DNA of 64,000 nucleotides, taken from the IMG/VR virus record IMGVR_UViG_3300031344_000001; one strand, 5' to 3'. The position numbers were made by a program, and so were the translations under genes. Shown piece after piece: positions 1-64,000 of the stretch. Under the pieces are notes generated by a model, which had not been told where the DNA came from, did no database searches, and saw nothing but the letters and a program-made list of their open reading frames with translations. The DNA comes from a virus. Taxonomy: Duplodnaviria > Heunggongvirae > Uroviricota > Caudoviricetes. How positions within the stretch are numbered: the first letter of the stretch is position 1; every line of letters begins with the position of its first letter.

Positions 1-17472: not shown

Positions 17473-17806
17473 CATGGCCATGGTGTGCGACGCCTGCGGT
17501 GAGAAGTACGGCCGCGACGAGGGGAGTGCCAACCTGCACGTGTCGCCACCCAGGCCCGACGCCAAGCACTTCGAGGCCCTCGTGATCGCCGGCCAGTCCT
17601 ACAGGATCCGCGAGTCCCTGACGCTGGACCTGTGTCGCACGTGCGTGCGGAAGGCGCTCGCGCACCTGGGGCTGTCGACCGATGTCTGCGAGCTGCCGGA
17701 GCCAGTGCCGCAGATCGGCGACCCCGAGCGCCCAAGCTCTGGGGCGCTGACCGAAGAGGACTTGCGACAGCTCGGCCTCGCCGATCCGGAGAGCCTGAGA
17801 GCCTGA
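17473..17806 (+). CDS. hypothetical protein (CxxC...CxxC)
   Basis: ORF. Confidence 0.55.
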
Positions 17807-17843
17807 AGCTCCGAAGCTCCTTGGTTCTGGTATCGTCAGCCTC

Positions 17844-18089
17844 ATGGCAACGAAGACCGTCTGCGACGGCTGCGGCGATGAGATCAAACCCTGGAAGGCG
17901 GGTGACCCCACGGCGGGCGACGGACTCGCGCGTATGCTGCGCCTCAGCACCGGCAACAACTACCAGCAGTGGGATCTCTGCGACCCGTGCCAGGGTCAGG
18001 TCGCGAGCTCGCTCGTCGCGCTGCTGCCGCGCACGCCGCACGAGGGCTGGTGGCACGCGATCCGACCGGCGAAGACGAAGAGCGCGTAG
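17844..18089 (+). CDS. hypothetical protein (CxxC...CxxC), similar to upstream ORF
   Basis: ORF. Confidence 0.6.
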   Translation: MATKTVCDGCGDEIKPWKAGDPTAGDGLARMLRLSTGNNYQQWDLCDPCQGQVASSLVALLPRTPHEGWWHAIRPAKTKSA

Positions 18090-18097
18090 CCGCGAAC

Positions 18098-18322
18098 ATG
18101 CCCAATCACGACGACGCAGAAGACGAGCTGAAGCTATCCGCGCTGCACGCCCAAGTCATCCAGCACTGGTTGCAGACCCTCCAGCACGATCCGGCACTCA
18201 GCAGCCTGGCCGGCGGCACGATCAACGGGCACGTCGCCGTGTGTCGCGCCATGAAGATCCCAGACGCCGTGATCCGCCGTGAACTCCTCGCAGCCGTGAA
18301 TACGACGCTCCCCGCCGATTAA
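18098..18322 (+). CDS. hypothetical protein
   Basis: ORF. Confidence 0.5.
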   Translation: MPNHDDAEDELKLSALHAQVIQHWLQTLQHDPALSSLAGGTINGHVAVCRAMKIPDAVIRRELLAAVNTTLPAD

Positions 18323-18534
18323 CTTCCGGCCCCCAGATCTCCCCGCTTGCGCGGTACTGCGCGCCCGCGCTACCTTGACCTCGGCACCTATCCGGGATGC
18401 CTGAGCCCCACCGACCAACCGCACCTTGGTCGCTCTACGGGATGAAGGGGATGACCCGCCGGATGCTCTTGAATCTCTCTGCTCGGACGAGCCATCGGTG
18501 CGGGACAGCTCGAACGAGTCCACGAGAGGTTCCA

Positions 18535-19542
18535 ATGAGCGACGACAAGAAGCGCGATCGTGCGTTGCAGCGCCAGGTGCGTGCGCGCCAAGCCAAGACC
18601 GGTGAGAGCTACCAGGCTGCGTGGCGGCAGCTCACCGAAGAAAACGCAGAAACCGTGCCCGCTCTCGACGAAACGTCGCAAGCAGCACCCAAAGAGGATC
18701 TGTCCTCAACGCTCGCAAGACGCTTCCTCGCGCTGCAAGCGTCGCTGGTGCCTCCGCACCAACCGACACGCGTCGCGGTCCAGGCGAAGGAAGCGATCGA
18801 CATCGAGCGCCTCTTCATCTCAGGCGCGGGCACGGAGGGCGGCGCGGCCAACTGGATCGTGAACGACCTCGAAGTCGACGGTCGATCGCAGCTCGCTATG
18901 AAGGATCTGTCCGGCGCGCTGTTCGGAACTCGCGGCGTCGCCGCGAACCAAAAGGCCACGACCGCGTTCATGATGAGCGGTCTCGATCCCGTGGAGCGTG
19001 GACACGAGCTCGCGGTCATCGTGACGTACAACGGCCCGAATCCCGAGGGTCACCCGCTCTTCGCGTCTGTCCTAGGGACTGCACCGCCGCAGCGCCCGAC
19101 CATCATCCCGATCACGGCCGAGGCACTGAAGTCCGTCACCAAGACCACGATCCTCGCGCGTGTGCAGAACGCGACGTTCCAGCCCACGCGCCTCGAGATC
19201 GACGACGGCGACACAGCTGGGGGCACCGCGGACTGGATCATCGACGACCTGCGGATCGACGGGAAGACGCAGTTCGTACAAGCTGGCAGCCTCCCCGGCG
19301 ACATGTTCTCCACGAGCGCGATCGACAGCTTCATCACGCTCGACGAGTGCGCCCCGGGCAGCGCGATCGAGGTCGACGTGACCTACATCGGCCTAGACGA
19401 GAGCGCCTCCTTCACAGCGCGCCTCGAAGGGACTGTCGTGCGCGCGGATCACAGCCTCCCGCCACCGGACCTCCACGTGACCCTCGAGATCAACGGCCAG
19501 CGATCCACCGTGATCGCGACCTGCGATTGGCGGGTCTCCTGA
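18535..19542 (+). CDS. hypothetical protein with tandem duplicated beta-rich domain
   Basis: WIVNDLEVDGRSQ / WIIDDLRIDGKTQ repeats. Confidence 0.75.
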   Translation: MSDDKKRDRALQRQVRARQAKTGESYQAAWRQLTEENAETVPALDETSQAAPKEDLSSTLARRFLALQASLVPPHQPTRVAVQAKEAIDIERLFISGAGTEGGAANWIVNDLEVDGRSQLAMKDLSGALFGTRGVAANQKATTAFMMSGLDPVERGHELAVIVTYNGPNPEGHPLFASVLGTAPPQRPTIIPITAEALKSVTKTTILARVQNATFQPTRLEIDDGDTAGGTADWIIDDLRIDGKTQFVQAGSLPGDMFSTSAIDSFITLDECAPGSAIEVDVTYIGLDESASFTARLEGTVVRADHSLPPPDLHVTLEINGQRSTVIATCDWRVS

Positions 19543-19568
19543 CCACGCCCAGAGTATCGCAGTCGCAG

Positions 19569-19651
19569 TGCGCCTGGCTGGGGTCGAACCAGCACGGGAT
19601 TACTCCCAGCGGTTCCTAAGACCGCCGCGTATTCCGCTCCGCCACAGGCAC
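19569..19651 (-). tRNA. tRNA-Leu(TAG)
   Basis: cloverleaf; loop CTTAGGA. Confidence 0.9.
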
Positions 19652-19667
19652 TTACGTTGAAGAATCG

Positions 19668-19752
19668 TGCGGCCAACAGGAGTCGAACCTGCCCGGGCTT
19701 GCGCCCACCAGCACCTCAAGCTGGCGTGTCTGCCAAAATCCACCATGGCCGC
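19668..19752 (-). tRNA. tRNA-Leu(GAG)
   Basis: loop TTGAGGT. Confidence 0.9.
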
Positions 19753-19762
19753 ATACAACACG

Positions 19763-19847
19763 TGCGGACGACAGGAATTGAACCTGCCCGGGCTTGCGCC
19801 CACCGAGCCCTGAACTCGGCGTGTCTACCAAGATCCACCACGTCCGC
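19763..19847 (-). tRNA. tRNA-Leu(CAG)
   Basis: loop TTCAGGG. Confidence 0.9.
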
Positions 19848-19865
19848 GTATCTAATTTTCAAGAG

Positions 19866-19949
19866 TGCCAACGGCGAGAGTCGAACTCGCACGAGCGTCA
19901 AGCTCGGTCGGGTTTAGGCCGACTGCGTCTACCGATCCGCCACGCTGGC
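19866..19949 (-). tRNA. tRNA-Leu(TAA)
   Basis: loop CCTAAAC. Confidence 0.9.
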
Positions 19950-19950
19950 G

Positions 19951-20034
19951 TGTCCGAGGCGAGAATCGAACTCGCATGAGCCTGAAGCCCAGCCGGGTTT
20001 GAGCCGACCGCGTCTACCAATCCGCCACTCGGAC
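19951..20034 (-). tRNA. tRNA-Leu(CAA)
   Basis: loop CTCAAAC. Confidence 0.9.
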
Positions 20035-20057
20035 GAAGTGCTGCGAGCTACGACTAC

Positions 20058-20111
20058 CTAGACAGGTAGTCGTAGCGAGCGAAGTCGAACAGGTAAGCGG
20101 AACGTGCGCAT
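20058..20111 (-). promoter_or_regulatory. Leu-codon leader peptide MRTFRLPVRLRSLRLPV with 13-bp hairpin (20047..20076)
   Basis: GGAG SD; Leu codons TTA, CTT, CTA, CTA. Confidence 0.75.
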
Positions 20112-20124
20112 CGAGGACACTCCA

Positions 20125-20153
20125 CATCTAGCGCGGACCCGCGCTATCGTCAA
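20125..20153 (-). promoter_or_regulatory. promoter TTGACG-N17-TAGATG
   Basis: consensus match upstream of the Leu leader. Confidence 0.55.
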
Positions 20154-20177
20154 GCACTCTCTGCGATTGGTGACGAA

Positions 20178-20939
20178 TCAACGCGGTTCCGAGTGCGCGA
20201 CACCCGCTACTTCCGCGTCGGGGGCTTCCACCAACGGAGAGTTGCGCTCAGCGCGGATCTGATCGACCTGCGCGAGAACGGTCGCACTCTCAGGGGTCCC
20301 GAGCGCTACGACGAATGCCCGAAGGACGGCGATCTCACGCCGCAGCTTCTCCCCGTTCCACGCCTGCGAGATCTCGTGGCGCTCCGTTTTCTCCCAGTCA
20401 CGCAGGATAGCGCGTTCCAGCAGCCTGTCCGCGGCACGAACCTTCTCAAGCCTCACACGCTCTTCGAGAACGTGCTTCGCTGCGACCTCCGCGCGCCTGG
20501 CCTCACGCGCCTCCTCCGCTTGAGTCGCGCACGTATGCCTGCTGTGCGCCTCCTCGACCGAAGCTCTCGCGGATACAAGCGCGAGCTGCTCGCGCTGGAC
20601 ACGCGCGTCGTGCTCCGCGATCTCCTCACGCGCGCGCCGTTCACGGGCGGCTGCTTCGTCGAGGTAATCCTGGACCCTCACGGGATCGTAGGAGCCGCCG
20701 CCGGTGTAGCGATGCGGCAAGATCGTCACGACGACCTCGACGCGAGCGTCGTGCTTGGTCACCAAGCGGTAGTCGTGCAACGCGAACACCGTCTGGCCGC
20801 CAAGCGAGCGCTCTTTGAGCCGCACGGCCTGGCTGGCGTTCCGGATCAAGAACGCTCGAACGTCGTCACGATCGGCGTCGGGAGCGTGGCGCCTGACGAA
20901 CCTGTCGATCGCGTGATCGGTGAAATGGAATGTCGTCAT
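20178..20939 (-). CDS. hypothetical protein (FTDHAIDRF N-terminus, coiled coil)
   Basis: ORF. Confidence 0.65.
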   Translation of the reverse strand: MTTFHFTDHAIDRFVRRHAPDADRDDVRAFLIRNASQAVRLKERSLGGQTVFALHDYRLVTKHDARVEVVVTILPHRYTGGGSYDPVRVQDYLDEAAARERRAREEIAEHDARVQREQLALVSARASVEEAHSRHTCATQAEEAREARRAEVAAKHVLEERVRLEKVRAADRLLERAILRDWEKTERHEISQAWNGEKLRREIAVLRAFVVALGTPESATVLAQVDQIRAERNSPLVEAPDAEVAGVAHSEPR

Positions 20940-20999
20940 GCGGGCCTACGCACACGCTCTTGATCTGCTCGACTGTACGCGATACGGGGAGTGGACTCC

Positions 21000-21176
21000 A
21001 TGCCCGAACAACCACCCGAGTGCACCCGCGAGCAACTCCTCGCCGTCCCGTGTCCAACGTGCGGCGTGCCGGCTGGAGCCTACTGCGAGAAGAGCCCCGG
21101 GAAGGTGCTGCTGTTGCAGTACCACCACGCCGAACGGTTCTGGGTCGCGAGGGGCGTCGACGCGATCACCAACTAG
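21000..21176 (+). CDS. small zinc-finger protein
   Basis: CPTC..C..HHAER. Confidence 0.55.
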   Translation: MPEQPPECTREQLLAVPCPTCGVPAGAYCEKSPGKVLLLQYHHAERFWVARGVDAITN

Positions 21177-21185
21177 GCGGACCCC

Positions 21186-21698
21186 ATGCACAAGCGTTCC
21201 GACGAGGATTTCCAGCGGCTGTTCGATGAAGCCCTGCGTAACGACGACCCGACCACGGCGCTCGGTCTCGCGCTCGAGCACAGCGGCGCACGTGTGACGT
21301 TCGACCCCGACCGCTCGATCGCGAAACCGTGCGTCCGCTGCGGCACCACGAGCACGCCACGCGACCTCGTGACGATCGCGACGTGGACCCGCAGCGGTAT
21401 CGGCGGTCACCAGGCCGGCGACGCGCTGACGCGCCCGCTGTGCGCGCCGTGCGAAGATGCGACGATGCCCGACAAGACCGCCAAGACACCCAAGGTCGAG
21501 GACCTCACGCGCGTGCCGGAAGCAGCGCGCACGCACGTCCTCGACGTGGAGCTGAGCGCAGCGCAGGCCGCCGTGCTCCAAGAGAAGTCCGCCGCGCGCG
21601 GCGTGACGCTGGAGGAGTACGCGCGCGGCGTGATGCTCACCGCCGCGGCCGTCGAGAACGCGGGCGGCAGCTCGTCGTCCGGCGGCGGCACCGCGTGA
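21186..21698 (+). CDS. hypothetical protein (Zn ribbon plus RHH-like tail)
   Basis: ORF. Confidence 0.55.
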   Translation: MHKRSDEDFQRLFDEALRNDDPTTALGLALEHSGARVTFDPDRSIAKPCVRCGTTSTPRDLVTIATWTRSGIGGHQAGDALTRPLCAPCEDATMPDKTAKTPKVEDLTRVPEAARTHVLDVELSAAQAAVLQEKSAARGVTLEEYARGVMLTAAAVENAGGSSSSGGGTA

Positions 21699-21915
21699 GC
21701 CCGAAGCCCGATCGGGACTAGGCCGTACAACGCCAGCGCCAGCCGTCGTTTCGGCCGAAGGAGGACGCTTACCTGATCGCGGCGCCGAAGGTGTGCGTGG
21801 TCAGGGTCAAACGCTAGGCTTTCGCGTTCGCTGCGCCGAAGTCGCCGCGCTACGCCTCACATAACGAAGCAAAAAATCCGCGTTTTGTTACCGCCTTCGA
21901 TAGACTCGAAGGAGC

Positions 21916-22485
21916 ATGGCAAAACCGGTCAAGGCCAAGGAACAGATCAGGTTGGGCACCGGAGAGGTGATGACGCTCGGCGCGGCACTGGATCGCGGAC
22001 TCGTCACGCTGGGGACAACGGAAGAGCCGGCCCTCCGAGGCGAACGTCTCACCGTGCGCACGTACTACGCCAAGGACCCCGTAGCCGATGAACTGTGGCC
22101 GGTGAGTCGCGCGTTATTCGAGAGCCGCTCCACAGGAACCTTCAAGCCAGGTTCATCGGCACCTCCAAAAATAAGTGTGCCGAAAACCCCTCGTGCGCCT
22201 GTTGTTACAGCCACGACTACGCCCTTCATGGTGGTTTCAAACGGCGATCACGTCGGCGACTATGCCGATTTGCCGAGTGCAATCGCGGCGGCCGATCGCT
22301 GGCTAGAGGAGTACGACCGACACGTCCAGATTTTCAAAGGCTCTCGGGTGCTGTCAAAGAAAGAGATCGACGCTGCAAGGGCTCCCGCCAGCGCGCACAT
22401 GCACGCGGAGAAGAAGTCCCCATCGCAGCTCGACCACGAGATCGCCACCCTGGTGCCTTCGTGGCGCAGCGTGGTCAAGCGCTAG
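21916..22485 (+). CDS. hypothetical protein with C-terminal QLDHEIA tag
   Basis: GGAG SD; shared motif. Confidence 0.75.
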   Translation: MAKPVKAKEQIRLGTGEVMTLGAALDRGLVTLGTTEEPALRGERLTVRTYYAKDPVADELWPVSRALFESRSTGTFKPGSSAPPKISVPKTPRAPVVTATTTPFMVVSNGDHVGDYADLPSAIAAADRWLEEYDRHVQIFKGSRVLSKKEIDAARAPASAHMHAEKKSPSQLDHEIATLVPSWRSVVKR

Positions 22486-22488
22486 GCG

Positions 22489-22836
22489 CTAGGCGTTCGC
22501 GTTCGCTGCGCCGAAGTCGACGCGCACGCGATGCCACGAGACGACGTGGCTCCAGTCCGTCGCACCGCGCAGGTAGCCGCCGAGCATCTCGAACAGCTCG
22601 TCAGCGGTCACGCGACGGTCACCACGGTAGTGCTCACCCGCGCAGCCGTCACGCCGCTCGACGATGAAGTCCTCGCCGACGGTACCGGCGCCCTGGACGT
22701 ACCACTCGGAGTCCGGTGTGTCACTCATGATGACGTACGCCTCGCCGACCGCGGTGAGCCCCGCGACCGCCCGCGTGACGTCCTCGATCGTCGCGGGATC
22801 CGCGAGCAGCCCTTCGTGCGTCTCCAGCCTCATCAA
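22489..22836 (-). CDS. hypothetical protein
   Basis: ORF. Confidence 0.65.
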   Translation of the reverse strand: MMRLETHEGLLADPATIEDVTRAVAGLTAVGEAYVIMSDTPDSEWYVQGAGTVGEDFIVERRDGCAGEHYRGDRRVTADELFEMLGGYLRGATDWSHVVSWHRVRVDFGAANANA

Positions 22837-23025
22837 GCGCGATTGTACCTGACGCCTGGACGCTCAGTGCACGGTGTCGCCGTCGCCGTCGCCGTCGCCG
22901 TCGCCAGAGGCACCGTCAGAGGCGAGGATCTCGCGTGAAGTCAAATGCAGCCCCGCGCGAACGAACAAGGCCAGCATGCTCTCGTCGACGCCCTCAGCAG
23001 CTCCACCAACGAGCCAGAGGCGCGT

Positions 23026-23168
23026 CGCGAGGTACAGCACGACCGAGAGGAGCGGCATCCGAAGCATCGACCGACGCTAACGCATCAGGTCTGCAAGTAG
23101 TAGGGGGCCACAGGCACGGGCGCGTACCTCGCCGCGAGGTACAGCACGACCGAGAGGAGCGGCATCCG
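23026..23168. repeat. 36-bp direct repeat (23026..23061, 23133..23168)
   Basis: CGCGAGGTACAGCACGACCGAGAGGAGCGGCATCCG twice. Confidence 0.85.
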
Positions 23169-23293
23169 TGACATCCCTCAACGCTAGCACCTAGCACCTC
23201 AGGTCTTCAGGCAGGTGCGCAGCGGAGCGGCGGGTGCCAAGGCGCGCGGGCGCGCACCTCGTACCCTCGTACCTGATCGAGGTTCGAGCACCA

Positions 23294-24100
23294 TCAGGCC
23301 GCTGGCCGCCACGCAGACAGCCGACGCCCCTGCTGCTGAATCTCAAACTCCAGCGCGCGCATCCGTCCCTCCAGCTCGCGACGCCGCTGCTCCTCCAACT
23401 TGTCGAACCCCACCGCGCCGCGCGCCACCACATCCACGCGATACTTCGGCCACCCGTGCTCCACGCCGATGAGGACCTGTCGGTTCAGCTCCGGGAGGCT
23501 CGGCAGCTCGACGAGCTGCGCGCGCACGCGCCCCAGGTCCCCGATGAGGACCACATCGATGAACCAGCGCAAGCGTTCACAGCTGACCTCGTAGGGAGGG
23601 TAACCCCGCCCGTAGCACTCGCCCGCCACCGCGCCGTCACCGGGGCGCTCGTAGCCATGGAGCACGAGCAGCCCCTTCTGCACGATCTGACGGTTCGCGC
23701 AGACCTGGCACTCACCGTCACGCCCCACACGCGCGGCGGCGCGCGCTGCGATCTGCTGCGCGGTCGCGCGCGCGCGGCCAGCTTCGCGGCCGAGGCGTCC
23801 GAGGAGCTTCACGACCTTGGTGATCGTGCGCGTGAAGCGGTGGCCCTGACGCGTTTGGTCCATGCCCACCCTCACGAGGCCCCCCGGCTGCACCGACCAC
23901 CACTCACTCTGGGGCTCGACCAAGAGCTTGAGCAGCAACTCGTCACGGCACGTCGCGATCACGACGGCCGGCTGGTGCTTGGTCATACCGTACGACTTCA
24001 CGTCGACGCGGACCTGCGGCACCGGGACCCAACGCTTGGGCCCCAGCATCGGCTGCGGGTTCACGGTAGCGAGGTCGAGCAGTTTGAGCTTGAGCGTCAT
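23294..24100 (-). CDS. hypothetical protein
   Basis: ORF; CQVC...HGY...ECYG. Confidence 0.65.
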   Translation of the reverse strand: MTLKLKLLDLATVNPQPMLGPKRWVPVPQVRVDVKSYGMTKHQPAVVIATCRDELLLKLLVEPQSEWWSVQPGGLVRVGMDQTRQGHRFTRTITKVVKLLGRLGREAGRARATAQQIAARAAARVGRDGECQVCANRQIVQKGLLVLHGYERPGDGAVAGECYGRGYPPYEVSCERLRWFIDVVLIGDLGRVRAQLVELPSLPELNRQVLIGVEHGWPKYRVDVVARGAVGFDKLEEQRRRELEGRMRALEFEIQQQGRRLSAWRPAA

Positions 24101-24108
24101 CGGGTCCC

Positions 24109-24849
24109 CTACGCCAGGAGCTTCTGCTCGGAGACGATCTCCGCGTCGACCACGTCGTCAAGCGTCGCGCGGCGCCACGTCGTGACGACCGCACCACTCA
24201 CGTGTACCGGCCCACGCGCACGGCGCGCTGGGGGAACGGACGCGGGCGCGGACGGCGTAGGCGTAGACGCGGGGGGCGCGGAGGGCTGCCCTTGCGGCGC
24301 AGGGACGTATGGCGCGTACCCTGGGGCCACGGGGCCGACAGGGCCACGGCACGCCCGGCTGCGCGCGCGCGTCGCCGCGCGCCGCGCGTCGGCCTCGCAA
24401 CGACGCTTCGTCGCGTCACGGGCGAGCGCGATCACCGAGCCGTTCGCGACCGCGTTGATCGCGACCAGGACCGCGAGTGCGACGGCGCTGGTGGCACCAT
24501 GCGACACCAGCATGACGCCCTCCAGGGCGAGCACGAACCCCAGCGCCTTGCGCGAGTCGCCGAACGCGGCGCGCCCGAACTTGTAGACGGAGATCGCGCT
24601 GAAGCACGCGCATCCCAGGACGACCGCGACCATCGCCGCCGCCAGGCCGTGGTTCCCGGCGGTCCAAGACGATGGGATCTCCTCATGCGCGAGCGTACGC
24701 CCGAACCACGGGACGAGGCCGCCGATCACGGCGCCGATCGCCGCGGCGTGGGGGTTCTTGACCGCGCACTCGAGCTGGGTGACGACGTCGGTGATGACCG
24801 ACCGGTCGCTCGTTCCGCGGCGGGACTTGCTGTGCTTGGGCTTGCTCAT
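24109..24849 (-). CDS. multi-pass membrane protein
   Basis: several hydrophobic helices. Confidence 0.7.
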   Translation of the reverse strand: MSKPKHSKSRRGTSDRSVITDVVTQLECAVKNPHAAAIGAVIGGLVPWFGRTLAHEEIPSSWTAGNHGLAAAMVAVVLGCACFSAISVYKFGRAAFGDSRKALGFVLALEGVMLVSHGATSAVALAVLVAINAVANGSVIALARDATKRRCEADARRAATRARSRACRGPVGPVAPGYAPYVPAPQGQPSAPPASTPTPSAPASVPPARRARGPVHVSGAVVTTWRRATLDDVVDAEIVSEQKLLA

Positions 24850-25010
24850 CGCCAGATAGCTAGAGCAGCCCTCGTGCCGGCCGTAGAGACACCGCAAGCA
24901 CCGCAAGTGCCCGGTGGTACAGCGTGAGTAGTCACGCACCCAGTGTCCGCGAGAGGCACGCGTGCCCTGCGCGATACGGGTGGAGGACTACCCAGGGAGC
25001 GCGGCAACTA

Positions 25011-26027
25011 CTAGAACGGCAGCCGCACCGCATCCTTCACGTCAACACCGAGGCTCGCTAAAGCCTTCTTGATGTTGGTGACGGCCTCAGCCTTGGTGTA
25101 CTCGACTCCCTCGGCGAGGGTGTCGGATCCAGTGCCCCAGGTCGTCTGACCTTCCCGCAACTGCTCGACCACCCATGACCATTCATCATCATCAATCGCG
25201 GACAGTCCATAGCCGATCTTGCGGGGCTTGGTGAGCGCCTCGGCGATCTCGCGATCTAGCTGCTTCGGCGACTTCCTTGCCTCCGGCGGCTCCGGCGGCA
25301 ACGTCACGCTGATGTTGACCCACTGGTCTACGACGTTGACGCTTGTGCGCGCACCGGGCACGGCCTGTTCTACTGCGCGCGCGTGACCTTTTGCGGACTG
25401 CACGAACTTGCGGCTTGCTGGCGTGTCGGCATCTGGGTGGGTTCTGCCTGATGTGTTGTCGGCGGCCGAGAAGACGAAGTCTTCGTTTTCGGCGAACCCC
25501 GCCGTGCGCATGATGCGGCGGATTGTTTGCGCAGCGATCGCTTGGTTCACGCTGTCCAGTATAACCGCCGTTTTCGGGATTTTCAGCCGCGCTCCTCTGA
25601 CGGAGCGCGGAGCACCGCCCGGATCTGCGTGGTGATGACGAGCACCTGCACGATGATCTGATCGTCGGTCATGCCGTTGTCTCGAGAGGATCGCTCCCAC
25701 GCCGAGCTTCACCGACGCCGGCATTGACCACCGACCACGACGGCTCCAGCGACGATCAACCGGTAGCGGGGGCACCCCCACCCGCGGCTCGCCCTCATCG
25801 ACGACGTAGCGCAAGAACCACGGGGCCGGCAGCGCCCCGTCGTTCACCGCGCGAATGACGGCGGCGCGCGCGGTGGCGCCCATGCCCCCGAGGTAACGCC
25901 CGGGAAGGTACTTCTCCGGCACCGCAGCGCCGCGGCGGCGACACCCGCGTGGGCCTCCGTCAGCGCAGAGGCTGGAATACAGCGCGATGTCCCCGAGCAA
26001 GGCATGGCCGTCCATGCGAAGGAGCAT
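25011..26027 (-). CDS. hypothetical multi-domain protein with internal QLDREIA tag (start uncertain)
   Basis: ORF; shared motif at about 25232..25278. Confidence 0.6.
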   Translation of the reverse strand: MLLRMDGHALLGDIALYSSLCADGGPRGCRRRGAAVPEKYLPGRYLGGMGATARAAVIRAVNDGALPAPWFLRYVVDEGEPRVGVPPLPVDRRWSRRGRWSMPASVKLGVGAILSRQRHDRRSDHRAGARHHHADPGGAPRSVRGARLKIPKTAVILDSVNQAIAAQTIRRIMRTAGFAENEDFVFSAADNTSGRTHPDADTPASRKFVQSAKGHARAVEQAVPGARTSVNVVDQWVNISVTLPPEPPEARKSPKQLDREIAEALTKPRKIGYGLSAIDDDEWSWVVEQLREGQTTWGTGSDTLAEGVEYTKAEAVTNIKKALASLGVDVKDAVRLPF

Positions 26028-26084
26028 ACATCGAGGGGCCAGTCGCGAGCTGTCGCCTAGCGCCCAGAAGGGCAGTTAAAAAAT

Positions 26085-26210
26085 AAGAGCAGCCGAGTGA
26101 AGAGTGCTTGGATGAATGCAGGGAGTTTTGAAATCCCAACCTTCGGCTTCGTAGGCCGACGCTCTACCGTTGAGCTATGCGTGTGAGCACTCTAAGGATT
26201 GGCTGCTTCT
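26085..26210 (-). ncRNA. Y-RNA-like ncRNA containing tRNA D, anticodon (ACG) and T-like arms
   Basis: closing stems GCAGCC/GGCTGC and AGAGTGCT/AGCACTCT; T-run after. Confidence 0.65.
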
Positions 26211-26212
26211 CG

Positions 26213-26335
26213 AGGCGGATCTTGGAGTCGAACCAAGCGGCTTGTAGACATTCGACGTGTGTCTCCTCGCGGAGACGAGTGCCGCTGTCGGGATTTCTTC
26301 CAGTAAGAAGTGGGACACCGCGTCCCTTATCCGCC
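26213..26335 (-). ncRNA. tRNA-like RNA with very large (about 55-nt) variable region
   Basis: GGCGGAT/ATCCGCC acceptor; CTTGG-TTCGACT-CCAAG T arm. Confidence 0.65.
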
Positions 26336-26343
26336 AAAAACTA

Positions 26344-26480
26344 GGCCGCCGAGTTGAGAGTCCTGGATGCTTTTCAGCCTGTTTACGAGACAGGTGCCGG
26401 AACCGACCGGCGTTCAGATCCTCTTTCGAGGACTTGTGGGAGTTGAACCCAAGGCTTGTGAGGACTCTCGGTTGGTGACC
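26344..26480 (-). ncRNA. Y-RNA-like ncRNA with permuted tRNA-like domain
   Basis: GAGAGTCCT/AGGACTCTC stem; T arm first, then GAAA hairpin, then GG-loop hairpin. Confidence 0.65.
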
Positions 26481-26491
26481 GAGCGAGTGGG

Positions 26492-26520
26492 ACTTTAACC
26501 AATAGGAGGGTCGCTGTCAA
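26492..26520 (-). promoter_or_regulatory. promoter TTGACA-N17-TAAAGT
   Basis: near-consensus; upstream of the three ncRNAs. Confidence 0.75.
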
Positions 26521-26525
26521 GCAAT

Positions 26526-27095
26526 TCAGACGGCGACGACGCTGACCGGCGAGATCGAAAACCCGACCTTCTTCTTGTCCTTCAAGAAGAGCTGGACCGA
26601 GCGCGCCATGCACGCCGCCGTGAGTGCGATGAAGGGTAGGAACTCTCCATCCTCACACGTCGCGGCGCCCGCGCCGACCTCGCTGTCGATGACGAAATGA
26701 TCGTCCCAGATCGAGCGACCGAACTCACCGCCCGGCGCGAGCGCACCGTGGAGACAAGGCACGTTGTGCTCGCGCACGTAGTCCTGCACGAGCTTCCGCG
26801 ACGCCCCATTGTCGAGGCAGTCGACGACGAGCTCCGCGTCCTTCAGCAGGACGTCGACGTTGTTCTCGACGAGCTTGTGGCTCACGACCTGGAGGTTCTT
26901 CTTGAAGAGGAAGTCCATCACCTGCTTCAAAGCATCGACCTTGCTCTTCCCGACGCCCGGCTTGCCGTGGAACTGCGACATCACGTTCTTTTGCTCGACG
27001 CGGTCGAAGTCGACGACCTTGATGTCCGCCTTCTCGTTACGGATGAACTGGACCAGGTGGCTGCCCAGCGCGCCGGCTCCGACGATGACGATCAT
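26526..27095 (-). CDS. ThiF/MoeB (E1-like) adenylyltransferase
   Basis: VGAGALGS; DFDRVEQKN; K..L; DCLDN; ATCE. Confidence 0.9.
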   Translation of the reverse strand: MIVIVGAGALGSHLVQFIRNEKADIKVVDFDRVEQKNVMSQFHGKPGVGKSKVDALKQVMDFLFKKNLQVVSHKLVENNVDVLLKDAELVVDCLDNGASRKLVQDYVREHNVPCLHGALAPGGEFGRSIWDDHFVIDSEVGAGAATCEDGEFLPFIALTAACMARSVQLFLKDKKKVGFSISPVSVVAV

Positions 27096-27107
27096 GGGTG
27101 ACCTTCC

Positions 27108-28067
27108 TTAAAGGACATCTCGGTAAATCTTCCGATTGACGATGTTACAGATGGTCACCTTGCTGACACCGTAATGCCGGCCAAGAGCTGCTGCCGAAAC
27201 ACCCCGCGCATTTGCCTTGCGCACACGTCGCACCTGCGTAGGCGTCAAACGACGTAACGCGCGTCCTCTTGGTATCGCCGGGCGCACGTGTTTCAACTTA
27301 TAGGCGCAGCAACGTGGGACGTAGGGCCGGATCAGCTGGTTGAGCTTGAAAGCGTCATCCCGTCGATTAATTCTGACGACAGGCCCGTCCGTTGCCTGTC
27401 CTACGCTTGCGTGCACGTGGAAGATCTTCGAGAGACTGCGTGCAAGTCTACAAACGTCGATCCTCAAAAATCCTTGTGTACAAAACGCCATGGTCCCATT
27501 CGCGGAACCGGTGCCGTCACCGCAGTACCACAAGGCGACTGAGAGCGGCGTAATAGCGAGATCCTGCGGGACACGCTTCGCGCCATGCGGGTACCAACGA
27601 AGGCGCTGCTCCTTCGTTTCTTTGTACGTATGCGTGTAAAAAGTTCGATGCGCCCCGCTGCGCACCTGTCTACCTTTGATGACCGCTGCACGTTTTGGTG
27701 CACACGCGGGCGTAATTCCACACGCGATCTTTAAGTCAACGCACCGACGCAGGATCGCCCGAAGCCATCCAGCACGCCGCACTGACTGCGGCACCTGAAG
27801 TGCGCCTGCACGGTTGATACAACCATCACCTAGTAGGAGACCATCAACAAGCTCTTTGAACCTAGCCTCCTTGCTGGGGCTCAACCGCAACTCCTTGACG
27901 GTGTGCCGTTCTCCGGATGGTCGAATCTTCACGCCTGCCTCGCGCAGACGTTGAAGCACCGTGTTCAACGAACAGTGGTACCGCGGCGCTAGTTCCAGCG
28001 CGCTCGTCCCACTTTGATACGCGACGATGAGTGCGTTCGGATCTAGGAGCAGGCGCCGACGTGTCAT
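27108..28067 (-). mobile_element. free-standing LAGLIDADG homing endonuclease
   Basis: GLLLGDG and LWYCGDG motifs; HTH at both ends; lower GC. Confidence 0.85.
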
Positions 28068-28312
28068 CAGACGCCGAAGGGCGTCTTAGGCCTAAGCACC
28101 AAGCGAGCTGGAAGACCATCCCTCTCCGCGAACCGATCCACGACAAAGTCATGAAAATCAGCATTGGGGTCCGCGTCGATCCCGGGAATGCCGCCAGTGC
28201 GCACGGTTTCAGTCGCCCACGCCTTGACATCAGCGTCTGTCGCGTCGAAGGAGACCGGATCTCTGAGATCGCCGTTTTGACCGTTCACCGTAATGTTCAG
28301 CAACGCTTCCAT
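28067..28312 (-). CDS. ubiquitin-like (beta-grasp) protein ending KTPFG-V
   Basis: size; penultimate Gly; lies between JAB and E1 genes. Confidence 0.65.
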   Translation of the reverse strand: MEALLNITVNGQNGDLRDPVSFDATDADVKAWATETVRTGGIPGIDADPNADFHDFVVDRFAERDGLPARLVLRPKTPFGV

Positions 28313-28406
28313 GAGAAAACTCCCGATTGCAGGTTCTAGCACGTCATGTTTACGGACATCAAGGTCAGGTCAAGGGCAAAGGCCAAGGTCAGATCGCCTT
28401 GCAGCG

Positions 28407-28793
28407 TTACCCTGCGTTCACATTCGATAACCGCCGCAATTCGACAAGCCAACCAGGCTCTTCTGAAACGACCGTGACCCGATAGGAAATCTTGTCAGGT
28501 CCACCCCAGCGGAGCAGGACCACGTGGTCTGAACTGATGATCCACCAGTCGAGACGCTTGCCAAGCGCAGCCTCGATGGCCGCGAACGTGGTGACGTCCG
28601 AATACGAGGGGTCCGGAATGCCGGAACCCGGGTGACTGTGCGCGAACCCGAGCAGCTTGTCTTCCTTGAAGGCGTCCCAAAGGACCTGCCACAAGGTCCG
28701 GCTGTCGGGAAGACTCCCCGCCGTGCGCCCCTCGGGCAGATGCCAGAACAACGGGTTCCCGCTCTTGTCGATGACGACGCCCGCCTCGATCAC
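28407..28793 (-). CDS. JAB/MPN metallopeptidase
   Basis: E near N-terminus; HSHP...PSYSD. Confidence 0.85.
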   Translation of the reverse strand: MIEAGVVIDKSGNPLFWHLPEGRTAGSLPDSRTLWQVLWDAFKEDKLLGFAHSHPGSGIPDPSYSDVTTFAAIEAALGKRLDWWIISSDHVVLLRWGGPDKISYRVTVVSEEPGWLVELRRLSNVNAG

Positions 28794-28795
28794 GG

Positions 28796-29377
28796 CTAGC
28801 GATCCTTCACGACGGGGTTGCGCGGGATGCTGGCGAGCGTGTCGGCGACGCTCCGGTTCAGCTCCTGGTACGCGTACGAGACCTTCTGCGAGACCTCAAC
28901 GTAGTAGGGGTGCCGGAGCCACGCCGCGTAGGCCGTGTCCCCACGAACCTTGTTGCACTTCCGACAAGCCGCGACGAGGTTCGCCTCGATCGTGGGACCG
29001 CCGTCCTCCCAGCGCACGAGGTGGTCGACCGTGAGCGGCAGCTTCTCGGTGCCGCAGTAGCGACACATGAAGTTGTCCCGACGGTAGACGTTCCACTGGA
29101 CCTGCGTGTCGACCTGGCGCTGCGACTTGCGCGCGATCGCCTTGTACAGATCGCCGTCCTTGCGCTGACCGAGCACCTCGGTCTCGACGAGGTCGGCCTG
29201 CCGAAGCATCGCCTTCCAGTCATCGTGGGTCATCTCGACGAGCGTCGGGTCCTTGCCCTCGTCACGCGCCGATGGAAACGGGAAGTAGAACCCCGCGCCG
29301 TTCGAGTCGGTGTAGACCACGCCGACCATCTGGATGGTAGTGCCGATGTCCGTGAGCTTGATGTCCGAGAACTTCAT
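28796..29377 (-). CDS. HNH endonuclease domain protein
   Basis: RDNFMCRYCG..TVDH..GG....NLVAACRKCN. Confidence 0.85.
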   Translation of the reverse strand: MKFSDIKLTDIGTTIQMVGVVYTDSNGAGFYFPFPSARDEGKDPTLVEMTHDDWKAMLRQADLVETEVLGQRKDGDLYKAIARKSQRQVDTQVQWNVYRRDNFMCRYCGTEKLPLTVDHLVRWEDGGPTIEANLVAACRKCNKVRGDTAYAAWLRHPYYVEVSQKVSYAYQELNRSVADTLASIPRNPVVKDR

Positions 29378-29386
29378 GACCTCACC

Positions 29387-29968
29387 CTATTCCGGGATGT
29401 AGTGCCTGAACGTCAGGCTCACGCGGGGCGCCATCTTGCGATCGCCCTTCGGGATCTTGTGGAAGTAGCCGCGCTGGAAGAGCGTCGGCATCACGAACAG
29501 CGCGCCGTGCCCGAGGAGCTGTCTCTGGTCGGCAGGAATCTCCCCGGTCGCGCTCTGCGGCTTCCACCAGATCTCTCGCGCCTGCCCGAACGAGACCACC
29601 GCGATGGGGTGCTCGTGGTTCATGCCCGGCGAGTCGTCTGCGTGCCACCCGAGGTGCTGACCCGCATCCGCGTAGCGGTTGAGGAAGCAGACGTTGTACT
29701 GGCGCTCCTTGACCGCGAGCCCGAGCCCGTCGTGGATCAACGGCGCCGTGTTCAGGTGCTGGCGGATCACTTCGACCCAGGGCAAGAACGGCGTCGAGGC
29801 GTACGTGCGCACACCACGACCAGAGCCGTAGGTGTAGGTCAGCGGCGTCAGCGCCATGAAGCACTCCTGACGCGCCTCGGTGAACGTTCCCCAGGGGACG
29901 CTCGCGAGGTCTGCCGGCGAGGCGTCGGCGTAGTCAGTCACGTAGACAGGCTTCATGGCAATCCTCAC
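29387..29968 (-). CDS. AlkB-family 2OG-Fe(II) dioxygenase
   Basis: LNRY..GWHADD..HKIPK..RVSLTFR. Confidence 0.9.
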   Translation of the reverse strand: MRIAMKPVYVTDYADASPADLASVPWGTFTEARQECFMALTPLTYTYGSGRGVRTYASTPFLPWVEVIRQHLNTAPLIHDGLGLAVKERQYNVCFLNRYADAGQHLGWHADDSPGMNHEHPIAVVSFGQAREIWWKPQSATGEIPADQRQLLGHGALFVMPTLFQRGYFHKIPKGDRKMAPRVSLTFRHYIPE

Positions 29969-30897
29969 ACGTGTCGGTAGACGACGAGCTTGCCTTCACG
30001 CTTCGCCTGTCGAAGGACGGCAGGCAGCGACTCGAGCGTGAAGTACGTGTCGCCCTTTTCTCCGCTGTCGTGGTCGACCAGACAGATCCCAGAATCAATG
30101 ATGCCCAGCCGCTCGTTGCAGATGCACTCGTAGCGCGCACCGTCGAGCCGGTACTTGACCGCCCACTCGTTCTTGCGAACCTGGCGCGCGTCGAGGAGCT
30201 CGGCACCGGCGACTTGAAGAGCAGCTCGAGCCGCGGCGGCGAAGTCGTGGAGCGCCATCTCGCGACGACCCTCACCGTCCCCGAGCTTCTTCACCAACTC
30301 CTTGCGCCGCTCCTCCTTCTGGCGCTTCTCCTCCTCTTCTCGACGGACGCGCTCAAACTCGACGCGACGGCGCTCGGCCTCGGCACGCTGCCAGCTCTCC
30401 ATGCGGAAGGCGGCGTCGAGCGCCGGGGGCACGCTCTTGATAAACGCGACGGACGCCGCCTGATCGAGGAAGGCTTCGAGCACCTGGTCCTCTTGCCCGA
30501 GAGGCATCTCCAGCCCCTGGTAGACCAGGGGGCCCTCCGGGTTGACCCGGCCCGCACGCACGCGCACGAAGCGATCCAGCCCGTCGTCCAGCAGGAAGAC
30601 CTTCTCGGAGAACTTCGTGATGCGCCGCGGGTCCGGATCAACGCGAACGTCGTCCATGACGACGCGGTCACCCACCAGGTAGCCCCGCACGGAGTGCTTG
30701 AGCAACTCCGGCTGAGCGTCCGCAACTCCCTCGACACGCGCGCTCCGGTTGACGACCTTGAAGGTGAACCACCCGTGCTCTTGAGGCTGACGACCCTCGA
30801 TCGACCAGCGCTGCGCGCTGCCGAACAACGTCCCGCCGCCGAGCCACGGGAGGGTGACCCTCTCGTCGCCTGTCTGGAGTAGATCGCGCCAACCCAT
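29965..30897 (-). CDS. hypothetical protein in the vWA/ubiquitin operon
   Basis: ORF; coiled coil; DSGICL. Confidence 0.8.
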   Translation of the reverse strand: MGWRDLLQTGDERVTLPWLGGGTLFGSAQRWSIEGRQPQEHGWFTFKVVNRSARVEGVADAQPELLKHSVRGYLVGDRVVMDDVRVDPDPRRITKFSEKVFLLDDGLDRFVRVRAGRVNPEGPLVYQGLEMPLGQEDQVLEAFLDQAASVAFIKSVPPALDAAFRMESWQRAEAERRRVEFERVRREEEEKRQKEERRKELVKKLGDGEGRREMALHDFAAAARAALQVAGAELLDARQVRKNEWAVKYRLDGARYECICNERLGIIDSGICLVDHDSGEKGDTYFTLESLPAVLRQAKREGKLVVYRHV

Positions 30898-30900
30898 GCC

Positions 30901-31116
30901 TCAACCGATCACGACGCGCCGTGGATGATCCCACTTCCGCGAACGCACGACAGCATCGGCTACCCGAGGCAGCATCCGCGGGCCATCGGCCTCACGACCG
31001 GCGGCCACATAGTCGAGCGCGATGTCTGCCGCGTACTCTTCGTTCCAATCGGCCAGGTAGACCGGCAGGTCCTGAGGCATCGCCTGGAGCAGCTCGATCA
31101 ATCGAGCGACGGTCAT
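30901..31116 (-). CDS. small hypothetical protein (MTVARLIELLQAMP)
   Basis: start overlaps the vWA gene stop. Confidence 0.6.
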   Translation of the reverse strand: MTVARLIELLQAMPQDLPVYLADWNEEYAADIALDYVAAGREADGPRMLPRVADAVVRSRKWDHPRRVVIG

Positions 31117-33008
31117 CACGCTGAGGCGCCCACTGCCATTGATCGCGGCGAGAACGCCCACGCGGGCTTCACGAGCAAGTCCGTCTTGAGGATCGTGTCC
31201 ACGAGCGACACGCGCGGTGCAGCCGCGCGGACCGTGGCCCCCACCGGCGTCGCCGCCACGAGCGCGCGGAGCGTCCGCGGGATCGCGTAGACGTCGTCGA
31301 AGGTGTCCTCTCCGATCATGAAGCACGGGAGCCCGAGCGCCGCGGCCGTGCGCTCGACGCACCCGAAGTTCTGGCCCGGCAACCTGAGGAAGCCGAAGGC
31401 CGTGGGGCGCAGCCTGGACTGCGTCACGTACTCAGCGAACGCCCCATGCTCCCCGCCGTCGCCGACGAAGATGAACAGCACGTCCTCGTCCTCCTTGGGA
31501 GGAAACCTCGCCAATGCGAGGACGCCCGCGCCGTGCGCCGTGCCGCCCTCCGCCGAGATCCCCTTGAAGGCGTTCTCGACACCGGCTGCCGAGGCGTGCT
31601 TGATCTCGACCACGCGCCCCGCCGTGTTGAACACGGCGACGTGCGTGCGGTCCGGCGGAAAGCCCTGAACGGACTTGCTCATCAGGCGCTTCGCCTTCTC
31701 GATGGAGTTACCCATCGAGGACGAGATGTCGACGAAGAAGTAGAGCCGGAGGTTCTTCACCACCTGCTCGACGGCCTTCTGGAGCGCCGTGTCGGCCGCA
31801 CCCTGGAGCTGCTCCTGCACGGCCTTGGACTTCACGTTGCTAGCGATGTTCGCCGCGCGCATGTCGTCCTCGGCCTTCTTGAGGGCACGCTCCCACTTCG
31901 CCTTGACCTCCTTGACCTCCAGGAGCCCGAGCTCCTCGAGCGTGGGCGTGAGGATGATGAGGTCCTTGTTGGACAGGGAGCCCGACTCGACGGCGGCGGC
32001 CATGATGGCCCGCGTGACACCGAGCTTCTTCGGCAAGAGCCCGACGACCCGCTTCCAGTCCGGCTTCTCGGCGACGATCTTCTCGCAGACCTGCGCCTCG
32101 GTCAGCTCGTCCCAGCTCTCGGCCTTGGACATCTCGACGCCGATGAGCATCGAGCGCCGGCCGTCCTTTGCCTGATCCTGGGACCAGGTCAGCGCCTCGA
32201 AAAACTTCGGCGTCGAGGGCTTGTAGCCGACGGCCCGCGCGAGGTCCATCACCGTGCTCTTGAAGCCAGCCTTGATGAGGCCGTCGAGCATCTTGGGGTT
32301 CTCCTCGCGGAACTGGAGCCACTTCTCGACGACCTTCGCCCAGCGCCCCAGGAACGGGCGCCGGGCGGAGTGGCCGAAACCCAGCTCGCGGTTGACGGCA
32401 GCCACGCCCGGCACCTTCAAGAGGTTGTGGACGCGGAGCAGGAGCTTCGGGTTCAGATCTTTGCCGTCCCGCCGGTGGACGAGCAGCATCGCCTCACCAA
32501 CGTCGCGGAAGTCGTCGTCGTAGAACGACACCTTGCCCCCGTCGAGCACGGGGTCACCCTTGCGGGTCTGCACGAGCATGAATGCCGCGAGCACGACCTT
32601 GAGGTCGCGGTGCTCCTGCCCGAAGGCGTACGAGGCCCAGCGCGCAGCGAACTCGTTGTCCATCCGCCAGACCTCGGCGACCTGGCGGTACATCCACACG
32701 GCGACCTCGGGGAACAGCCCCGGCGCGCGGTACTCGCCGACCACGCGCCCGTTCTCCTCGACCTTCCGATCGGCGCGCATCACGCCCTTGCGGACCTTGT
32801 TCGTCTTCTTGCCGACCTTCGTCAGCTCGTAGACGACCTTCTGACCGTTCTCGTCCTTGTGCGTGACCGGCACCCAGCGCACGCCGACCGCGTGCCGCGC
32901 GTCCGCCGTCACCATGCCGGGACGGTTGTGGACCATGTGGTCTGCGTAGTTCAGGAGCGTCTGGAGGATCTTCTCCGCCGGGCCCAGCTTCTCGTTTGCA
33001 GTCGTCAT
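31116..33008 (-). CDS. vWA-domain protein with large helical N-terminus, Ro/TROVE-like
   Basis: MIDAS DISSS..GGT..GD; architecture and RNA-repair context; TROVE call is inferred. Confidence 0.7.
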   Translation of the reverse strand: MTTANEKLGPAEKILQTLLNYADHMVHNRPGMVTADARHAVGVRWVPVTHKDENGQKVVYELTKVGKKTNKVRKGVMRADRKVEENGRVVGEYRAPGLFPEVAVWMYRQVAEVWRMDNEFAARWASYAFGQEHRDLKVVLAAFMLVQTRKGDPVLDGGKVSFYDDDFRDVGEAMLLVHRRDGKDLNPKLLLRVHNLLKVPGVAAVNRELGFGHSARRPFLGRWAKVVEKWLQFREENPKMLDGLIKAGFKSTVMDLARAVGYKPSTPKFFEALTWSQDQAKDGRRSMLIGVEMSKAESWDELTEAQVCEKIVAEKPDWKRVVGLLPKKLGVTRAIMAAAVESGSLSNKDLIILTPTLEELGLLEVKEVKAKWERALKKAEDDMRAANIASNVKSKAVQEQLQGAADTALQKAVEQVVKNLRLYFFVDISSSMGNSIEKAKRLMSKSVQGFPPDRTHVAVFNTAGRVVEIKHASAAGVENAFKGISAEGGTAHGAGVLALARFPPKEDEDVLFIFVGDGGEHGAFAEYVTQSRLRPTAFGFLRLPGQNFGCVERTAAALGLPCFMIGEDTFDDVYAIPRTLRALVAATPVGATVRAAAPRVSLVDTILKTDLLVKPAWAFSPRSMAVGASA

Positions 33009-33089
33009 CGCGATCCCCCTTGCAGCCAGCGCATTCACCTGGCTGCGCTTTGTGCCATCAGATGCACTCGAATGCAAGCGCAGGGATCG

Positions 33090-33161
33090 TATCGGCGACG
33101 GGGATCGAACCCGTATCTCGGTCTTGAAAGGACCGGGTCCTGGCCATTGAACGACGCCGAC
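33090..33161 (-). tRNA. tRNA-Glu(TTC)
   Basis: loop CTTTCAA. Confidence 0.9.
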
Positions 33162-33166
33162 AGGAG

Positions 33167-33234
33167 TGCCTCCGGCTGGACTCGAACCAGCTCACCGAGC
33201 TTCGGAGACTCGGGTCACGTCCACGTACGGAGGC
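33167..33234 (-). tRNA. tRNA-Arg(CCG), minimal D loop
   Basis: loop CTCCGAA. Confidence 0.8.
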
Positions 33235-33448
33235 GTGAAATAGTGCGTAGTCGACGACGATGCTAACGTTATGCTGTGAGCCGATCCCGCCGCCGTCGGA
33301 AGCTGCCGAAGTGCAGCTGTGGTCGCCACTGCATCCCACGCGATGATGCGAAGCAGCGCGATTCAATCGGGAGCTGCACGATCCTCGAGTACACCTACGA
33401 GCACAACGCGCGCCTGCGCGCGTTCCGTCGGAAGCGTGCCGCATCAAG

Positions 33449-33521
33449 TGATCCCGCCAGGACTTGAACCTGGGCCCTTCGGTTTAGGAAACCGACGCTC
33501 TGTCCACTGAGCTACGGGACC
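33449..33521 (-). tRNA. tRNA-Arg(CCT)
   Basis: loop TTCCTAA. Confidence 0.9.
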
Positions 33522-33865
33522 GACGTCTCTCGCGACCACATCTCAGGGCTGTGCTCGCTGAGATCCTTGACGCGGCCCCAGAAGAGCGCCTTGATGTCGA
33601 ACGGGATCTCGAACTTCGGATCGGTGCGCTCGCGTACGACGCGAAACACGTCGTAGACCAGTTCGTCGACGGGGTGCTTGATCTCCTCGACGTAGATCCG
33701 GCTGAACTTCTCCCGCCAGTGAAAGAAGGATCCGCGCGCCGCGCACCAGCGCGCGACCGAAGCGTTCCGACAGCGGCCGACGTAGTACGCACCGTCCACG
33801 AGCGCATCCCTTAACAGGATCGCGCGACCGGTGTGCTCGTCGTGGTGCGGAAGCGCGAAGGACAC
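33512..33865 (-). CDS. hypothetical protein inside the tRNA array
   Basis: GAYYVGRCRNASVARW; start approximate. Confidence 0.6.
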   Translation of the reverse strand: MSFALPHHDEHTGRAILLRDALVDGAYYVGRCRNASVARWCAARGSFFHWREKFSRIYVEEIKHPVDELVYDVFRVVRERTDPKFEIPFDIKALFWGRVKDLSEHSPEMWSRETSVP

Positions 33866-33889
33866 GAGGAAGAGTCTACACCGCGCAAG

Positions 33890-33963
33890 TGCTCCTGGAG
33901 GGACTCGAACCCACAAAGGGCCGTTTAGAAAACGGCTGCCCGTTCCAACCGAGCATCAGGAGC
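33890..33963 (-). tRNA. tRNA-Arg(TCT)
   Basis: loop TTTCTAA. Confidence 0.85.
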
Positions 33964-33975
33964 AGAAAAAGATCG

Positions 33976-34047
33976 AGCACCGGGCGGGAATCGAACCCGC
34001 GTTGCGCGCTTTGCAGGCGCGTGCCTGAGCCACTTGGCTACCGGTGC
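33976..34047 (-). tRNA. tRNA-Cys(GCA)
   Basis: loop CTGCAAA; U73. Confidence 0.9.
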
Positions 34048-34071
34048 AAAACAGGTGATACGCTCAACTTC

Positions 34072-34323
34072 ATGGCCGTCACTCCCCTGATCTTGAACGT
34101 TCGTATCTCTGCCCCAACCTCGAGCGAGGTTGGAGAAAACCTCTGGCGTGTCGACATCGTCGGTGGCGTCTCGTCACGGGATGGAACGCCCCTGAGCGGC
34201 GGTCTTCTGGCGATCTGCGACACCGAGCGCGAGGCCCAAGCCTTCGTCGCAGCGCTCGGCCTCGACAACCTGTTGAACAGGATGGCCGAGCACCTGAGCA
34301 GGTCAGCGGACAAAAGCAGGTGA
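34072..34323 (+). CDS. hypothetical protein
   Basis: ORF antisense to the array. Confidence 0.5.
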   Translation: MAVTPLILNVRISAPTSSEVGENLWRVDIVGGVSSRDGTPLSGGLLAICDTEREAQAFVAALGLDNLLNRMAEHLSRSADKSR

Positions 34324-34499
34324 ACAACTATCTACTGTGGGGTCTTGGAATCGTTGTCCCACTAACGTGCGCCATTAGCTGGATACGAGGACGGGGGCCG
34401 ATCTGCACATGTCGTGAGCCCGGCGATTCTTGCGGACATTGCAACAGGCCGCTTCCTAAAGCCAAGGTGGTAAACCGCTGATCGTAGCGGCCCGCGTAG

Positions 34500-34570
34500 T
34501 TCAGGAGGAAGGACTCGGACCTTCATAGCTGGTGTCAAAGACCAGCGTCCTACCGTTAGACGACTCCTGA
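34500..34570 (-). tRNA. tRNA-Gln(TTG)
   Basis: loop CTTTGAC. Confidence 0.9.
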
Positions 34571-34583
34571 TCATCCAGTGTCG

Positions 34584-34657
34584 AGCCGTCACTCGGAGTC
34601 GCACCGAGCCCTCTCGCGTACCAGGCGAGCGTGCCGAACTGCGGGCACCTTGGCGGC
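34584..34657 (-). tRNA. tRNA-Thr(GGT)
   Basis: loop CTGGTAC. Confidence 0.8.
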
Positions 34658-34670
34658 AGAAGTTTCTTCG

Positions 34671-34739
34671 TGGAGAGGATGGGAGTCGAACCCACGCAGC
34701 TCCGCTTGCAAGGCGGTGCACCATCCCGATGGCCTCCCC
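34671..34739 (-). tRNA. tRNA-Ala(TGC), minimal D loop
   Basis: loop CTTGCAA; G3:U70. Confidence 0.85.
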
Positions 34740-34859
34740 AGGATGCAAAGTACAAAGAAGACTCAGCCGCGTCGCCGAGCGCTCGGCGTGCGCGGCATCC
34801 TAGAGGGAGCCCCTCGCGAGGATGAGTCGTCGACGCGCGTTGATCGAACGCGCTATCGG

Positions 34860-34934
34860 CGGGAACGACGGGATTTGAACCCGCGATCTCTGCCGTGACA
34901 GGGCAGCGTCCACTCCGAGCTGGACCACGTTCCC
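34860..34934 (-). tRNA. tRNA-Asp(GTC)
   Basis: loop CTGTCAC. Confidence 0.9.
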
Positions 34935-34966
34935 AAAGAGCGAGAGCGTTGCCGCGCGCTCGCACG

Positions 34967-35173
34967 TCAATTCGGTCGCTCTCGAACGTCGTTGATCGGA
35001 GCCATGGGGAAATGGCCGCACCGTTCACACCGCGGCGCCAGCTCGGCGCGAGCGCGCGGATCGTCGGGCTTGAGCGTCAGCTTCGCGCCGCACCCCGGGC
35101 AGCCCCACCGATAGATGGGCTCCGTGAAGGGCACGAGGTCCTCGGGACGGAAGGTGCCGTACTTAACCTTCAC
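34967..35173 (-). CDS. small Zn-ribbon protein
   Basis: CPGC...CERC; overlaps the HNH stop. Confidence 0.5.
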   Translation of the reverse strand: MKVKYGTFRPEDLVPFTEPIYRWGCPGCGAKLTLKPDDPRARAELAPRCERCGHFPMAPINDVRERPN

Positions 35174-35706
35174 CCTTGCTCCAGCTCCGCGGTCCAGTAC
35201 AGGTAGTCCCTCCAAGCGTCGGGCACCGACGCGCTGCTCACGGCCACTACGAGCACCGGCGACGCGGTCGGCTGTACCGGCGTCTTCAGGAGACGCATGC
35301 CCGCCTGCTCGGGCGTGCGGTTCGCCTTCTTGCGGTTGCAGTCCTCGCAGCACGTGACGATGTTCGTCCACGTCGTCGTGCCACCCCGCGAGCGGGGCAA
35401 GACGTGGTCGTACGATAGGTCGCCGATCGAGTGCTTCGTGCCGCAATACTGGCAGGTGTACTTGTCGCGCCCGTAGATGTTGATGCGCGAGAACTTCACC
35501 GGCTTCTTGTGCCGACGGAACGCCGAGAGTAGCCGCACGACCGCGGGGATCTTGATGACGACCGAGGTCGTCTTGATGTTGCGGTCGTACTCCTCGATCA
35601 CCTCGGCCTTGCCGAGGAAGAGCAGCGTGATCGCGTGCTTCCACGAGACGATGTTCACCGGCTCGTAGCTCTGCGAGAGGACAAGGGTTCTATGTGTCGA
35701 CTCCAT
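35170..35706 (-). CDS. HNH endonuclease (McrA-like, LVLxxSYEP N-terminus)
   Basis: RDKYTCQYCG..DHVLPRSRGG..WTNIVTCCEDCN. Confidence 0.9.
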   Translation of the reverse strand: MESTHRTLVLSQSYEPVNIVSWKHAITLLFLGKAEVIEEYDRNIKTTSVVIKIPAVVRLLSAFRRHKKPVKFSRINIYGRDKYTCQYCGTKHSIGDLSYDHVLPRSRGGTTTWTNIVTCCEDCNRKKANRTPEQAGMRLLKTPVQPTASPVLVVAVSSASVPDAWRDYLYWTAELEQG

Positions 35707-35784
35707 GGCGTTCGTTCTCCTTCGTTCGATCCTACAGACGTTCCACCCGGCGCGGATCTGACACCGCCACCAGAACTCCTTTCG

Positions 35785-35856
35785 TCGAGCAGACAGGGAT
35801 CGAACCTGCGGTCCCCGGTTCCCCGAACCGGTGCGATACCACTTCGCCACTGCTCG
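35785..35856 (-). tRNA. tRNA-Pro(GGG)
   Basis: loop TCGGGGA. Confidence 0.85.
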
Positions 35857-35859
35857 AGC

Positions 35860-35935
35860 TGGGGTGACTAGAGGGAATCGAACCCTCGTATCCTGTTCCA
35901 CAAACAGGCGCCTTAGCCGCTAGGCGATAGTCACC
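35860..35935 (-). tRNA. tRNA-His(GTG)
   Basis: loop TTGTGGA; G-1; CCA. Confidence 0.9.
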
Positions 35936-35945
35936 ATAATCATCG

Positions 35946-36018
35946 TAGGCCCCGAAGGATTTGAACCCTCAACATTCCGCTAATAAGGCAGACGTTCTAC
36001 CTGTTGAACTAGAGGCCC
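35946..36018 (-). tRNA. tRNA-Ile(TAT)
   Basis: loop CTTATTA. Confidence 0.8.
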
Positions 36019-36024
36019 GCGTCG

Positions 36025-36096
36025 TAGGACTGGGAGGAGTTGAACCTCTCATCGCTCGGTTATCAACCAAGTGCTCTACCGTTGAGCTACAGTCCC
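36025..36096 (-). tRNA. tRNA-Ile(GAT)
   Basis: loop TTGATAA. Confidence 0.9.
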
Positions 36097-36102
36097 GCAT
36101 CG

Positions 36103-36175
36103 TAGAGAACGTCGGAATCGAACCGACCTCAAGCGTCTTGTAAGGGCGCCATCACCGCCAGGTGGACTGTCCTCC
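36103..36175 (-). tRNA. tRNA-Val(TAC)
   Basis: loop CTTACAA. Confidence 0.8.
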
Positions 36176-36181
36176 ATGTCG

Positions 36182-36256
36182 TCGGGGTGAGTGGATTTGA
36201 ACCACCAATCTCTGCGTCCCGAACGCAGCGCTCTGACCAGGTTGAGCCACACCCCG
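36182..36256 (-). tRNA. tRNA-Pro(CGG)
   Basis: loop TTCGGGA. Confidence 0.9.
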
Positions 36257-36290
36257 TTGTTCGTATCGTAGCGCATCCGTACATCGTTCG

Positions 36291-36362
36291 TCGCAACGGG
36301 CGGACTTGAACCGCACCCCGCACGGCTTATGAGACCGTCGTCCAGATCCACTGGTCGCTGCG
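36291..36362 (-). tRNA. tRNA-Met/Ile2(CAT)
   Basis: loop CTCATAA. Confidence 0.8.
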
Positions 36363-36366
36363 AAGG

Positions 36367-36441
36367 CGTGGTCTCCGGGACTTTCACCCAGCTGCGCTTT
36401 GGCTTCCTCCTCGCGTTCGCCGTCCGCGAGGCCAAGACCAC
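36367..36441 (-). ncRNA. tRNA-like RNA lacking an anticodon stem
   Basis: GTGGTCT/AGACCAC acceptor; CTGGG-TGAAAGT-CCCGG T arm; 7-bp D-like stem. Confidence 0.55.
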
Positions 36442-36442
36442 G

Positions 36443-36515
36443 TGGCAGGTCGCCAGGGGATTGAACCCTGCCGCTACGGATTTGGAATCCGAGCCGAGCC
36501 CAGCTCGCGCGACCT
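36443..36515 (-). tRNA. tRNA-Trp(CCA), minimal D loop
   Basis: loop TTCCAAA; GCCA end. Confidence 0.85.
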
Positions 36516-36597
36516 AGAAAGAAAGGCTCGCGCGCACCAGTCATCGTCACGGTGGTGGGACACCGTGCCGAGCTGCCCACGTGCGTGCGAGCGCTAG

Positions 36598-36671
36598 TAC
36601 CCCTGGAAGGAATTGCACCTCCGACACCTCGGTCCGTAGCCGAGTGCTCTGGTCTACTGAGCTACAGGGGC
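36598..36671 (-). tRNA. tRNA-Arg(ACG)
   Basis: loop CTACGGA. Confidence 0.9.
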
Positions 36672-36677
36672 AAAGAG

Positions 36678-36751
36678 TGTCGCGTGCGGGAGTCGAACCC
36701 GCGTTTCCGGTGTGAGGGACCAGCGTCCTAGGCCATCTGGACGAACACGAC
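36678..36751 (-). tRNA. tRNA-Glu(CTC)
   Basis: loop CCCTCAC. Confidence 0.85.
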
Positions 36752-36759
36752 AAAAACAG

Positions 36760-36831
36760 TGCGCGCGGCAGGGATCGAACCTGCGAGCTCCGGGTTGTCG
36801 TCCCGGCAATCTGCCGCTGATCTACGCGCGC
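36760..36831 (-). tRNA. tRNA-Val(GAC)
   Basis: loop ACGACAA. Confidence 0.85.
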
Positions 36832-36834
36832 ATC

Positions 36835-36909
36835 GGAGCGGATGACGAGAATCGAACTCGCCTTTAGAGCGTTGGAAGCGCCCTGCCTCACCAGTCGAGC
36901 CTCATCCGC
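36835..36909 (-). tRNA. tRNA-Gly(TCC)
   Basis: loop CTTCCAA; U73. Confidence 0.9.
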
Positions 36910-36916
36910 AAAACAG

Positions 36917-36988
36917 CTCCTCGGGCAGGAATCGAACCTGCAACCCTCGCGTTAACAGCGCGCCGCACTACCGTTGTGCTACCGAAGA
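36917..36988 (-). tRNA. tRNA-Asn(GTT)
   Basis: loop CTGTTAA. Confidence 0.9.
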
Positions 36989-37004
36989 ATATCGAAAACT
37001 GTCG

Positions 37005-37077
37005 AGCCCGCAGCAGGGATCGCACCCGCGGCCCCTCGCTTACAAGGCGAGTGCTCTGCTGGCTGAGCTATACGGGC
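37005..37077 (-). tRNA. tRNA-Thr(TGT)
   Basis: loop CTTGTAA. Confidence 0.9.
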
Positions 37078-37087
37078 AAGCTCGTCG

Positions 37088-37158
37088 AGCCCTCGTCGAG
37101 AATCGAACTCGAGCCTGCGGTTTACGAAACCGCTGCACGACCGTCGTGCTACGAGGGC
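37088..37158 (-). tRNA. tRNA-Thr(CGT)
   Basis: loop TTCGTAA. Confidence 0.9.
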
Positions 37159-37162
37159 ATTC

Positions 37163-37393
37163 ATGTCATCGAGCATCCACCTCACTCTTCGTGAGCTTCG
37201 TGACGCCTCCGAGTGGGCCGAGGCCCACGTGCGCGATGTCCACAGCGGCGACTTGCCGAACGGGGACCTCCGCGTCTCCACGCTGCCGACCGCCGGCATC
37301 GGGATGCGCGTCGTCGTCTTGTGCGAGGCGTGCGACCGCGTTCGAGTATCAAACGCGAACCACCACGACGTCACCGACTACAGCTGCTGGTGA
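37163..37393 (+). CDS. hypothetical protein
   Basis: ORF antisense to the array. Confidence 0.55.
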   Translation: MSSSIHLTLRELRDASEWAEAHVRDVHSGDLPNGDLRVSTLPTAGIGMRVVVLCEACDRVRVSNANHHDVTDYSCW

Positions 37394-37396
37394 TGA

Positions 37397-37582
37397 ATGT
37401 CCCAGCAACCACGCAACATCGACCTCGATCTTGAAGGGGGCGAACGACTTGCGCTGACCGTGAAATGTCCGAACGCGCGCTGTGCCTCCCCATCCGGAAC
37501 AAGGTGCCAACCGTACACGCACTGGGTCCGCGTAGCGTGGGCGCTTCGCGCGTTACCAAAACCCGTCGAACGCGACGTCTAA
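37397..37582 (+). CDS. small zinc-finger protein
   Basis: CP..RC....C...THWVR. Confidence 0.5.
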   Translation: MSQQPRNIDLDLEGGERLALTVKCPNARCASPSGTRCQPYTHWVRVAWALRALPKPVERDV

Positions 37583-37585
37583 CCG

Positions 37586-37657
37586 AGCGGACGACGGGGA
37601 TCGAACCCGCCTGTATCAGCTTGGCAAGCTGACGCCGCACCAAGCGGCCTCGTCCGC
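37586..37657 (-). tRNA. tRNA-Gly(GCC)
   Basis: loop TTGCCAA. Confidence 0.9.
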
Positions 37658-37773
37658 AAAACGAAGTCCCGAGTCGCGTTTCAACGTCCGAGTTGGGGTA
37701 ACTCAGGCGCCTCATCGTTGCTACGGCGATCACGTGATCGCCGGCCCGGGCTCTCGGATGCCCGTGCTTCTCG

Positions 37774-37845
37774 TCGAGGTGAGAGGAATCGAACCTCCAG
37801 TCCCAGCGTCCCAAACGCTGTACCCTACCGTTGGGCCACACCTCG
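37774..37845 (-). tRNA. tRNA-Pro(TGG)
   Basis: loop TTTGGGA. Confidence 0.9.
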
Positions 37846-37963
37846 GAAAAGTTGCTCCCCCTGGATCCCAGTTATTCCCCGGCATGGGGACCTCCGCGCC
37901 TGCGGTTCTTAGAAGTGCCGGGCAAGATGTCGTCTGCACAGGGGAGCTTTGACGACCCACGCG

Positions 37964-38035
37964 TGCCCCCGGTTGGACTTGAACCAACACGCTTCCGGGT
38001 AAGAACCGGCTGCTCTGCATTGGAGCTACGGAGGC
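37964..38035 (-). tRNA. tRNA-Lys(CTT)
   Basis: loop TTCTTAC. Confidence 0.85.
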
Positions 38036-38086
38036 AAAGAACGGGCACCAACTCGCGTACGACCGCGAAGTGATTGCCCGCAAACG

Positions 38087-38159
38087 TGCCCAGAGATCGA
38101 GTTGAACGATCATCTCCAGCTCTTCAGGCCGGCGCTTGCACCTCGCAAGCTGTCTGGAC
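38087..38159 (-). tRNA. tRNA-Phe(GAA)
   Basis: loop CTGAAGA. Confidence 0.85.
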
Positions 38160-38307
38160 AATTGTGCGATCGCGCCACATGCCGCGATCGCGTCATCGTC
38201 GTCAACTATTCACTTGTCAGGTGCCCCGTCCCCACCGTGTCGCTGGCGTCCCGCTGTGAGCTCTGCTCGGGGGACCGTCGATTCACGAGTGGTGCAGTCA
38301 GCCGCAG

Positions 38308-38378
38308 TTCAGGGGGAAGGGATCGAACCCTCATAGCGAGTGTCAGAGACTCGCGTCCTACCGTTAGACGACCCCTGA
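38308..38378 (-). tRNA. tRNA-Gln(CTG)
   Basis: loop CTCTGAC. Confidence 0.9.
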
Positions 38379-38780
38379 TCGATCTTTACGCTTTTTTCGT
38401 TTGTACTCACGACAGTATTTGTTCTGAGCCTCTCGGCAACGGGCGCAATGACAGTAGCGATACGAAGACCGGGTACCGTGCTTTCCTTTCGCGACCTCTT
38501 GTCCGAGTTCCGTGATTGTTTTCTCCTCGTGACAAGCGCGACAAAGCGCCTGACATTTTCTCAACTCTTGCTCGAAGCGCTCCTTGGAGACAGACCACAA
38601 CTGACTGATCGAAAATGACTTCTTTTTTGGGTCAACGTGATCAAATTCTAACGCCTCAGTGGATCCACACTTGCAGCAGACGCCCCCAAGTTGCTTGAGC
38701 GCTGCCTCACGTCGTGCGTGATAGCGTTTAAGTATGTAAACGCGCATGTACGCATTATAATCTTGGCGCTTACTTGGCAT
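38364..38780 (-). mobile_element. small HNH endonuclease inserted in the tRNA array
   Basis: CCKCG..LEFDH..KCQALCRACH; lower GC. Confidence 0.8.
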
Positions 38781-38782
38781 CG

Positions 38783-38854
38783 TGGGATCAGAGGGATTTG
38801 AACCCTCAACTCTTGACTTAAAAGGACAGTATGATGCCGTTTCACCATGATCCC
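38783..38854 (-). tRNA. tRNA-Lys(TTT)
   Basis: loop CTTTTAA; weak anticodon stem. Confidence 0.8.
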
Positions 38855-38899
38855 ATTAGTGCGTCAAGAGTTTTCGTTTCTTCATCAAATCTCCTTTCG

Positions 38900-38983
38900 T
38901 GGGCGCGCTCGGAATCGAACCGAGACGGTGCAGAGCACGCGTGATCTACAATCACGCCCGGAGCCACGCCGGTCTGCGCGCCC
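38900..38983 (-). tRNA. tRNA-Tyr(GTA)
   Basis: loop TTGTAGA; long variable arm. Confidence 0.85.
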
Positions 38984-38984
38984 G

Positions 38985-39069
38985 AAAACGAGAAGAGCCT
39001 CCAAGGGTTATCCCAGGGAGGCTCCAGATCGCTTCGGCTGTTTCAGCCTGGTCTATGCGTCTGGAGCCT
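38985..39069 (-). terminator. attenuator: terminator 38985..39024 and mutually exclusive antiterminator 39019..39069
   Basis: GAGCCTCC/GGAGGCTC-TTCTCGTTTT versus AGGCTCCAGA/TCTGGAGCCT. Confidence 0.75.
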
Positions 39070-39226
39070 TCTCTTCGTAGGTCGTGGGCTGCGGCTCGCG
39101 CTTGATACCCACGACGGTCCCCTGGCCGGCGAAGTTCGCCATACCCGCCCAATCGCGGCGCGCACACGGATGTCCTACGGTGCCTTGGCACCTGGACGAC
39201 ACTGTGAGAGCGAATGCGATCGACAT
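39053..39226 (-). promoter_or_regulatory. 57-aa leader peptide containing all 20 amino acids
   Basis: MSIAFALTV...YEEKAPDA; ends inside the antiterminator. Confidence 0.7.
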
Positions 39227-39242
39227 GGCGGGTACAAGGAGG

Positions 39243-39271
39243 ATGCTAACGTGCCGCCGATCAGAAGTCAA
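39243..39271 (-). promoter_or_regulatory. promoter TTGACT-N17-TAGCAT
   Basis: consensus match. Confidence 0.7.
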
Positions 39272-39297
39272 CGTCTTGCTCTCAGCGCGCAGACAGC

Positions 39298-39918
39298 TCA
39301 CGTCGTGACGCTCAACTCCGCGCGTCGCATGAAGCGCCCGCGCCGATGACCGCGCTGCGAACCGCGCTTTCTTTCTACGCCTGCCACACGCTCGTAACCC
39401 GCCGCGAGAAGGGCCTTCCGTAACACATCCGCGGTGACCCCGAGGTTACTGGCCACTTCGCAGCTGGGCATCCCCTGGTTCTCGATCCAACTCACGGCCA
39501 GCCTGACGCTGTAGTCATCGAGCCGTCGATCCGGGAGCCACGTCACGTGCAGCACGTGGAACTTCACGCGCGTGCGCACGTAGAGGACGCTCGTACCTGG
39601 CGCACGCCCGATCTCGAGGATGCCTTCCGCTCGGAGTGCCTCCGGCGTGGTCGACGTTTGAACGAGCGACGCCCGTGCACGCACCCGCGAGGGCGCTGCT
39701 GTTTGCCCTCGCGGCGCGAGGGCCGTGGGCAACGGCGGCGGCGGCGACGGCGGCGGCGGCGACGGCGGCGACGGCGGCGGCGGCGACGGCGGCGGCGGCG
39801 GCGACGGCGGCATGCACGCGATTTGAACGGGCGCAGGGAGCGGTTCGAGCCCTAAGCGCGCTCTCTCATCACGCTCGAACGCCGCGAAGGACGAATAGAT
39901 GCGTGGAACGAGCGTCAC
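39298..39918 (-). CDS. Pro-rich protein with possible C-terminal HTH
   Basis: poly-Pro tract; EVASNLGVTADVLRK. Confidence 0.55.
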   Translation of the reverse strand: MTLVPRIYSSFAAFERDERARLGLEPLPAPVQIACMPPSPPPPPSPPPPSPPSPPPPSPPPPLPTALAPRGQTAAPSRVRARASLVQTSTTPEALRAEGILEIGRAPGTSVLYVRTRVKFHVLHVTWLPDRRLDDYSVRLAVSWIENQGMPSCEVASNLGVTADVLRKALLAAGYERVAGVERKRGSQRGHRRGRFMRRAELSVTT

Positions 39919-40029
39919 CGCGTGCTCCGCTGCCGAGACGCGCGATCACCGCGCTGAAGCTGGACCGCGATCACCGCCGATTTCTCTACCACAGACGCGC
40001 GGCACGCTAGGGTGCTTCCGCAGTCCCCC

Positions 40030-40497
40030 ATGTACAAGGTCCAGCTGATCTACTTCCGGCAGACCGGCAAATTCCTGGCGATCGCCGAGGCCCTCACCAC
40101 GCACGACACGCTGGTCGAGATCTGGGAAGAGGTCGACGACTTGCGACGCCTCGGTCGACTGCCCGCGCTGCGCATTGGCACAGGGCGCGACCTGTTCATC
40201 TTCGTCGACGTCCCCGACCACCCGCAGCGCGTGCCGCACCTGGTGATGCCCCCATTCATCGACGACGACGACGTCACACCGCTGCGGGTCGGTACCGGCG
40301 AGATGGTGCCACTAGTCCGCATGCCGCTCGACGAGCTGCCACGTCCCCAACCATCACGCACCACCACGCGGGACGTGCTCAAGATCGATCCCGCAGTGTT
40401 CACCACCGAACCGTGCCTCGACACAGGCGTCGCGTCTGACGAAGAGATTACGCCCGTCGACCAGCCGATTCCCAAGAGCCCCGACAAAAAGCCCTAG
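40030..40497 (+). CDS. hypothetical protein
   Basis: ORF. Confidence 0.65.
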   Translation: MYKVQLIYFRQTGKFLAIAEALTTHDTLVEIWEEVDDLRRLGRLPALRIGTGRDLFIFVDVPDHPQRVPHLVMPPFIDDDDVTPLRVGTGEMVPLVRMPLDELPRPQPSRTTTRDVLKIDPAVFTTEPCLDTGVASDEEITPVDQPIPKSPDKKP

Positions 40498-40525
40498 CTC
40501 GCGAGCTCACCAGGACCGTGAGGCT

Positions 40526-40984
40526 TCACTCCTGAGCGGCGACGGCGAACGCTCGCCGCCACCACGAGCATTCCTCGACGAAGTCCACGCGCCCCAAGAT
40601 CCTGATCGTGCCGTCACGCAAGATCGCGCCGTAGTCGAACTCGTGCTCGGGACCTCCATCCGACAAGAACTTCGCGTGCGCGTCCGCGTCGCAGCCGGTC
40701 CCGTCCGGCGGGTGGCTCGCGTGCGCGTGCGCGATCCACCACTGGCGCGACGGGAAGAACCAGGACGTACCGTCCTCCGCGTAACCGATCGGGAAGTCGA
40801 GGTAGCCCCCACCGCCCGGCTTGCGTGCGCGAATCGCGACGGTCCAAAAGTTCGCGATCCAGGGCTTCTCGAGGTGCACGTTGATCATTCCGCGCACAGA
40901 GGCCGGCAACGAAGCGTCAAGGACGAGCGCGTCCCGTCGCCGCAGCAGCATGCTGGCGGCGATCTGTGCGATCTGGATGCGCAT
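40526..40984 (-). CDS. hypothetical protein
   Basis: ORF coupled to the phosphatase gene. Confidence 0.55.
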   Translation of the reverse strand: MRIQIAQIAASMLLRRRDALVLDASLPASVRGMINVHLEKPWIANFWTVAIRARKPGGGGYLDFPIGYAEDGTSWFFPSRQWWIAHAHASHPPDGTGCDADAHAKFLSDGGPEHEFDYGAILRDGTIRILGRVDFVEECSWWRRAFAVAAQE

Positions 40985-41430
40985 CAGCGTCCGGGAGCCT
41001 GCTTCACGTCGACCACGACGCGAACAAGGCGCTCGAAATTCGGGTTCGACAGCGCCCACGCGCCGCGCGCGCCGCGCAGTCGACCGACGATCTCATCGGC
41101 GCTCATGCCAAAGACGTCGTGCATCGCGAGCGCCGCGATCAGCGCCGATCGGTTCAGCCCCATCGCACACGTCACCAGCACGCGCTTCCCCGCACGCAAG
41201 CGACGAGCCACGCGGCCTGCGGCCTTCGTCGCAACGACGATCTCATCCTCGCGCAACGGCCGCTGCGGATCGTCGTCGAGCGGAGCGTGGAGCACCTCCG
41301 CGCCGGGGAACGAGTCAGCGGGGGGCTGGTACTCCATCGCCGCGAGGACGATCGCGTCGACGCAAGCGTGTCGTCCAAGCGCGGGCTTCGAGCCCACGAA
41401 GAGTCCAGGCGCAACCTCATTCTGCGACAT
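40984..41430 (-). CDS. dual-specificity protein phosphatase
   Basis: PLDD; VLVTCAMGLNRS (CX5R). Confidence 0.9.
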   Translation of the reverse strand: MSQNEVAPGLFVGSKPALGRHACVDAIVLAAMEYQPPADSFPGAEVLHAPLDDDPQRPLREDEIVVATKAAGRVARRLRAGKRVLVTCAMGLNRSALIAALAMHDVFGMSADEIVGRLRGARGAWALSNPNFERLVRVVVDVKQAPGR

Positions 41431-41458
41431 CAGCAACTCCTCCAACAACGAGCGAAGA

Positions 41459-41950
41459 TCACGACGGAGAAACCTTGCCGAGCATCCCGCCGAGGAAGCG
41501 CAGCGGGCGGTCACCAACGTTCTCGACGTAGATCATGATGGAGCTGCCCACGGTAGCAAGCGGCAGCGTCCACGGCGACCCGAGCAGCTCGGCGGCCTTC
41601 TTGCCCACCTTGATCTCGATCACCTTGTCACGCGCGAACATCGCGTCGATCTCGGCGATCGCCTCCATGGACGTCGCGAAAGCGTCGGCCGGGATCGGCG
41701 CTGACGCCGAGGCCAGCGCCTCGCGCGTTCCCACACGGAGAGAGTGGATCAAGAACGACGACGCGATCGGTAAATGCACGAACAACCGGTTGCCGCGGAA
41801 CGGGATCTGGGGCCTCGATTCGAGCACGATGTAGCCCGCCGGCATGACGTCCCCGGTCCGGTCCACCTCACCTGCGAGTAACCGTCCCGAGCGACTGTCG
41901 AAGCCGAGCCAACCGTCTGCTGTGTCGACGTGCTCCTTGGCGTTCATCAT
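41459..41950 (-). CDS. beta-rich hypothetical protein related to the 18535..19542 repeat unit
   Basis: RPQIPFRGNRL..FLIHSLRVG..IPADAF. Confidence 0.6.
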   Translation of the reverse strand: MMNAKEHVDTADGWLGFDSRSGRLLAGEVDRTGDVMPAGYIVLESRPQIPFRGNRLFVHLPIASSFLIHSLRVGTREALASASAPIPADAFATSMEAIAEIDAMFARDKVIEIKVGKKAAELLGSPWTLPLATVGSSIMIYVENVGDRPLRFLGGMLGKVSPS

Positions 41951-42139
41951 CGGGACCTCAGCCTAACAGGCTCTCGGGCAGATCCACCAGCAGTGCATCC
42001 TCACCGACGACCTCGTCAAGGTCGTCGGTCTGCACGGGCCGCCGCCTGCGTCCAGTCTCTCGCACGCTCTGGGCCTGGGCCCGCGCGGTCTGACGGCGAA
42101 CGATCACAGCACGGCGTTTGCGACGCTCCGCTGGCGTCA

Positions 42140-42430
42140 TCACTGGAAACCGCAAGCGTCGGCGACGTCGTCGCCGAGAAGCTGGCGCTCGCGCGACGGG
42201 GGCAGCCCCCCGTCCCCACGCGCCGCAAGCTTCTCCGCTTTACGCGACACCGCCACACTCACCTGACCCGGCGTCTGCTGCGTGTGCGCGACGACCGGAA
42301 CACCGATCGCCGAGAGTCCTGCCTCGACGAGCGCGGAGAGCGTCACACCGCGACGAGCAGCCTCCTGCTTGGCCTCCGCGTAGACGCTCCGGTTCAACGA
42401 AACAGTGCGGCGGGTCTGCTTCTTCGCCAT
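42140..42430 (-). CDS. ribbon-helix-helix DNA-binding protein
   Basis: RRTVSLN..AKQEAARRGVTLSALVE. Confidence 0.7.
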   Translation of the reverse strand: MAKKQTRRTVSLNRSVYAEAKQEAARRGVTLSALVEAGLSAIGVPVVAHTQQTPGQVSVAVSRKAEKLAARGDGGLPPSRERQLLGDDVADACGFQ

Positions 42431-42518
42431 GTCTGGAGAGCCTACGCCGCGAGGCTGACAGCCGCGACAACGCGGCACTTTTCTTGTCCCTCGTGCCCGA
42501 AATCTCTAGCTTTGTCGC

Positions 42519-43381
<863 letters not shown>

Positions 43382-43409
43382 ACGCAGTCGTCTCCGGCCC
43401 AGCGCAGCC

Positions 43410-45467
43410 TCACAACTCCTCGTTCCACCCGTCCCCGTCGATCGGGACGAACCCCTTGTCGGTCAACTCGAGGCGTCCCACGATGTTGGTAGCTCCGAAC
43501 CGATTCTTGCCGGGGCACCGGAGGATCCTCTCCCGTCCCTCAAGCTTCGCGCTCTGCTCCATCTCGAGCACGACGTCGACGTCGTGCTCGATCGTCTTGG
43601 GGCCCGCGATGTCCCCGTCCGCCGTGACGTGCCCGATGAGCCAGAGGGCCGTGCCTGTCGTCTTAGCGTAGCTGACAAAGCGATCCGTGCACGCCTTGAG
43701 CTGCGCCGGGGACCCCGCACGCCCTCCAACGTCCTCGCAGATCATCTTCTGGATCGAGTCGATCGCGATCGTCTGCGCGCGCATCGCCCGCGCGTGCGCG
43801 AAGATCTTGGTGAGTTGCCGCTCGGCCATCACGTAGAGCCGGGGAGACACCGCGTCGATGCGCCGCGCGGTCGCCGCGAGCTGCTCGCGCGTCTCCTCAC
43901 CCGTGACGTAGAGGCAACGGTGCTTGAGCCCGACGAGCACCTGGAGGGTGAGCGACGAATTATGCGTGACGGTGAAATCGCCGAGCAGGAAGCGCCCGTC
44001 GCCATCCAGGGTAAATCCGAAAAAAAGACCTTCTCCAATCGGCTCGACAGCGAAGCCCGTGCGCGTCGCGACCTTCTTCTGCCGCCGCGGACGCGCTTGT
44101 TTACGCGGAAGGCGCGTCGGGATCATGTTCGTGTCACCCGAGATGGTGACTCGCCAGTAATCGCCCTCGAAGATCGAACCATCGGCACGTTTGTAGCGCC
44201 CACGTTTGGGCACGATCGTCGCGCACAGCCCGAGTGATCGAGCCATCCACCAAATCTCCCGCGCCCAATCCTCGCGCTTCTGCGTGATGCAGAGACATGT
44301 GTTAACCAGATCGCCATCACGGTCGAGCAAGCCCGCCAAGAACTGGAGACGCTGATCACGTGGCGCCCTCGTATAGATCGCAGGCATGCGCAACTCCGTG
44401 CCGAGCAGGTTACGCAGCGTGCTGAGCAAGCGATTGACTGTCCCGCAACCGCGACTGCCATTGGTGATGGCGTACGTCGGACACCCACTGGTGTTTAGCG
44501 ACACGGTGACCTGCAAGTCCCAGGAACGCGCGACGTCTTCACACGACGCACGCACCTCGGGATCTGGCTTAGTGACGTGCACCTTCCTGAGCTGCCCGTC
44601 TTGGACCTGCTTAGTACCATCGCCGAACCAAAGTCCTAGAAAATAAGGATCGACCGGGAGCGTGTGGGTCTCTCCTCCAAATGACTCCACGCCGACGCTG
44701 AAGAGCTTTCCGTGATGACGCATGTCCGAATGCGGCGCCTTCGCTTGCCATTCGTCGAGGGGTACGTCGAACACTTCGTCCGTGTAACTGTCGACCAACG
44801 TGAGTACATGCGCGTCGTTGCAAATCCACGGCTCCCCCTTGATCGGATCAATCCGAAAGAGTTCTCCGCGCCCCTCATTCGTCGAGAGCACGACACGGGG
44901 CTTACCATCAGGCCCCATCAAACGATCACCCGGCAAGATTTGCTCAACCGGCAACACGCGGCCATCAAACAAAAGTACCGGCGTTCCACGTCCGAGGCAC
45001 TTACCAATGCCAGGCGGCGACGCGAGCAGCACCACGGAAGCCACGACCAGACCGCCCCCAAGCACGTGGTCGACAGGCACGAGCCCCGTCGAGTCACGAA
45101 CGAACGTCGCTTCCGGGATCTCCGAGATCGGGATCGGCGCCTCGGAGGCGGAGTCCACCGCTGATTCCTCCTCAGGTTCCGTGAGCTCGGGCTCGGGAGA
45201 AGGCGCGCGCACGACCGTGAGTCGCGAGAACTGCGGCACCGGCAATTCCGGCCGGGCCCTTCGCAGTGCGGGCGCCTGGTCCTGCGCAACGGCTTGCACC
45301 GGGACCTCCGCATCGGCGTTGACCACGTCGAGCCCCTCCATCGCTCGACAGCCCACGCAACGAGGCACCCACTTGGCGTGCACCTGCCCGCACGCGCGGC
45401 ACACGAAGCGACGAACGGGGGCGTCGTTCACGACGCCCGGATTGTGAGGATCTCGATCGATGGGCAC
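43410..45467 (-). CDS. radA: RadA/Sms-like ATPase with intein, lacking the Lon-like domain
   Basis: C4 Zn finger; PPGIGK|S Walker A; YVTGEE; IDSIQ; IGHVT..G.IAGPK.IEH; KNRFG. Confidence 0.9.
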   Translation of the reverse strand: MPIDRDPHNPGVVNDAPVRRFVCRACGQVHAKWVPRCVGCRAMEGLDVVNADAEVPVQAVAQDQAPALRRARPELPVPQFSRLTVVRAPSPEPELTEPEEESAVDSASEAPIPISEIPEATFVRDSTGLVPVDHVLGGGLVVASVVLLASPPGIGKCLGRGTPVLLFDGRVLPVEQILPGDRLMGPDGKPRVVLSTNEGRGELFRIDPIKGEPWICNDAHVLTLVDSYTDEVFDVPLDEWQAKAPHSDMRHHGKLFSVGVESFGGETHTLPVDPYFLGLWFGDGTKQVQDGQLRKVHVTKPDPEVRASCEDVARSWDLQVTVSLNTSGCPTYAITNGSRGCGTVNRLLSTLRNLLGTELRMPAIYTRAPRDQRLQFLAGLLDRDGDLVNTCLCITQKREDWAREIWWMARSLGLCATIVPKRGRYKRADGSIFEGDYWRVTISGDTNMIPTRLPRKQARPRRQKKVATRTGFAVEPIGEGLFFGFTLDGDGRFLLGDFTVTHNSSLTLQVLVGLKHRCLYVTGEETREQLAATARRIDAVSPRLYVMAERQLTKIFAHARAMRAQTIAIDSIQKMICEDVGGRAGSPAQLKACTDRFVSYAKTTGTALWLIGHVTADGDIAGPKTIEHDVDVVLEMEQSAKLEGRERILRCPGKNRFGATNIVGRLELTDKGFVPIDGDGWNEEL
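43959..44999 (-). mobile_element. intein (347 aa) with LAGLIDADG endonuclease
   Basis: CLGRGT...VTHN/S; LGLWFGDG and LAGLLDRDG. Confidence 0.92.
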
Positions 45468-45529
45468 GACCCGTAGACCCTAGCGTGGCGACGCGCCAGA
45501 AGTCACCCGATCGCTGACGGGCGAGATCT

Positions 45530-45976
45530 TCAAGACCCCAGCCGCGGAGCCAGGTGGGCGAGGTGCGGGGCGAGCACGACCTGGCCACCGGCCTCTTGTA
45601 GCTGCTTGGCGCTCGCAACGACCGCGTCTTCGTACTCCTTCGTCGAGGGGTATCCACGCTCTTGCGCCATCTGCGCGATCTGCGAAGCCGCCGGGGCGGG
45701 GAGGCCCATCGGCTGTGGAGCACCAGCCAGCGACGGCACGAACGCTGGCGACGGCAGGCCCATCGAGAGCGGTGGCAGCCCGGTCGGCGGCACAGGCTCG
45801 TCGCCGGCGTGCCCGATCTCTGGAGGGAGCTTCGCACCGCGGGGCCACATGAACCAGATCACGCCGCCGACGCCCACGACGAGCGCCAGTTTGACCCAGC
45901 CCCCGACGCCGCCGCGGCGAGGGACTCTCGCGAGTTGCTCCTCGCCGTAGTAGCCGCGTCCATATCCTGCGCTCAT
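45530..45976 (-). CDS. single-pass membrane protein
   Basis: transmembrane segment; Pro-rich linker. Confidence 0.65.
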   Translation of the reverse strand: MSAGYGRGYYGEEQLARVPRRGGVGGWVKLALVVGVGGVIWFMWPRGAKLPPEIGHAGDEPVPPTGLPPLSMGLPSPAFVPSLAGAPQPMGLPAPAASQIAQMAQERGYPSTKEYEDAVVASAKQLQEAGGQVVLAPHLAHLAPRLGS

Positions 45977-46007
45977 GAGACCTCCTTCTTGTCGACGGCT
46001 GACCAGT

Positions 46008-46256
46008 TCATCGATTCCCTCGACGACGAAACGCGGTTGCTTGAGGCACTTCAGGGACGACACCGGCCAAGAACACGTGCTGACGACTGCCGTCGGGCAT
46101 CTCAAGCCACAGCATCACAGATCCAGCACTCGAAGCATCAACTTCTCGTGCGAACCCCGTCACGCGACGGCGTGGGATCCCCGAGGAGGCTGCGGTGACG
46201 AGCTTGCCGAGATAGCTCTCGGCAATCTCACGTTCGAGGTACGCCGTCTTCCCCAT
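46008..46256 (-). CDS. hypothetical protein
   Basis: ORF. Confidence 0.55.
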   Translation of the reverse strand: MGKTAYLEREIAESYLGKLVTAASSGIPRRRVTGFAREVDASSAGSVMLWLEMPDGSRQHVFLAGVVPEVPQATAFRRRGNR

Positions 46257-46741
46257 CAGGCACCGTTTCCGAGCTGCCGACGGGGCTCGGTCGACGGCTT
46301 CTTCGAGACAGCGCTAGCGACCATGAGTGCCTCGTAATACTCGAGGCTCGCTTGCGCCAAGAGCGCGAGACCAACGCGAGACATCCCCTGGTCAGCGTCG
46401 ATTCCATGCCGCGCGTTCACATACGCGAACGCTGCAAGCTTGAGGCGCTGCCGCGCGCGCCCCACCTCGGGGGAGTCAACCCCGTCCTCGTGCTGGAAGT
46501 AAGCGTCGACCGGACGCTTCACTGGGGCAGCCCCCATGAGCGCCTCGAAATACTCCAGGGACGTCTGCGCCAGGAGCGCAAAACCGGCACGCGCGGTGTC
46601 CGCATCTGCGTCGACCCCGTGGCGCGCGTTCACGTACGCGATCGCGGAGAGCTTGAGCTTCTGGCGCCCGTGACCGGCCGCGTGCGAGTCGCCAGGGCTC
46701 GAACCGTTGCCGGGGCCGTTGAAACGCGCGTGCGACGGCAT
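46256..46741 (-). CDS. hypothetical protein with internal ~45-aa duplication
   Basis: LKL.A.AYVNARHG..LLAQ.SLEY.EALM twice. Confidence 0.75.
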   Translation of the reverse strand: MPSHARFNGPGNGSSPGDSHAAGHGRQKLKLSAIAYVNARHGVDADADTARAGFALLAQTSLEYFEALMGAAPVKRPVDAYFQHEDGVDSPEVGRARQRLKLAAFAYVNARHGIDADQGMSRVGLALLAQASLEYYEALMVASAVSKKPSTEPRRQLGNGA

Positions 46742-46829
46742 CGATCGATCTGTACCACGAAGGCTTCGATTCCGAGATCCCCGTCGCACGGCTGTCAGAT
46801 CCCACGACCCTCCGGCGTCTAGCCCGTAG

Positions 46830-47246
46830 ATGATCAGGCACGCCGACAGCCACCTCGACCACGGCCTCACCGAGGCCCATCTCCGCTACCTCCTCGATCG
46901 GTTCGCCGATCGAAACGGCTTCTTCATCGAGACAATCGCCCTCCCTGTCGAATTGGGGACCGTCCCATGCAGTCTCTACGGCCCCCTGATGGGCGACGCG
47001 CCGATCGACGAGGATGCCGTCACATACGCCGTACGCGGCACACGCACCTGGCCGTCACGCCTGGTCAATCTTCCAGCTCGACCGCAGCACGCGGTAACAG
47101 TGATCGGCGGCCCGCACGAAGAGGCGCTGTGCGTCCTTTACACCGCCTTCGGCGGACCGGCAGCCCCCCAGGAGCCAAACGATCCGAGCTGCAAGGACCC
47201 AGGGACGAGCGCCGCGTTCTGGCGGCAGCACGCTCTTGCACAGTAG
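46830..47246 (+). CDS. hypothetical protein
   Basis: ORF; LYTAFGGP.APQEP. Confidence 0.7.
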   Translation: MIRHADSHLDHGLTEAHLRYLLDRFADRNGFFIETIALPVELGTVPCSLYGPLMGDAPIDEDAVTYAVRGTRTWPSRLVNLPARPQHAVTVIGGPHEEALCVLYTAFGGPAAPQEPNDPSCKDPGTSAAFWRQHALAQ

Positions 47247-47347
47247 GTCAGCTCGGCGAGGCACTCGGAGCGGCCCTCAAGCCTGTCGAGGCACAGCTCC
47301 TGCGGATGGCACCAAGCTCGCGACGTATGACGCTGACGCTTCGCAAC

Positions 47348-47701
47348 TTACAACGCGCGGCCGTACCTGTCTTCGAGACGAACGACGTCGTCCAACTCCG
47401 GCGTCGACACTTCGAGCACGTCGGTGTCCTCGATCGCGAGCATCCGGTGGCGAAAACCCGGCCAGATGTGGAATGGCTCGCGGGGGCCGAGTTCGCGGCT
47501 CTGAGGCTCCTCGCCCTCCGCAAAAAACTCGAAGCGCAGTCGCCCCGTGAGGACCATGATCGTCTCGTCCTTCACGCAGTGGTACTGGAGCGAGAGCGCC
47601 TCGCCGGCGCGCACGTGCAAGATCTTACCGACGTAGCGGTCGGTCTTCGCCCAGATCAGCTCGTGGCCCCAGGGCTTGTCGACGGTCGTTGTCTCTTGCA
47701 C
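47348..47701 (-). CDS. cupin (mannose-6-phosphate isomerase-like)
   Basis: KPWGHE..SLQYH..KDET..EVSTPELDDVVR. Confidence 0.9.
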   Translation of the reverse strand: MQETTTVDKPWGHELIWAKTDRYVGKILHVRAGEALSLQYHCVKDETIMVLTGRLRFEFFAEGEEPQSRELGPREPFHIWPGFRHRMLAIEDTDVLEVSTPELDDVVRLEDRYGRAL

Positions 47702-47748
47702 GCGGCCTTCTTAGCACGCACGCCTCACGCTACGCAGTCGTTCCGCGT

Positions 47749-48790
47749 TCACGTGAGGTCAAAGACAGCGACGCTGAAGCCACGATCGACGGCACCACCG
47801 GGTGAGATGAGGGAAACAACAACGACGTTCGTGCCGCTGGTCTCCCATATTGCAACAACGTCAGTGACAGGCGTGGAGCTGCCCCCGAGCGTGACCAGGA
47901 TGGCCAGGTTGTTAAGATTCGCCGGAGGATTCGTGAGCGTGAGGTCGTAGATGCCGCTCGACCCCACGTGAGTGACGGATCCAGTGAAGCCCTTCTGCGA
48001 GATGTAGCCCGTTGGGAAAGAACCGTTGGCGTTCGCGATGACGGTCGCGACAGCGATTGCCGGCGCTACGCCTCCCACGCCCGTCGGACCCGTCGGGCCG
48101 TTCGCCGGTCCCGTGGGCCCCGTCGTGCCCGTCGGACCCGTGGCCCCCGTCGGGCCTGTGCCGCCCGTCGGACCCGTAGCCCCGGCCCCGGTCGGGCCCG
48201 TGCTGCCGGTCGCGCCGACGATGCCAGTCGAGCCCACCGCACCAGTCGGGCCCGTCCTGCCAGTCGGGCCCGTCGCGCCCGTCGCGCCAACGATGCCGGT
48301 CGAGCCCACCGCGCCCGTCGGACCCGTCACGCCAGTCGGGCCGGTCGCGCCGGTCGCGCCGACGATGCCGGTCGAGCCCACCGCGCCCGTCGGACCCGTC
48401 ACGCCAGTCGGGCCTGTCGCGCCTGCGGGCCCAGGACCCGTCGCGCCCGTGATGCCATTCGGGCCCGTCAGACCCGTCGCGCCCGTCGGACCCGTCGGAC
48501 CTGTCGCGCCCGTCGCGCCCGTGATGCCGTTCGCGCCCGTCGGACCCGTCGCGCCCGTCGGACCCGTCGCGCCCGTCGGACCCGTCGGACCCGTCGGGCC
48601 GGTGCTGCCGCCCGCGGGGCCCGTCGGACCAGTCGAACTCGCGCCCGTCGCGCCCGTCGCGCCCGTCGCGCCCGTCGCGCCCGTCGCGCCGGCGTGACCG
48701 CGGTGACCGCGGTGACCACGCTTGCCACGCTCGCCGCACTCGCCGCAGCGGCACTCCCCGACGCAGCCCCTTGGGTTAAGGATCATCGCC
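47749..48790 (-). CDS. collagen-like (GPT/GAT) fibre protein
   Basis: long Gly-X-Thr repeats; C-terminal domain similar to 42519..43136. Confidence 0.85.
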
Positions 48791-48897
48791 ATCTTCACGA
48801 CGAGGCTAGGCTCAGGGGCTAGGCAGGGCAAGAAAACGGCCGCCTGGTCTCACTCCCGCTCGCCCGAGCGCGTGCCGATCCGAGCTATAGATCAGGG

Positions 48898-49281
48898 ATG
48901 TCCAAGGCGGTCACGGTGCCGTTCTCGCACCTGGTCCTCGACCACAGCGACATCGGCCTCCACCGCGATCGGAAGTGGGGCTTCCGCGAGGTCTTCGGCT
49001 TCCGCACGCTGCACAACCTGCCCTTCTTCCAGTTAGCTCACAAGGTCAAGAGGGCCTACGAGGGCAAAGACGTGCCCTCGCACGAGGGCTGGGAGGCTCA
49101 ACGCGCCGCCCTCCAGTGGCTCGTAGAGAAGGGGCGTGGCGGGATCTACGCTCTCGACGAGAAAGGCATCAGGGTGAAGCACACGCCCTTCCAACGCTTC
49201 TACATCACCGACGGGAACCATCGCTCGCTCGCTCTCTACATCCTTGGTGACAACGAGGTCCGCGCGCGAATCAGTCACTAA
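48898..49281 (+). CDS. ParB/Srx-like small protein
   Basis: YITDGNHR. Confidence 0.55.
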   Translation: MSKAVTVPFSHLVLDHSDIGLHRDRKWGFREVFGFRTLHNLPFFQLAHKVKRAYEGKDVPSHEGWEAQRAALQWLVEKGRGGIYALDEKGIRVKHTPFQRFYITDGNHRSLALYILGDNEVRARISH

Positions 49282-49306
49282 GGTCGACGGTCGAAACAGC
49301 CAGCGT

Positions 49307-49858
49307 TCAGCGCCGCACGTCGAATGCGATCGTGATCCGCGGCAGGTCCCCCGGGTAGACCGGAAGACGGTGCCACATCTCACCCCCGAAGATCGCCAAC
49401 CGCCCCGGGTGCGGATCGACACCCAACTCTCCATCCGCGCACTCGAACACCGTCGGTGTGATCGACGCGGGGTCCCCGGGTGTCACGTAGTAGATCCCCG
49501 TGAGGCGCGCGATCCGGTGCTGGTGCCGCGGGTGGTGACTCCCCCCACGGTTCACCATCGCCCAGCCCACGAGCGACCGACTACCCATCACGGTGACCAT
49601 CTCCTGGCGAAGCTCCTGCACCGCCGAGTCGGGCCACAGGAAGAGATCCTCACCCGACTTCCATCCCCCAACGTTGATCGATCCAGTCCTCCGGCCGCGA
49701 TCGCGCTGCATTCGGTCGAGGATGACCCGCTCGAGCGCGACACAGAGCTCGGGACGCACTTCGTCGAACACGAGCGGCTGTGCCCTGCACTGCGCCGCGA
49801 GCTGCGCCGTAACGTTGACTGCGTCGCGACGCTGGAGAGCTTGATCCATAGACCGCAT
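49307..49858 (-). CDS. putative 2OG-Fe(II) oxygenase
   Basis: GWKS..WAMVN..HQH..GIYYV..H..RITIAFD. Confidence 0.8.
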   Translation of the reverse strand: MRSMDQALQRRDAVNVTAQLAAQCRAQPLVFDEVRPELCVALERVILDRMQRDRGRRTGSINVGGWKSGEDLFLWPDSAVQELRQEMVTVMGSRSLVGWAMVNRGGSHHPRHQHRIARLTGIYYVTPGDPASITPTVFECADGELGVDPHPGRLAIFGGEMWHRLPVYPGDLPRITIAFDVRR

Positions 49859-49903
49859 TATCGCGCGGCGCGCGGCGCACGGCTAGATCAAGCTCCGAGG
49901 TCG

Positions 49904-52795
49904 CTAGATCACGAAATCTTTGCGCAGCGCGCGACGGACAGCCTTCCAGTCGAAGACGCCCAGGCGCGCCGACCCGTCGTTGACGGCGTAGCTCGCGACG
50001 AGCGCGTCACCGACCTGGGCGAGCCCCGCGCAGAACTCGATGCCCAGTTGCTCGAAGTAGAACGGGTCCGTCATCGAGACGAGGCGGTGCTGGTCGTCGA
50101 GCATGACGAAGCGATGCAGGTAGATCCTGCCAGAGCCCCCCGGGAAGGCCACGTCGTGGACGACGAAGATCCAACCACCTTCGACACGCACTCCCTGCGA
50201 CCCACCGCGAAGCCTGCCGTGCTGCGCGAACAGCGACGGCTGCCAATCCGCCGGAGCCCCAACGGCGTAACGGCCATGCTCCATCGCGAACCATGCAAGA
50301 CGCTTCACGTCACGATCGTCTGCGTCGACCAGGTCGAGGACCGTCGTCGGGTGCGTAGCGTAGAGGAACTGCGCGACGTCGCCGTCAATGAGCGGCATCC
50401 AATTCTTTTGCGCGTGCACGCTCCACGGTCCACGCATGGGATCGACACGCGCGATCCGTCCATCATCGCCGATCTGAAGCAGCACGATCTCGCGGCGACC
50501 TTCCTCCGTGAAGTCGCAGACGGTCGCGGTCGCCCACCACGTCCCCCGCCACGCGAACAAGCGTGCGTCCTCGAAGCCGTGCACCGGGTATGCCGTGCGC
50601 GTCTCCCCCGTCGCGTCCACGATCTCGGTGGCGTGCGTCGTCTTCAAGTCTGCTCCCAGGTCGAGGAGAAAGTTACGCGTGCGTATGACCTGCCACCCCT
50701 TCCACGGTCCGTCCTCCTGCACGACGTCGCCGGGGGGCGTCACGTAGGCGCCATCCACGATTCGGTAATTCACGGTGCGCACGATGCAGCGCACCCGCTC
50801 GCCATCGGAGTAGATCGACGGATTGCTGGCGTTCCAACCAGGGTCCGGCGAGAACTCGATCGGACGAGCCGTGGCTCCGAACAACGACTCCGCACTCGGC
50901 GCGGAGAACGCACGGTTCGACCGGAGGCGTTCGTCGTCCGGACTCCAGCTCAGCGCGATGTCCGCCCAGTAGCGCGCATCGTCCTTGTGCCCTGCATAGA
51001 ACGACGAGATCGAAGCGCGGTCCGCCGCCTTCCAGGTGTAGACGTCTTCATCGAGGAAGAGGTCCGTCGGTGGCTTGGGAGTCTCCGCCGCGGCGACGGC
51101 GAAGATGCGCGCGATCGCGTGGACCCCCTTGTTGTACCAGTAGTCGGAGATCTCATAGAGGGGTTCGCCGCGCCGCGGGTCGTGTTGGTAAGCCTCCAGG
51201 AACGACTGCTGAACCTCAGCCCAAGGGCGCTCGAGCTTCGACTTCATCTTGCCGATGCGCAGCTTCGCCTCGAAGACCTCGTCGAAGTAACCACCCATCT
51301 CGGCACGGCGCTCGAAGAAAGCGAGCGCCTGCGCGTACTGCCCCAGGCACTCGTGCGTCTGCCCGAGGTAGAAGTACGGCCTCGGGTCACTGGGGTCCTC
51401 GACCCGGTCGCGGTTCAAGAGGTCGAGGTCCCGCGTCCACCGCGCGCGCCACTCCGCGTCGGATCGAGCACCGCGGTCGCGGTTCACGATCACGTCCGGG
51501 ATCATGCTACCCACGTTGGGGCCTACCGCGCACTCGTGCGTCCGCCACTTGTAGCGCCAGCCGGAACCCGTGCGCATCACCAGCGGGTGGTAGTAGTGCC
51601 CGGGGGAGATGCGCACACGATACGCGCAGGAAGGATCGCGTCGGTGCGCTTCGAGGAAGCTCCGAAGCGCCTCTCCTCCGGAGAGGACGTCCCCGTTGGG
51701 CATGATCGAGAACACCGTGCTCGTGCCGTGCAGCTCGAGCGCGCGGTTTCGACTCGTCGCGAAGTCAACGAACGGTTCCTCGTGGAGCGCTCCTGGAATG
51801 CCGTCGAGCTGCTCGCGGATCAGGCGCTGCGTCCCGTCGGTCGACCCCGTGTCGAGGATCGTCCAGGTGTCGATGTACGGTCGGTACGACGCGAGCACTG
51901 CCTCGATGCGCTTCGCCTCGTTCTTGACGATCATGACGAGGCCGAGCAACGGACGATCCTGCGAAGCGATCCGCGCCCAGCTCTCCGCGACGCCTCCCAT
52001 GACAGAAGAAAGCCCGCGCGCCTGAGCGTCCGCGCTGATCCACGTCCGATAAACGTCACCGGCCCGCAGCGCGTCATGATTCCGCACGATGTCCTCGTAG
52101 TCACCGTAGCTGTAAGCGTAGTTGCCAGGGCGCTGACCAACGACGTACGAGAGCAGCCCCTCGTCGAGAGGTGCAAGTCCCCTCGTGGTCGCGAGGTCGA
52201 CGGCGCCCCAGAAGTCACGGATCAGCCCACGCATGCTCGCGCAGGTGCCAACGATGAGCCCCCCCGCGAGGTGCCCGTAGACGCTGTGCCAGTAGCTAGG
52301 TGCGTCAACGTCGCGCTTGTCGAAGCAACGGAGCACGTGGACGTGCGCCCGGTCCGACGGGTCGGCGAAGACGTCGACGCCCTCTGGAGGGAGCTTGGCC
52401 ACGTGCGTGATCGCCAGATCAATCCAACCGACGTGACTGACACGCGTAACCTCGAGCGCCATCTCCAACATCGCGTACTTCGCCCACATGAGTTGGACGT
52501 AGGGCGCCGTCACCTTCGTCTTGCGCGCGTTGTGCTGGAGGGTGCCGCGCTCAGCAGCGCTGACTCGTGCAGCGCCGAGAAGCTTCTCGAACGGGATCGG
52601 CACGACCTTCGTTCGACGGTTGCCCCGCAACGCGAGCAACCGCTTCTCCAGCTCGGGCTCGGTGAAGATCACCATCTCGCGGTCGAGCCCGAGCACGTAG
52701 TCAGCGTTCGCGAACATCCAGTCGACGGACCGGTGCTCCGTGCTGCCGCGCTTGGCAAGGTCGTAGAGGCAGGTGACGAACGCGAGTTTCTTCAT
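49904..52795 (-). CDS. multidomain glycosyltransferase (HtrL-like + GT2 + TPR + beta-propeller)
   Basis: FVTCLYD; MIVKNE..DTGSTDGT; TPR-like helices; NPS/EDARL/KNWMP. Confidence 0.85.
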   Translation of the reverse strand: MKKLAFVTCLYDLAKRGSTEHRSVDWMFANADYVLGLDREMVIFTEPELEKRLLALRGNRRTKVVPIPFEKLLGAARVSAAERGTLQHNARKTKVTAPYVQLMWAKYAMLEMALEVTRVSHVGWIDLAITHVAKLPPEGVDVFADPSDRAHVHVLRCFDKRDVDAPSYWHSVYGHLAGGLIVGTCASMRGLIRDFWGAVDLATTRGLAPLDEGLLSYVVGQRPGNYAYSYGDYEDIVRNHDALRAGDVYRTWISADAQARGLSSVMGGVAESWARIASQDRPLLGLVMIVKNEAKRIEAVLASYRPYIDTWTILDTGSTDGTQRLIREQLDGIPGALHEEPFVDFATSRNRALELHGTSTVFSIMPNGDVLSGGEALRSFLEAHRRDPSCAYRVRISPGHYYHPLVMRTGSGWRYKWRTHECAVGPNVGSMIPDVIVNRDRGARSDAEWRARWTRDLDLLNRDRVEDPSDPRPYFYLGQTHECLGQYAQALAFFERRAEMGGYFDEVFEAKLRIGKMKSKLERPWAEVQQSFLEAYQHDPRRGEPLYEISDYWYNKGVHAIARIFAVAAAETPKPPTDLFLDEDVYTWKAADRASISSFYAGHKDDARYWADIALSWSPDDERLRSNRAFSAPSAESLFGATARPIEFSPDPGWNASNPSIYSDGERVRCIVRTVNYRIVDGAYVTPPGDVVQEDGPWKGWQVIRTRNFLLDLGADLKTTHATEIVDATGETRTAYPVHGFEDARLFAWRGTWWATATVCDFTEEGRREIVLLQIGDDGRIARVDPMRGPWSVHAQKNWMPLIDGDVAQFLYATHPTTVLDLVDADDRDVKRLAWFAMEHGRYAVGAPADWQPSLFAQHGRLRGGSQGVRVEGGWIFVVHDVAFPGGSGRIYLHRFVMLDDQHRLVSMTDPFYFEQLGIEFCAGLAQVGDALVASYAVNDGSARLGVFDWKAVRRALRKDFVI

Positions 52796-52912
52796 GGAAA
52801 GGACCCCTATGCGCCCACGGTACCTGCCTGCTCCGACCGCTCCGTAGACGCAGTCGGGCTCCAGATTCCTTGCGGCTTCGAGTTCTTGGCGCTTGTTCAT
52901 TCACACGCGCGT

Positions 52913-53530
52913 TTACGCGCCCCGCCTGGAGATCACGATCACGTCGGCCTTGGGCAGGCTCACCGTGAAGTACAGCGCGTCGACGACGACGCTCTCGAAC
53001 TCGGCCTTGCGGTCGACCAGGATGCGCTCCTGGTTCGGGTCCACGCGGTTGACGTCCTCGATCACGTAGAGCCCGTTGGGGCGCAGGCTCGGGTAGAAGT
53101 TGCGGAGCGTCTTGACCTGAAGCTCCGGGATGTGCGCGCCGTCGTCGATGATGATGTCGAAGCCGAACGTTCGGTCCAGGTAACCCCTCGCAGCCTCGGG
53201 GTCCGTCGAGTCACACAGCGCGGTGCGGATCCGAGGGTCGTCGACGATCATCGTGTCCGGCTGGACGTCGATGCCGTGGATGACGCCGCTCGCGAAGTAG
53301 TCGCGCCACGCGCGCAACGACGCGCCAGGTCGGTAGCCGGGGAGGTCGTGCCCGTACATCGAGCAGTAGGCTCCGGGGATCACCGTCCCGATGCCGATCT
53401 CGAGCAGGGACACGGACTGGTCGCGCAGGTGCTTGAACAGCGCGTGGTAGATCGGCGCGTAACCGTTCTGACTCTGCTTGTCGCTGGCGTGCCCGTTCAG
53501 GAGATCGTCGAGGTCGAGATTGCGCGTCAC
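52913..53530 (-). CDS. class I SAM methyltransferase
   Basis: LLEIGIG..GASLRAW..DIIIDDGAH..YVIED. Confidence 0.85.
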   Translation of the reverse strand: MTRNLDLDDLLNGHASDKQSQNGYAPIYHALFKHLRDQSVSLLEIGIGTVIPGAYCSMYGHDLPGYRPGASLRAWRDYFASGVIHGIDVQPDTMIVDDPRIRTALCDSTDPEAARGYLDRTFGFDIIIDDGAHIPELQVKTLRNFYPSLRPNGLYVIEDVNRVDPNQERILVDRKAEFESVVVDALYFTVSLPKADVIVISRRGA

Positions 53531-55101
53531 GCTTCCTCCCGCAATTGGTCCATAGCGACGGCACGCTTCTTCATGAGCGTGAAGAGGTCCTCGTCCGAGA
53601 GTCGGCAAGCGCCGCTCTGGTGCGAACCCCAGAGGAGGTCGCACGCGCGCGCGCACACGCCCCAGTCCTTGGCCGCGAAGCTGTTCTGGATCACCTGCCT
53701 GAGCGGGCGCTCGGGACGTTGGTAGACGCGCGCGTAGTTCGTGATCATCTCCTGGTAGTCACCCAGGTACCAGTCGAACAGCTCCGGCGCCTCGAAGTAG
53801 ACAAGGTTGATCAGCTGCTCGTCAGCGTGCCCGTAACCGCTCTGGAGGCACGTCACGAACTGCTCCTCGACGCGATCGCAGACGGCGTGCATGTGCACGC
53901 CGTCTCCGGTGAAGAAGCCGCTGCACATCGTGCAACGTCCCTGGCACCGTGGGCCGAAGTTGGCAGCGAAGTCCTGCGTCGTCTTCTTGTCGACGTAGTC
54001 GATGTAGCAGGTCGAGAACTTGTTTCGGTGCTGCCCGAGCGCCTCTTGCAGGTGCGCGAGGTTCGTGGCCCCCATCCGCTCGATGCAGACGTTGATCCAC
54101 GCAAAGTGCGTCGACGCGAAGACGTTCTCGGCGATCACCCGTTTCAGCATCGCGTAGCGCGCCATGCAGAACAGGTAGTAGCTCGCGGTGTTGCGTGCGT
54201 CGCTCGGGCACGCCCCACCGCCGCGGTTGACGATGATCCGATCGCGGTGGCGGGTGAGCGGGAAGTCGTCGAACGACTGCGTGATGACGCGCGTCCGCGC
54301 GTGGAGCCGCTCGGGGCGGAGCGCCCAGACCTTGGCCTCGTTCGCGGGCTCGCAGAACACCACGAGGTTCTGCTCGAGCGTCAGGGTCGACGCCCCGTGC
54401 TCGTCGAGGTAGTACGCGGAGGGGCGCGCTTGGATCGGGCCGGAGGCGTCGGGCTGCGTCGTCAGGTCGAAGTAACCCGTGACGAGCGTCCAGTTCGTCG
54501 TGTCAACGGCGCGGTAGACCCCCTCACACGTGACCTCGTCGCGGAACGAGACGAGCCCCGTGCCGGACCAGTGTCCCACGTGCGTGACGTCGAGCTTGTA
54601 CCGGTCCTCGATGCGGTACCACAGCCGATCGCGCATCGACTTGAAGTGCCAGATGTCGTCGAGGACGATCAGCCCCGCGTAGTCGTGCGCGCGCAGCCAA
54701 CTGACGAGGTCGTACTCGCGAGACCCCTCGTGTGGATCGATGTCGATGAGGATGAGCGCGCTGCCCAGGATCTCCTGCTTCCACGCTTCGCGCGTCACCA
54801 GGTCAAGGAGGTCCACCTGGTGGTACGCGATGTTCTGGCGCTTCCGCCGATGAGCCGGCACGTGGTCGACGACATCGAAGGAGAGCACACGGTTCGTCTC
54901 GTTGTACGAGAGCGCGTGCGCGGAGTCGCCGAGGTGCGTGCCGATGTCGAGGATCGTCCGGCCCTCAAACAACGTCGAGAGGTACGCCAGGAGCCGGTGA
55001 TGCTCGACGCCGGCCGGCCCGTAGAACCACTCCGAGTTGCCGACGTACGCCCGCAGCTTCTCCACGTCGACGGCGTGAAGACCAGCGTGGGTTAGCTCCA
55101 T
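53527..55101 (-). CDS. methyltransferase fused to HtrL-like glycosyltransferase
   Basis: LDIGT..G.SA; VLDDI; TLVTGYFD; GHADEQ. Confidence 0.8.
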   Translation of the reverse strand: MELTHAGLHAVDVEKLRAYVGNSEWFYGPAGVEHHRLLAYLSTLFEGRTILDIGTHLGDSAHALSYNETNRVLSFDVVDHVPAHRRKRQNIAYHQVDLLDLVTREAWKQEILGSALILIDIDPHEGSREYDLVSWLRAHDYAGLIVLDDIWHFKSMRDRLWYRIEDRYKLDVTHVGHWSGTGLVSFRDEVTCEGVYRAVDTTNWTLVTGYFDLTTQPDASGPIQARPSAYYLDEHGASTLTLEQNLVVFCEPANEAKVWALRPERLHARTRVITQSFDDFPLTRHRDRIIVNRGGGACPSDARNTASYYLFCMARYAMLKRVIAENVFASTHFAWINVCIERMGATNLAHLQEALGQHRNKFSTCYIDYVDKKTTQDFAANFGPRCQGRCTMCSGFFTGDGVHMHAVCDRVEEQFVTCLQSGYGHADEQLINLVYFEAPELFDWYLGDYQEMITNYARVYQRPERPLRQVIQNSFAAKDWGVCARACDLLWGSHQSGACRLSDEDLFTLMKKRAVAMDQLREEA

Positions 55102-55187
55102 GGGTTGACGAACTTCTTACGACGGCAGTGCAAGCGCGTGCAATGGTGAAACGTCAAGGAGCGCGCGGCGGATCCCTACGCACTGTT

Positions 55188-55748
55188 TTACTTCGTGAGA
55201 AACTTGAAGCCGCACTTCGGACAACCGTGCTCCTCGAAGTGAGCGAAATGGCTGACAAGCCGCAAATTATCGTCCCGGTTATCGTTCTTGATTCCATTGC
55301 GGTGGTTAACATCTTCAGCGGGATGTAGATAGCGCCCGAGGATCCTCTCCATCACGAGACGATGTTCGAGGACGTACGTTCCATCACCCTTACCGTTCCG
55401 ACGTGCGAAAGGATGATCTGGCGCCCACACGTGCACGTAACCATCACGCTTGTCTGTGTAGCGACCGCCCTTCCACCCTGGTGCTTTGCACCCCTTCTTA
55501 CCTAAAGCCGAGCGTGCATGGTTCGCGCTGATCTTCTTCCTAGTCTCTGTGGTGTCGTGCGTCTTCCACCACAACGCCCGAGCCTTCGCCATCTTCCGAC
55601 GGGTCTTTGAACTAGGCTTGTAGTTTCCCGCTGCACGCCCTGCGGCTTGTCCAGCTTTCAAAGCGGCTTGAAAGGCTGGATCGCGGCGCCGCTTGTTGAG
55701 GCTCTTACGCGCGGCCTCCTTCATCAGAAGAAGGCGTGCCTTTGACAT
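55188..55748 (-). mobile_element. HNH homing endonuclease (NUMOD3-type N-terminus)
   Basis: EHRLVME..LGR.L...E.VNH.NG.K.DNR..NL; lower GC. Confidence 0.85.
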
Positions 55749-56797
55749 CACACCGCGACCTTCGATCCAATCGCCAGCCATCTGCGGTTCTCATCGCGCA
55801 GGTACCAGCGCACAACCTTCTCCAAGCTCTGCTCGATGTCGATCGGCTGCTGCCAGCCCATCGCACGAATCTTCGATGCGTCGAGTGCGTAACGGAGGTC
55901 GTGTCCGGGTCTGCTCTCGTGAAAATTTTGGAGCTTGTATATCAACGGCTTTCCAACGAAGCCGGCAATCATCTGAGCAAGATCAAGATTTGAGATCTCA
56001 CGCTCCCCCGCAACATGGATCTTGAGCGGCGGGACCGTGCCCTCAAGTGCCCGTGCCCCTGCACTACGATCCTGCTCAATCAAGAATGCTAACGCGCTCG
56101 CGTAGTTCCTGCAATGGATGTAGAAGCGTGTGCCGCTCCGCGTGCATGTCGGATCCGCGTGGATACTGACCTCTTCTCCAGCAAGCACACGGCGAATCAC
56201 AAGGGGCACAAACTTTTCAGCCCCCTGTCGCTCCCCGATCAAATTCATCGTGCTCACGATCGAAATCGGGAGCCTGTACGTGTTCGCGTACGCGAACGCG
56301 ACGCATTCACCCCCAGCCTTCGCTGCCGCGTACGGGTTTGCTGGCCGAAACGGATCCGTCTCGACGTTGCCAGGTGAGTCCCAACTCGCCGGACCGTAGA
56401 CCTCGTCCGTCGACACGAGGAATGCGCGGCGAAGTGACTTGAGCGATCGCATCCACATCAGGAGGTGGTGCGTGCCGACCACGTTCGACAGCAAGAACGG
56501 CAGCGGGTCCACGATCGAGTTGTCGACGTGCGTCTCGGCCGCGGCGTGGACGATGTAGTCGACCTCACCTACTTCGTGCGCGACACCCTCCGGGATCGGC
56601 TGCGCCAAGTCGCAACCGAGCACGCGCACGCGCTTGTCGTCGTACGCTTGGATGTCGCGGAGGCGATCGAAGCCCGCGGAGGCGTAGGTCATCTTGTCGA
56701 GCACGACGATCTCGGCGTCCGTCGTCTTGAGCAGGCTCTCGACGACGTGGTGCCCGAGAAAGCCAAGGCCCCCCGTGACGAGGATCCTCATGGACAC
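55748..56797 (-). CDS. rfbB: dTDP-glucose 4,6-dehydratase-like NAD-dependent dehydratase
   Basis: TGGLGFLG; AAETHVDNS; STDEVYG; YAAAK; RPGHDLRY. Confidence 0.9.
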   Translation of the reverse strand: MSMRILVTGGLGFLGHHVVESLLKTTDAEIVVLDKMTYASAGFDRLRDIQAYDDKRVRVLGCDLAQPIPEGVAHEVGEVDYIVHAAAETHVDNSIVDPLPFLLSNVVGTHHLLMWMRSLKSLRRAFLVSTDEVYGPASWDSPGNVETDPFRPANPYAAAKAGGECVAFAYANTYRLPISIVSTMNLIGERQGAEKFVPLVIRRVLAGEEVSIHADPTCTRSGTRFYIHCRNYASALAFLIEQDRSAGARALEGTVPPLKIHVAGEREISNLDLAQMIAGFVGKPLIYKLQNFHESRPGHDLRYALDASKIRAMGWQQPIDIEQSLEKVVRWYLRDENRRWLAIGSKVAV

Positions 56798-56947
56798 CTA
56801 GCCTCCGGCTTGGAGCGCCCGGAGGAGCAGCGCGCTGACGAGCCCGTTGACCGACCGGTGGTCCTTCTTGGCCGCGTCTCGCAGCGCGCTTCGCAGCTCG
56901 GACGGAATGCGCAGCGTGAGCATCACGGTCTTTTGCCGCTTTGCCAT
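56798..56947 (-). CDS. Arc-family RHH regulator (49 aa, not in ORF track)
   Basis: LTLRIPSELRSALRDAAKKDHRSVN; promoter TTGACA-N18-TATAAG at 56956..56985. Confidence 0.75.
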   Translation of the reverse strand: MAKRQKTVMLTLRIPSELRSALRDAAKKDHRSVNGLVSALLLRALQAGG

Positions 56948-57043
56948 TGCACTCGCTTATAGTGCCGGCGCGCGTGGAATGTCAACACTCCGGACGCTTG
57001 ACCGAGAGGGGCGCGTGGTACCGCAAGAACGTCACTCGACGCT

Positions 57044-64000: not shown

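Follow-up and report, generated by a model that had tools for sequence, protein, structure and literature searches.

Directly upstream of a cluster of five tRNA-Leu genes lies a 17-codon open reading frame that, judged from 20 compared copies, is very likely a selected, translated sensor of Leu codons. The Leu tRNAs are probably supplied only while ribosomes decode these codons slowly. The locus lies on the minus strand of the window, by which we mean the whole 64,000-nt stretch of viral DNA that was analysed (IMG/VR record IMGVR_UViG_3300031344_000001). Its features, together with two further leaders from the same window, are listed in Table 1.

Table 1. Features of the Leu leader locus and of the two other leaders in the window.
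Feature	Coordinates	Strand	Remarks
Promoter-like element	20125..20153	-	-35 TTGACG 20153-20148, 17-nt spacer, non-consensus -10-like hexamer 20130-20125
Leader ORF, 17 codons + TAG	20058..20111	-	Leu codons TTA6 (20096-20094), CTT10, CTA13, CTA15
Core hairpin P1, perfect 13 bp, 4-nt loop	20047..20076	-	20076-20064 with 20059-20047; 5' arm = codons 12-17
Extension helix P2	20040..20090	-	20090-20085 (codons 8-9) with 20046-20040; stacks on P1; RNAalifold consensus
Short pyrimidine/U-rich tail	20035..20039	-	Between P2 and first tRNA
Anti-tRNA segment, codons 3-10	20084..20103	-	Complementary to first tRNA nt 1-18 (20034-20017)
tRNA-Leu(CAA), first gene	19950..20034	-	ARAGORN; Rfam RF00005
tRNA-Leu(UAA)	19865..19949	-	ARAGORN; Rfam RF00005
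tRNA-Leu(CAG)	19762..19847	-	ARAGORN; Rfam RF00005
tRNA-Leu(GAG)	19667..19752	-	ARAGORN; Rfam RF00005
tRNA-Leu(UAG)	19568..19651	-	ARAGORN; Rfam RF00005
Ser-rich leader, 14 codons + hairpin	11470..11514	-	Between tRNA-Met and tRNA-Ser(CGA), Ser(GCU); conserved in L061, L064, L138
Main-array leader, 57 codons	39053..39226	-	With antiterminator/terminator to 38985; conserved in L002-L004; array without Leu/Ser tRNAs

A Leu-rich reading frame ahead of five tRNA-Leu genes

A previous sequence-only reading had described at this position a short ORF with the Leu codons TTA, CTT and two CTA, overlapped by a perfect 13-bp hairpin and followed by tRNA-Leu genes for CAA, TAA, CAG, GAG and TAG. All of these elements were recovered (Table 1), with the TAG stop of the ORF spanning the loop and 3' arm of the hairpin. 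The same reading had held the Leu codons to be rare in this DNA, and indeed TTA, CTA and CTT account for 1%, 2% and 6%, respectively, of the Leu codons in the well-behaved genes of the window. Among the 328 window ORFs of 14-21 codons that start with ATG or GTG, at least four TTA, CTA, CTT or TTG codons were found only in the Leu leader (present with two in-frame starts) and in one other ORF. At gathering score, matches to Rfam in the window were to tRNA and tmRNA only, with none to leader or T-box families.

Conservation of start, frame and Leu codons

Relatives were first fetched via neighbouring proteins, blind to the leader. The leader was found directly upstream of the Leu cluster in five out of five such relatives (L058, L060, L061, L062 and L064); L002, L003, L059 and L063, where no Leu cluster lay within reach of the retrieved sequence, stand outside this count. 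An 18-nt core (codons 8-14) that was invariant in the first relatives was then scanned in metagenomes and genomes. This yielded 250 matches, 23 of which had a hairpin arm or a tRNA-Leu behind them. An in-frame ATG or GTG lies exactly 24 nt upstream in all 23 of these true matches, compared with no ATG and five GTG at that position in the remaining 227, which are chance matches. Twenty distinct leader copies were gathered, the window's included, 14 via the 18-nt pattern and six independently of it; the copies are akin to each other and counts over them are therefore not independent. Every copy that has downstream sequence is followed by tRNA-Leu genes. The scans of genome collections returned one true copy (L205), on a contig of a Kofleriaceae MAG, and no chromosomal host attenuator of the Leu-leader form. 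DNA patterns based on the tRNAs (viral and genome collections) and a pattern of promoter plus arm gave no matches. A 15-mer gave a further 53 viral matches and a hairpin pattern gave 11, all of which were rejected as chance, having no ORF, arm or tRNA, and serve as a negative control.

Two interchangeable Leu cassettes are found behind the one leader. The long-arm type, as in the window, holds five normal tRNAs (CAA, UAA, CAG, GAG and UAG), and the short type holds four tRNAs of 72-77 nt (UAA, GAG, CAG and CAA) without a long variable arm. Loci of the cassette types are L058:11499-11817, L060:11715-12091, L061, L062, L066, L071, L102, L119 and L138, and short tRNA-Leu genes of a similar kind occur in Virus Rctr197k (GenBank KX853510.1).

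A promoter ahead of the leader had also been proposed, and a promoter-like element is present: TTGACG-17-TA is found in 17 of 20 homologues and a variant -35 in two more. The same architecture lies ahead of the Met/Ser block and the main tRNA block in the window, and a strict sigma-70 scan of the window called no promoter at the leader. The GGAG that had been read as a Shine-Dalgarno sequence did not survive the comparison. It is kept in only 2 of 20 homologues and sits 2-5 nt behind the -10 hexamer, in the promoter discriminator, and no Shine-Dalgarno sequence is conserved among the 20 copies. The start codon follows the -10-like hexamer by 9-13 nt. Sigma-70 geometry places the predicted transcript start 1-7 nt ahead of the start codon of the leader. 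Because the start codon is so near to the hexamer, the GGAG is probably untranscribed promoter DNA and translation of the leader is probably near-leaderless.

Start codons are ATG in 18 copies and GTG in two, all in frame. Leu occupies codons 6, 10, 13 and 15 in all copies and is drawn from four codon boxes (TTA, CTT, CTA and TTG). Codon 6, which lies beyond the search pattern, is TTA in 19 of 20 copies and CTA in the other. Codon 15 is TTG in the 19 homologues and CTA in the window alone; the TTG is kept, pairing through a U-G wobble, although CTG would make a better pair. Codons 9-13 were fixed by the search in 14 copies and are invariant also in the six that were found without it. The amino acid varies freely at codons 2, 3 and 5, and synonymous changes occur at codons 2, 4, 5, 14 and 16. 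TAG, TGA and TAA all serve as the stop, which falls at codon 18 in 17 copies, at codon 17 in one and at codon 21 in two. Indels of 1, 2, 4 and 5 nt are confined to the stop or beyond, the sole ORF-internal one being a 3-nt deletion. Because the start, the reading frame, the stop and the rare Leu codons persist while the codons around them drift, the ORF bears the signatures of a frame that is translated and selected for particular codons rather than for its peptide. The central claim of the sequence-only reading, a Leu-sensing leader, is thus well supported by the comparison of the 20 copies. Arg codons 9, 11 and 14 and Ser codon TCG12 are invariant to the same degree as the Leu codons, and with such codons inside the hairpin, a specificity for Leu only is something we infer rather than observe.

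The same patterns bear on the simplest alternative, that nothing is regulated here, the hairpin serving to process or stabilise the RNA, or being what is left of an inverted tRNA 5' end, with the ORF arising as a by-product. Pairing does explain many of the invariant bases, no Shine-Dalgarno sequence is present, and the short type of first tRNA has a 5' end similar to the 3' arm of P1, so the complementarity described below could be historical. However, an in-frame start in 20 of 20 copies, three interchanging stop codons and frame-breaking indels found only after the stop speak for a used frame, as do the synonymous changes and an invariant but unpaired TTA, which are coding signatures. We consider this the least likely of the explanations discussed here.

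The hairpin, its extension and the U-rich tail

P1 alone is modest when set against shuffled sequences (z -1.97), and is taken to be more than chance because it is conserved among homologues. Over 19 sequences, its 12 aligned pairs are paired in 99.6% of cells. Two pairs show double changes (C-G/A-U in 6 sequences, G-C/A-U in the window), one of which preserves Arg14 and the other Leu15. P2 lengthens P1 by 6 bp, pairing codons 8-9 with the 7 nt after the hairpin; it is paired in 94-98% of cells and shows no double changes in the alignment. The 8 nt after P2 contain a mean of 3.9 U, versus 2.7 ahead of internal tRNAs and a background of ~1.4, and the window's own tail has 3 U of 8. Exceptions are L143, which is without the tail, and L205, which is without P2; ORF and P1 remain in both. 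That no U-tract follows the hairpin, as had been stated before, is correct for the 13-bp stem: none lies directly after P1, and a terminator scan of the window was negative at the leader. It does not apply to the P2-extended stem, which is followed by an interrupted U-rich tail. Masked folds, examined for an antiterminator, open the stem yet yield no stable alternative hairpin. The 3' arm and the start of the tRNA could together form a further candidate terminator hairpin while the ribosome sits at the stop; this candidate was rejected because no U-tract lies behind it.

The extended stem raises an alternative output for the same Leu sensor, namely a weak intrinsic terminator, possibly assisted by NusA/NusG, formed by the 18-19-bp stem of P1 and P2 and the U-rich tail. 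Stalling at any of the Leu codons would leave the 5' strand of the stem masked by the ribosome, and a ribosome at the stop would be released while RNA polymerase pauses at the tail, allowing the stem to close. This would account for all four Leu codons and for polarity over the whole cluster. P2 is conserved, the tail is richer in U than the tRNA spacers, and the distance from stop to tail is 29-34 nt in 18 of 19 copies, approximately one ribosome-polymerase spacing. Moreover, the real terminators of this lineage, ahead of the main array, have interrupted U-tracts too. However, the tail in the window itself is just 3 U of 8, L143 and L205 do without tail or P2 while retaining ORF and P1, and the support for P2 includes no double changes. 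Single-sequence folds often give the base of the stem to an alternative 5' hairpin, the terminator scan was negative and no antiterminator was seen. On balance, we regard termination of this kind, the chief competitor of the mechanism proposed below, as rather unlikely.

Complementarity between the leader and the first tRNA

In folds of longer transcripts, the leader runs on into a rod with the first tRNA. Codons 1-9 were compared with the 5' 25 nt of the first tRNA, using 257 other tRNA 5' ends as controls. The duplex was better than the control mean in 19 of 19 copies (ranks 0.4-30%), in a pairing region that was picked after the folds were inspected, with p-values uncorrected for that choice. 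Among loci of its type, the window has the weakest duplex (-17.0 kcal/mol, within the best 20% of controls). A narrower first test, of codons 3-7 against tRNA nt -3 to +12, gave a weak result, with a median rank of 0.17. In the seven long-tRNA loci, which are of the window's type, codons 3-5 form 6 pairs with the D-loop (97.6% paired, two double-change pairs) and codons 7-10 form 9 pairs with the acceptor strand (98.4% paired), whilst TTA6 is invariant and looped out, unpaired, in the rod. In L176, the choice between TTC and TTT for Phe4 follows the D-loop. Permutation of cognate and swapped leader-tRNA pairings gave a borderline result for the long-tRNA loci (p = 0.048) and a non-significant one for the twelve short-tRNA loci (p = 0.16). 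Support for pairing of the leader codons with the 5' arm of the first tRNA is modest, because the sequences are few and akin, the wider region was chosen after inspection and the predicted duplex is weak in the window.

The effect of a ribosome on this structure was modelled at 16 loci by forcing an assumed footprint (-15/+12) to be single-stranded, in folds free of tertiary contacts and modifications. In these folds, the acceptor stem of the first tRNA formed with a probability of 0.98 for the tRNA alone and 0.08 behind a free leader. The value was 0.33 for an initiating ribosome and 0.82 when codon 6 occupied the A site, and it was 0.55 for codon 15 and 0.24 for the stop codon. Stalling at Leu10 or Leu13 left the tRNA unfreed in the model (0.30 and 0.17). 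A codon-by-codon scan of the model showed a peak at codons 5-6 and a second rise at 14-15. With shuffled leaders, placing the ribosome at codon 6 raised the acceptor-stem value only from 0.21 to 0.31, and shuffled free leaders likewise suppressed the stem (median near 0). It is therefore the position-specific release that is informative, and not the suppression. Positions 6 and 15, where release occurs in the model, hold UUR codons, the ones decoded by the tRNAs that come first in the clusters (UAA and CAA).

A modelled ribosome anywhere at codons 5-8 frees the tRNA, as would be expected of a general sensor of translation stress in which any stall at codons 4-15, whether on Arg, on Ser or through antibiotics or ribosome damage, opens the structure. 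The toiL and whiB7 uORFs act in that way (PMC12121999, PMC11550727), and the invariance of Arg codons 9, 11 and 14 and of TCG12 could be read in the same sense. The helices, however, explain why these Arg and Ser codons are conserved, whereas TTA6 is unpaired in the long-tRNA loci. Moreover, the cargo fits the codons in three out of three blocks: Leu codons precede Leu tRNAs, Ser codons precede Ser tRNAs and a mixed leader precedes a mixed array. A general stress sensor is, in our judgement, improbable.

A candidate mechanism

For the output of the leader, the earlier reading had named pausing, Rho-dependent termination and processing; the comparison supplies pairing with the first tRNA as a specific candidate. 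We propose a ribosome-gated anti-tRNA rod switch that would match the supply of tRNA-Leu to demand. The promoter would yield a near-leaderless transcript, and a ribosome would translate the 17-codon ORF. With fast Leu decoding, the ribosome would complete the ORF and depart, and the free leader would adopt one long rod, with codons 12-17 hidden in P1 and codons 3-10 base-paired to the first tRNA along its 5' acceptor strand and D-arm. Bound in this rod, the first tRNA could neither fold nor undergo RNase P cleavage, and the misfolded transcript would be terminated (by Rho or at a weak stop at the tail) or degraded. Decoding of UUA at codon 6 or of UUG/CUA at codon 15 would be slow if the matching tRNA were uncharged, in short supply or cleaved by a host nuclease. 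The ribosome, stalled there, would then cover the anti-tRNA segment, the first tRNA would fold, and the cluster would be made and matured. As a whole, this mechanism, which we favour over the alternatives, is plausible, and we put it forward tentatively, stopping a little short of calling it probable. That tRNA folding or maturation is the output, such that a ribosome awaiting tRNA-Leu(UAA) at the TTA codon lets that tRNA fold and the cluster appear, is possible but doubtful; a block on the first tRNA does not in itself silence the other four. The rod and the weak terminator are not exclusive, because P2 forms first in transcription and the rod later.

Rho might also be the principal agent, in an attenuation like that of tnaC or speFL, where the C-rich ORF would be a rut site hidden by the stalled ribosome and the hairpin just a pause signal. 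Such a device needs no terminator, uORF attenuators that act through Rho in this manner have been described (PMC12360218), and codons 3-13 are C-rich and G-poor; but the stretch ahead of P1 measures only ~35 nt, short of the 60-90 nt that are optimal for a rut site (PMC12360218), much of the C-rich stretch is predicted to be paired, and Rho is patchy in the candidate host family. We think this very unlikely. Of 61 incomplete genomes of Kofleriaceae, the one candidate host family, only 30 gave a match to the Rho RNA-binding domain. The genomes in which it was missed include assemblies of 8-10 Mb, and the misses may reflect assembly incompleteness or real patchy loss.

Relation to known attenuators

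The classical attenuators of E. coli and Salmonella (trpL, hisL, pheL, leuL and thrL) use a translated ORF to sense the supply of charged tRNA. Like these, among which leader-peptide attenuation is described for hisL (PMC12360218), the Leu leader is a conserved short ORF, rich in one amino acid, that lies at the 5' end of an operon and overlaps an RNA structure, and its control codons fit the amino acid served by the downstream genes. Unlike them, it precedes tRNA genes rather than genes for biosynthetic enzymes or synthetases, its control codons are scattered and chosen by codon box instead of forming a run, and it has no antiterminator/terminator pair, no U-tract and no match to an Rfam attenuator.

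In the mycobacterial polycysteine sORF attenuators (Canestrari et al., 10.1101/834739) and in attenuators of the cat/ermC type, the ORF is itself one strand of an inhibitory duplex, which opens when a ribosome stalls. The Leu leader resembles these, its ORF being the predicted 5' strand of the P1, P2 and anti-tRNA helices, with covariation in P1 and the D-loop helix and with opening in the model. The polycysteine sORFs are, moreover, leaderless or near-leaderless, as the Leu leader may be, and provide several operons with a sensor of their own (10.1101/834739), as the leaders of the window would. However, the duplexes of these systems hide a ribosome-binding site, whereas the genes behind the Leu leader are untranslated and the predicted target is the tRNA 5' arm. 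The Leu leader would work as a leader-peptide attenuator whose architecture is closer to that of the single-duplex sORF attenuators, toiL among them.

At toiL-topAI (PMC12121999) and whiB7/wblC (PMC11550727), translation stress sensed by a uORF lifts repression, as proposed for the Leu leader, and toiL links a masked site to Rho-dependent termination (PMC12121999). Unlike the Leu leader, both have protein-coding targets and sense stress broadly, and the true terminator/antiterminator of whiB7 (PMC11550727) fits the main-array leader of the window and not the Leu leader. The trn operon (L-array) of Anabaena, the one stress-induced tRNA array that has been characterised, is likewise an accessory tRNA array with tRNA-repair genes nearby, and is induced by translational stress (PMC8421152; TrcR, PMC10272220). 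It differs from the Leu leader in being under a promoter repressor that is not codon-specific, and leader or attenuation is unmentioned in PMC8421152. In synthetic RNase P riboswitches (Ender et al., PMC8925977), a hairpin across the tRNA 5' leader controls RNase P cleavage in E. coli and toggles maturation in vivo. These are engineered and ligand-driven, whereas the Leu leader is natural and only predicted to be driven by the ribosome. No natural leader-peptide control of tRNA genes was found in the open-access literature, subscription papers lying outside this coverage. What would be new is uORF attenuation with a new class of target, tRNA genes, and possibly a new output too.

Phages may carry tRNAs on account of codon bias, in answer to starvation, or to make good tRNAs that host defences have cleaved. 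If the leader gates its tRNA-Leu genes by the decoding of specific Leu codons, a 200-nt reporter could decide between these reasons, as the stress that induces the leader would be the one that the Leu tRNAs answer. The absent terminator, unlike other such leaders, points to an unusual output, possibly the control of tRNA folding. If the proposal is true, tRNA supply would be under codon-specific feedback that requires no terminator, riboswitch or regulator protein, and a giant phage would replace exactly the tRNA family lost to starvation or to a host anticodon nuclease.

Sister leaders

A layout matching that of a Ser leader in the same window had been pointed out earlier, and the likeness holds across four homologues. 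The Ser leader (11514-11420) lies downstream of tRNA-Met in the same transcript, and two homologues have a 4-U tail. Pairing of its upstream codons with the first tRNA-Ser ranks in the top 1-2% against controls for the window and L064, and is unremarkable in L061 and L138. A short motif is common to the Ser and Leu leaders, and a common origin is possible. The main-array leaders (in the window, L002:2935, L003, L004:5090, L143 and L205) have 54-57 codons, with 37-40 different codons and few for Leu or Ser, and a classical antiterminator/terminator. The three leaders of the window split the tRNA set by cargo, because the main array is without Leu and Ser tRNAs, which have leaders of their own.

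In Virus Rctr197k, the tRNA array is preceded by a 52-codon ORF (L306:6772-6990) that lacks an annotation and encodes every one of the 20 amino acids, with the same promoter type ahead of the ORF and a predicted antiterminator/terminator pair behind it. A distant sub-lineage (L143:1914-2260, L164 and L205) has a Leu leader of 20 codons with the stop in the 3' arm and a different promoter. Its first tRNA is decayed or missing, there is no U-rich tail, and the Leu cluster lies directly before the main array.

Genomic context

A gene for a vWA protein is located at 33008-31116, and the contigs that carry this protein reach 461 kb. Relatives of 80-85% identity are numerous on contigs of 130-410 kb, and remoter ones lie on an IMG/VR contig (62%) and in Virus Rctr197k (58%, where the gene also adjoins a tRNA array). 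Because of these contigs and the leader copy in the Kofleriaceae MAG, we provisionally call the carrier of the leader a giant phage-like element, with possibly a host among the Myxococcota. No capsid or terminase gene was seen in the window, and Pfam and PHROG scans of the flanking genes gave no phage hallmark.

Adjoining the Ser block, window positions 8237-13436 hold a translation-rescue cluster of an RNA ligase, an RF-1-domain protein, tmRNA and a Pth2-like gene, the last named via synteny with L061. RtcB flanks the tRNA arrays in L002 and L003. Lastly, the plus strand of the window carries at 13510-13818 a group of tRNA-like genes for which the anticodon calls vary or have four bases; the group is conserved at L061:10523-10965 and L064:15411-15733.

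What the first reader, a model, noticed from the sequence alone, without database searches (positions are those of the whole stretch)
26085..26520. Two homologous Y-RNA-like ncRNAs with different tRNA-mimic heads
Seen: downstream of a strong promoter, two RNAs share a bipartite closing stem (CC-AA..AGAGT.CT-CACA ... CATCC-A..ACTCT..ACTC-GG) and each is followed by a T-run. One head (26344..26480) runs T arm, closed GAAA hairpin, GG-loop hairpin, then a CTCGTAA anticodon-like hairpin. The other (26085..26210) holds D, Arg(ACG) anticodon and T-like arms. Established: bacterial Y RNAs (YrlA) join a Ro-binding stem to a tRNA-like module and lie near Ro genes. Inference: new Y-RNA-type partners of the Ro-like vWA protein, displaying anticodon baits.
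Basis: partly seen in the sequence, partly recalled or inferred. Interest (0 to 1): 0.85.

Follow-up and report, generated by a model that had tools for sequence, protein, structure and literature searches.

The report
Three tRNA-shaped phage Y-like RNAs
A giant phage encodes, behind one promoter, three small RNAs shaped like tRNAs that all carry the same conserved two-helix "handle" and lie just downstream of a very divergent Ro60-like protein gene. They are most likely a new branch of the known Ro60/Y-RNA system, not working tRNAs.

Summary
A sigma-70-like promoter (26520-26492) precedes three abutting structured RNAs, not two.

- **RNA1 (26487-26336):** a long bipartite closing stem encloses a T arm, a GAAA-closed acceptor-like hairpin, a D arm and an anticodon-like arm.
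the same molecule circularly permuted. It has an open 7-bp acceptor, and the handle forms a giant closed variable arm.
- **RNA2 (26211-26078):** the same handle joined to the degenerate acceptor (4 of 7 pairs) of an Arg(ACG)-like cloverleaf.

Covariance models found 19, 50 and 24 full-length relatives in related huge-phage contigs. Pairing was 94-97%, and 37/42, 34/35 and 28/30 pairs showed compensatory changes.

The RNAs always lie in one cassette: vWA protein, a 310-aa unknown, ThiF-like gene, then the RNAs. The vWA protein has no Pfam TROVE match, but its model matches Ro60 structures best.

Rfam YrlA is not matched, its GNCGAA motif is not conserved, and the handle sits at the variable-arm position. 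I read this as a new variant of the Ro60/Y-RNA tRNA-mimic kind. Binding to the Ro60-like protein and the "anticodon bait" idea remain untested. The scan noted the same RNA family earlier on another genome (e1-4043237).

The parts
26492..26520 (-). sigma-70-like promoter TTGACA-17-TAAAGT driving the RNA cluster
   Evidence: 10/12 matches; one site found against 0.2 expected. The -35 hexamer is invariant in six relatives.
26336..26487 (-). RNA1: a handle-closed, circularly permuted cloverleaf. Handle 5' strand 26484-26454; T arm 26451-26437; GAAA-closed acceptor-like hairpin 26436-26415; D arm 26411-26396; anticodon-like arm 26394-26378 (loop CUCGUAA); handle 3' strand 26370-26341; U-run 26340-26336.
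   Evidence: Fold. Model R1 found 19 full-length relatives. 94.2% of cells paired and 37/42 pairs compensatory. Alignment.
26211..26335 (-). MID: a tRNA-shaped RNA with an open 7-bp acceptor (26335-26329 with 26220-14). D-like hairpin 26326-26312; anticodon-like hairpin about 26310-26296 (loop only 4-6 nt here); giant variable arm 26289-26247, homologous to the RNA1 handle and capped by GCGA; T arm 26237-26221; discriminator U at 26213.
   Evidence: Model R3 found 50 full-length relatives. 94.9% of cells paired, 34/35 pairs compensatory, acceptor 100% paired. 13 of 50 are followed by N-CCA.
26078..26211 (-). RNA2: the handle (5' strand 26207-26179, 3' strand 26108-26088) closes a non-permuted Arg(ACG)-like cloverleaf (26184-26113) with a degenerate acceptor. 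U-run at 26087-26078.
   Evidence: Model R2 found 24 relatives. 97.3% of cells paired and 28/30 pairs compensatory. The acceptor has 4/7 pairs, whereas 37 of 40 tRNAs in the window have 7/7.
31116..33008 (-). Ro60-like protein (P0001, 630 aa): an N-terminal beta domain, an alpha-solenoid, and a vWA domain with an intact MIDAS site
   Evidence: AF2 model with pLDDT 87.6. The ten best Foldseek PDB hits are Ro60/TROVE structures. 1yvp gives Z 14.2 over 426 residues. D427/S429/S431 are invariant. No Pfam TROVE match. Language-model features of residues 95-418 lie nearest TROVE clusters at 0.86, a lead only.
29965..30897 (-). p310: a conserved unknown protein that always directly follows the Ro60-like gene
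   Evidence: tblastn synteny in 15 loci. The AF2 model shows two OB-like barrels plus a coiled coil. There is no significant PDB match.
29387..29968 (-). AlkB-like 2OG-Fe(II) oxygenase within the cassette
   Evidence: Pfam PF13532, E 5.5e-17. Also present in relatives.
26526..27095 (-). ThiF/E1-like adenylyltransferase, the gene immediately upstream of the RNA cluster
   Evidence: Pfam ThiF, E 2.6e-20. Within the loci fetched, it is found next to the RNA cluster in 18 of the 26 loci tested.

Best explanation
The locus is one transcription unit, running from the promoter at 26520-26492 to the U-run at 26087-26078. It encodes three members of a single family of tRNA-shaped non-coding RNAs.

All three carry the same handle: two helices around a conserved internal loop (5' side CC|AACM|GA, 3' side UC|AACUC|GG), followed by the motif YACAMGC where the handle meets the body. 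The handle is wired to a tRNA-like body in three ways.
- RNA1: the handle holds the RNA ends and sits where a variable arm would be. The acceptor stem is closed by a GAAA loop.
- MID: the acceptor is open like a real tRNA, and the handle is a closed giant variable arm. MID is the circular permutation of RNA1.
- RNA2: the handle extends a degenerate acceptor stem.

Shown here: the structures, their covariation, their homology, and their fixed place in a cassette made of the Ro60-like protein, p310, a ThiF-like gene and the RNAs.

Inferred:
1. The handle is the binding site of the Ro60-like ring protein, as the conserved stem of Y RNAs is for Ro60.
2. The L-shaped tRNA-like body, with its conserved T and D loops and a shape-conserved anticodon loop, recruits or occupies tRNA-handling proteins. 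These could be processing, repair or modification enzymes, or nucleases that target tRNAs.
3. The perfect acceptor/T minihelix of MID is cut by RNase P at its 5' end and by a 3' tRNA-processing enzyme. Because the genes abut, these cuts would also release RNA1 and RNA2 from the precursor.
For: Structure and conservation:
- Fold z-scores are -4.1 and -3.6.
- Covariance-model searches found 19, 24 and 50 full-length relatives of RNA1, RNA2 and MID.
- 94-97% of cells are paired, against 31-52% in slid controls. 37/42, 28/30 and 34/35 pairs have compensatory changes.

Homology of the handles:
- The models cross-detect each other's RNA.
- ACA[ACU]G is present in 18/19, 24/24 and 50/50 members, and CUCG in 18/19, 24/24 and 46/50.
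- The MID variable arm aligns by eye to the RNA1 closing stem.

tRNA-like body:
- The T loop GUUCRA is present in 19/19 RNA1-type and 50/50 MID-type members.
- RNA2-type loops are 7 nt in 23/23, with U33 in 20/23 and A37 in 20/23.

Ro60-like partner:
- Fold matches and an intact MIDAS site.
- No canonical TROVE gene in three 94-100% complete relative genomes.

Linkage:
- The gene order Ro60-like, p310, ThiF, RNAs runs on one strand in the loci that span it. It is compact in L042, a 5.5-kb contig.
- 11 of 12 further IMG/VR contigs with RNA hits carry the Ro60-like gene. In ten of them the RNAs lie 2.7-10 kb from it; in the eleventh, a provirus, they lie 66 kb away.
- The association persists down to 50% protein identity (L035, L041).

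Precedent:
- Y RNAs with tRNA-like domains lie near Ro60 genes in bacteria and phages (PMC4201824).
- A phage Ro60 binds two phage Y-like RNAs (PMC12135203).
- M. smegmatis YrlA is cut by RNase P and receives CCA, and YrlA and YrlB come from one precursor (PMC4201824).

Abutting genes: (L005 20161-21381).
Against: - No binding data exist. Linkage rests on synteny among related phages, which is not independent evidence.
- The TROVE assignment is at fold level only. Pfam and profile searches see only the vWA domain. The Ro60 Z-score (14.2) is no higher than that of vWA-only matches.
- The Rfam YrlA and Y_RNA models do not match.
- GNCGAAN0-1G occurs in only 6/19, 5/24 and 4/50 members.
- ThiF and p310 are linked just as tightly as the Ro60-like gene, so either could be the real partner.
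- In one provirus (L126) an RNA1-type gene lies 66 kb from a 28%-identical Ro60-like gene.
Confidence: 0.6

Rival explanations
1. They are unusual but genuine tRNA genes. On this reading the handle is a processing signal. RNA2 is a pre-tRNA with a leader-trailer stem. RNA1 is a circularly permuted tRNA gene matured by cleavage and ligation (RtcB is encoded near the cassette in relatives). MID is a class-II-like tRNA that is aminoacylated.
For: - RNA2-type bodies score as tRNA, up to 61 bits.
- Their loops keep the 7-nt shape with U33 and A37.
- MID-type acceptors are 100% paired, and 13/50 are followed by N-CCA.
- 4/19 RNA1-type genes have the layout acceptor 3' strand, N-CCA, linker, acceptor 5' strand.
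- RtcB lies within 10 kb in L003, L005/6 and L008.
Against: - The window RNA2 acceptor has 4/7 pairs, and none of the 24 relatives has 7/7. By contrast 37/40 array tRNAs have 7/7.
- The anticodon changes between close orthologues (ACG to AUC), and the whole arm is deleted in L008.
- The window RNA1 acceptor is closed by a GNRA loop with no CCA.
- The window MID loop has only 4-6 nt.
- In MID the handle sits in the variable arm, so tRNA end processing by RNase P and the 3' enzymes would leave it in place.
- The 'anticodons' CGU and ACG duplicate normal tRNAs already in the array.
Confidence: 0.12
2. The RNAs are real tRNA mimics, but their protein partner is another product of the cassette. Candidates are p310 (OB-like barrels) and the ThiF/E1-like enzyme with its putative Ubl/JAB neighbours. 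The vWA protein would then act on something else.
For: - ThiF is the immediate upstream neighbour of the RNA cluster in the window and its close relatives, and p310 always follows the vWA gene.
- p310 has two OB-like barrels, weakly like S1/CSD and Mpa inter-domain folds.
- NCBIfam lists tRNA ct6A37 synthase TcdA among the weak ThiF-family matches.
Against: - The p310 fold matches are not significant (best Z 5.9, Foldseek E 0.05).
- The ThiF-like protein matches generic E1 adenylyltransferases best, and TcdA only at E 6.6e-5.
- Only Ro60 has an established precedent of binding tRNA-like Y RNAs encoded next to it.
Confidence: 0.15
3. The RNAs act alone as decoys for host nucleases or other defence proteins that recognise tRNA anticodon loops, with no dedicated phage protein partner.
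For: The anticodon-loop shape is conserved while the triplet varies freely between phages. The RNAs occur in several copies per genome, interleaved with tRNA genes.
Against: This does not explain the strong conservation of the handle's internal loop and the YACAMGC motif in all three wirings. RNA1-type loops vary in length from 6 to 8 nt, and the window MID loop is not anticodon-like.
Confidence: 0.1

Closest known systems
YrlA (Rfam RF02553), the Y RNAs bound by bacterial and phage Rsr/Ro60 (Chen et al. 2014, PMC4201824)
   Same: - A small ncRNA with a long closing stem and a tRNA-like domain.
- RNA1 has the same order: T arm, closed acceptor-like hairpin, D arm.
- Encoded on the same strand a few kb from a Ro60-type gene.
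- Several Y-like RNAs are made from one precursor.
- Also found in phages.
   Different: - No match to the YrlA model in the window. Relatives reach 24-25 bits against a 69-bit cut-off, no better than adjacent tRNA pairs.
- The GNCGAAN0-1G motif is not conserved.
- The handle sits at the variable-arm position, and a separate anticodon-like arm is present, whereas in YrlA the Ro60 stem replaces the anticodon stem.
- Two further wirings (MID, RNA2) have no YrlA counterpart.
- The protein is not detected by Pfam TROVE.
M. smegmatis YrlA (7-bp acceptor-like stem, RNase P cleavage, CCA addition; PMC4201824)
   Same: RNA1-type genes of some relatives (L005, L061, L026, L035) have a 7-bp acceptor followed by N-CCA and a linker. 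This would give a two-piece or opened molecule after RNase P cleavage.
   Different: In the window lineage the hairpin is closed by a GNRA tetraloop and has no CCA. Processing has not been tested here.
Thermus phage phiLo phiRo60 with Yrl1 and Yrl2 (PMC12135203; PDB 9KOP, 9L5Y)
   Same: A phage-encoded Ro60 with phage-encoded Y-like RNAs nearby. 9KOP and 9L5Y are among the best structural matches of the window protein.
   Different: The phiLo Yrl RNAs were identified by a stem-bulge-stem fold and a CGAA motif, and no tRNA-like body is reported for them. The window RNAs lack a conserved CGAA motif and have full cloverleaf-like bodies.
Circularly permuted tRNA genes and permuted (two-piece) tmRNA genes
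   Same: RNA1 relates to MID as a circular permutation. The order is T arm, acceptor 3' strand, (CCA), linker, acceptor 5' strand, D arm. There is a weak Rfam tmRNA_permuted hit on a relative (31 bits).
   Different: There is no tag reading frame, no evidence of circularisation or trans-translation, and the acceptor is closed in the window copy.
D. radiodurans Yrn1
   Same: A Y RNA that combines a T arm with an anticodon-like hairpin (PMC4201824).
   Different: The order of arms is different, and no sequence or model match was found here.

Membership tests
YrlA (RF02553) | Scores at or above the Rfam gathering threshold (69 bits) | tested here: not met
   No YrlA hit at E<=10 in window 25700-26900. 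RNA1-type relatives score 24.5-25 bits over model positions 30-81 only. Adjacent tRNA pairs score 26-34 bits.
YrlA (RF02553) | 5' motif GNCGAAN0-1G in the Ro60-binding strand | tested here: not met
   RNA1 has ACCGAGAG and RNA2 has no such motif. Only the MID variable arm has GUCGAAUG. Across the family the motif occurs in 6/19, 5/24 and 4/50 members.
YrlA (RF02553) | tRNA-like domain in the order (V), T arm, closed acceptor-like hairpin, D arm | tested here: met
   Met for RNA1 only. RNA2 and MID have the normal tRNA order.
YrlA (RF02553) | The Ro60-binding stem takes the place of the anticodon stem | tested here: not met
   RNA1 has a separate 5-bp anticodon-like arm after the D arm, and the handle emerges between that arm and the T arm.
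YrlA (RF02553) | Encoded within about 4 kb of a Ro60 orthologue on the same strand | tested here: met
   The RNA cluster starts 4.6 kb downstream of the Ro60-like gene on the same strand. In related contigs the distance is 2.7-10 kb. The Ro60 assignment itself is at fold level.
YrlA (RF02553) | Bound by Rsr/Ro60 | not testable with these tools
   Needs RIP or EMSA.
Ro60 / TROVE protein family | Match to Pfam TROVE (PF05731) | tested here: not met
   No hit for the window protein or 10 relatives. No hit in six-frame searches of the relatives' records. The family profile matches only vWA sequences in the PDB.
Ro60 / TROVE protein family | Alpha-solenoid ring followed by a vWA domain with a MIDAS site | tested here: met
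   The ten best Foldseek PDB hits are Ro60/TROVE chains aligned over 527-580 columns. 1yvp_A gives Z 14.2 with 426 residues aligned. The DxSxS motif is invariant. The ring part could not be tested separately from the vWA domain.
Canonical tRNA | Seven-pair acceptor stem and an anticodon conserved among orthologues | tested here: not met
   RNA2 has 4/7 pairs, against 7/7 in 37 of 40 window tRNAs. Orthologues carry ACG or AUC, or have lost the arm.
Circularly permuted tRNA gene | T arm, acceptor 3' strand, CCA, linker, acceptor 5' strand, D arm, anticodon arm | tested here: not met
   The window RNA1 has no CCA, and a GAAA tetraloop closes the stem. The full layout is present in 4 of 19 relatives.

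The most novel reading that the evidence does not exclude
The handle-bearing tRNA mimics are a modular phage system in which one protein-binding handle is grafted on tRNA bodies in three wirings. Some members (MID-type, and the CCA-bearing permuted RNA1-type) would be processed like tRNAs and perhaps even charged. The set, with its freely changing anticodon loops, would serve as sensors or sacrificial substrates for host nucleases that target tRNAs, coupled through the Ro60-like ring to repair enzymes such as AlkB and RtcB.
Probability: 0.2. Interest if true: 0.85.

Novelty: new variant of a known kind. Interest (0 to 1): 0.64.

Why it matters
Ro60 and its Y RNAs are conserved from bacteria to humans, yet what the tRNA-like part of bacterial Y RNAs does is still open.

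This family offers a natural experiment. The same handle is attached to tRNA-like bodies in three topologies, with tens of covarying members, in phages that also carry full tRNA sets. That separates what must be the protein-binding module from the tRNA-mimic module. It also suggests that Ro60-like proteins and Y-like RNAs are more widespread in huge phages than Pfam and Rfam models reveal.

The abutting arrangement also gives a testable model for release of the RNAs by tRNA-processing enzymes.

Tried and rejected
- **Rfam:** gathering and E<=10 scans of the locus found only tRNA.
- **DNA search of 50,697 phage records with the locus:** only a 60-nt tRNA-Arg match. Megablast of 24 kb of the window found only tRNA-Asp fragments.
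- **Flanking 338-aa protein as a handle to relatives:** nothing in IMG/VR.
- **Sequence tests for TROVE:** Pfam, PHROGs and NCBIfam on the vWA protein gave no TROVE match. A profile search of PDB sequences saw only vWA.
- **Pattern scan ACAAGC-N(2-8)-GGTTCGAYTCC of IMG/VR:** too unspecific. Most of the 120 loci hold ordinary tRNAs. It was useful only after filtering with nhmmer and the covariance models.
- **p310 fold searches:** no significant match.
- **Gene context of the distant RNA1-type copy in provirus L126:** uninformative (RNR, CarD, PPDK).
- **RtcB:** not present in the 64-kb window.
- **Considered and rejected:** RNA2 as a working tRNA-Arg (acceptor 4/7; the anticodon is not conserved), and the U-run after RNA1 as a conserved terminator (it is not conserved).

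Full report
**What is there**

The finding lies on the minus strand. Reading 26560 down to 26040 gives, in order:
- the stop of a ThiF-like gene (26526);
- a promoter-like site, TTGACA-17-TAAAGT, at 26520-26492;
- three abutting structured RNAs;
- a U-run at 26087-26078.

ARAGORN and Rfam call only one piece of this, a 'tRNA-Arg(acg)' at 26184-26113 with 47.5 bits and a mispaired acceptor.

**The three RNAs**

RNA1 (26487-26336) folds as a long bipartite stem enclosing four hairpins (z -4.1):
- a T arm (UGGG/UUCAACU/CCCA);
- a hairpin closed by GAAA;
- a D-like arm with GG in its loop;
- a 5-bp hairpin with the 7-nt loop CUCGUAA.

RNA2 (26211-26078) has a homologous bipartite stem around a normal-order cloverleaf (z -3.6).

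Between them lies a third RNA, MID (26335-26211), which the finding does not describe. It has a 7-bp acceptor-like stem, a D-like hairpin, a small hairpin, a 43-nt arm and a T arm that sits directly against the acceptor 3' strand.

**Relatives**

The window belongs to a huge phage. Its vWA protein is recorded on a 461-kb contig.
- The nearest named relative is Virus Rctr197k, at 58% identity for that protein.
- I fetched the neighbourhoods of vWA homologues.
- A pattern scan of IMG/VR added further loci.
- In five close relatives all three RNAs and the -35 hexamer are conserved at 78-91% identity directly after the ThiF-like gene.

**Covariation**

| RNA | Model | Full-length relatives | Cells paired | Pairs with compensatory change |
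|---|---|---|---|---|
| RNA1 | R1 | 19 | 94.2% | 37/42 |
| RNA2 | R2 | 24 | 97.3% | 28/30 |
| MID | R3 | 50 | 94.9% | 34/35 |

Controls with slid partners gave 31-52% paired. The alignments were fitted to the models, which favours the structures somewhat. Even so, the gap to the controls and the number of pair types leave no doubt that the structures are real.

**One family, three wirings**

All three classes share a handle:
- an outer helix;
- an internal loop (5' side AACM between conserved CC and GA; 3' side AACUC between UC and GG);
- an inner helix;
- the motif YACAMGC at the junction with the body.

ACA[ACU]G occurs in 18/19, 24/24 and 50/50 members. CUCG occurs in 18/19, 24/24 and 46/50. 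R1 detects RNA2, and R2 detects RNA1.

The handle is placed differently in each class:
- In RNA1 it carries the RNA ends and emerges between the anticodon-like arm and the T arm, which is the variable-arm position. The acceptor is a closed hairpin.
- In MID the same sequence blocks form a closed variable arm (…CACUCG, helix, GCGA loop, helix, ACAC GUCGAAUGUC UACAAGC), and the acceptor is open. MID is therefore the circular permutation of RNA1.
- In RNA2 the handle continues from a shortened acceptor stem.

**Are they tRNAs?**

Evidence against working tRNAs:
- 37 of the 40 tRNAs called in the window have seven acceptor pairs. RNA2 has four.
- None of the 24 RNA2-type genes has seven.
- Among close orthologues the RNA2 triplet is ACG or AUC, and in L008 the whole arm is deleted.
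- The RNA1 loop reads CGU, UGU, AAU, UUG, ACG or CGA in six close relatives while its stem is invariant.
- The MID loop in the window has only 4-6 nt.

Features that do look tRNA-like:
- RNA2-type loops are always 7 nt, with U33 in 20/23 and A37 in 20/23. The shape of an anticodon loop is therefore kept while the triplet is free.
- MID-type acceptors are 100% paired, and 13/50 are followed by N-CCA.
- 4/19 RNA1-type genes carry acceptor 3' strand, N-CCA, linker, acceptor 5' strand. The window lineage instead closes the stem with GNRA, and two others close it with UUCG.

The family thus spans forms that could be processed like tRNAs and forms that cannot. M. smegmatis and Salmonella YrlA differ in the same way (PMC4201824).

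**Arrangement**

Genes of the three classes abut with 0-2 nt between them. This holds in the window and in L005 20161-21381. Cleavage at the 5' and 3' ends of MID-type units by RNase P and a 3' tRNA-processing enzyme would therefore also release the neighbouring RNAs. This step is inferred.

**The protein**

The vWA protein (630 aa) matches only vWA families in Pfam, and weakly. Ten relatives show no TROVE match either. An AF2 model built from 48 homologues (pLDDT 87.6) gives these results:
- Its ten best PDB matches are Ro60/TROVE structures from frog, human, Deinococcus and Thermus phage phiLo (E 5e-7 to 1e-5, 527-580 columns).
- VIA-align gives Z 14.2 with 426 residues aligned to 1yvp. vWA-only chains align about 165 residues at a similar Z.
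- The MIDAS residues are invariant.
- Language-model features of residues 95-418 alone lie nearest TROVE and DUF2828 clusters (0.86, a lead only).
- No canonical TROVE gene exists in three 94-100% complete relatives.

I accept 'Ro60-like' at fold level, with the caveat that the ring part could not be tested alone.

**Linkage**

The order Ro60-like gene, p310, (AlkB-like, homing endonucleases, small genes), ThiF-like gene, RNAs is kept on one strand in the fetched loci that span it. In L042 it fits within 5.5 kb.
- Of 12 further IMG/VR contigs with RNA hits, 11 carry the Ro60-like gene. The twelfth is a 6%-complete fragment.
- In ten of the 11 the RNAs lie 2.7-10 kb from the gene. In the eleventh, provirus L126, they lie 66 kb from a 28%-identical homologue.
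- These phages are related to each other, so this is conserved synteny and not independent co-occurrence.

**Comparison with what is known**

Y RNAs with tRNA-like domains near Ro60 genes are known in more than 250 bacteria and in 22 phages (PMC4201824). A phage Ro60 has been shown to bind two phage Y-like RNAs (PMC12135203). ROT/TROVE proteins were noted in a subset of jumbo phages (PMC7824862).

The present RNAs work like that kind, but they fail the membership tests for YrlA:
- no Rfam match;
- no conserved GNCGAA motif;
- the handle is not at the anticodon-stem position.

Two of the three wirings have no described counterpart. I therefore class the locus as a new variant of a known kind. 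The same scan reached the same reading on another genome (e1-4043237). I arrived at the three wirings before reading that note.

**Verdict**

- Best explanation: Y-RNA-like partners of the Ro60-like protein, confidence 0.6.
- Rivals: unusual real tRNAs (0.12); another cassette protein as the partner (0.15); stand-alone decoys (0.1).

Noticed in passing
L003:3929-4224, L007:4030-4842, L008:2759-3098, L034:3108-4011, L005:20161-21381: MID-type RNAs (tRNA-shaped, with the handle as a giant variable arm) occur in up to five or six copies per phage. Some sit inside the main tRNA array between tRNA-Phe and tRNA-Lys. The window has only one copy.
   Followed up: partly
window 29965-30897 (-): A 310-aa protein of unknown function always directly follows the Ro60-like gene. 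Its model shows two OB-like barrels, a 47-residue helix and a small alpha/beta domain. It has no significant PDB match (best Z 5.9).
   Followed up: partly
window 26526-29968 (-): Between the Ro60-like gene and the RNAs lie an AlkB-like oxygenase (29387-29968), an HNH gene (28796-29377), a weak JAB-like ORF (28407-28793, E 0.006), a LAGLIDADG gene (27108-28067) and a ThiF/E1-like gene. The homing endonuclease genes come and go between relatives.
   Followed up: partly
L007:15260-16170: In this relative the RNA2 gene after ThiF is broken after its first ~25 nt, and five tRNA-Leu genes lie downstream. RNA1 there lacks the T and D arms. An intact RNA2-type gene sits elsewhere, at 7855-7988.
   Followed up: no
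L008:16564-16685: This RNA2 orthologue has lost the whole anticodon arm, while the rest of the RNA is conserved.
   Followed up: no
L126:5590-5742 and 6145-6310 (-): A provirus contig with only a 28%-identical Ro60-like gene 66 kb away carries an RNA1-type gene (52 bits) and a 99-nt 'tRNA-Met' next to RNR, CarD and PPDK genes.
   Followed up: partly
L001 (Virus Rctr197k) 7816-10803, 23124-23186: The Rfam YrlA model gives 26-34 bits on pairs of adjacent ordinary tRNAs (T arm of one, D arm of the next). This is higher than on the true RNA1-type elements, so weak YrlA hits in tRNA arrays are false positives.
   Followed up: yes
window 12262-12617 (+): A phage-encoded tmRNA (172.6 bits) with the tag ANDNGAVAFAA, alongside the 40 tRNA genes that ARAGORN calls in the window.
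   Followed up: no
L003:1-984, L005:5735-7144, L008:20609-21929: RtcB RNA ligase genes lie within 10 kb of the Ro60-like gene in several relatives. None is present in the 64-kb window.
   Followed up: partly

What the first reader, a model, noticed from the sequence alone, without database searches (positions are those of the whole stretch)
26526..33008. Ro-like vWA plus ubiquitin-conjugation operon downstream of the tRNA array
Seen: tightly coupled genes for a vWA protein, a 310-aa unknown, AlkB, HNH, JAB, a Ubl ending FG-V (one residue masks the Gly, as expected for JAB processing) and E1/ThiF. No E2 or sulfur-transfer enzyme is recognisable. The operon is co-oriented directly after the attenuated tRNA array and followed by Y-like RNAs. 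Inference: an RNA-damage-responsive ribonucleoprotein with Ubl tagging or tRNA thiolation; the 310-aa protein is a candidate E2/E3 or substrate.
Basis: partly seen in the sequence, partly recalled or inferred. Interest (0 to 1): 0.8.

Follow-up and report, generated by a model that had tools for sequence, protein, structure and literature searches.

The report
Ubiquitin-like cassette tied to Y-like RNA
A giant phage carries a gene set, shared with about 100 other huge-phage loci and with myxobacterial chromosomes, that joins a small ubiquitin-like protein, its trimming protease and its activating enzyme to a metal-binding vWA protein, a cysteine-bearing partner protein and a tRNA-shaped small RNA; I found no paper describing this link between protein tagging and RNA biology.

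Summary
The genes are real and co-oriented.

The conserved core has five genes: vWA/MIDAS protein, 310-aa protein, JAB, Ubl and minimal E1.
- The order is kept in 44 non-redundant huge-phage loci.
- It is also kept in bacterial contigs, including complete Corallococcus chromosomes and Spirillospora.
- AlkB occurs in no related locus. HNH and LAGLIDADG are sporadic mobile inserts. The "RNA-damage" inference from AlkB therefore falls.

Component results:
- **Ubl:** folds as a beta-grasp (pLDDT 90.9). Phe-Gly is near-invariant and is followed by tails of 0-55 residues.
- **JAB:** keeps the full JAMM motif.
- **E1:** keeps the adenylation residues and a Cys that aligns with the TCVEAG cysteine of E. 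coli MoeB.
- **310-aa protein:** tandem OB-like barrels, a coiled coil and a C-terminal domain with an invariant Cys. Its topology is compatible with an E2, but this is unproven.
- **TROVE:** I could not detect it by sequence and could not fold the protein.

A conserved handle-plus-tRNA-like RNA lies beside the cassette in both phages and bacteria, which supports a ribonucleoprotein link.

This scan has reported the same cassette on other DNA at least eight times. I found no publication describing it.

The parts
31116..33008 (-). vWA/MIDAS protein (630 aa from the ATG at 33008). It has a large conserved N-terminal domain of about 400 aa and a C-terminal vWA domain.
   Evidence: Pfam VWA_CoxE, VWA_2 and VWA match below the cut-offs. 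A family profile hits the BatA/BatB vWA structures at 2e-5. D427, S429, S431, T490 and D517 are invariant. More than 1462 homologues exist, none carrying a TROVE annotation. No TROVE signal appeared.
30898..31115 (-). 218-nt spacer between the vWA and 310-aa genes. It holds the unshared C-terminal part of a 153-aa ORF (30901-31362).
   Evidence: In related loci the two genes are typically about 10-20 nt apart. I did not follow this up.
29965..30897 (-). 310-aa core protein: tandem OB-like barrels (about 11-140), a long helix (158-205) and a C-terminal alpha/beta domain (about 208-305) with invariant Cys272 in a D-x-G-I-C-L loop. It is a candidate thioester carrier (E2-like).
29387..29968 (-). 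AlkB-type 2OG-Fe(II) dioxygenase, a window-specific insert that is not part of the conserved cassette.
   Evidence: Pfam 2OG-FeII_Oxy_2 at 5.5e-17 and phrog_21963 at 1e-45. It is absent from all 125 related loci.
28796..29377 (-). HNH endonuclease, a sporadic mobile insert between the 310-aa and JAB genes.
   Evidence: Pfam HNH at 1.6e-10. A relative is present in 11 of 44 non-redundant phage loci, in several at the same site.
28407..28793 (-). JAB/JAMM metallopeptidase (128 aa).
   Evidence: Prok-JAB at 0.006, below the cut-off. E3, H52, H54, S63 and D66 are invariant in 81 sequences.
28067..28312 (-). Ubiquitin-like protein of 81 aa from the ATG at 28312 (91 aa from the GTG at 28342). It ends RPKTPFG-V.
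27108..28067 (-). LAGLIDADG homing endonuclease with HTH domains, inserted between Ubl and E1. Its start overlaps the Ubl stop by one base.
   Evidence: Pfam LAGLIDADG_2 at 2.8e-17. The sequence is shown. The same site is occupied in L005, L025 and L049 only.
26526..27095 (-). Minimal E1/ThiF-family adenylyltransferase (189 aa).
   Evidence: Pfam ThiF scores 73 bits against a cut-off of 28.1. The GxGxxG loop, D29, D31, R32, K52, D92, D95, N96 and T146-C147-E148 are invariant. C147 aligns with the TCVEAG cysteine of E. coli MoeB, and there is no CxxC zinc site.
26341..26481 (-). Structured RNA with a two-part terminal stem ('handle') that encloses a T-arm-like hairpin. It belongs to an RNA family that accompanies the cassette.
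   Evidence: The regex pair gave 26 hits on the module strand and 0 on the opposite strand in 2.1 Mb. RNAalifold found compensatory changes in 8 of 19 pairs. The covariance model scores 74.6 bits here.
26492..26520 (-). Promoter-like site (TTGACA, 17 nt, TAAAGT) between the E1 stop and the RNA.
   Evidence: This is a consensus match only.

Best explanation
The region holds one copy of a widespread cassette of five proteins plus a small RNA. Three mobile or accessory genes (AlkB, HNH, LAGLIDADG) have landed inside it.

Shown by sequence and models:
- The small protein is a beta-grasp Ubl made as a precursor.
- The JAB protein has an intact JAMM site.
- The E1 has an intact adenylation site and the conserved crossover-loop cysteine.
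- The 310-aa partner has one invariant cysteine.
- The vWA protein has a complete MIDAS metal site.
- A conserved RNA with a terminal stem and a tRNA-like arm travels with the genes.

Inferred mechanism:
1. JAB trims the variable tail to expose Gly90.
2. E1 adenylates Gly90 and takes the Ubl onto Cys147.
3. The Ubl then passes to Cys272 of the 310-aa protein, which acts as a divergent carrier. Its OB barrels and coiled coil would dock it on the RNA or on the vWA protein.
4. The Ubl ends on a lysine of a still unknown client of this ribonucleoprotein.
5. JAB may also reverse the tag.

In phages the cassette sits in the tRNA arrays. I therefore expect it to act on the tRNA or translation supply during infection.
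For: - **Conservation:** the order vWA, 310-aa, JAB, Ubl, E1 is kept in 44 non-redundant IMG/VR huge-phage loci: Ubl, JAB and 310-aa in 44, vWA in 42, E1 in 39, and no sixth conserved gene. It is also kept in most of 77 bacterial contigs, including the complete Corallococcus chromosomes NZ_CP172866 and NZ_CP102577, and Spirillospora, at about 40% identity.
- **JAB:** E3, H52xH54, S63 and D66 are invariant.
- **E1:** ThiF scores 73 bits, the catalytic set is invariant, and C147 aligns with the MoeB TCVEAG cysteine.
- **310-aa protein:** C272 is at least 95% conserved in 98 sequences down to about 25% identity. The model shows a helix, a four-strand meander, a Cys loop and a helix.
- **RNA:** covariance model R1 finds full-length matches at E <= 1e-6, all on the module strand. 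They occur in about 31 of 43 of the ~40%-identity loci (mostly bacterial contigs), mostly just upstream of vWA, and in about half of 66 phage-type sources, mostly within 2.5 kb after E1.
Against: - No experiment has been done.
- E2-less Ubl systems and sulfur-carrier systems use the same three enzymes, so the data do not separate conjugation from sulfur transfer.
- No target is known.
- I did not show a Ro60-like fold for the vWA protein.
- One earlier report on this cassette was later marked 'part of it fell'. I do not know which part.
Confidence: 0.5

Rival explanations
1. This is an E2-independent system of the archaeal SAMP/UbaA/HvJAMM1 or Thermus TtuB/TtuC type. E1 alone activates the Ubl, which is then either attached directly to proteins or converted to a thiocarboxylate that donates sulfur, for instance to the tRNA-like RNA or to phage tRNAs. 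In that case the 310-aa protein would be a substrate, adaptor or persulfide relay rather than an E2.
For: The E1 is closest to the ThiF, MoeB, Uba4 and UbaA adenylyltransferases. No recognisable E2 is present. Tail-trimming by a JAB enzyme is also known for sulfur carriers such as QbsE/QbsD (my own knowledge). The cassette lies beside tRNA arrays and a tRNA-like RNA. The OB barrels of the 310-aa protein could bind RNA.
Against: The cassette conserves no rhodanese domain, no PP-loop thiolase (TtuA/NcsA type) and no MoaE, ThiG or CysM partner. The E1 lacks the CxxC zinc site. NCBIfam scores are far below the equivalog cut-offs, for example UbaA at 58.9 bits against 450. The invariant Cys protein and the MIDAS protein have no role in known sulfur-carrier pathways.
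Confidence: 0.22
2. The Ubl acts mainly as a non-covalent ligand of the MIDAS site of the vWA protein, as the Rsa4 and Ytm1 UBL domains do with Rea1/MDN1. E1 and JAB would only control its maturation or turnover, and the cassette would regulate assembly or release of the RNA-protein particle.
Confidence: 0.1
3. One reading: an RNA-damage-responsive Ro ribonucleoprotein in which AlkB and HNH work with the Ubl system as one repair operon.
For: AlkB and HNH are intact and lie inside the operon in this window. An RNA accompanies the cassette.
Against: AlkB is absent from all 125 related loci. A relative of the HNH gene is present in 11 of 44 non-redundant phage loci and the LAGLIDADG gene in 6 of 44. 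The bacterial copies sit among unrelated genes, with no RNA-repair genes nearby. No TROVE signal was found by sequence.
Confidence: 0.05

Closest known systems
Bil (bacterial ISG15-like) operons: BilA Ubl, BilB E2, BilC JAB, BilD E1 (PMC11601603)
   Same: Both have four separate genes for a Ubl, a cysteine partner, a JAB/JAMM peptidase and an E1. Both are stand-alone cassettes in bacterial genomes.
   Different: None of the proteins matches PADLOC models, apart from generic E1-domain matches by the E1 protein to Cap2-type models. The partner protein is not a recognisable E2. The Ubl has a single beta-grasp ending in Phe-Gly. The cassette adds a MIDAS vWA protein and a structured RNA. It is also carried by huge phages.
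E2-less prokaryotic Ubl systems: archaeal SAMP1-3/UbaA/HvJAMM1 and Thermus TtuB/TtuC
   Same: Both have a small beta-grasp protein with a C-terminal Gly, a MoeB/ThiF-like E1 with the conserved Cys, a JAMM peptidase and no canonical E2.
   Different: The E1 here is much shorter (189 aa), lacks the zinc site and is not an equivalog. The Ubl ends Phe-Gly, not Gly-Gly. Two further conserved proteins and an RNA belong to the set.
Ro60 (Rsr)-Y RNA particles of bacteria and phages (YrlA; PMC4201824; Thermus phage phiLo Ro60, PMC12135203)
   Same: In both, a protein with a large N-terminal domain followed by a MIDAS vWA domain is encoded next to small RNAs that combine a terminal stem with a tRNA-like part. 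In phages both occur near tRNA genes.
   Different: I found no TROVE signal by Pfam or profile-profile comparison. Rfam finds no Y RNA or YrlA. No known Ro60 locus carries a Ubl, JAB and E1 set.
vWA-MoxR FtsH ternary conflict systems with a Ubl-conjugation module (PMC7159879)
   Same: A vWA protein is combined with JAB, E1 and Ubl genes, mainly in bacteria with complex life cycles such as myxobacteria and actinobacteria.
   Different: The present cassette has no MoxR or FtsH ATPase, no RING E3, no Ubl-E2 fusion, no EAD1 adaptor and no caspase-like effector.

Membership tests
Ubiquitin-like beta-grasp modifiers | Beta-grasp fold | tested here: met
Ubiquitin-like beta-grasp modifiers | C-terminal Gly, exposed directly or after processing | tested here: met
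   Gly90 is kept in 95 of 96 sequences and is preceded by Phe in 94. Tails are 0 aa (26 sequences), 1 aa (24), 2 aa (17) and up to 55 aa.
Ubiquitin-like beta-grasp modifiers | Covalent attachment to a target lysine | not testable with these tools
   This needs biochemistry.
JAB/JAMM metallopeptidases | E...HxH...S..D zinc site | tested here: met
   E3, H52, H54, S63 and D66 are at least 95% conserved in 81 sequences. Pfam Prok-JAB reaches only E 0.006, 16.9 bits against a cut-off of 25.
E1/ThiF/MoeB adenylyltransferases | ThiF-family nucleotide-binding domain with Gly-rich loop, Arg/Asp/Lys set and DxxDN | tested here: met
   Pfam ThiF scores 73 bits against a cut-off of 28.1. G6, G8, G11, D29, D31, R32, K52, D92, D95 and N96 are invariant.
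E1/ThiF/MoeB adenylyltransferases | Conserved crossover-loop cysteine | tested here: met
   T146-C147-E148 is invariant. C147 aligns with the Cys of TCVEAG in E. coli MoeB, PDB 1jw9.
E1/ThiF/MoeB adenylyltransferases | CxxC zinc site, or rhodanese domain, of the sulfur-carrier E1s | tested here: not met
   The protein ends at residue 189. HFVID replaces the CYRC segment of MoeB in the alignment. No rhodanese match appeared.
E2/UBC superfamily | UBC fold | tested here: inconclusive
E2/UBC superfamily | HPN motif and sequence-family membership | tested here: not met
   There is no HPN motif. None of 37 C-terminal domains matched an E2 family in Pfam at E <= 10. A profile search of PDB found nothing. 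PADLOC, NCBIfam and the Atlas also gave nothing.
E2/UBC superfamily | Catalytic Cys in the loop after strand 4 | tested here: inconclusive
   Cys272 is invariant and lies 4 residues after the fourth strand in a D-x-G-I-C-L loop. Its thioester chemistry is untested.
Ro60/TROVE proteins | TROVE domain detectable by profile | tested here: not met
   Pfam gave no hit at E <= 0.1. The five related whole phage records gave no hit at the vWA gene; the only hit was a 9.9-bit match, E 0.057, elsewhere in one record. hhalign of the N-domain against the Ro60 TROVE domain gave probability 0.3%, the same as reversed controls. Full-length hhalign signals (20.7-38.7%) come from the vWA part.
Ro60/TROVE proteins | Ring-shaped helical-repeat fold | not tested
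Earlier agents of this scan report a Ro60-like fold. I did not verify this.
Ro60/TROVE proteins | C-terminal vWA domain with MIDAS, and an adjacent Y-type RNA | tested here: inconclusive
   MIDAS is complete. A conserved RNA with a terminal stem and a tRNA-like arm is adjacent. However, no Rfam Y RNA family matches.
AlkB dioxygenases | 2OG-Fe(II) oxygenase domain | tested here: met
   Pfam scores 63 bits against a cut-off of 31.2, and phrog_21963 gives 1e-45. The gene is not part of the conserved cassette.

The most novel reading that the evidence does not exclude
The cassette is an RNA-scaffolded ubiquitin-like tagging machine. A Ro60-like ring with a tRNA-mimicking RNA would select a client, such as a damaged or foreign tRNA-binding protein, a ribosome-associated factor or a nuclease. 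The Ubl would then be transferred to that client through a new, non-UBC type of cysteine carrier. This would give bacteria and huge phages an RNA-guided protein-tagging pathway.
Probability: 0.2. Interest if true: 0.9.

Novelty: new variant of a known kind. Interest (0 to 1): 0.72.

Why it matters
Bacterial ubiquitin-like pathways (CBASS Cap2/Cap3, Bil, Bub) have recently been shown to perform real protein conjugation, and some of them act in phage defence. This cassette would be a further, very abundant family. The 310-aa and vWA proteins each have more than 1300 homologues.

It has three unusual traits. It is carried by huge phages as well as by myxobacterial and actinobacterial chromosomes. 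Its cysteine partner matches no known E2. It always travels with a MIDAS protein and a tRNA-like RNA.

If the link is functional, it connects protein tagging with RNA surveillance or tRNA supply. It also gives a tractable system for testing, because Corallococcus isolates carry it.

Tried and rejected
- A megablast of the region against 50,697 phage records found nothing. Only Virus Rctr197k is related, at protein level.
- The search for related loci with single proteins found one locus or none. Alignment queries were needed.
- Searches for an E2 signal in the 310-aa protein all came back empty: Pfam on 37 C-terminal domains, a PDB profile search, PADLOC, NCBIfam and the Atlas. Foldseek on the whole model gave only weak exosome/OB rows.
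- The TROVE tests were negative:
  - Pfam on the protein and on five whole related phage records found no TROVE match at the vWA gene.
  - A PDB profile search found only BatA-type vWA domains.
  - hhalign against a 30-sequence Ro60 alignment built from mycobacteriophage Bxz1 Ro and its relatives gave 20.7%.
  - A local rerun gave 38.7% full length, but the N-domain alone gave 0.3%, equal to reversed controls.
  - A divergent Paraliomyxa Ro60 (L133) bridges only through the vWA domain.
- Rfam at gathering and at relaxed thresholds found only tRNA and tmRNA.
- I considered that the tRNA array is an obligatory partner and rejected it. In one search, 11 of the 16 loci checked (all but L077 from the ~40%-identity group) had no tRNA gene in the fetched flanks, and L105 had only a distant one. 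L083, L084 and L077 do have tRNA genes beside the cassette.
- I considered that AlkB belongs to the system and rejected it.
Full report
**What is in the window.**
The window carries 41 tRNA/tmRNA genes and no whole genome is held for it. Its proteins occur on a 461-kb contig. The only related record among 50,697 phage genomes is Virus Rctr197k, at 50-58% protein identity. It is therefore a huge, unclassified phage.

The minus strand between 33008 and 26526 holds eight co-oriented genes:
- a vWA protein, 31116-33008
- a 310-aa protein, 29965-30897
- AlkB, 29387-29968
- an HNH endonuclease, 28796-29377
- a JAB peptidase, 28407-28793
- a small protein ending PFGV, 28067-28312
- a 189-aa ThiF-family E1, 26526-27095

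Most neighbours are separated by 12 nt or fewer, or overlap. The exceptions are a 218-nt gap after the vWA gene and 94 nt before the Ubl ATG. tRNA-Glu ends 80 nt upstream of the vWA start. Pfam and PHROGs support AlkB, HNH, LAGLIDADG and ThiF clearly. They support vWA and JAB only weakly, and give nothing for the 310-aa protein or the small protein.

**What is conserved.**
An alignment of homologues of the 310-aa protein retrieved 47 huge-phage loci from IMG/VR, from contigs of up to 619 kb.
- In 44 non-redundant loci, an all-against-all clustering of ORFs finds the small protein, JAB and the 310-aa protein in 44, the vWA protein in 42 and the E1 in 39. They are always in the order vWA, 310-aa, JAB, Ubl, E1, and there is no sixth conserved gene.
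- AlkB is in none of them. HNH is in 11 and LAGLIDADG in 6, sometimes at exactly the same insertion points. These three are accessory or mobile genes.

A scan of one genome per prokaryotic species with the vWA alignment gave 77 further loci. About 30 are phage-like, at 50-63% identity, and are mostly binned into Myxococcota MAGs. About 45 form a second group at roughly 40% identity. This group includes complete Corallococcus chromosomes, Archangium, Labilithrix and the actinomycete Spirillospora, and most of these loci hold the same genes in the same order.

In Spirillospora the cassette is compact and flanked by unrelated genes. In Corallococcus a 6-kb block of unrelated opposite-strand genes separates JAB from the Ubl. 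Of the 16 loci I checked for tRNA genes (all but L077 from the second group), 11 had none in the fetched flanks and L105 had only a distant one. L083, L084 and L077 do have tRNA genes beside the cassette.

**The Ubl.**
A whole-library HMMER search found 250 cluster representatives. In a 50-sequence alignment the only invariant column is Gly90, within RPKTPFG. Across 96 sequences from the loci, Gly is kept in 95 and the preceding Phe in 94. The tail after the Gly is 0, 1, 2 or up to 55 residues long and has no conserved sequence.

**JAB and E1.**
In 81 JAB sequences, E3, H52, H54, S63 and D66 are conserved, which is the complete JAMM zinc site. In 82 E1 sequences the conserved residues are the Gly-rich loop, D29, D31, R32, K52, D92, D95, N96 and a T146-C147-E148 motif.

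phmmer aligns the E1 with E. coli MoeB over residues 2-164 and places C147 on the cysteine of MoeB's TCVEAG segment. From my own knowledge, this is MoeB Cys187, the position of the thioester or acyl-persulfide cysteine in E1-like enzymes. The CYRC zinc segment of MoeB is replaced, and the protein ends soon after. NCBIfam places the E1 in the ThiF/MoeB/UbaA superfamily but far below every equivalog cut-off. PADLOC matches only the E1 halves of Cap2-type models.

**The 310-aa protein.**
At least 1334 homologues exist and none carries an annotation. The AF2 model (pLDDT 84.4) shows three parts:
- two small beta-barrels, about residues 11-140
- a 48-residue helix, 158-205
- a C-terminal domain of two helices, a four-strand meander, a loop and a helix

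The C-terminal domain is the best conserved part. G270, C272, L273, D283, L288, S290, L291 and P292 are kept in 98 sequences down to about 25% identity. Its D-x-G-I-C-L loop and the later L-E-S-L-P segment recall the Cys loop and the WSPA segment of UBC enzymes. That resemblance is from memory and is a lead only.

**The vWA protein and 'Ro-like'.**
D427, S429, S431, T490 and D517 are invariant, which makes a complete MIDAS site. A family profile matches BatA/BatB-type vWA structures. The 400-residue N-terminal domain is very conserved, up to 90% identity among more than 1462 homologues, and none carries a TROVE annotation.

I tested TROVE in several ways:
- Pfam on the protein found nothing.
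- Pfam TROVE over five whole related phage records found no match at the vWA gene, while the control genomes did match.
- I built a Ro60 alignment from mycobacteriophage Bxz1 Ro and its relatives. hhalign gave 20.7%.
- With larger alignments the full-length comparison gave 38.7%. The N-domain alone against the TROVE domain scored 0.3%, no better than reversed controls.
- A divergent Paraliomyxa Ro60 matches the family at 93%, again only through the vWA part.

A feature-based Atlas search lists TROVE clusters only at low rank. Earlier agents of this scan state that the predicted fold is a Ro60-like ring. For me the label remains unverified.

**The RNA.**
Following a lead from the scan's notes, I looked for T-loop-like motifs near the cassette. 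In the second group, 23 of 42 loci have one within 800 nt upstream of the vWA gene, against a background of 0.22 per 800 nt.

The sequences share a two-part terminal stem, with a CCGA-AG-GGCC-type 5' strand pairing with a GGCTTCC-CAC-TCGG-type 3' strand. This stem encloses a T-arm and other tRNA-like arms. A strict regular expression for the two strands hits 26 times on the module strand and never on the opposite strand in 2.1 Mb. One of these hits is window 26349-26471, just after the E1 gene.

RNAalifold finds compensatory changes in 8 of 19 pairs. A covariance model built from 16 copies finds full-length matches at E <= 1e-6:
- in about 31 of 43 second-group loci, many not used to build the model, mostly ending 50-300 nt before the vWA start
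- in about half of 66 phage-type sources, mostly within 2.5 kb after the E1 gene and often in several copies

Weaker matches are likely ordinary tRNAs. Rfam has no family for this RNA.

**Interpretation.**
The firm part is a Ubl precursor, a competent JAMM peptidase and a competent E1, which always travel with a MIDAS protein, an invariant-cysteine OB protein and a tRNA-like RNA.

I think a JAB-trim, E1-activate, Cys272-relay, lysine-tag pathway acting on or through the RNA-protein particle is the most likely mechanism (about 0.5). The main rival is an E2-less or sulfur-carrier pathway of the SAMP/TtuB type (about 0.2). A regulatory MIDAS-UBL interaction of the Rea1-Rsa4 type is a weaker rival (about 0.1). 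The AlkB-based 'RNA damage' reading is contradicted.

Literature searches found no description of the cassette. The closest published families are Bil, Bub, CBASS Cap2/Cap3, the vWA-MoxR FtsH ternary systems and Ro60-Y RNA particles. One preprint on Asgard viruses mentions a Ro60 and E1-like genes in the same virus without linking them.

The scan itself has reported this cassette on at least eight other genomes. One of those reports was later marked 'part of it fell', so the shared reading should be treated with care.

Noticed in passing
window 27108-28067 (-): A LAGLIDADG homing endonuclease with HTH domains is inserted exactly between the Ubl stop and the E1 start, overlapping the Ubl stop by one base. 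The same site is occupied in L005, L025 and L049, and related copies lie next to E1 in L008 and L043. This looks like a homing site inside a conserved operon.
   Followed up: partly
window 28796-29377 (-): An HNH endonuclease with an unknown 90-aa N-terminal domain sits between the 310-aa and JAB genes. Relatives occupy the same site in L003, L005, L030 and L058.
   Followed up: partly
window 30898-31115 (-): A 218-nt spacer separates the vWA and 310-aa genes, where relatives typically have about 10-20 nt. It could hold a roughly 70-aa ORF (the C-terminal part of ORF 30901-31362) that is not shared with other loci.
   Followed up: no
window 26492-26520 (-): A good sigma-70-like promoter match (TTGACA, 17 nt, TAAAGT) lies directly after the E1 stop and in front of the handle RNA at 26341-26481.
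   Followed up: no
window 36030-36157 (-) and 26085-26268 (-): The covariance model of the handle RNA also scores 50.1 bits on a stretch that overlaps tRNA-Ile(gat) and tRNA-Val(tac) in the array. It scores 32.3 bits on the stretch that contains tRNA-Arg(acg) at 26113-26184. These may be cross-hits to tRNA arms or further family members.
   Followed up: no
L100, L103 and other Corallococcus loci, about 11400-17400: In Corallococcus the cassette is split. Six kb of opposite-strand genes (metallophosphoesterase, DUF2267, GMC oxidoreductase, endonuclease V) lie between JAB and the Ubl-E1 pair.
   Followed up: partly
L077, L132, L133 (Paraliomyxa miuraensis): This isolate genome holds a phage-type copy of the cassette (53% identity) followed by tRNA-Arg(acg), as in the window. 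It also holds two divergent TROVE-vWA genes elsewhere in the genome.
   Followed up: partly
Ubl model (window 28067-28342): Three of the top structural neighbours are UBL domains that bind a MIDAS domain (NLE1/Rsa4 and WDR12/Ytm1 with MDN1/Rea1), and the cassette encodes a MIDAS protein. The Ubl also has an invariant Glu45.
   Followed up: no
L001 (Virus Rctr197k, KX853510) about 13294-14232 and 14235-16184: In the deposited record the homologue of the 310-aa gene is not annotated; an opposite-strand hypothetical CDS is called there instead. The vWA gene is listed only as a misc_feature.
   Followed up: no

Follow-up and report, generated by a model that had tools for sequence, protein, structure and literature searches.

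The closest described counterpart of the element reported here is the upstream open reading frame (uORF) of whiB7 (wblC) in mycobacteria and other actinobacteria. [quoted passage not shown] Eighteen of the 20 amino-acid pathways induce this system, the amino acids that are sensed follow the composition of the uORF (19 of the 20 are present in M. smegmatis), and without its only Trp codon the uORF responds less strongly to Trp starvation (PMC10274678). The latter result meets the objection that a shortage could not be sensed through single codons.

Two further groups of leaders are related in layout or logic. The classical attenuators (trpL, hisL, leuL, thrL, pheL, the ilv leaders and pheM of pheST) combine a promoter, a leader ORF and mutually exclusive hairpins, and the position of the ribosome decides between the latter. 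The antibiotic-sensing leaders (ermC/cat-type, vmlR, msrD/mef and the topAI-yjhQ uORF) depend on stall-driven remodelling of the downstream RNA, in some cases through conserved nascent peptides. Full-text literature searches returned no attenuator described for tRNA genes or for phage tRNA arrays, and to our knowledge very little has been described on the regulation of such arrays.

The window analysed here is a stretch of 64,000 nt from a virus of the Caudoviricetes, a giant soil phage (IMG/VR record IMGVR_UViG_3300031344_000001). It is phage-like, has a GC content of 61–70% and carries a tmRNA gene and 40 tRNA genes; the proteins that it encodes resemble those of huge phages most closely, and a 461-kb contig encodes a protein identical to one of the window proteins. 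A gene for a T4-type RNA ligase (8237-9268, minus strand; phrog_968, E 2.5e-62) and the tmRNA gene (12262-12616, plus strand; tag ANDNGAVAFAA) are located near tRNA clusters, and a toolkit of this kind for tRNA repair and ribosome rescue fits a phage that faces translation-targeting defences. The gene for a DnaB/KaiC-like ATPase (43410-45467, minus strand) is split by an intein with Hint and LAGLIDADG homing endonuclease domains.

Upstream of tRNA-Tyr, the minus strand carries in order a promoter, an ATG, a 57-codon ORF, a small hairpin, a GC-rich hairpin and a U-rich tail. This anatomy of ORF, helix, hairpin and tail is confirmed by our analysis. With moderate confidence, we consider the element to be a ribosome-mediated attenuator of transcription through which the phage adjusts the output of its main tRNA array. 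Its features are as follows.

39243..39271, minus strand: sigma-70-like promoter identified by promoter scan, TTGACT, 17-nt spacer, TAGCAT
39226..39053, minus strand: leader ORF of 57 sense codons plus TAG (39055..39053), with a 5′ UTR of ~9 nt
39163..39218, minus strand: 5′ hairpin over codons 3–21 (consensus helices 1–2), from RNAalifold and pair counts
39073..39134, minus strand: middle RNA domain (helices 3–5), a long-range helix CUUCG:CGAAG around one hairpin
39060..39069, minus strand: antiterminator arm A, AGGCUCCAGA, in codons 53–56, stopping 4 nt short of the stop codon
39036..39048, minus strand: small hairpin P, GGCUG-AAA-CAGCC, enclosed by the A:B helix and found in the folds of all relatives
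39019..39032, minus strand: arm B, UCUGGAGCCU (39028..39019), plus a GCG extension that pairs with CGC of codons 56–57
38994..39025, minus strand: putative terminator hairpin with a 9-bp outer stem, a 3-bp inner stem and an AUAA loop
38984..38993, minus strand: U-rich tail UCUCGUUUUC, read from the sequence, 1 nt short of tRNA-Tyr
33089..38983, minus strand: tRNA array Tyr, Lys, Gln, Phe ... Glu, 29 genes by ARAGORN

We infer that this arrangement is best read as a translation gauge of a phage tRNA array that resembles the whiB7 uORF. The element works like the whiB7 attenuator on this reading but is not a member of that family; the logic is the same and there is no sequence relationship. The whiB7 uORF serves a transcription factor, whereas the phage leader precedes a tRNA array, so that feedback would operate via the supply of tRNA. 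Ala accounts for 25–40% of the whiB7 uORF as opposed to 14% (8/57) of the phage leader, and the conserved C-terminal peptide described below is a further difference. The likeness to trp/his-type leaders is looser and the element does not belong to that family either: it contains no runs of cognate codons, its 57 codons exceed the 14–32 of the classical leaders, and its target is tRNA genes, unlike any of theirs. The antibiotic-sensing leaders are short and respond to drug on the ribosome, whereas the phage leader shows no link to a drug.

The promoter at 39271..39243 was the sole match of the promoter scan within 33000..41000, and its TTGAC and TA...T elements are present in all relatives extending that far. 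The scan identified no second promoter-like site within the tRNA arrays. The leader ATG lies ~9 nt downstream of the likely transcription start and is not preceded by a Shine-Dalgarno sequence. Most of the confident genes of the window also lack this motif; many of their starts (e.g., 62176, 60772, 57742, and 20939) feature TAG or GTAG 10–20 nt upstream of the ATG, which hints at short-leader or non-Shine-Dalgarno initiation in this phage–host pair.

Sites of similar type occur elsewhere in the window. The TTGACG-17 promoter pattern is found twice, against 0.1 expected. The promoter TTGACG-17-CATAGCTT at 11607-11635 (minus strand) is placed 5 nt upstream of tRNA-Met (11602), which heads a Met-Ser-Ser cluster, and no leader intervenes. 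A third sigma-70-like site (26520..26492, minus strand) is followed by ~300 nt of structured sequence of lower GC content and then by tRNA-Arg (26184). The region 26185-26520 (minus strand) contains the T-arm-like motifs GGGTTCAACTCCC and GGTTCGACTCC that ARAGORN did not call, and these may belong to non-canonical tRNA-like RNAs.

Arm A lies within the codons AAG GCT CCA GAC of the leader ORF. The perfect 10-bp helix proposed in the sequence-only reading was recovered in our analysis, with AGGCUCCAGA at 39069..39060 facing UCUGGAGCCU at 39028..39019, the latter overlapping 7 nt of the left arm of the hairpin. When the leader was shuffled 5000 times with its dinucleotides preserved, a 10-nt complement to this left-arm zone arose in 11 cases (0.2%). 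In the stem of the hairpin (-22.3 kcal/mol), GGAGCCUCC (39025..39017) pairs with GGAGGCUCU (39002..38994). The U tract is broken by C and G, and a simple terminator scan did not flag the site.

The first gene of the array is tRNA-Tyr (38983..38899, minus strand). ARAGORN called 29 tRNAs in 38983-33089, the earlier count of 31 having included candidate non-canonical ones as well, and none of the 29 is a tRNA for Leu or Ser. A gene for an HNH endonuclease (38364-38780, minus strand; phrog_4234, E 7e-32) lies between tRNA-Lys(ttt) and tRNA-Gln(ctg). The relatives have no such gene at this position, their Lys-Gln gap being 8–40 nt, and the gene therefore looks like a recent mobile insertion in the transcription unit.

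A search with the leader peptide identified nine small proteins of 68–83% identity, and a metagenome scan added twelve further loci carrying the element. Removal of duplicates left 17 distinct versions, which come from soil and sediment metagenomes, along with the truncated L083, whose terminator and tRNA-Tyr slot fall past the end of the contig. A profile search of 1.84 billion proteins gave ~10 representative clusters, all of small proteins, and P0017, P0020, and P0022 were the most divergent small relatives, the peptide of P0022 closing with GETPGA and that of P0017 with GEAPDA. Megablast of 38000-42000 against phage GenBank gave no match. No relative was found in GTDB genome contigs, nor in four scans of IMG/VR that used a neighbouring protein, peptide alignments and two DNA patterns; 16-mer and inverted-repeat matches in IMG/VR were rejected as chance. 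The sequencing runs listed for the element are DNA only, from rhizosphere and soil, with no RNA run among them.

Across the 17 versions, the promoter, the ATG, the position of the stop codon, the restriction to in-frame indels, the A:B helix and a covarying terminator stem are all retained. The element is positioned directly upstream of tRNA-Tyr-Lys-Gln-Phe in nearly all versions that reach that far, and the order of tRNA genes behind the leader is identical in relatives. There are two exceptions to this context. In L082, the slot of tRNA-Tyr and tRNA-Lys (2599-2675) is degenerate behind an intact leader and the first tRNA called by ARAGORN is Gln; the leader has thus been retained even without these tRNAs. 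In L006, a contig of 732 bp, the leader and terminator are complete and the U tract (UUUUUUCGUUUC) is a better one, but what comes next is foreign-looking DNA of lower GC content without tRNA (535-732), which represents either a chimeric assembly or the same switch preceding something else.

On the far side of the promoter, the window carries a 206-aa ORF (39298-39918, minus strand) that has no family match and includes a Pro/Ser-rich stretch, PPSPPPPPSPPPP..., derived from tandem repeats of the GGCGGCGAC type. In L004, L005, and L007, the upstream genes look coding and diverge from the leader promoter. In these relatives, transcription of the array must therefore come from this promoter and cross the hairpin.

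The leader ORF itself bears a clear coding signature. Its ATG is invariant and no internal stop occurs in any of the 17 versions, and the stop codon is found 13 nt after the start of arm A in every one of them. The other reading frames are interrupted in 7–16 of the 17 versions, with the exception of the codon-aligned antisense frame. All nine indel events are multiples of three (-3, -3, +3, -9, -3, +3, +6, -21, and +6). In the last 28 codons, pN/pS is 0.25, as against 1.05 for the antisense frame and 1.10 and 1.63 for the shifted frames, and L083 shows many synonymous changes in this region; in the first 29 codons, the value of 0.70 is near that of the control frames. An antisense ORF was rejected because the codon-aligned antisense frame, though open, has a pN/pS of ~1.0. 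The comparative data indicate that the leader ORF is real and not due to chance, and it is presumably translated.

These data also bear on the proposal that the frame is a chance one in GC-rich DNA and that the hairpin terminates transcription of the gene upstream. At 61–65% GC, short ORFs are frequent, and the GC3 of the leader (0.74) is below the 0.83 of confident genes. Nonetheless, we regard this proposal as extremely improbable and rejected the chance ORF, because it is contradicted by the conservation, the in-frame indels, the synonymous signature and the invariant stop over the 17 versions. The terminator of an upstream gene would also leave unexplained that the element has its own conserved promoter and that three relatives have no co-directional upstream gene.

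The two halves of the leader are under different constraints. The C-terminal half is constrained as protein and the N-terminal half conserves helices, so that the former is a conserved peptide and the latter an open frame over RNA structure. The conserved 28-residue C-terminus runs up to the stop codon, and we compared it in this respect with the arrest peptides SecM, TnaC, MifM, and ApdA/ApdP. We speculate that, as part of the nascent chain, these residues may keep the ribosome on the stop codon for longer. The sequence-only reading had predicted that homologues would conserve codon diversity rather than sequence, which does not hold for this part of the leader, where the peptide itself is conserved.

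A simple attenuator model does not need such a peptide, and the product could have a function of its own. In the corresponding alternative, the tRNAs merely share a transcript with an ORF for a small functional protein; the hairpin either terminates transcription leakily or stabilises the 3′ end of the mRNA once RNase P has cut at tRNA-Tyr, and the A:B helix contributes to mRNA stability or processing, for example by RNase III, rather than to regulation. The purifying selection on the C-terminal 28 residues is in line with this explanation, as are the end of hairpin and tail 1 nt short of the RNase P site of tRNA-Tyr and, for a processing site, the length of the A:B helix, which reaches 13–18 bp with its extension. 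However, the N-terminal half retains its frame but not its protein sequence, AlphaFold2 predicted no secondary structure for the peptide (pLDDT 55, pTM 0.12), and searches of Pfam, PHROGs and the ESM Atlas gave no family match. The invariant placement of arm A 4 nt from the stop codon and the clean switch predicted by our folding models would both have to be coincidental. On balance, we consider this alternative unlikely.

The RNA of the element is strongly structured and its structure is conserved. The leader has a z score of -4.9, 95.4% of cells in the whole consensus structure are paired compared with 37–49% in slid controls, and ten consensus pairs show changes on both sides, which none of 500 shuffles matched. 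In the 5′ hairpin (helices 1–2), 92% of cells are paired, as against ~40% in slid controls, and RNAalifold and pair counts reveal compensatory pairs such as AU/CG/GC and CG/UA. Compensatory changes in the N-terminal half alter amino acids (GGUGCC/GGCACC, GGCGCC/GGCGYC, and GGCACC/GGUGCC). Helices 3–5 are 97–100% paired and show a single double change, CG to UA, in L005 and L084. Conservation at the nucleotide level is undiminished beyond the stop codon of the leader.

Strong structure, covarying helices inside the ORF and full conservation past the stop codon could also be expected of a structured cis-acting RNA that does not sense ribosomes, such as a pause or processing platform or a factor binding site, in which the open ORF only averts Rho termination or decay. 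Such an RNA belongs to no known Rfam family: the window matched only tRNAs and the tmRNA, and the region 38800..39500 gave no hit, T-box included, even at E values up to 10. It would also fail to account for the frame-specific pN/pS of the last 28 codons and for the invariant ATG and stop. We therefore consider this explanation improbable.

In the proposed attenuator switch, the core of arm A, GGCUCCAGA, is identical in 17/17 versions, the rare codons GCT and CCA included, and the core of arm B, UCUGGAGCC, in 15/16. Because this 9-bp A:B core does not vary, it provides no direct covariation. The core includes the third positions of GCT and CCA, and UCU of arm B is located outside the terminator; the case for the A:B pairing comes only from this invariance at synonymous sites and from the flanking extension. 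The extension of 3–4 bp is maintained in three registers (CGC:GCG, UCGU:ACGA, and GCAU:GUGC) that make use of the last sense codon, GCA or GCG being combined with GCG, UCG with ACGA and GCAU with GUGC.

The terminator stem is paired in 99.3% of cells and has an energy of -17 to -24 kcal/mol in 16/16 versions. One of its pairs occurs as U-A, G-C, A-U, and G-U. Neither the loop nor the inner stem is fixed, both differing in sequence and in length among the versions. The U-richness of the tail is kept in relatives.

We modelled the switch with partition functions set at the moment when the right arm of the terminator has emerged, using a ribosome footprint of 30 nt. The A:B structure (-25 to -37 kcal/mol) shares 6–7 nt with the left arm of the terminator; in every version, it is more stable than the terminator and forms before it. 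For naked RNA of each of the 16 full-length versions, the models gave a probability of 0.73–1.00 for A:B and of at most 0.13 for the outer terminator pairs. When the footprint was placed on the stop codon, the predicted probability of the terminator was 0.73–0.98 in 16/16 versions. A codon-by-codon footprint scan placed the switch at codons 49–51 in each of the six versions scanned. Termination was predicted only with a ribosome on the last ~8 codons or the stop, and five of the six versions were predicted to antiterminate for ribosome positions from codon 1 to ~48; for the version of the window itself, the equilibrium model predicted a partial terminator for stalls at codons 23–30.

The untranslated leader is thus predicted to be antiterminated, unlike a classical attenuator. 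In the latter, a 1:2 pairing provides a “superattenuation” state that is absent from the phage leader. The sequence-only reading had held that arm A is masked once a ribosome has reached the end of the ORF, which allows the terminator to form, whereas an earlier stall frees the antiterminator. In that reading, the control could extend to the whole array and perhaps to the vWA/Ubl operon. The core logic agrees with both the comparative and the thermodynamic tests, and the switch falls at about codon 49 in the models.

Beyond the anatomy of the sequence and its evolution, the steps of the switch are inferred, among them translation of the ORF, termination at the hairpin and the coupling of the two. 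In the mechanism that we propose, host RNA polymerase would start at the conserved promoter and the 57-codon ORF would be translated from its very short 5′ UTR. On naked RNA, or upon delay of a ribosome in approximately the first 48 codons, arm A would pair with the newly made arm B. This pairing would remove six of the nine outer terminator pairs, and the polymerase would continue into tRNA-Tyr and the rest of the array. A ribosome keeping pace on the last codons or the stop would instead enclose arm A; with arm A masked, arm B would pair with arm C, the hairpin would form ahead of the U tract and transcription would end 1 nt before tRNA-Tyr. The default of the leader would accordingly be read-through, and termination would need a ribosome that has kept up with the polymerase as far as the end of the ORF.

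Such a switch would establish negative feedback, in which slow decoding raises the synthesis of phage tRNAs and recovered decoding lowers it. Production of tRNA would thus probably go up when translation falters. Candidate causes of slow decoding are a scarce host tRNA pool, starvation and tRNA-cleaving defences. Phage tRNAs have been shown to rescue infection from tRNA-cleaving defences of the host (PMC11464382, PMC11555353).

We also analysed the amino-acid content of the leader, which the sequence-only reading had taken as the mark of a general sensor. A recount of 39226..39053 agreed with its 20 amino acids and 38 distinct codons, as well as with the use of all four Gly and all four Ala codons and of three codons each for Thr, Pro, and Val. 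The 17 versions contain 34–40 distinct codons. All 20 amino acids are present in 12 of them, 19 in four (three lacking Leu and one Phe) and 17 in one, which carries a 7-codon deletion. Shuffling of residues within alignment columns gave 7.2 +/- 1.5 complete versions as compared with the 12 observed (P ~0.001), in a test that ignores shared ancestry. Some versions keep an internal Met, His, Ile, or Tyr at a shifted position. Selection for all 20 amino acids is thus suggestive but falls short of being established, five of the versions being incomplete.

Completeness by itself is only mildly unusual and constitutes weak evidence. Of the 57-codon windows in the real genes of this phage, 2.7% contain all 20 amino acids, as does one of the 120 short ORFs (50–65 codons) of the window, roughly the number that chance predicts for a stretch of this kind. 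A count of at least 38 distinct codons is reached by 0.3% of the windows from real genes, but by 18% of those without a stop in the tRNA region, and several of the A/T-ending codons of the leader are located in conserved helices. Against the background composition, no amino acid is significantly enriched and there are no regulatory codon runs. The one clearly depleted residue is Leu, at 1.5% versus 8.7% in phage genes; Ser, for which the array also has no tRNA, is not depleted. The sole Tyr codon is codon 50, at the edge of the switching zone.

Leu tRNAs are encoded elsewhere, in a five-gene cluster (20034..19568, minus strand) that has a separate promoter-like site at 20153..20125 (TTGACG-17-TAGATG). 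Between this site and the cluster, a mini-ORF of 17 codons (20111..20058, minus strand; MRTFRLPVRLRSLRLPV) includes five codons for Arg and four rare ones for Leu (TTA, CTT, CTA, and CTA). A perfect 13-bp hairpin (20076..20047, z = -4.3), not followed by a U tract, takes its left arm from the last codons of the mini-ORF. This mini-ORF may be a Leu-specific leader. Relatives of the gene upstream of it (34–36% identity) lack the cluster.

A more far-reaching and tentative version of the attenuator reading, which we think possible but doubtful, is that the main leader gauges any tRNA. It would keep a near-complete set of codons, such that shortage or cleavage of almost any tRNA would switch on a rescue array of ~30 tRNAs; the conserved nascent peptide would set the OFF state by holding the ribosome at the stop codon, and the leader of the Leu cluster would be a second, specific gauge in this phage. 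If this is true, the triggering cleavage could come from anticodon-nuclease defences.

The attenuator-like element is compact and conserved. If our interpretation is correct, a translation-sensing attenuator would make the supply of tRNA in this phage demand-driven and self-limiting, and would extend attenuation by leader ORFs from genes for amino-acid pathways, synthetases and stress regulators to tRNA genes.
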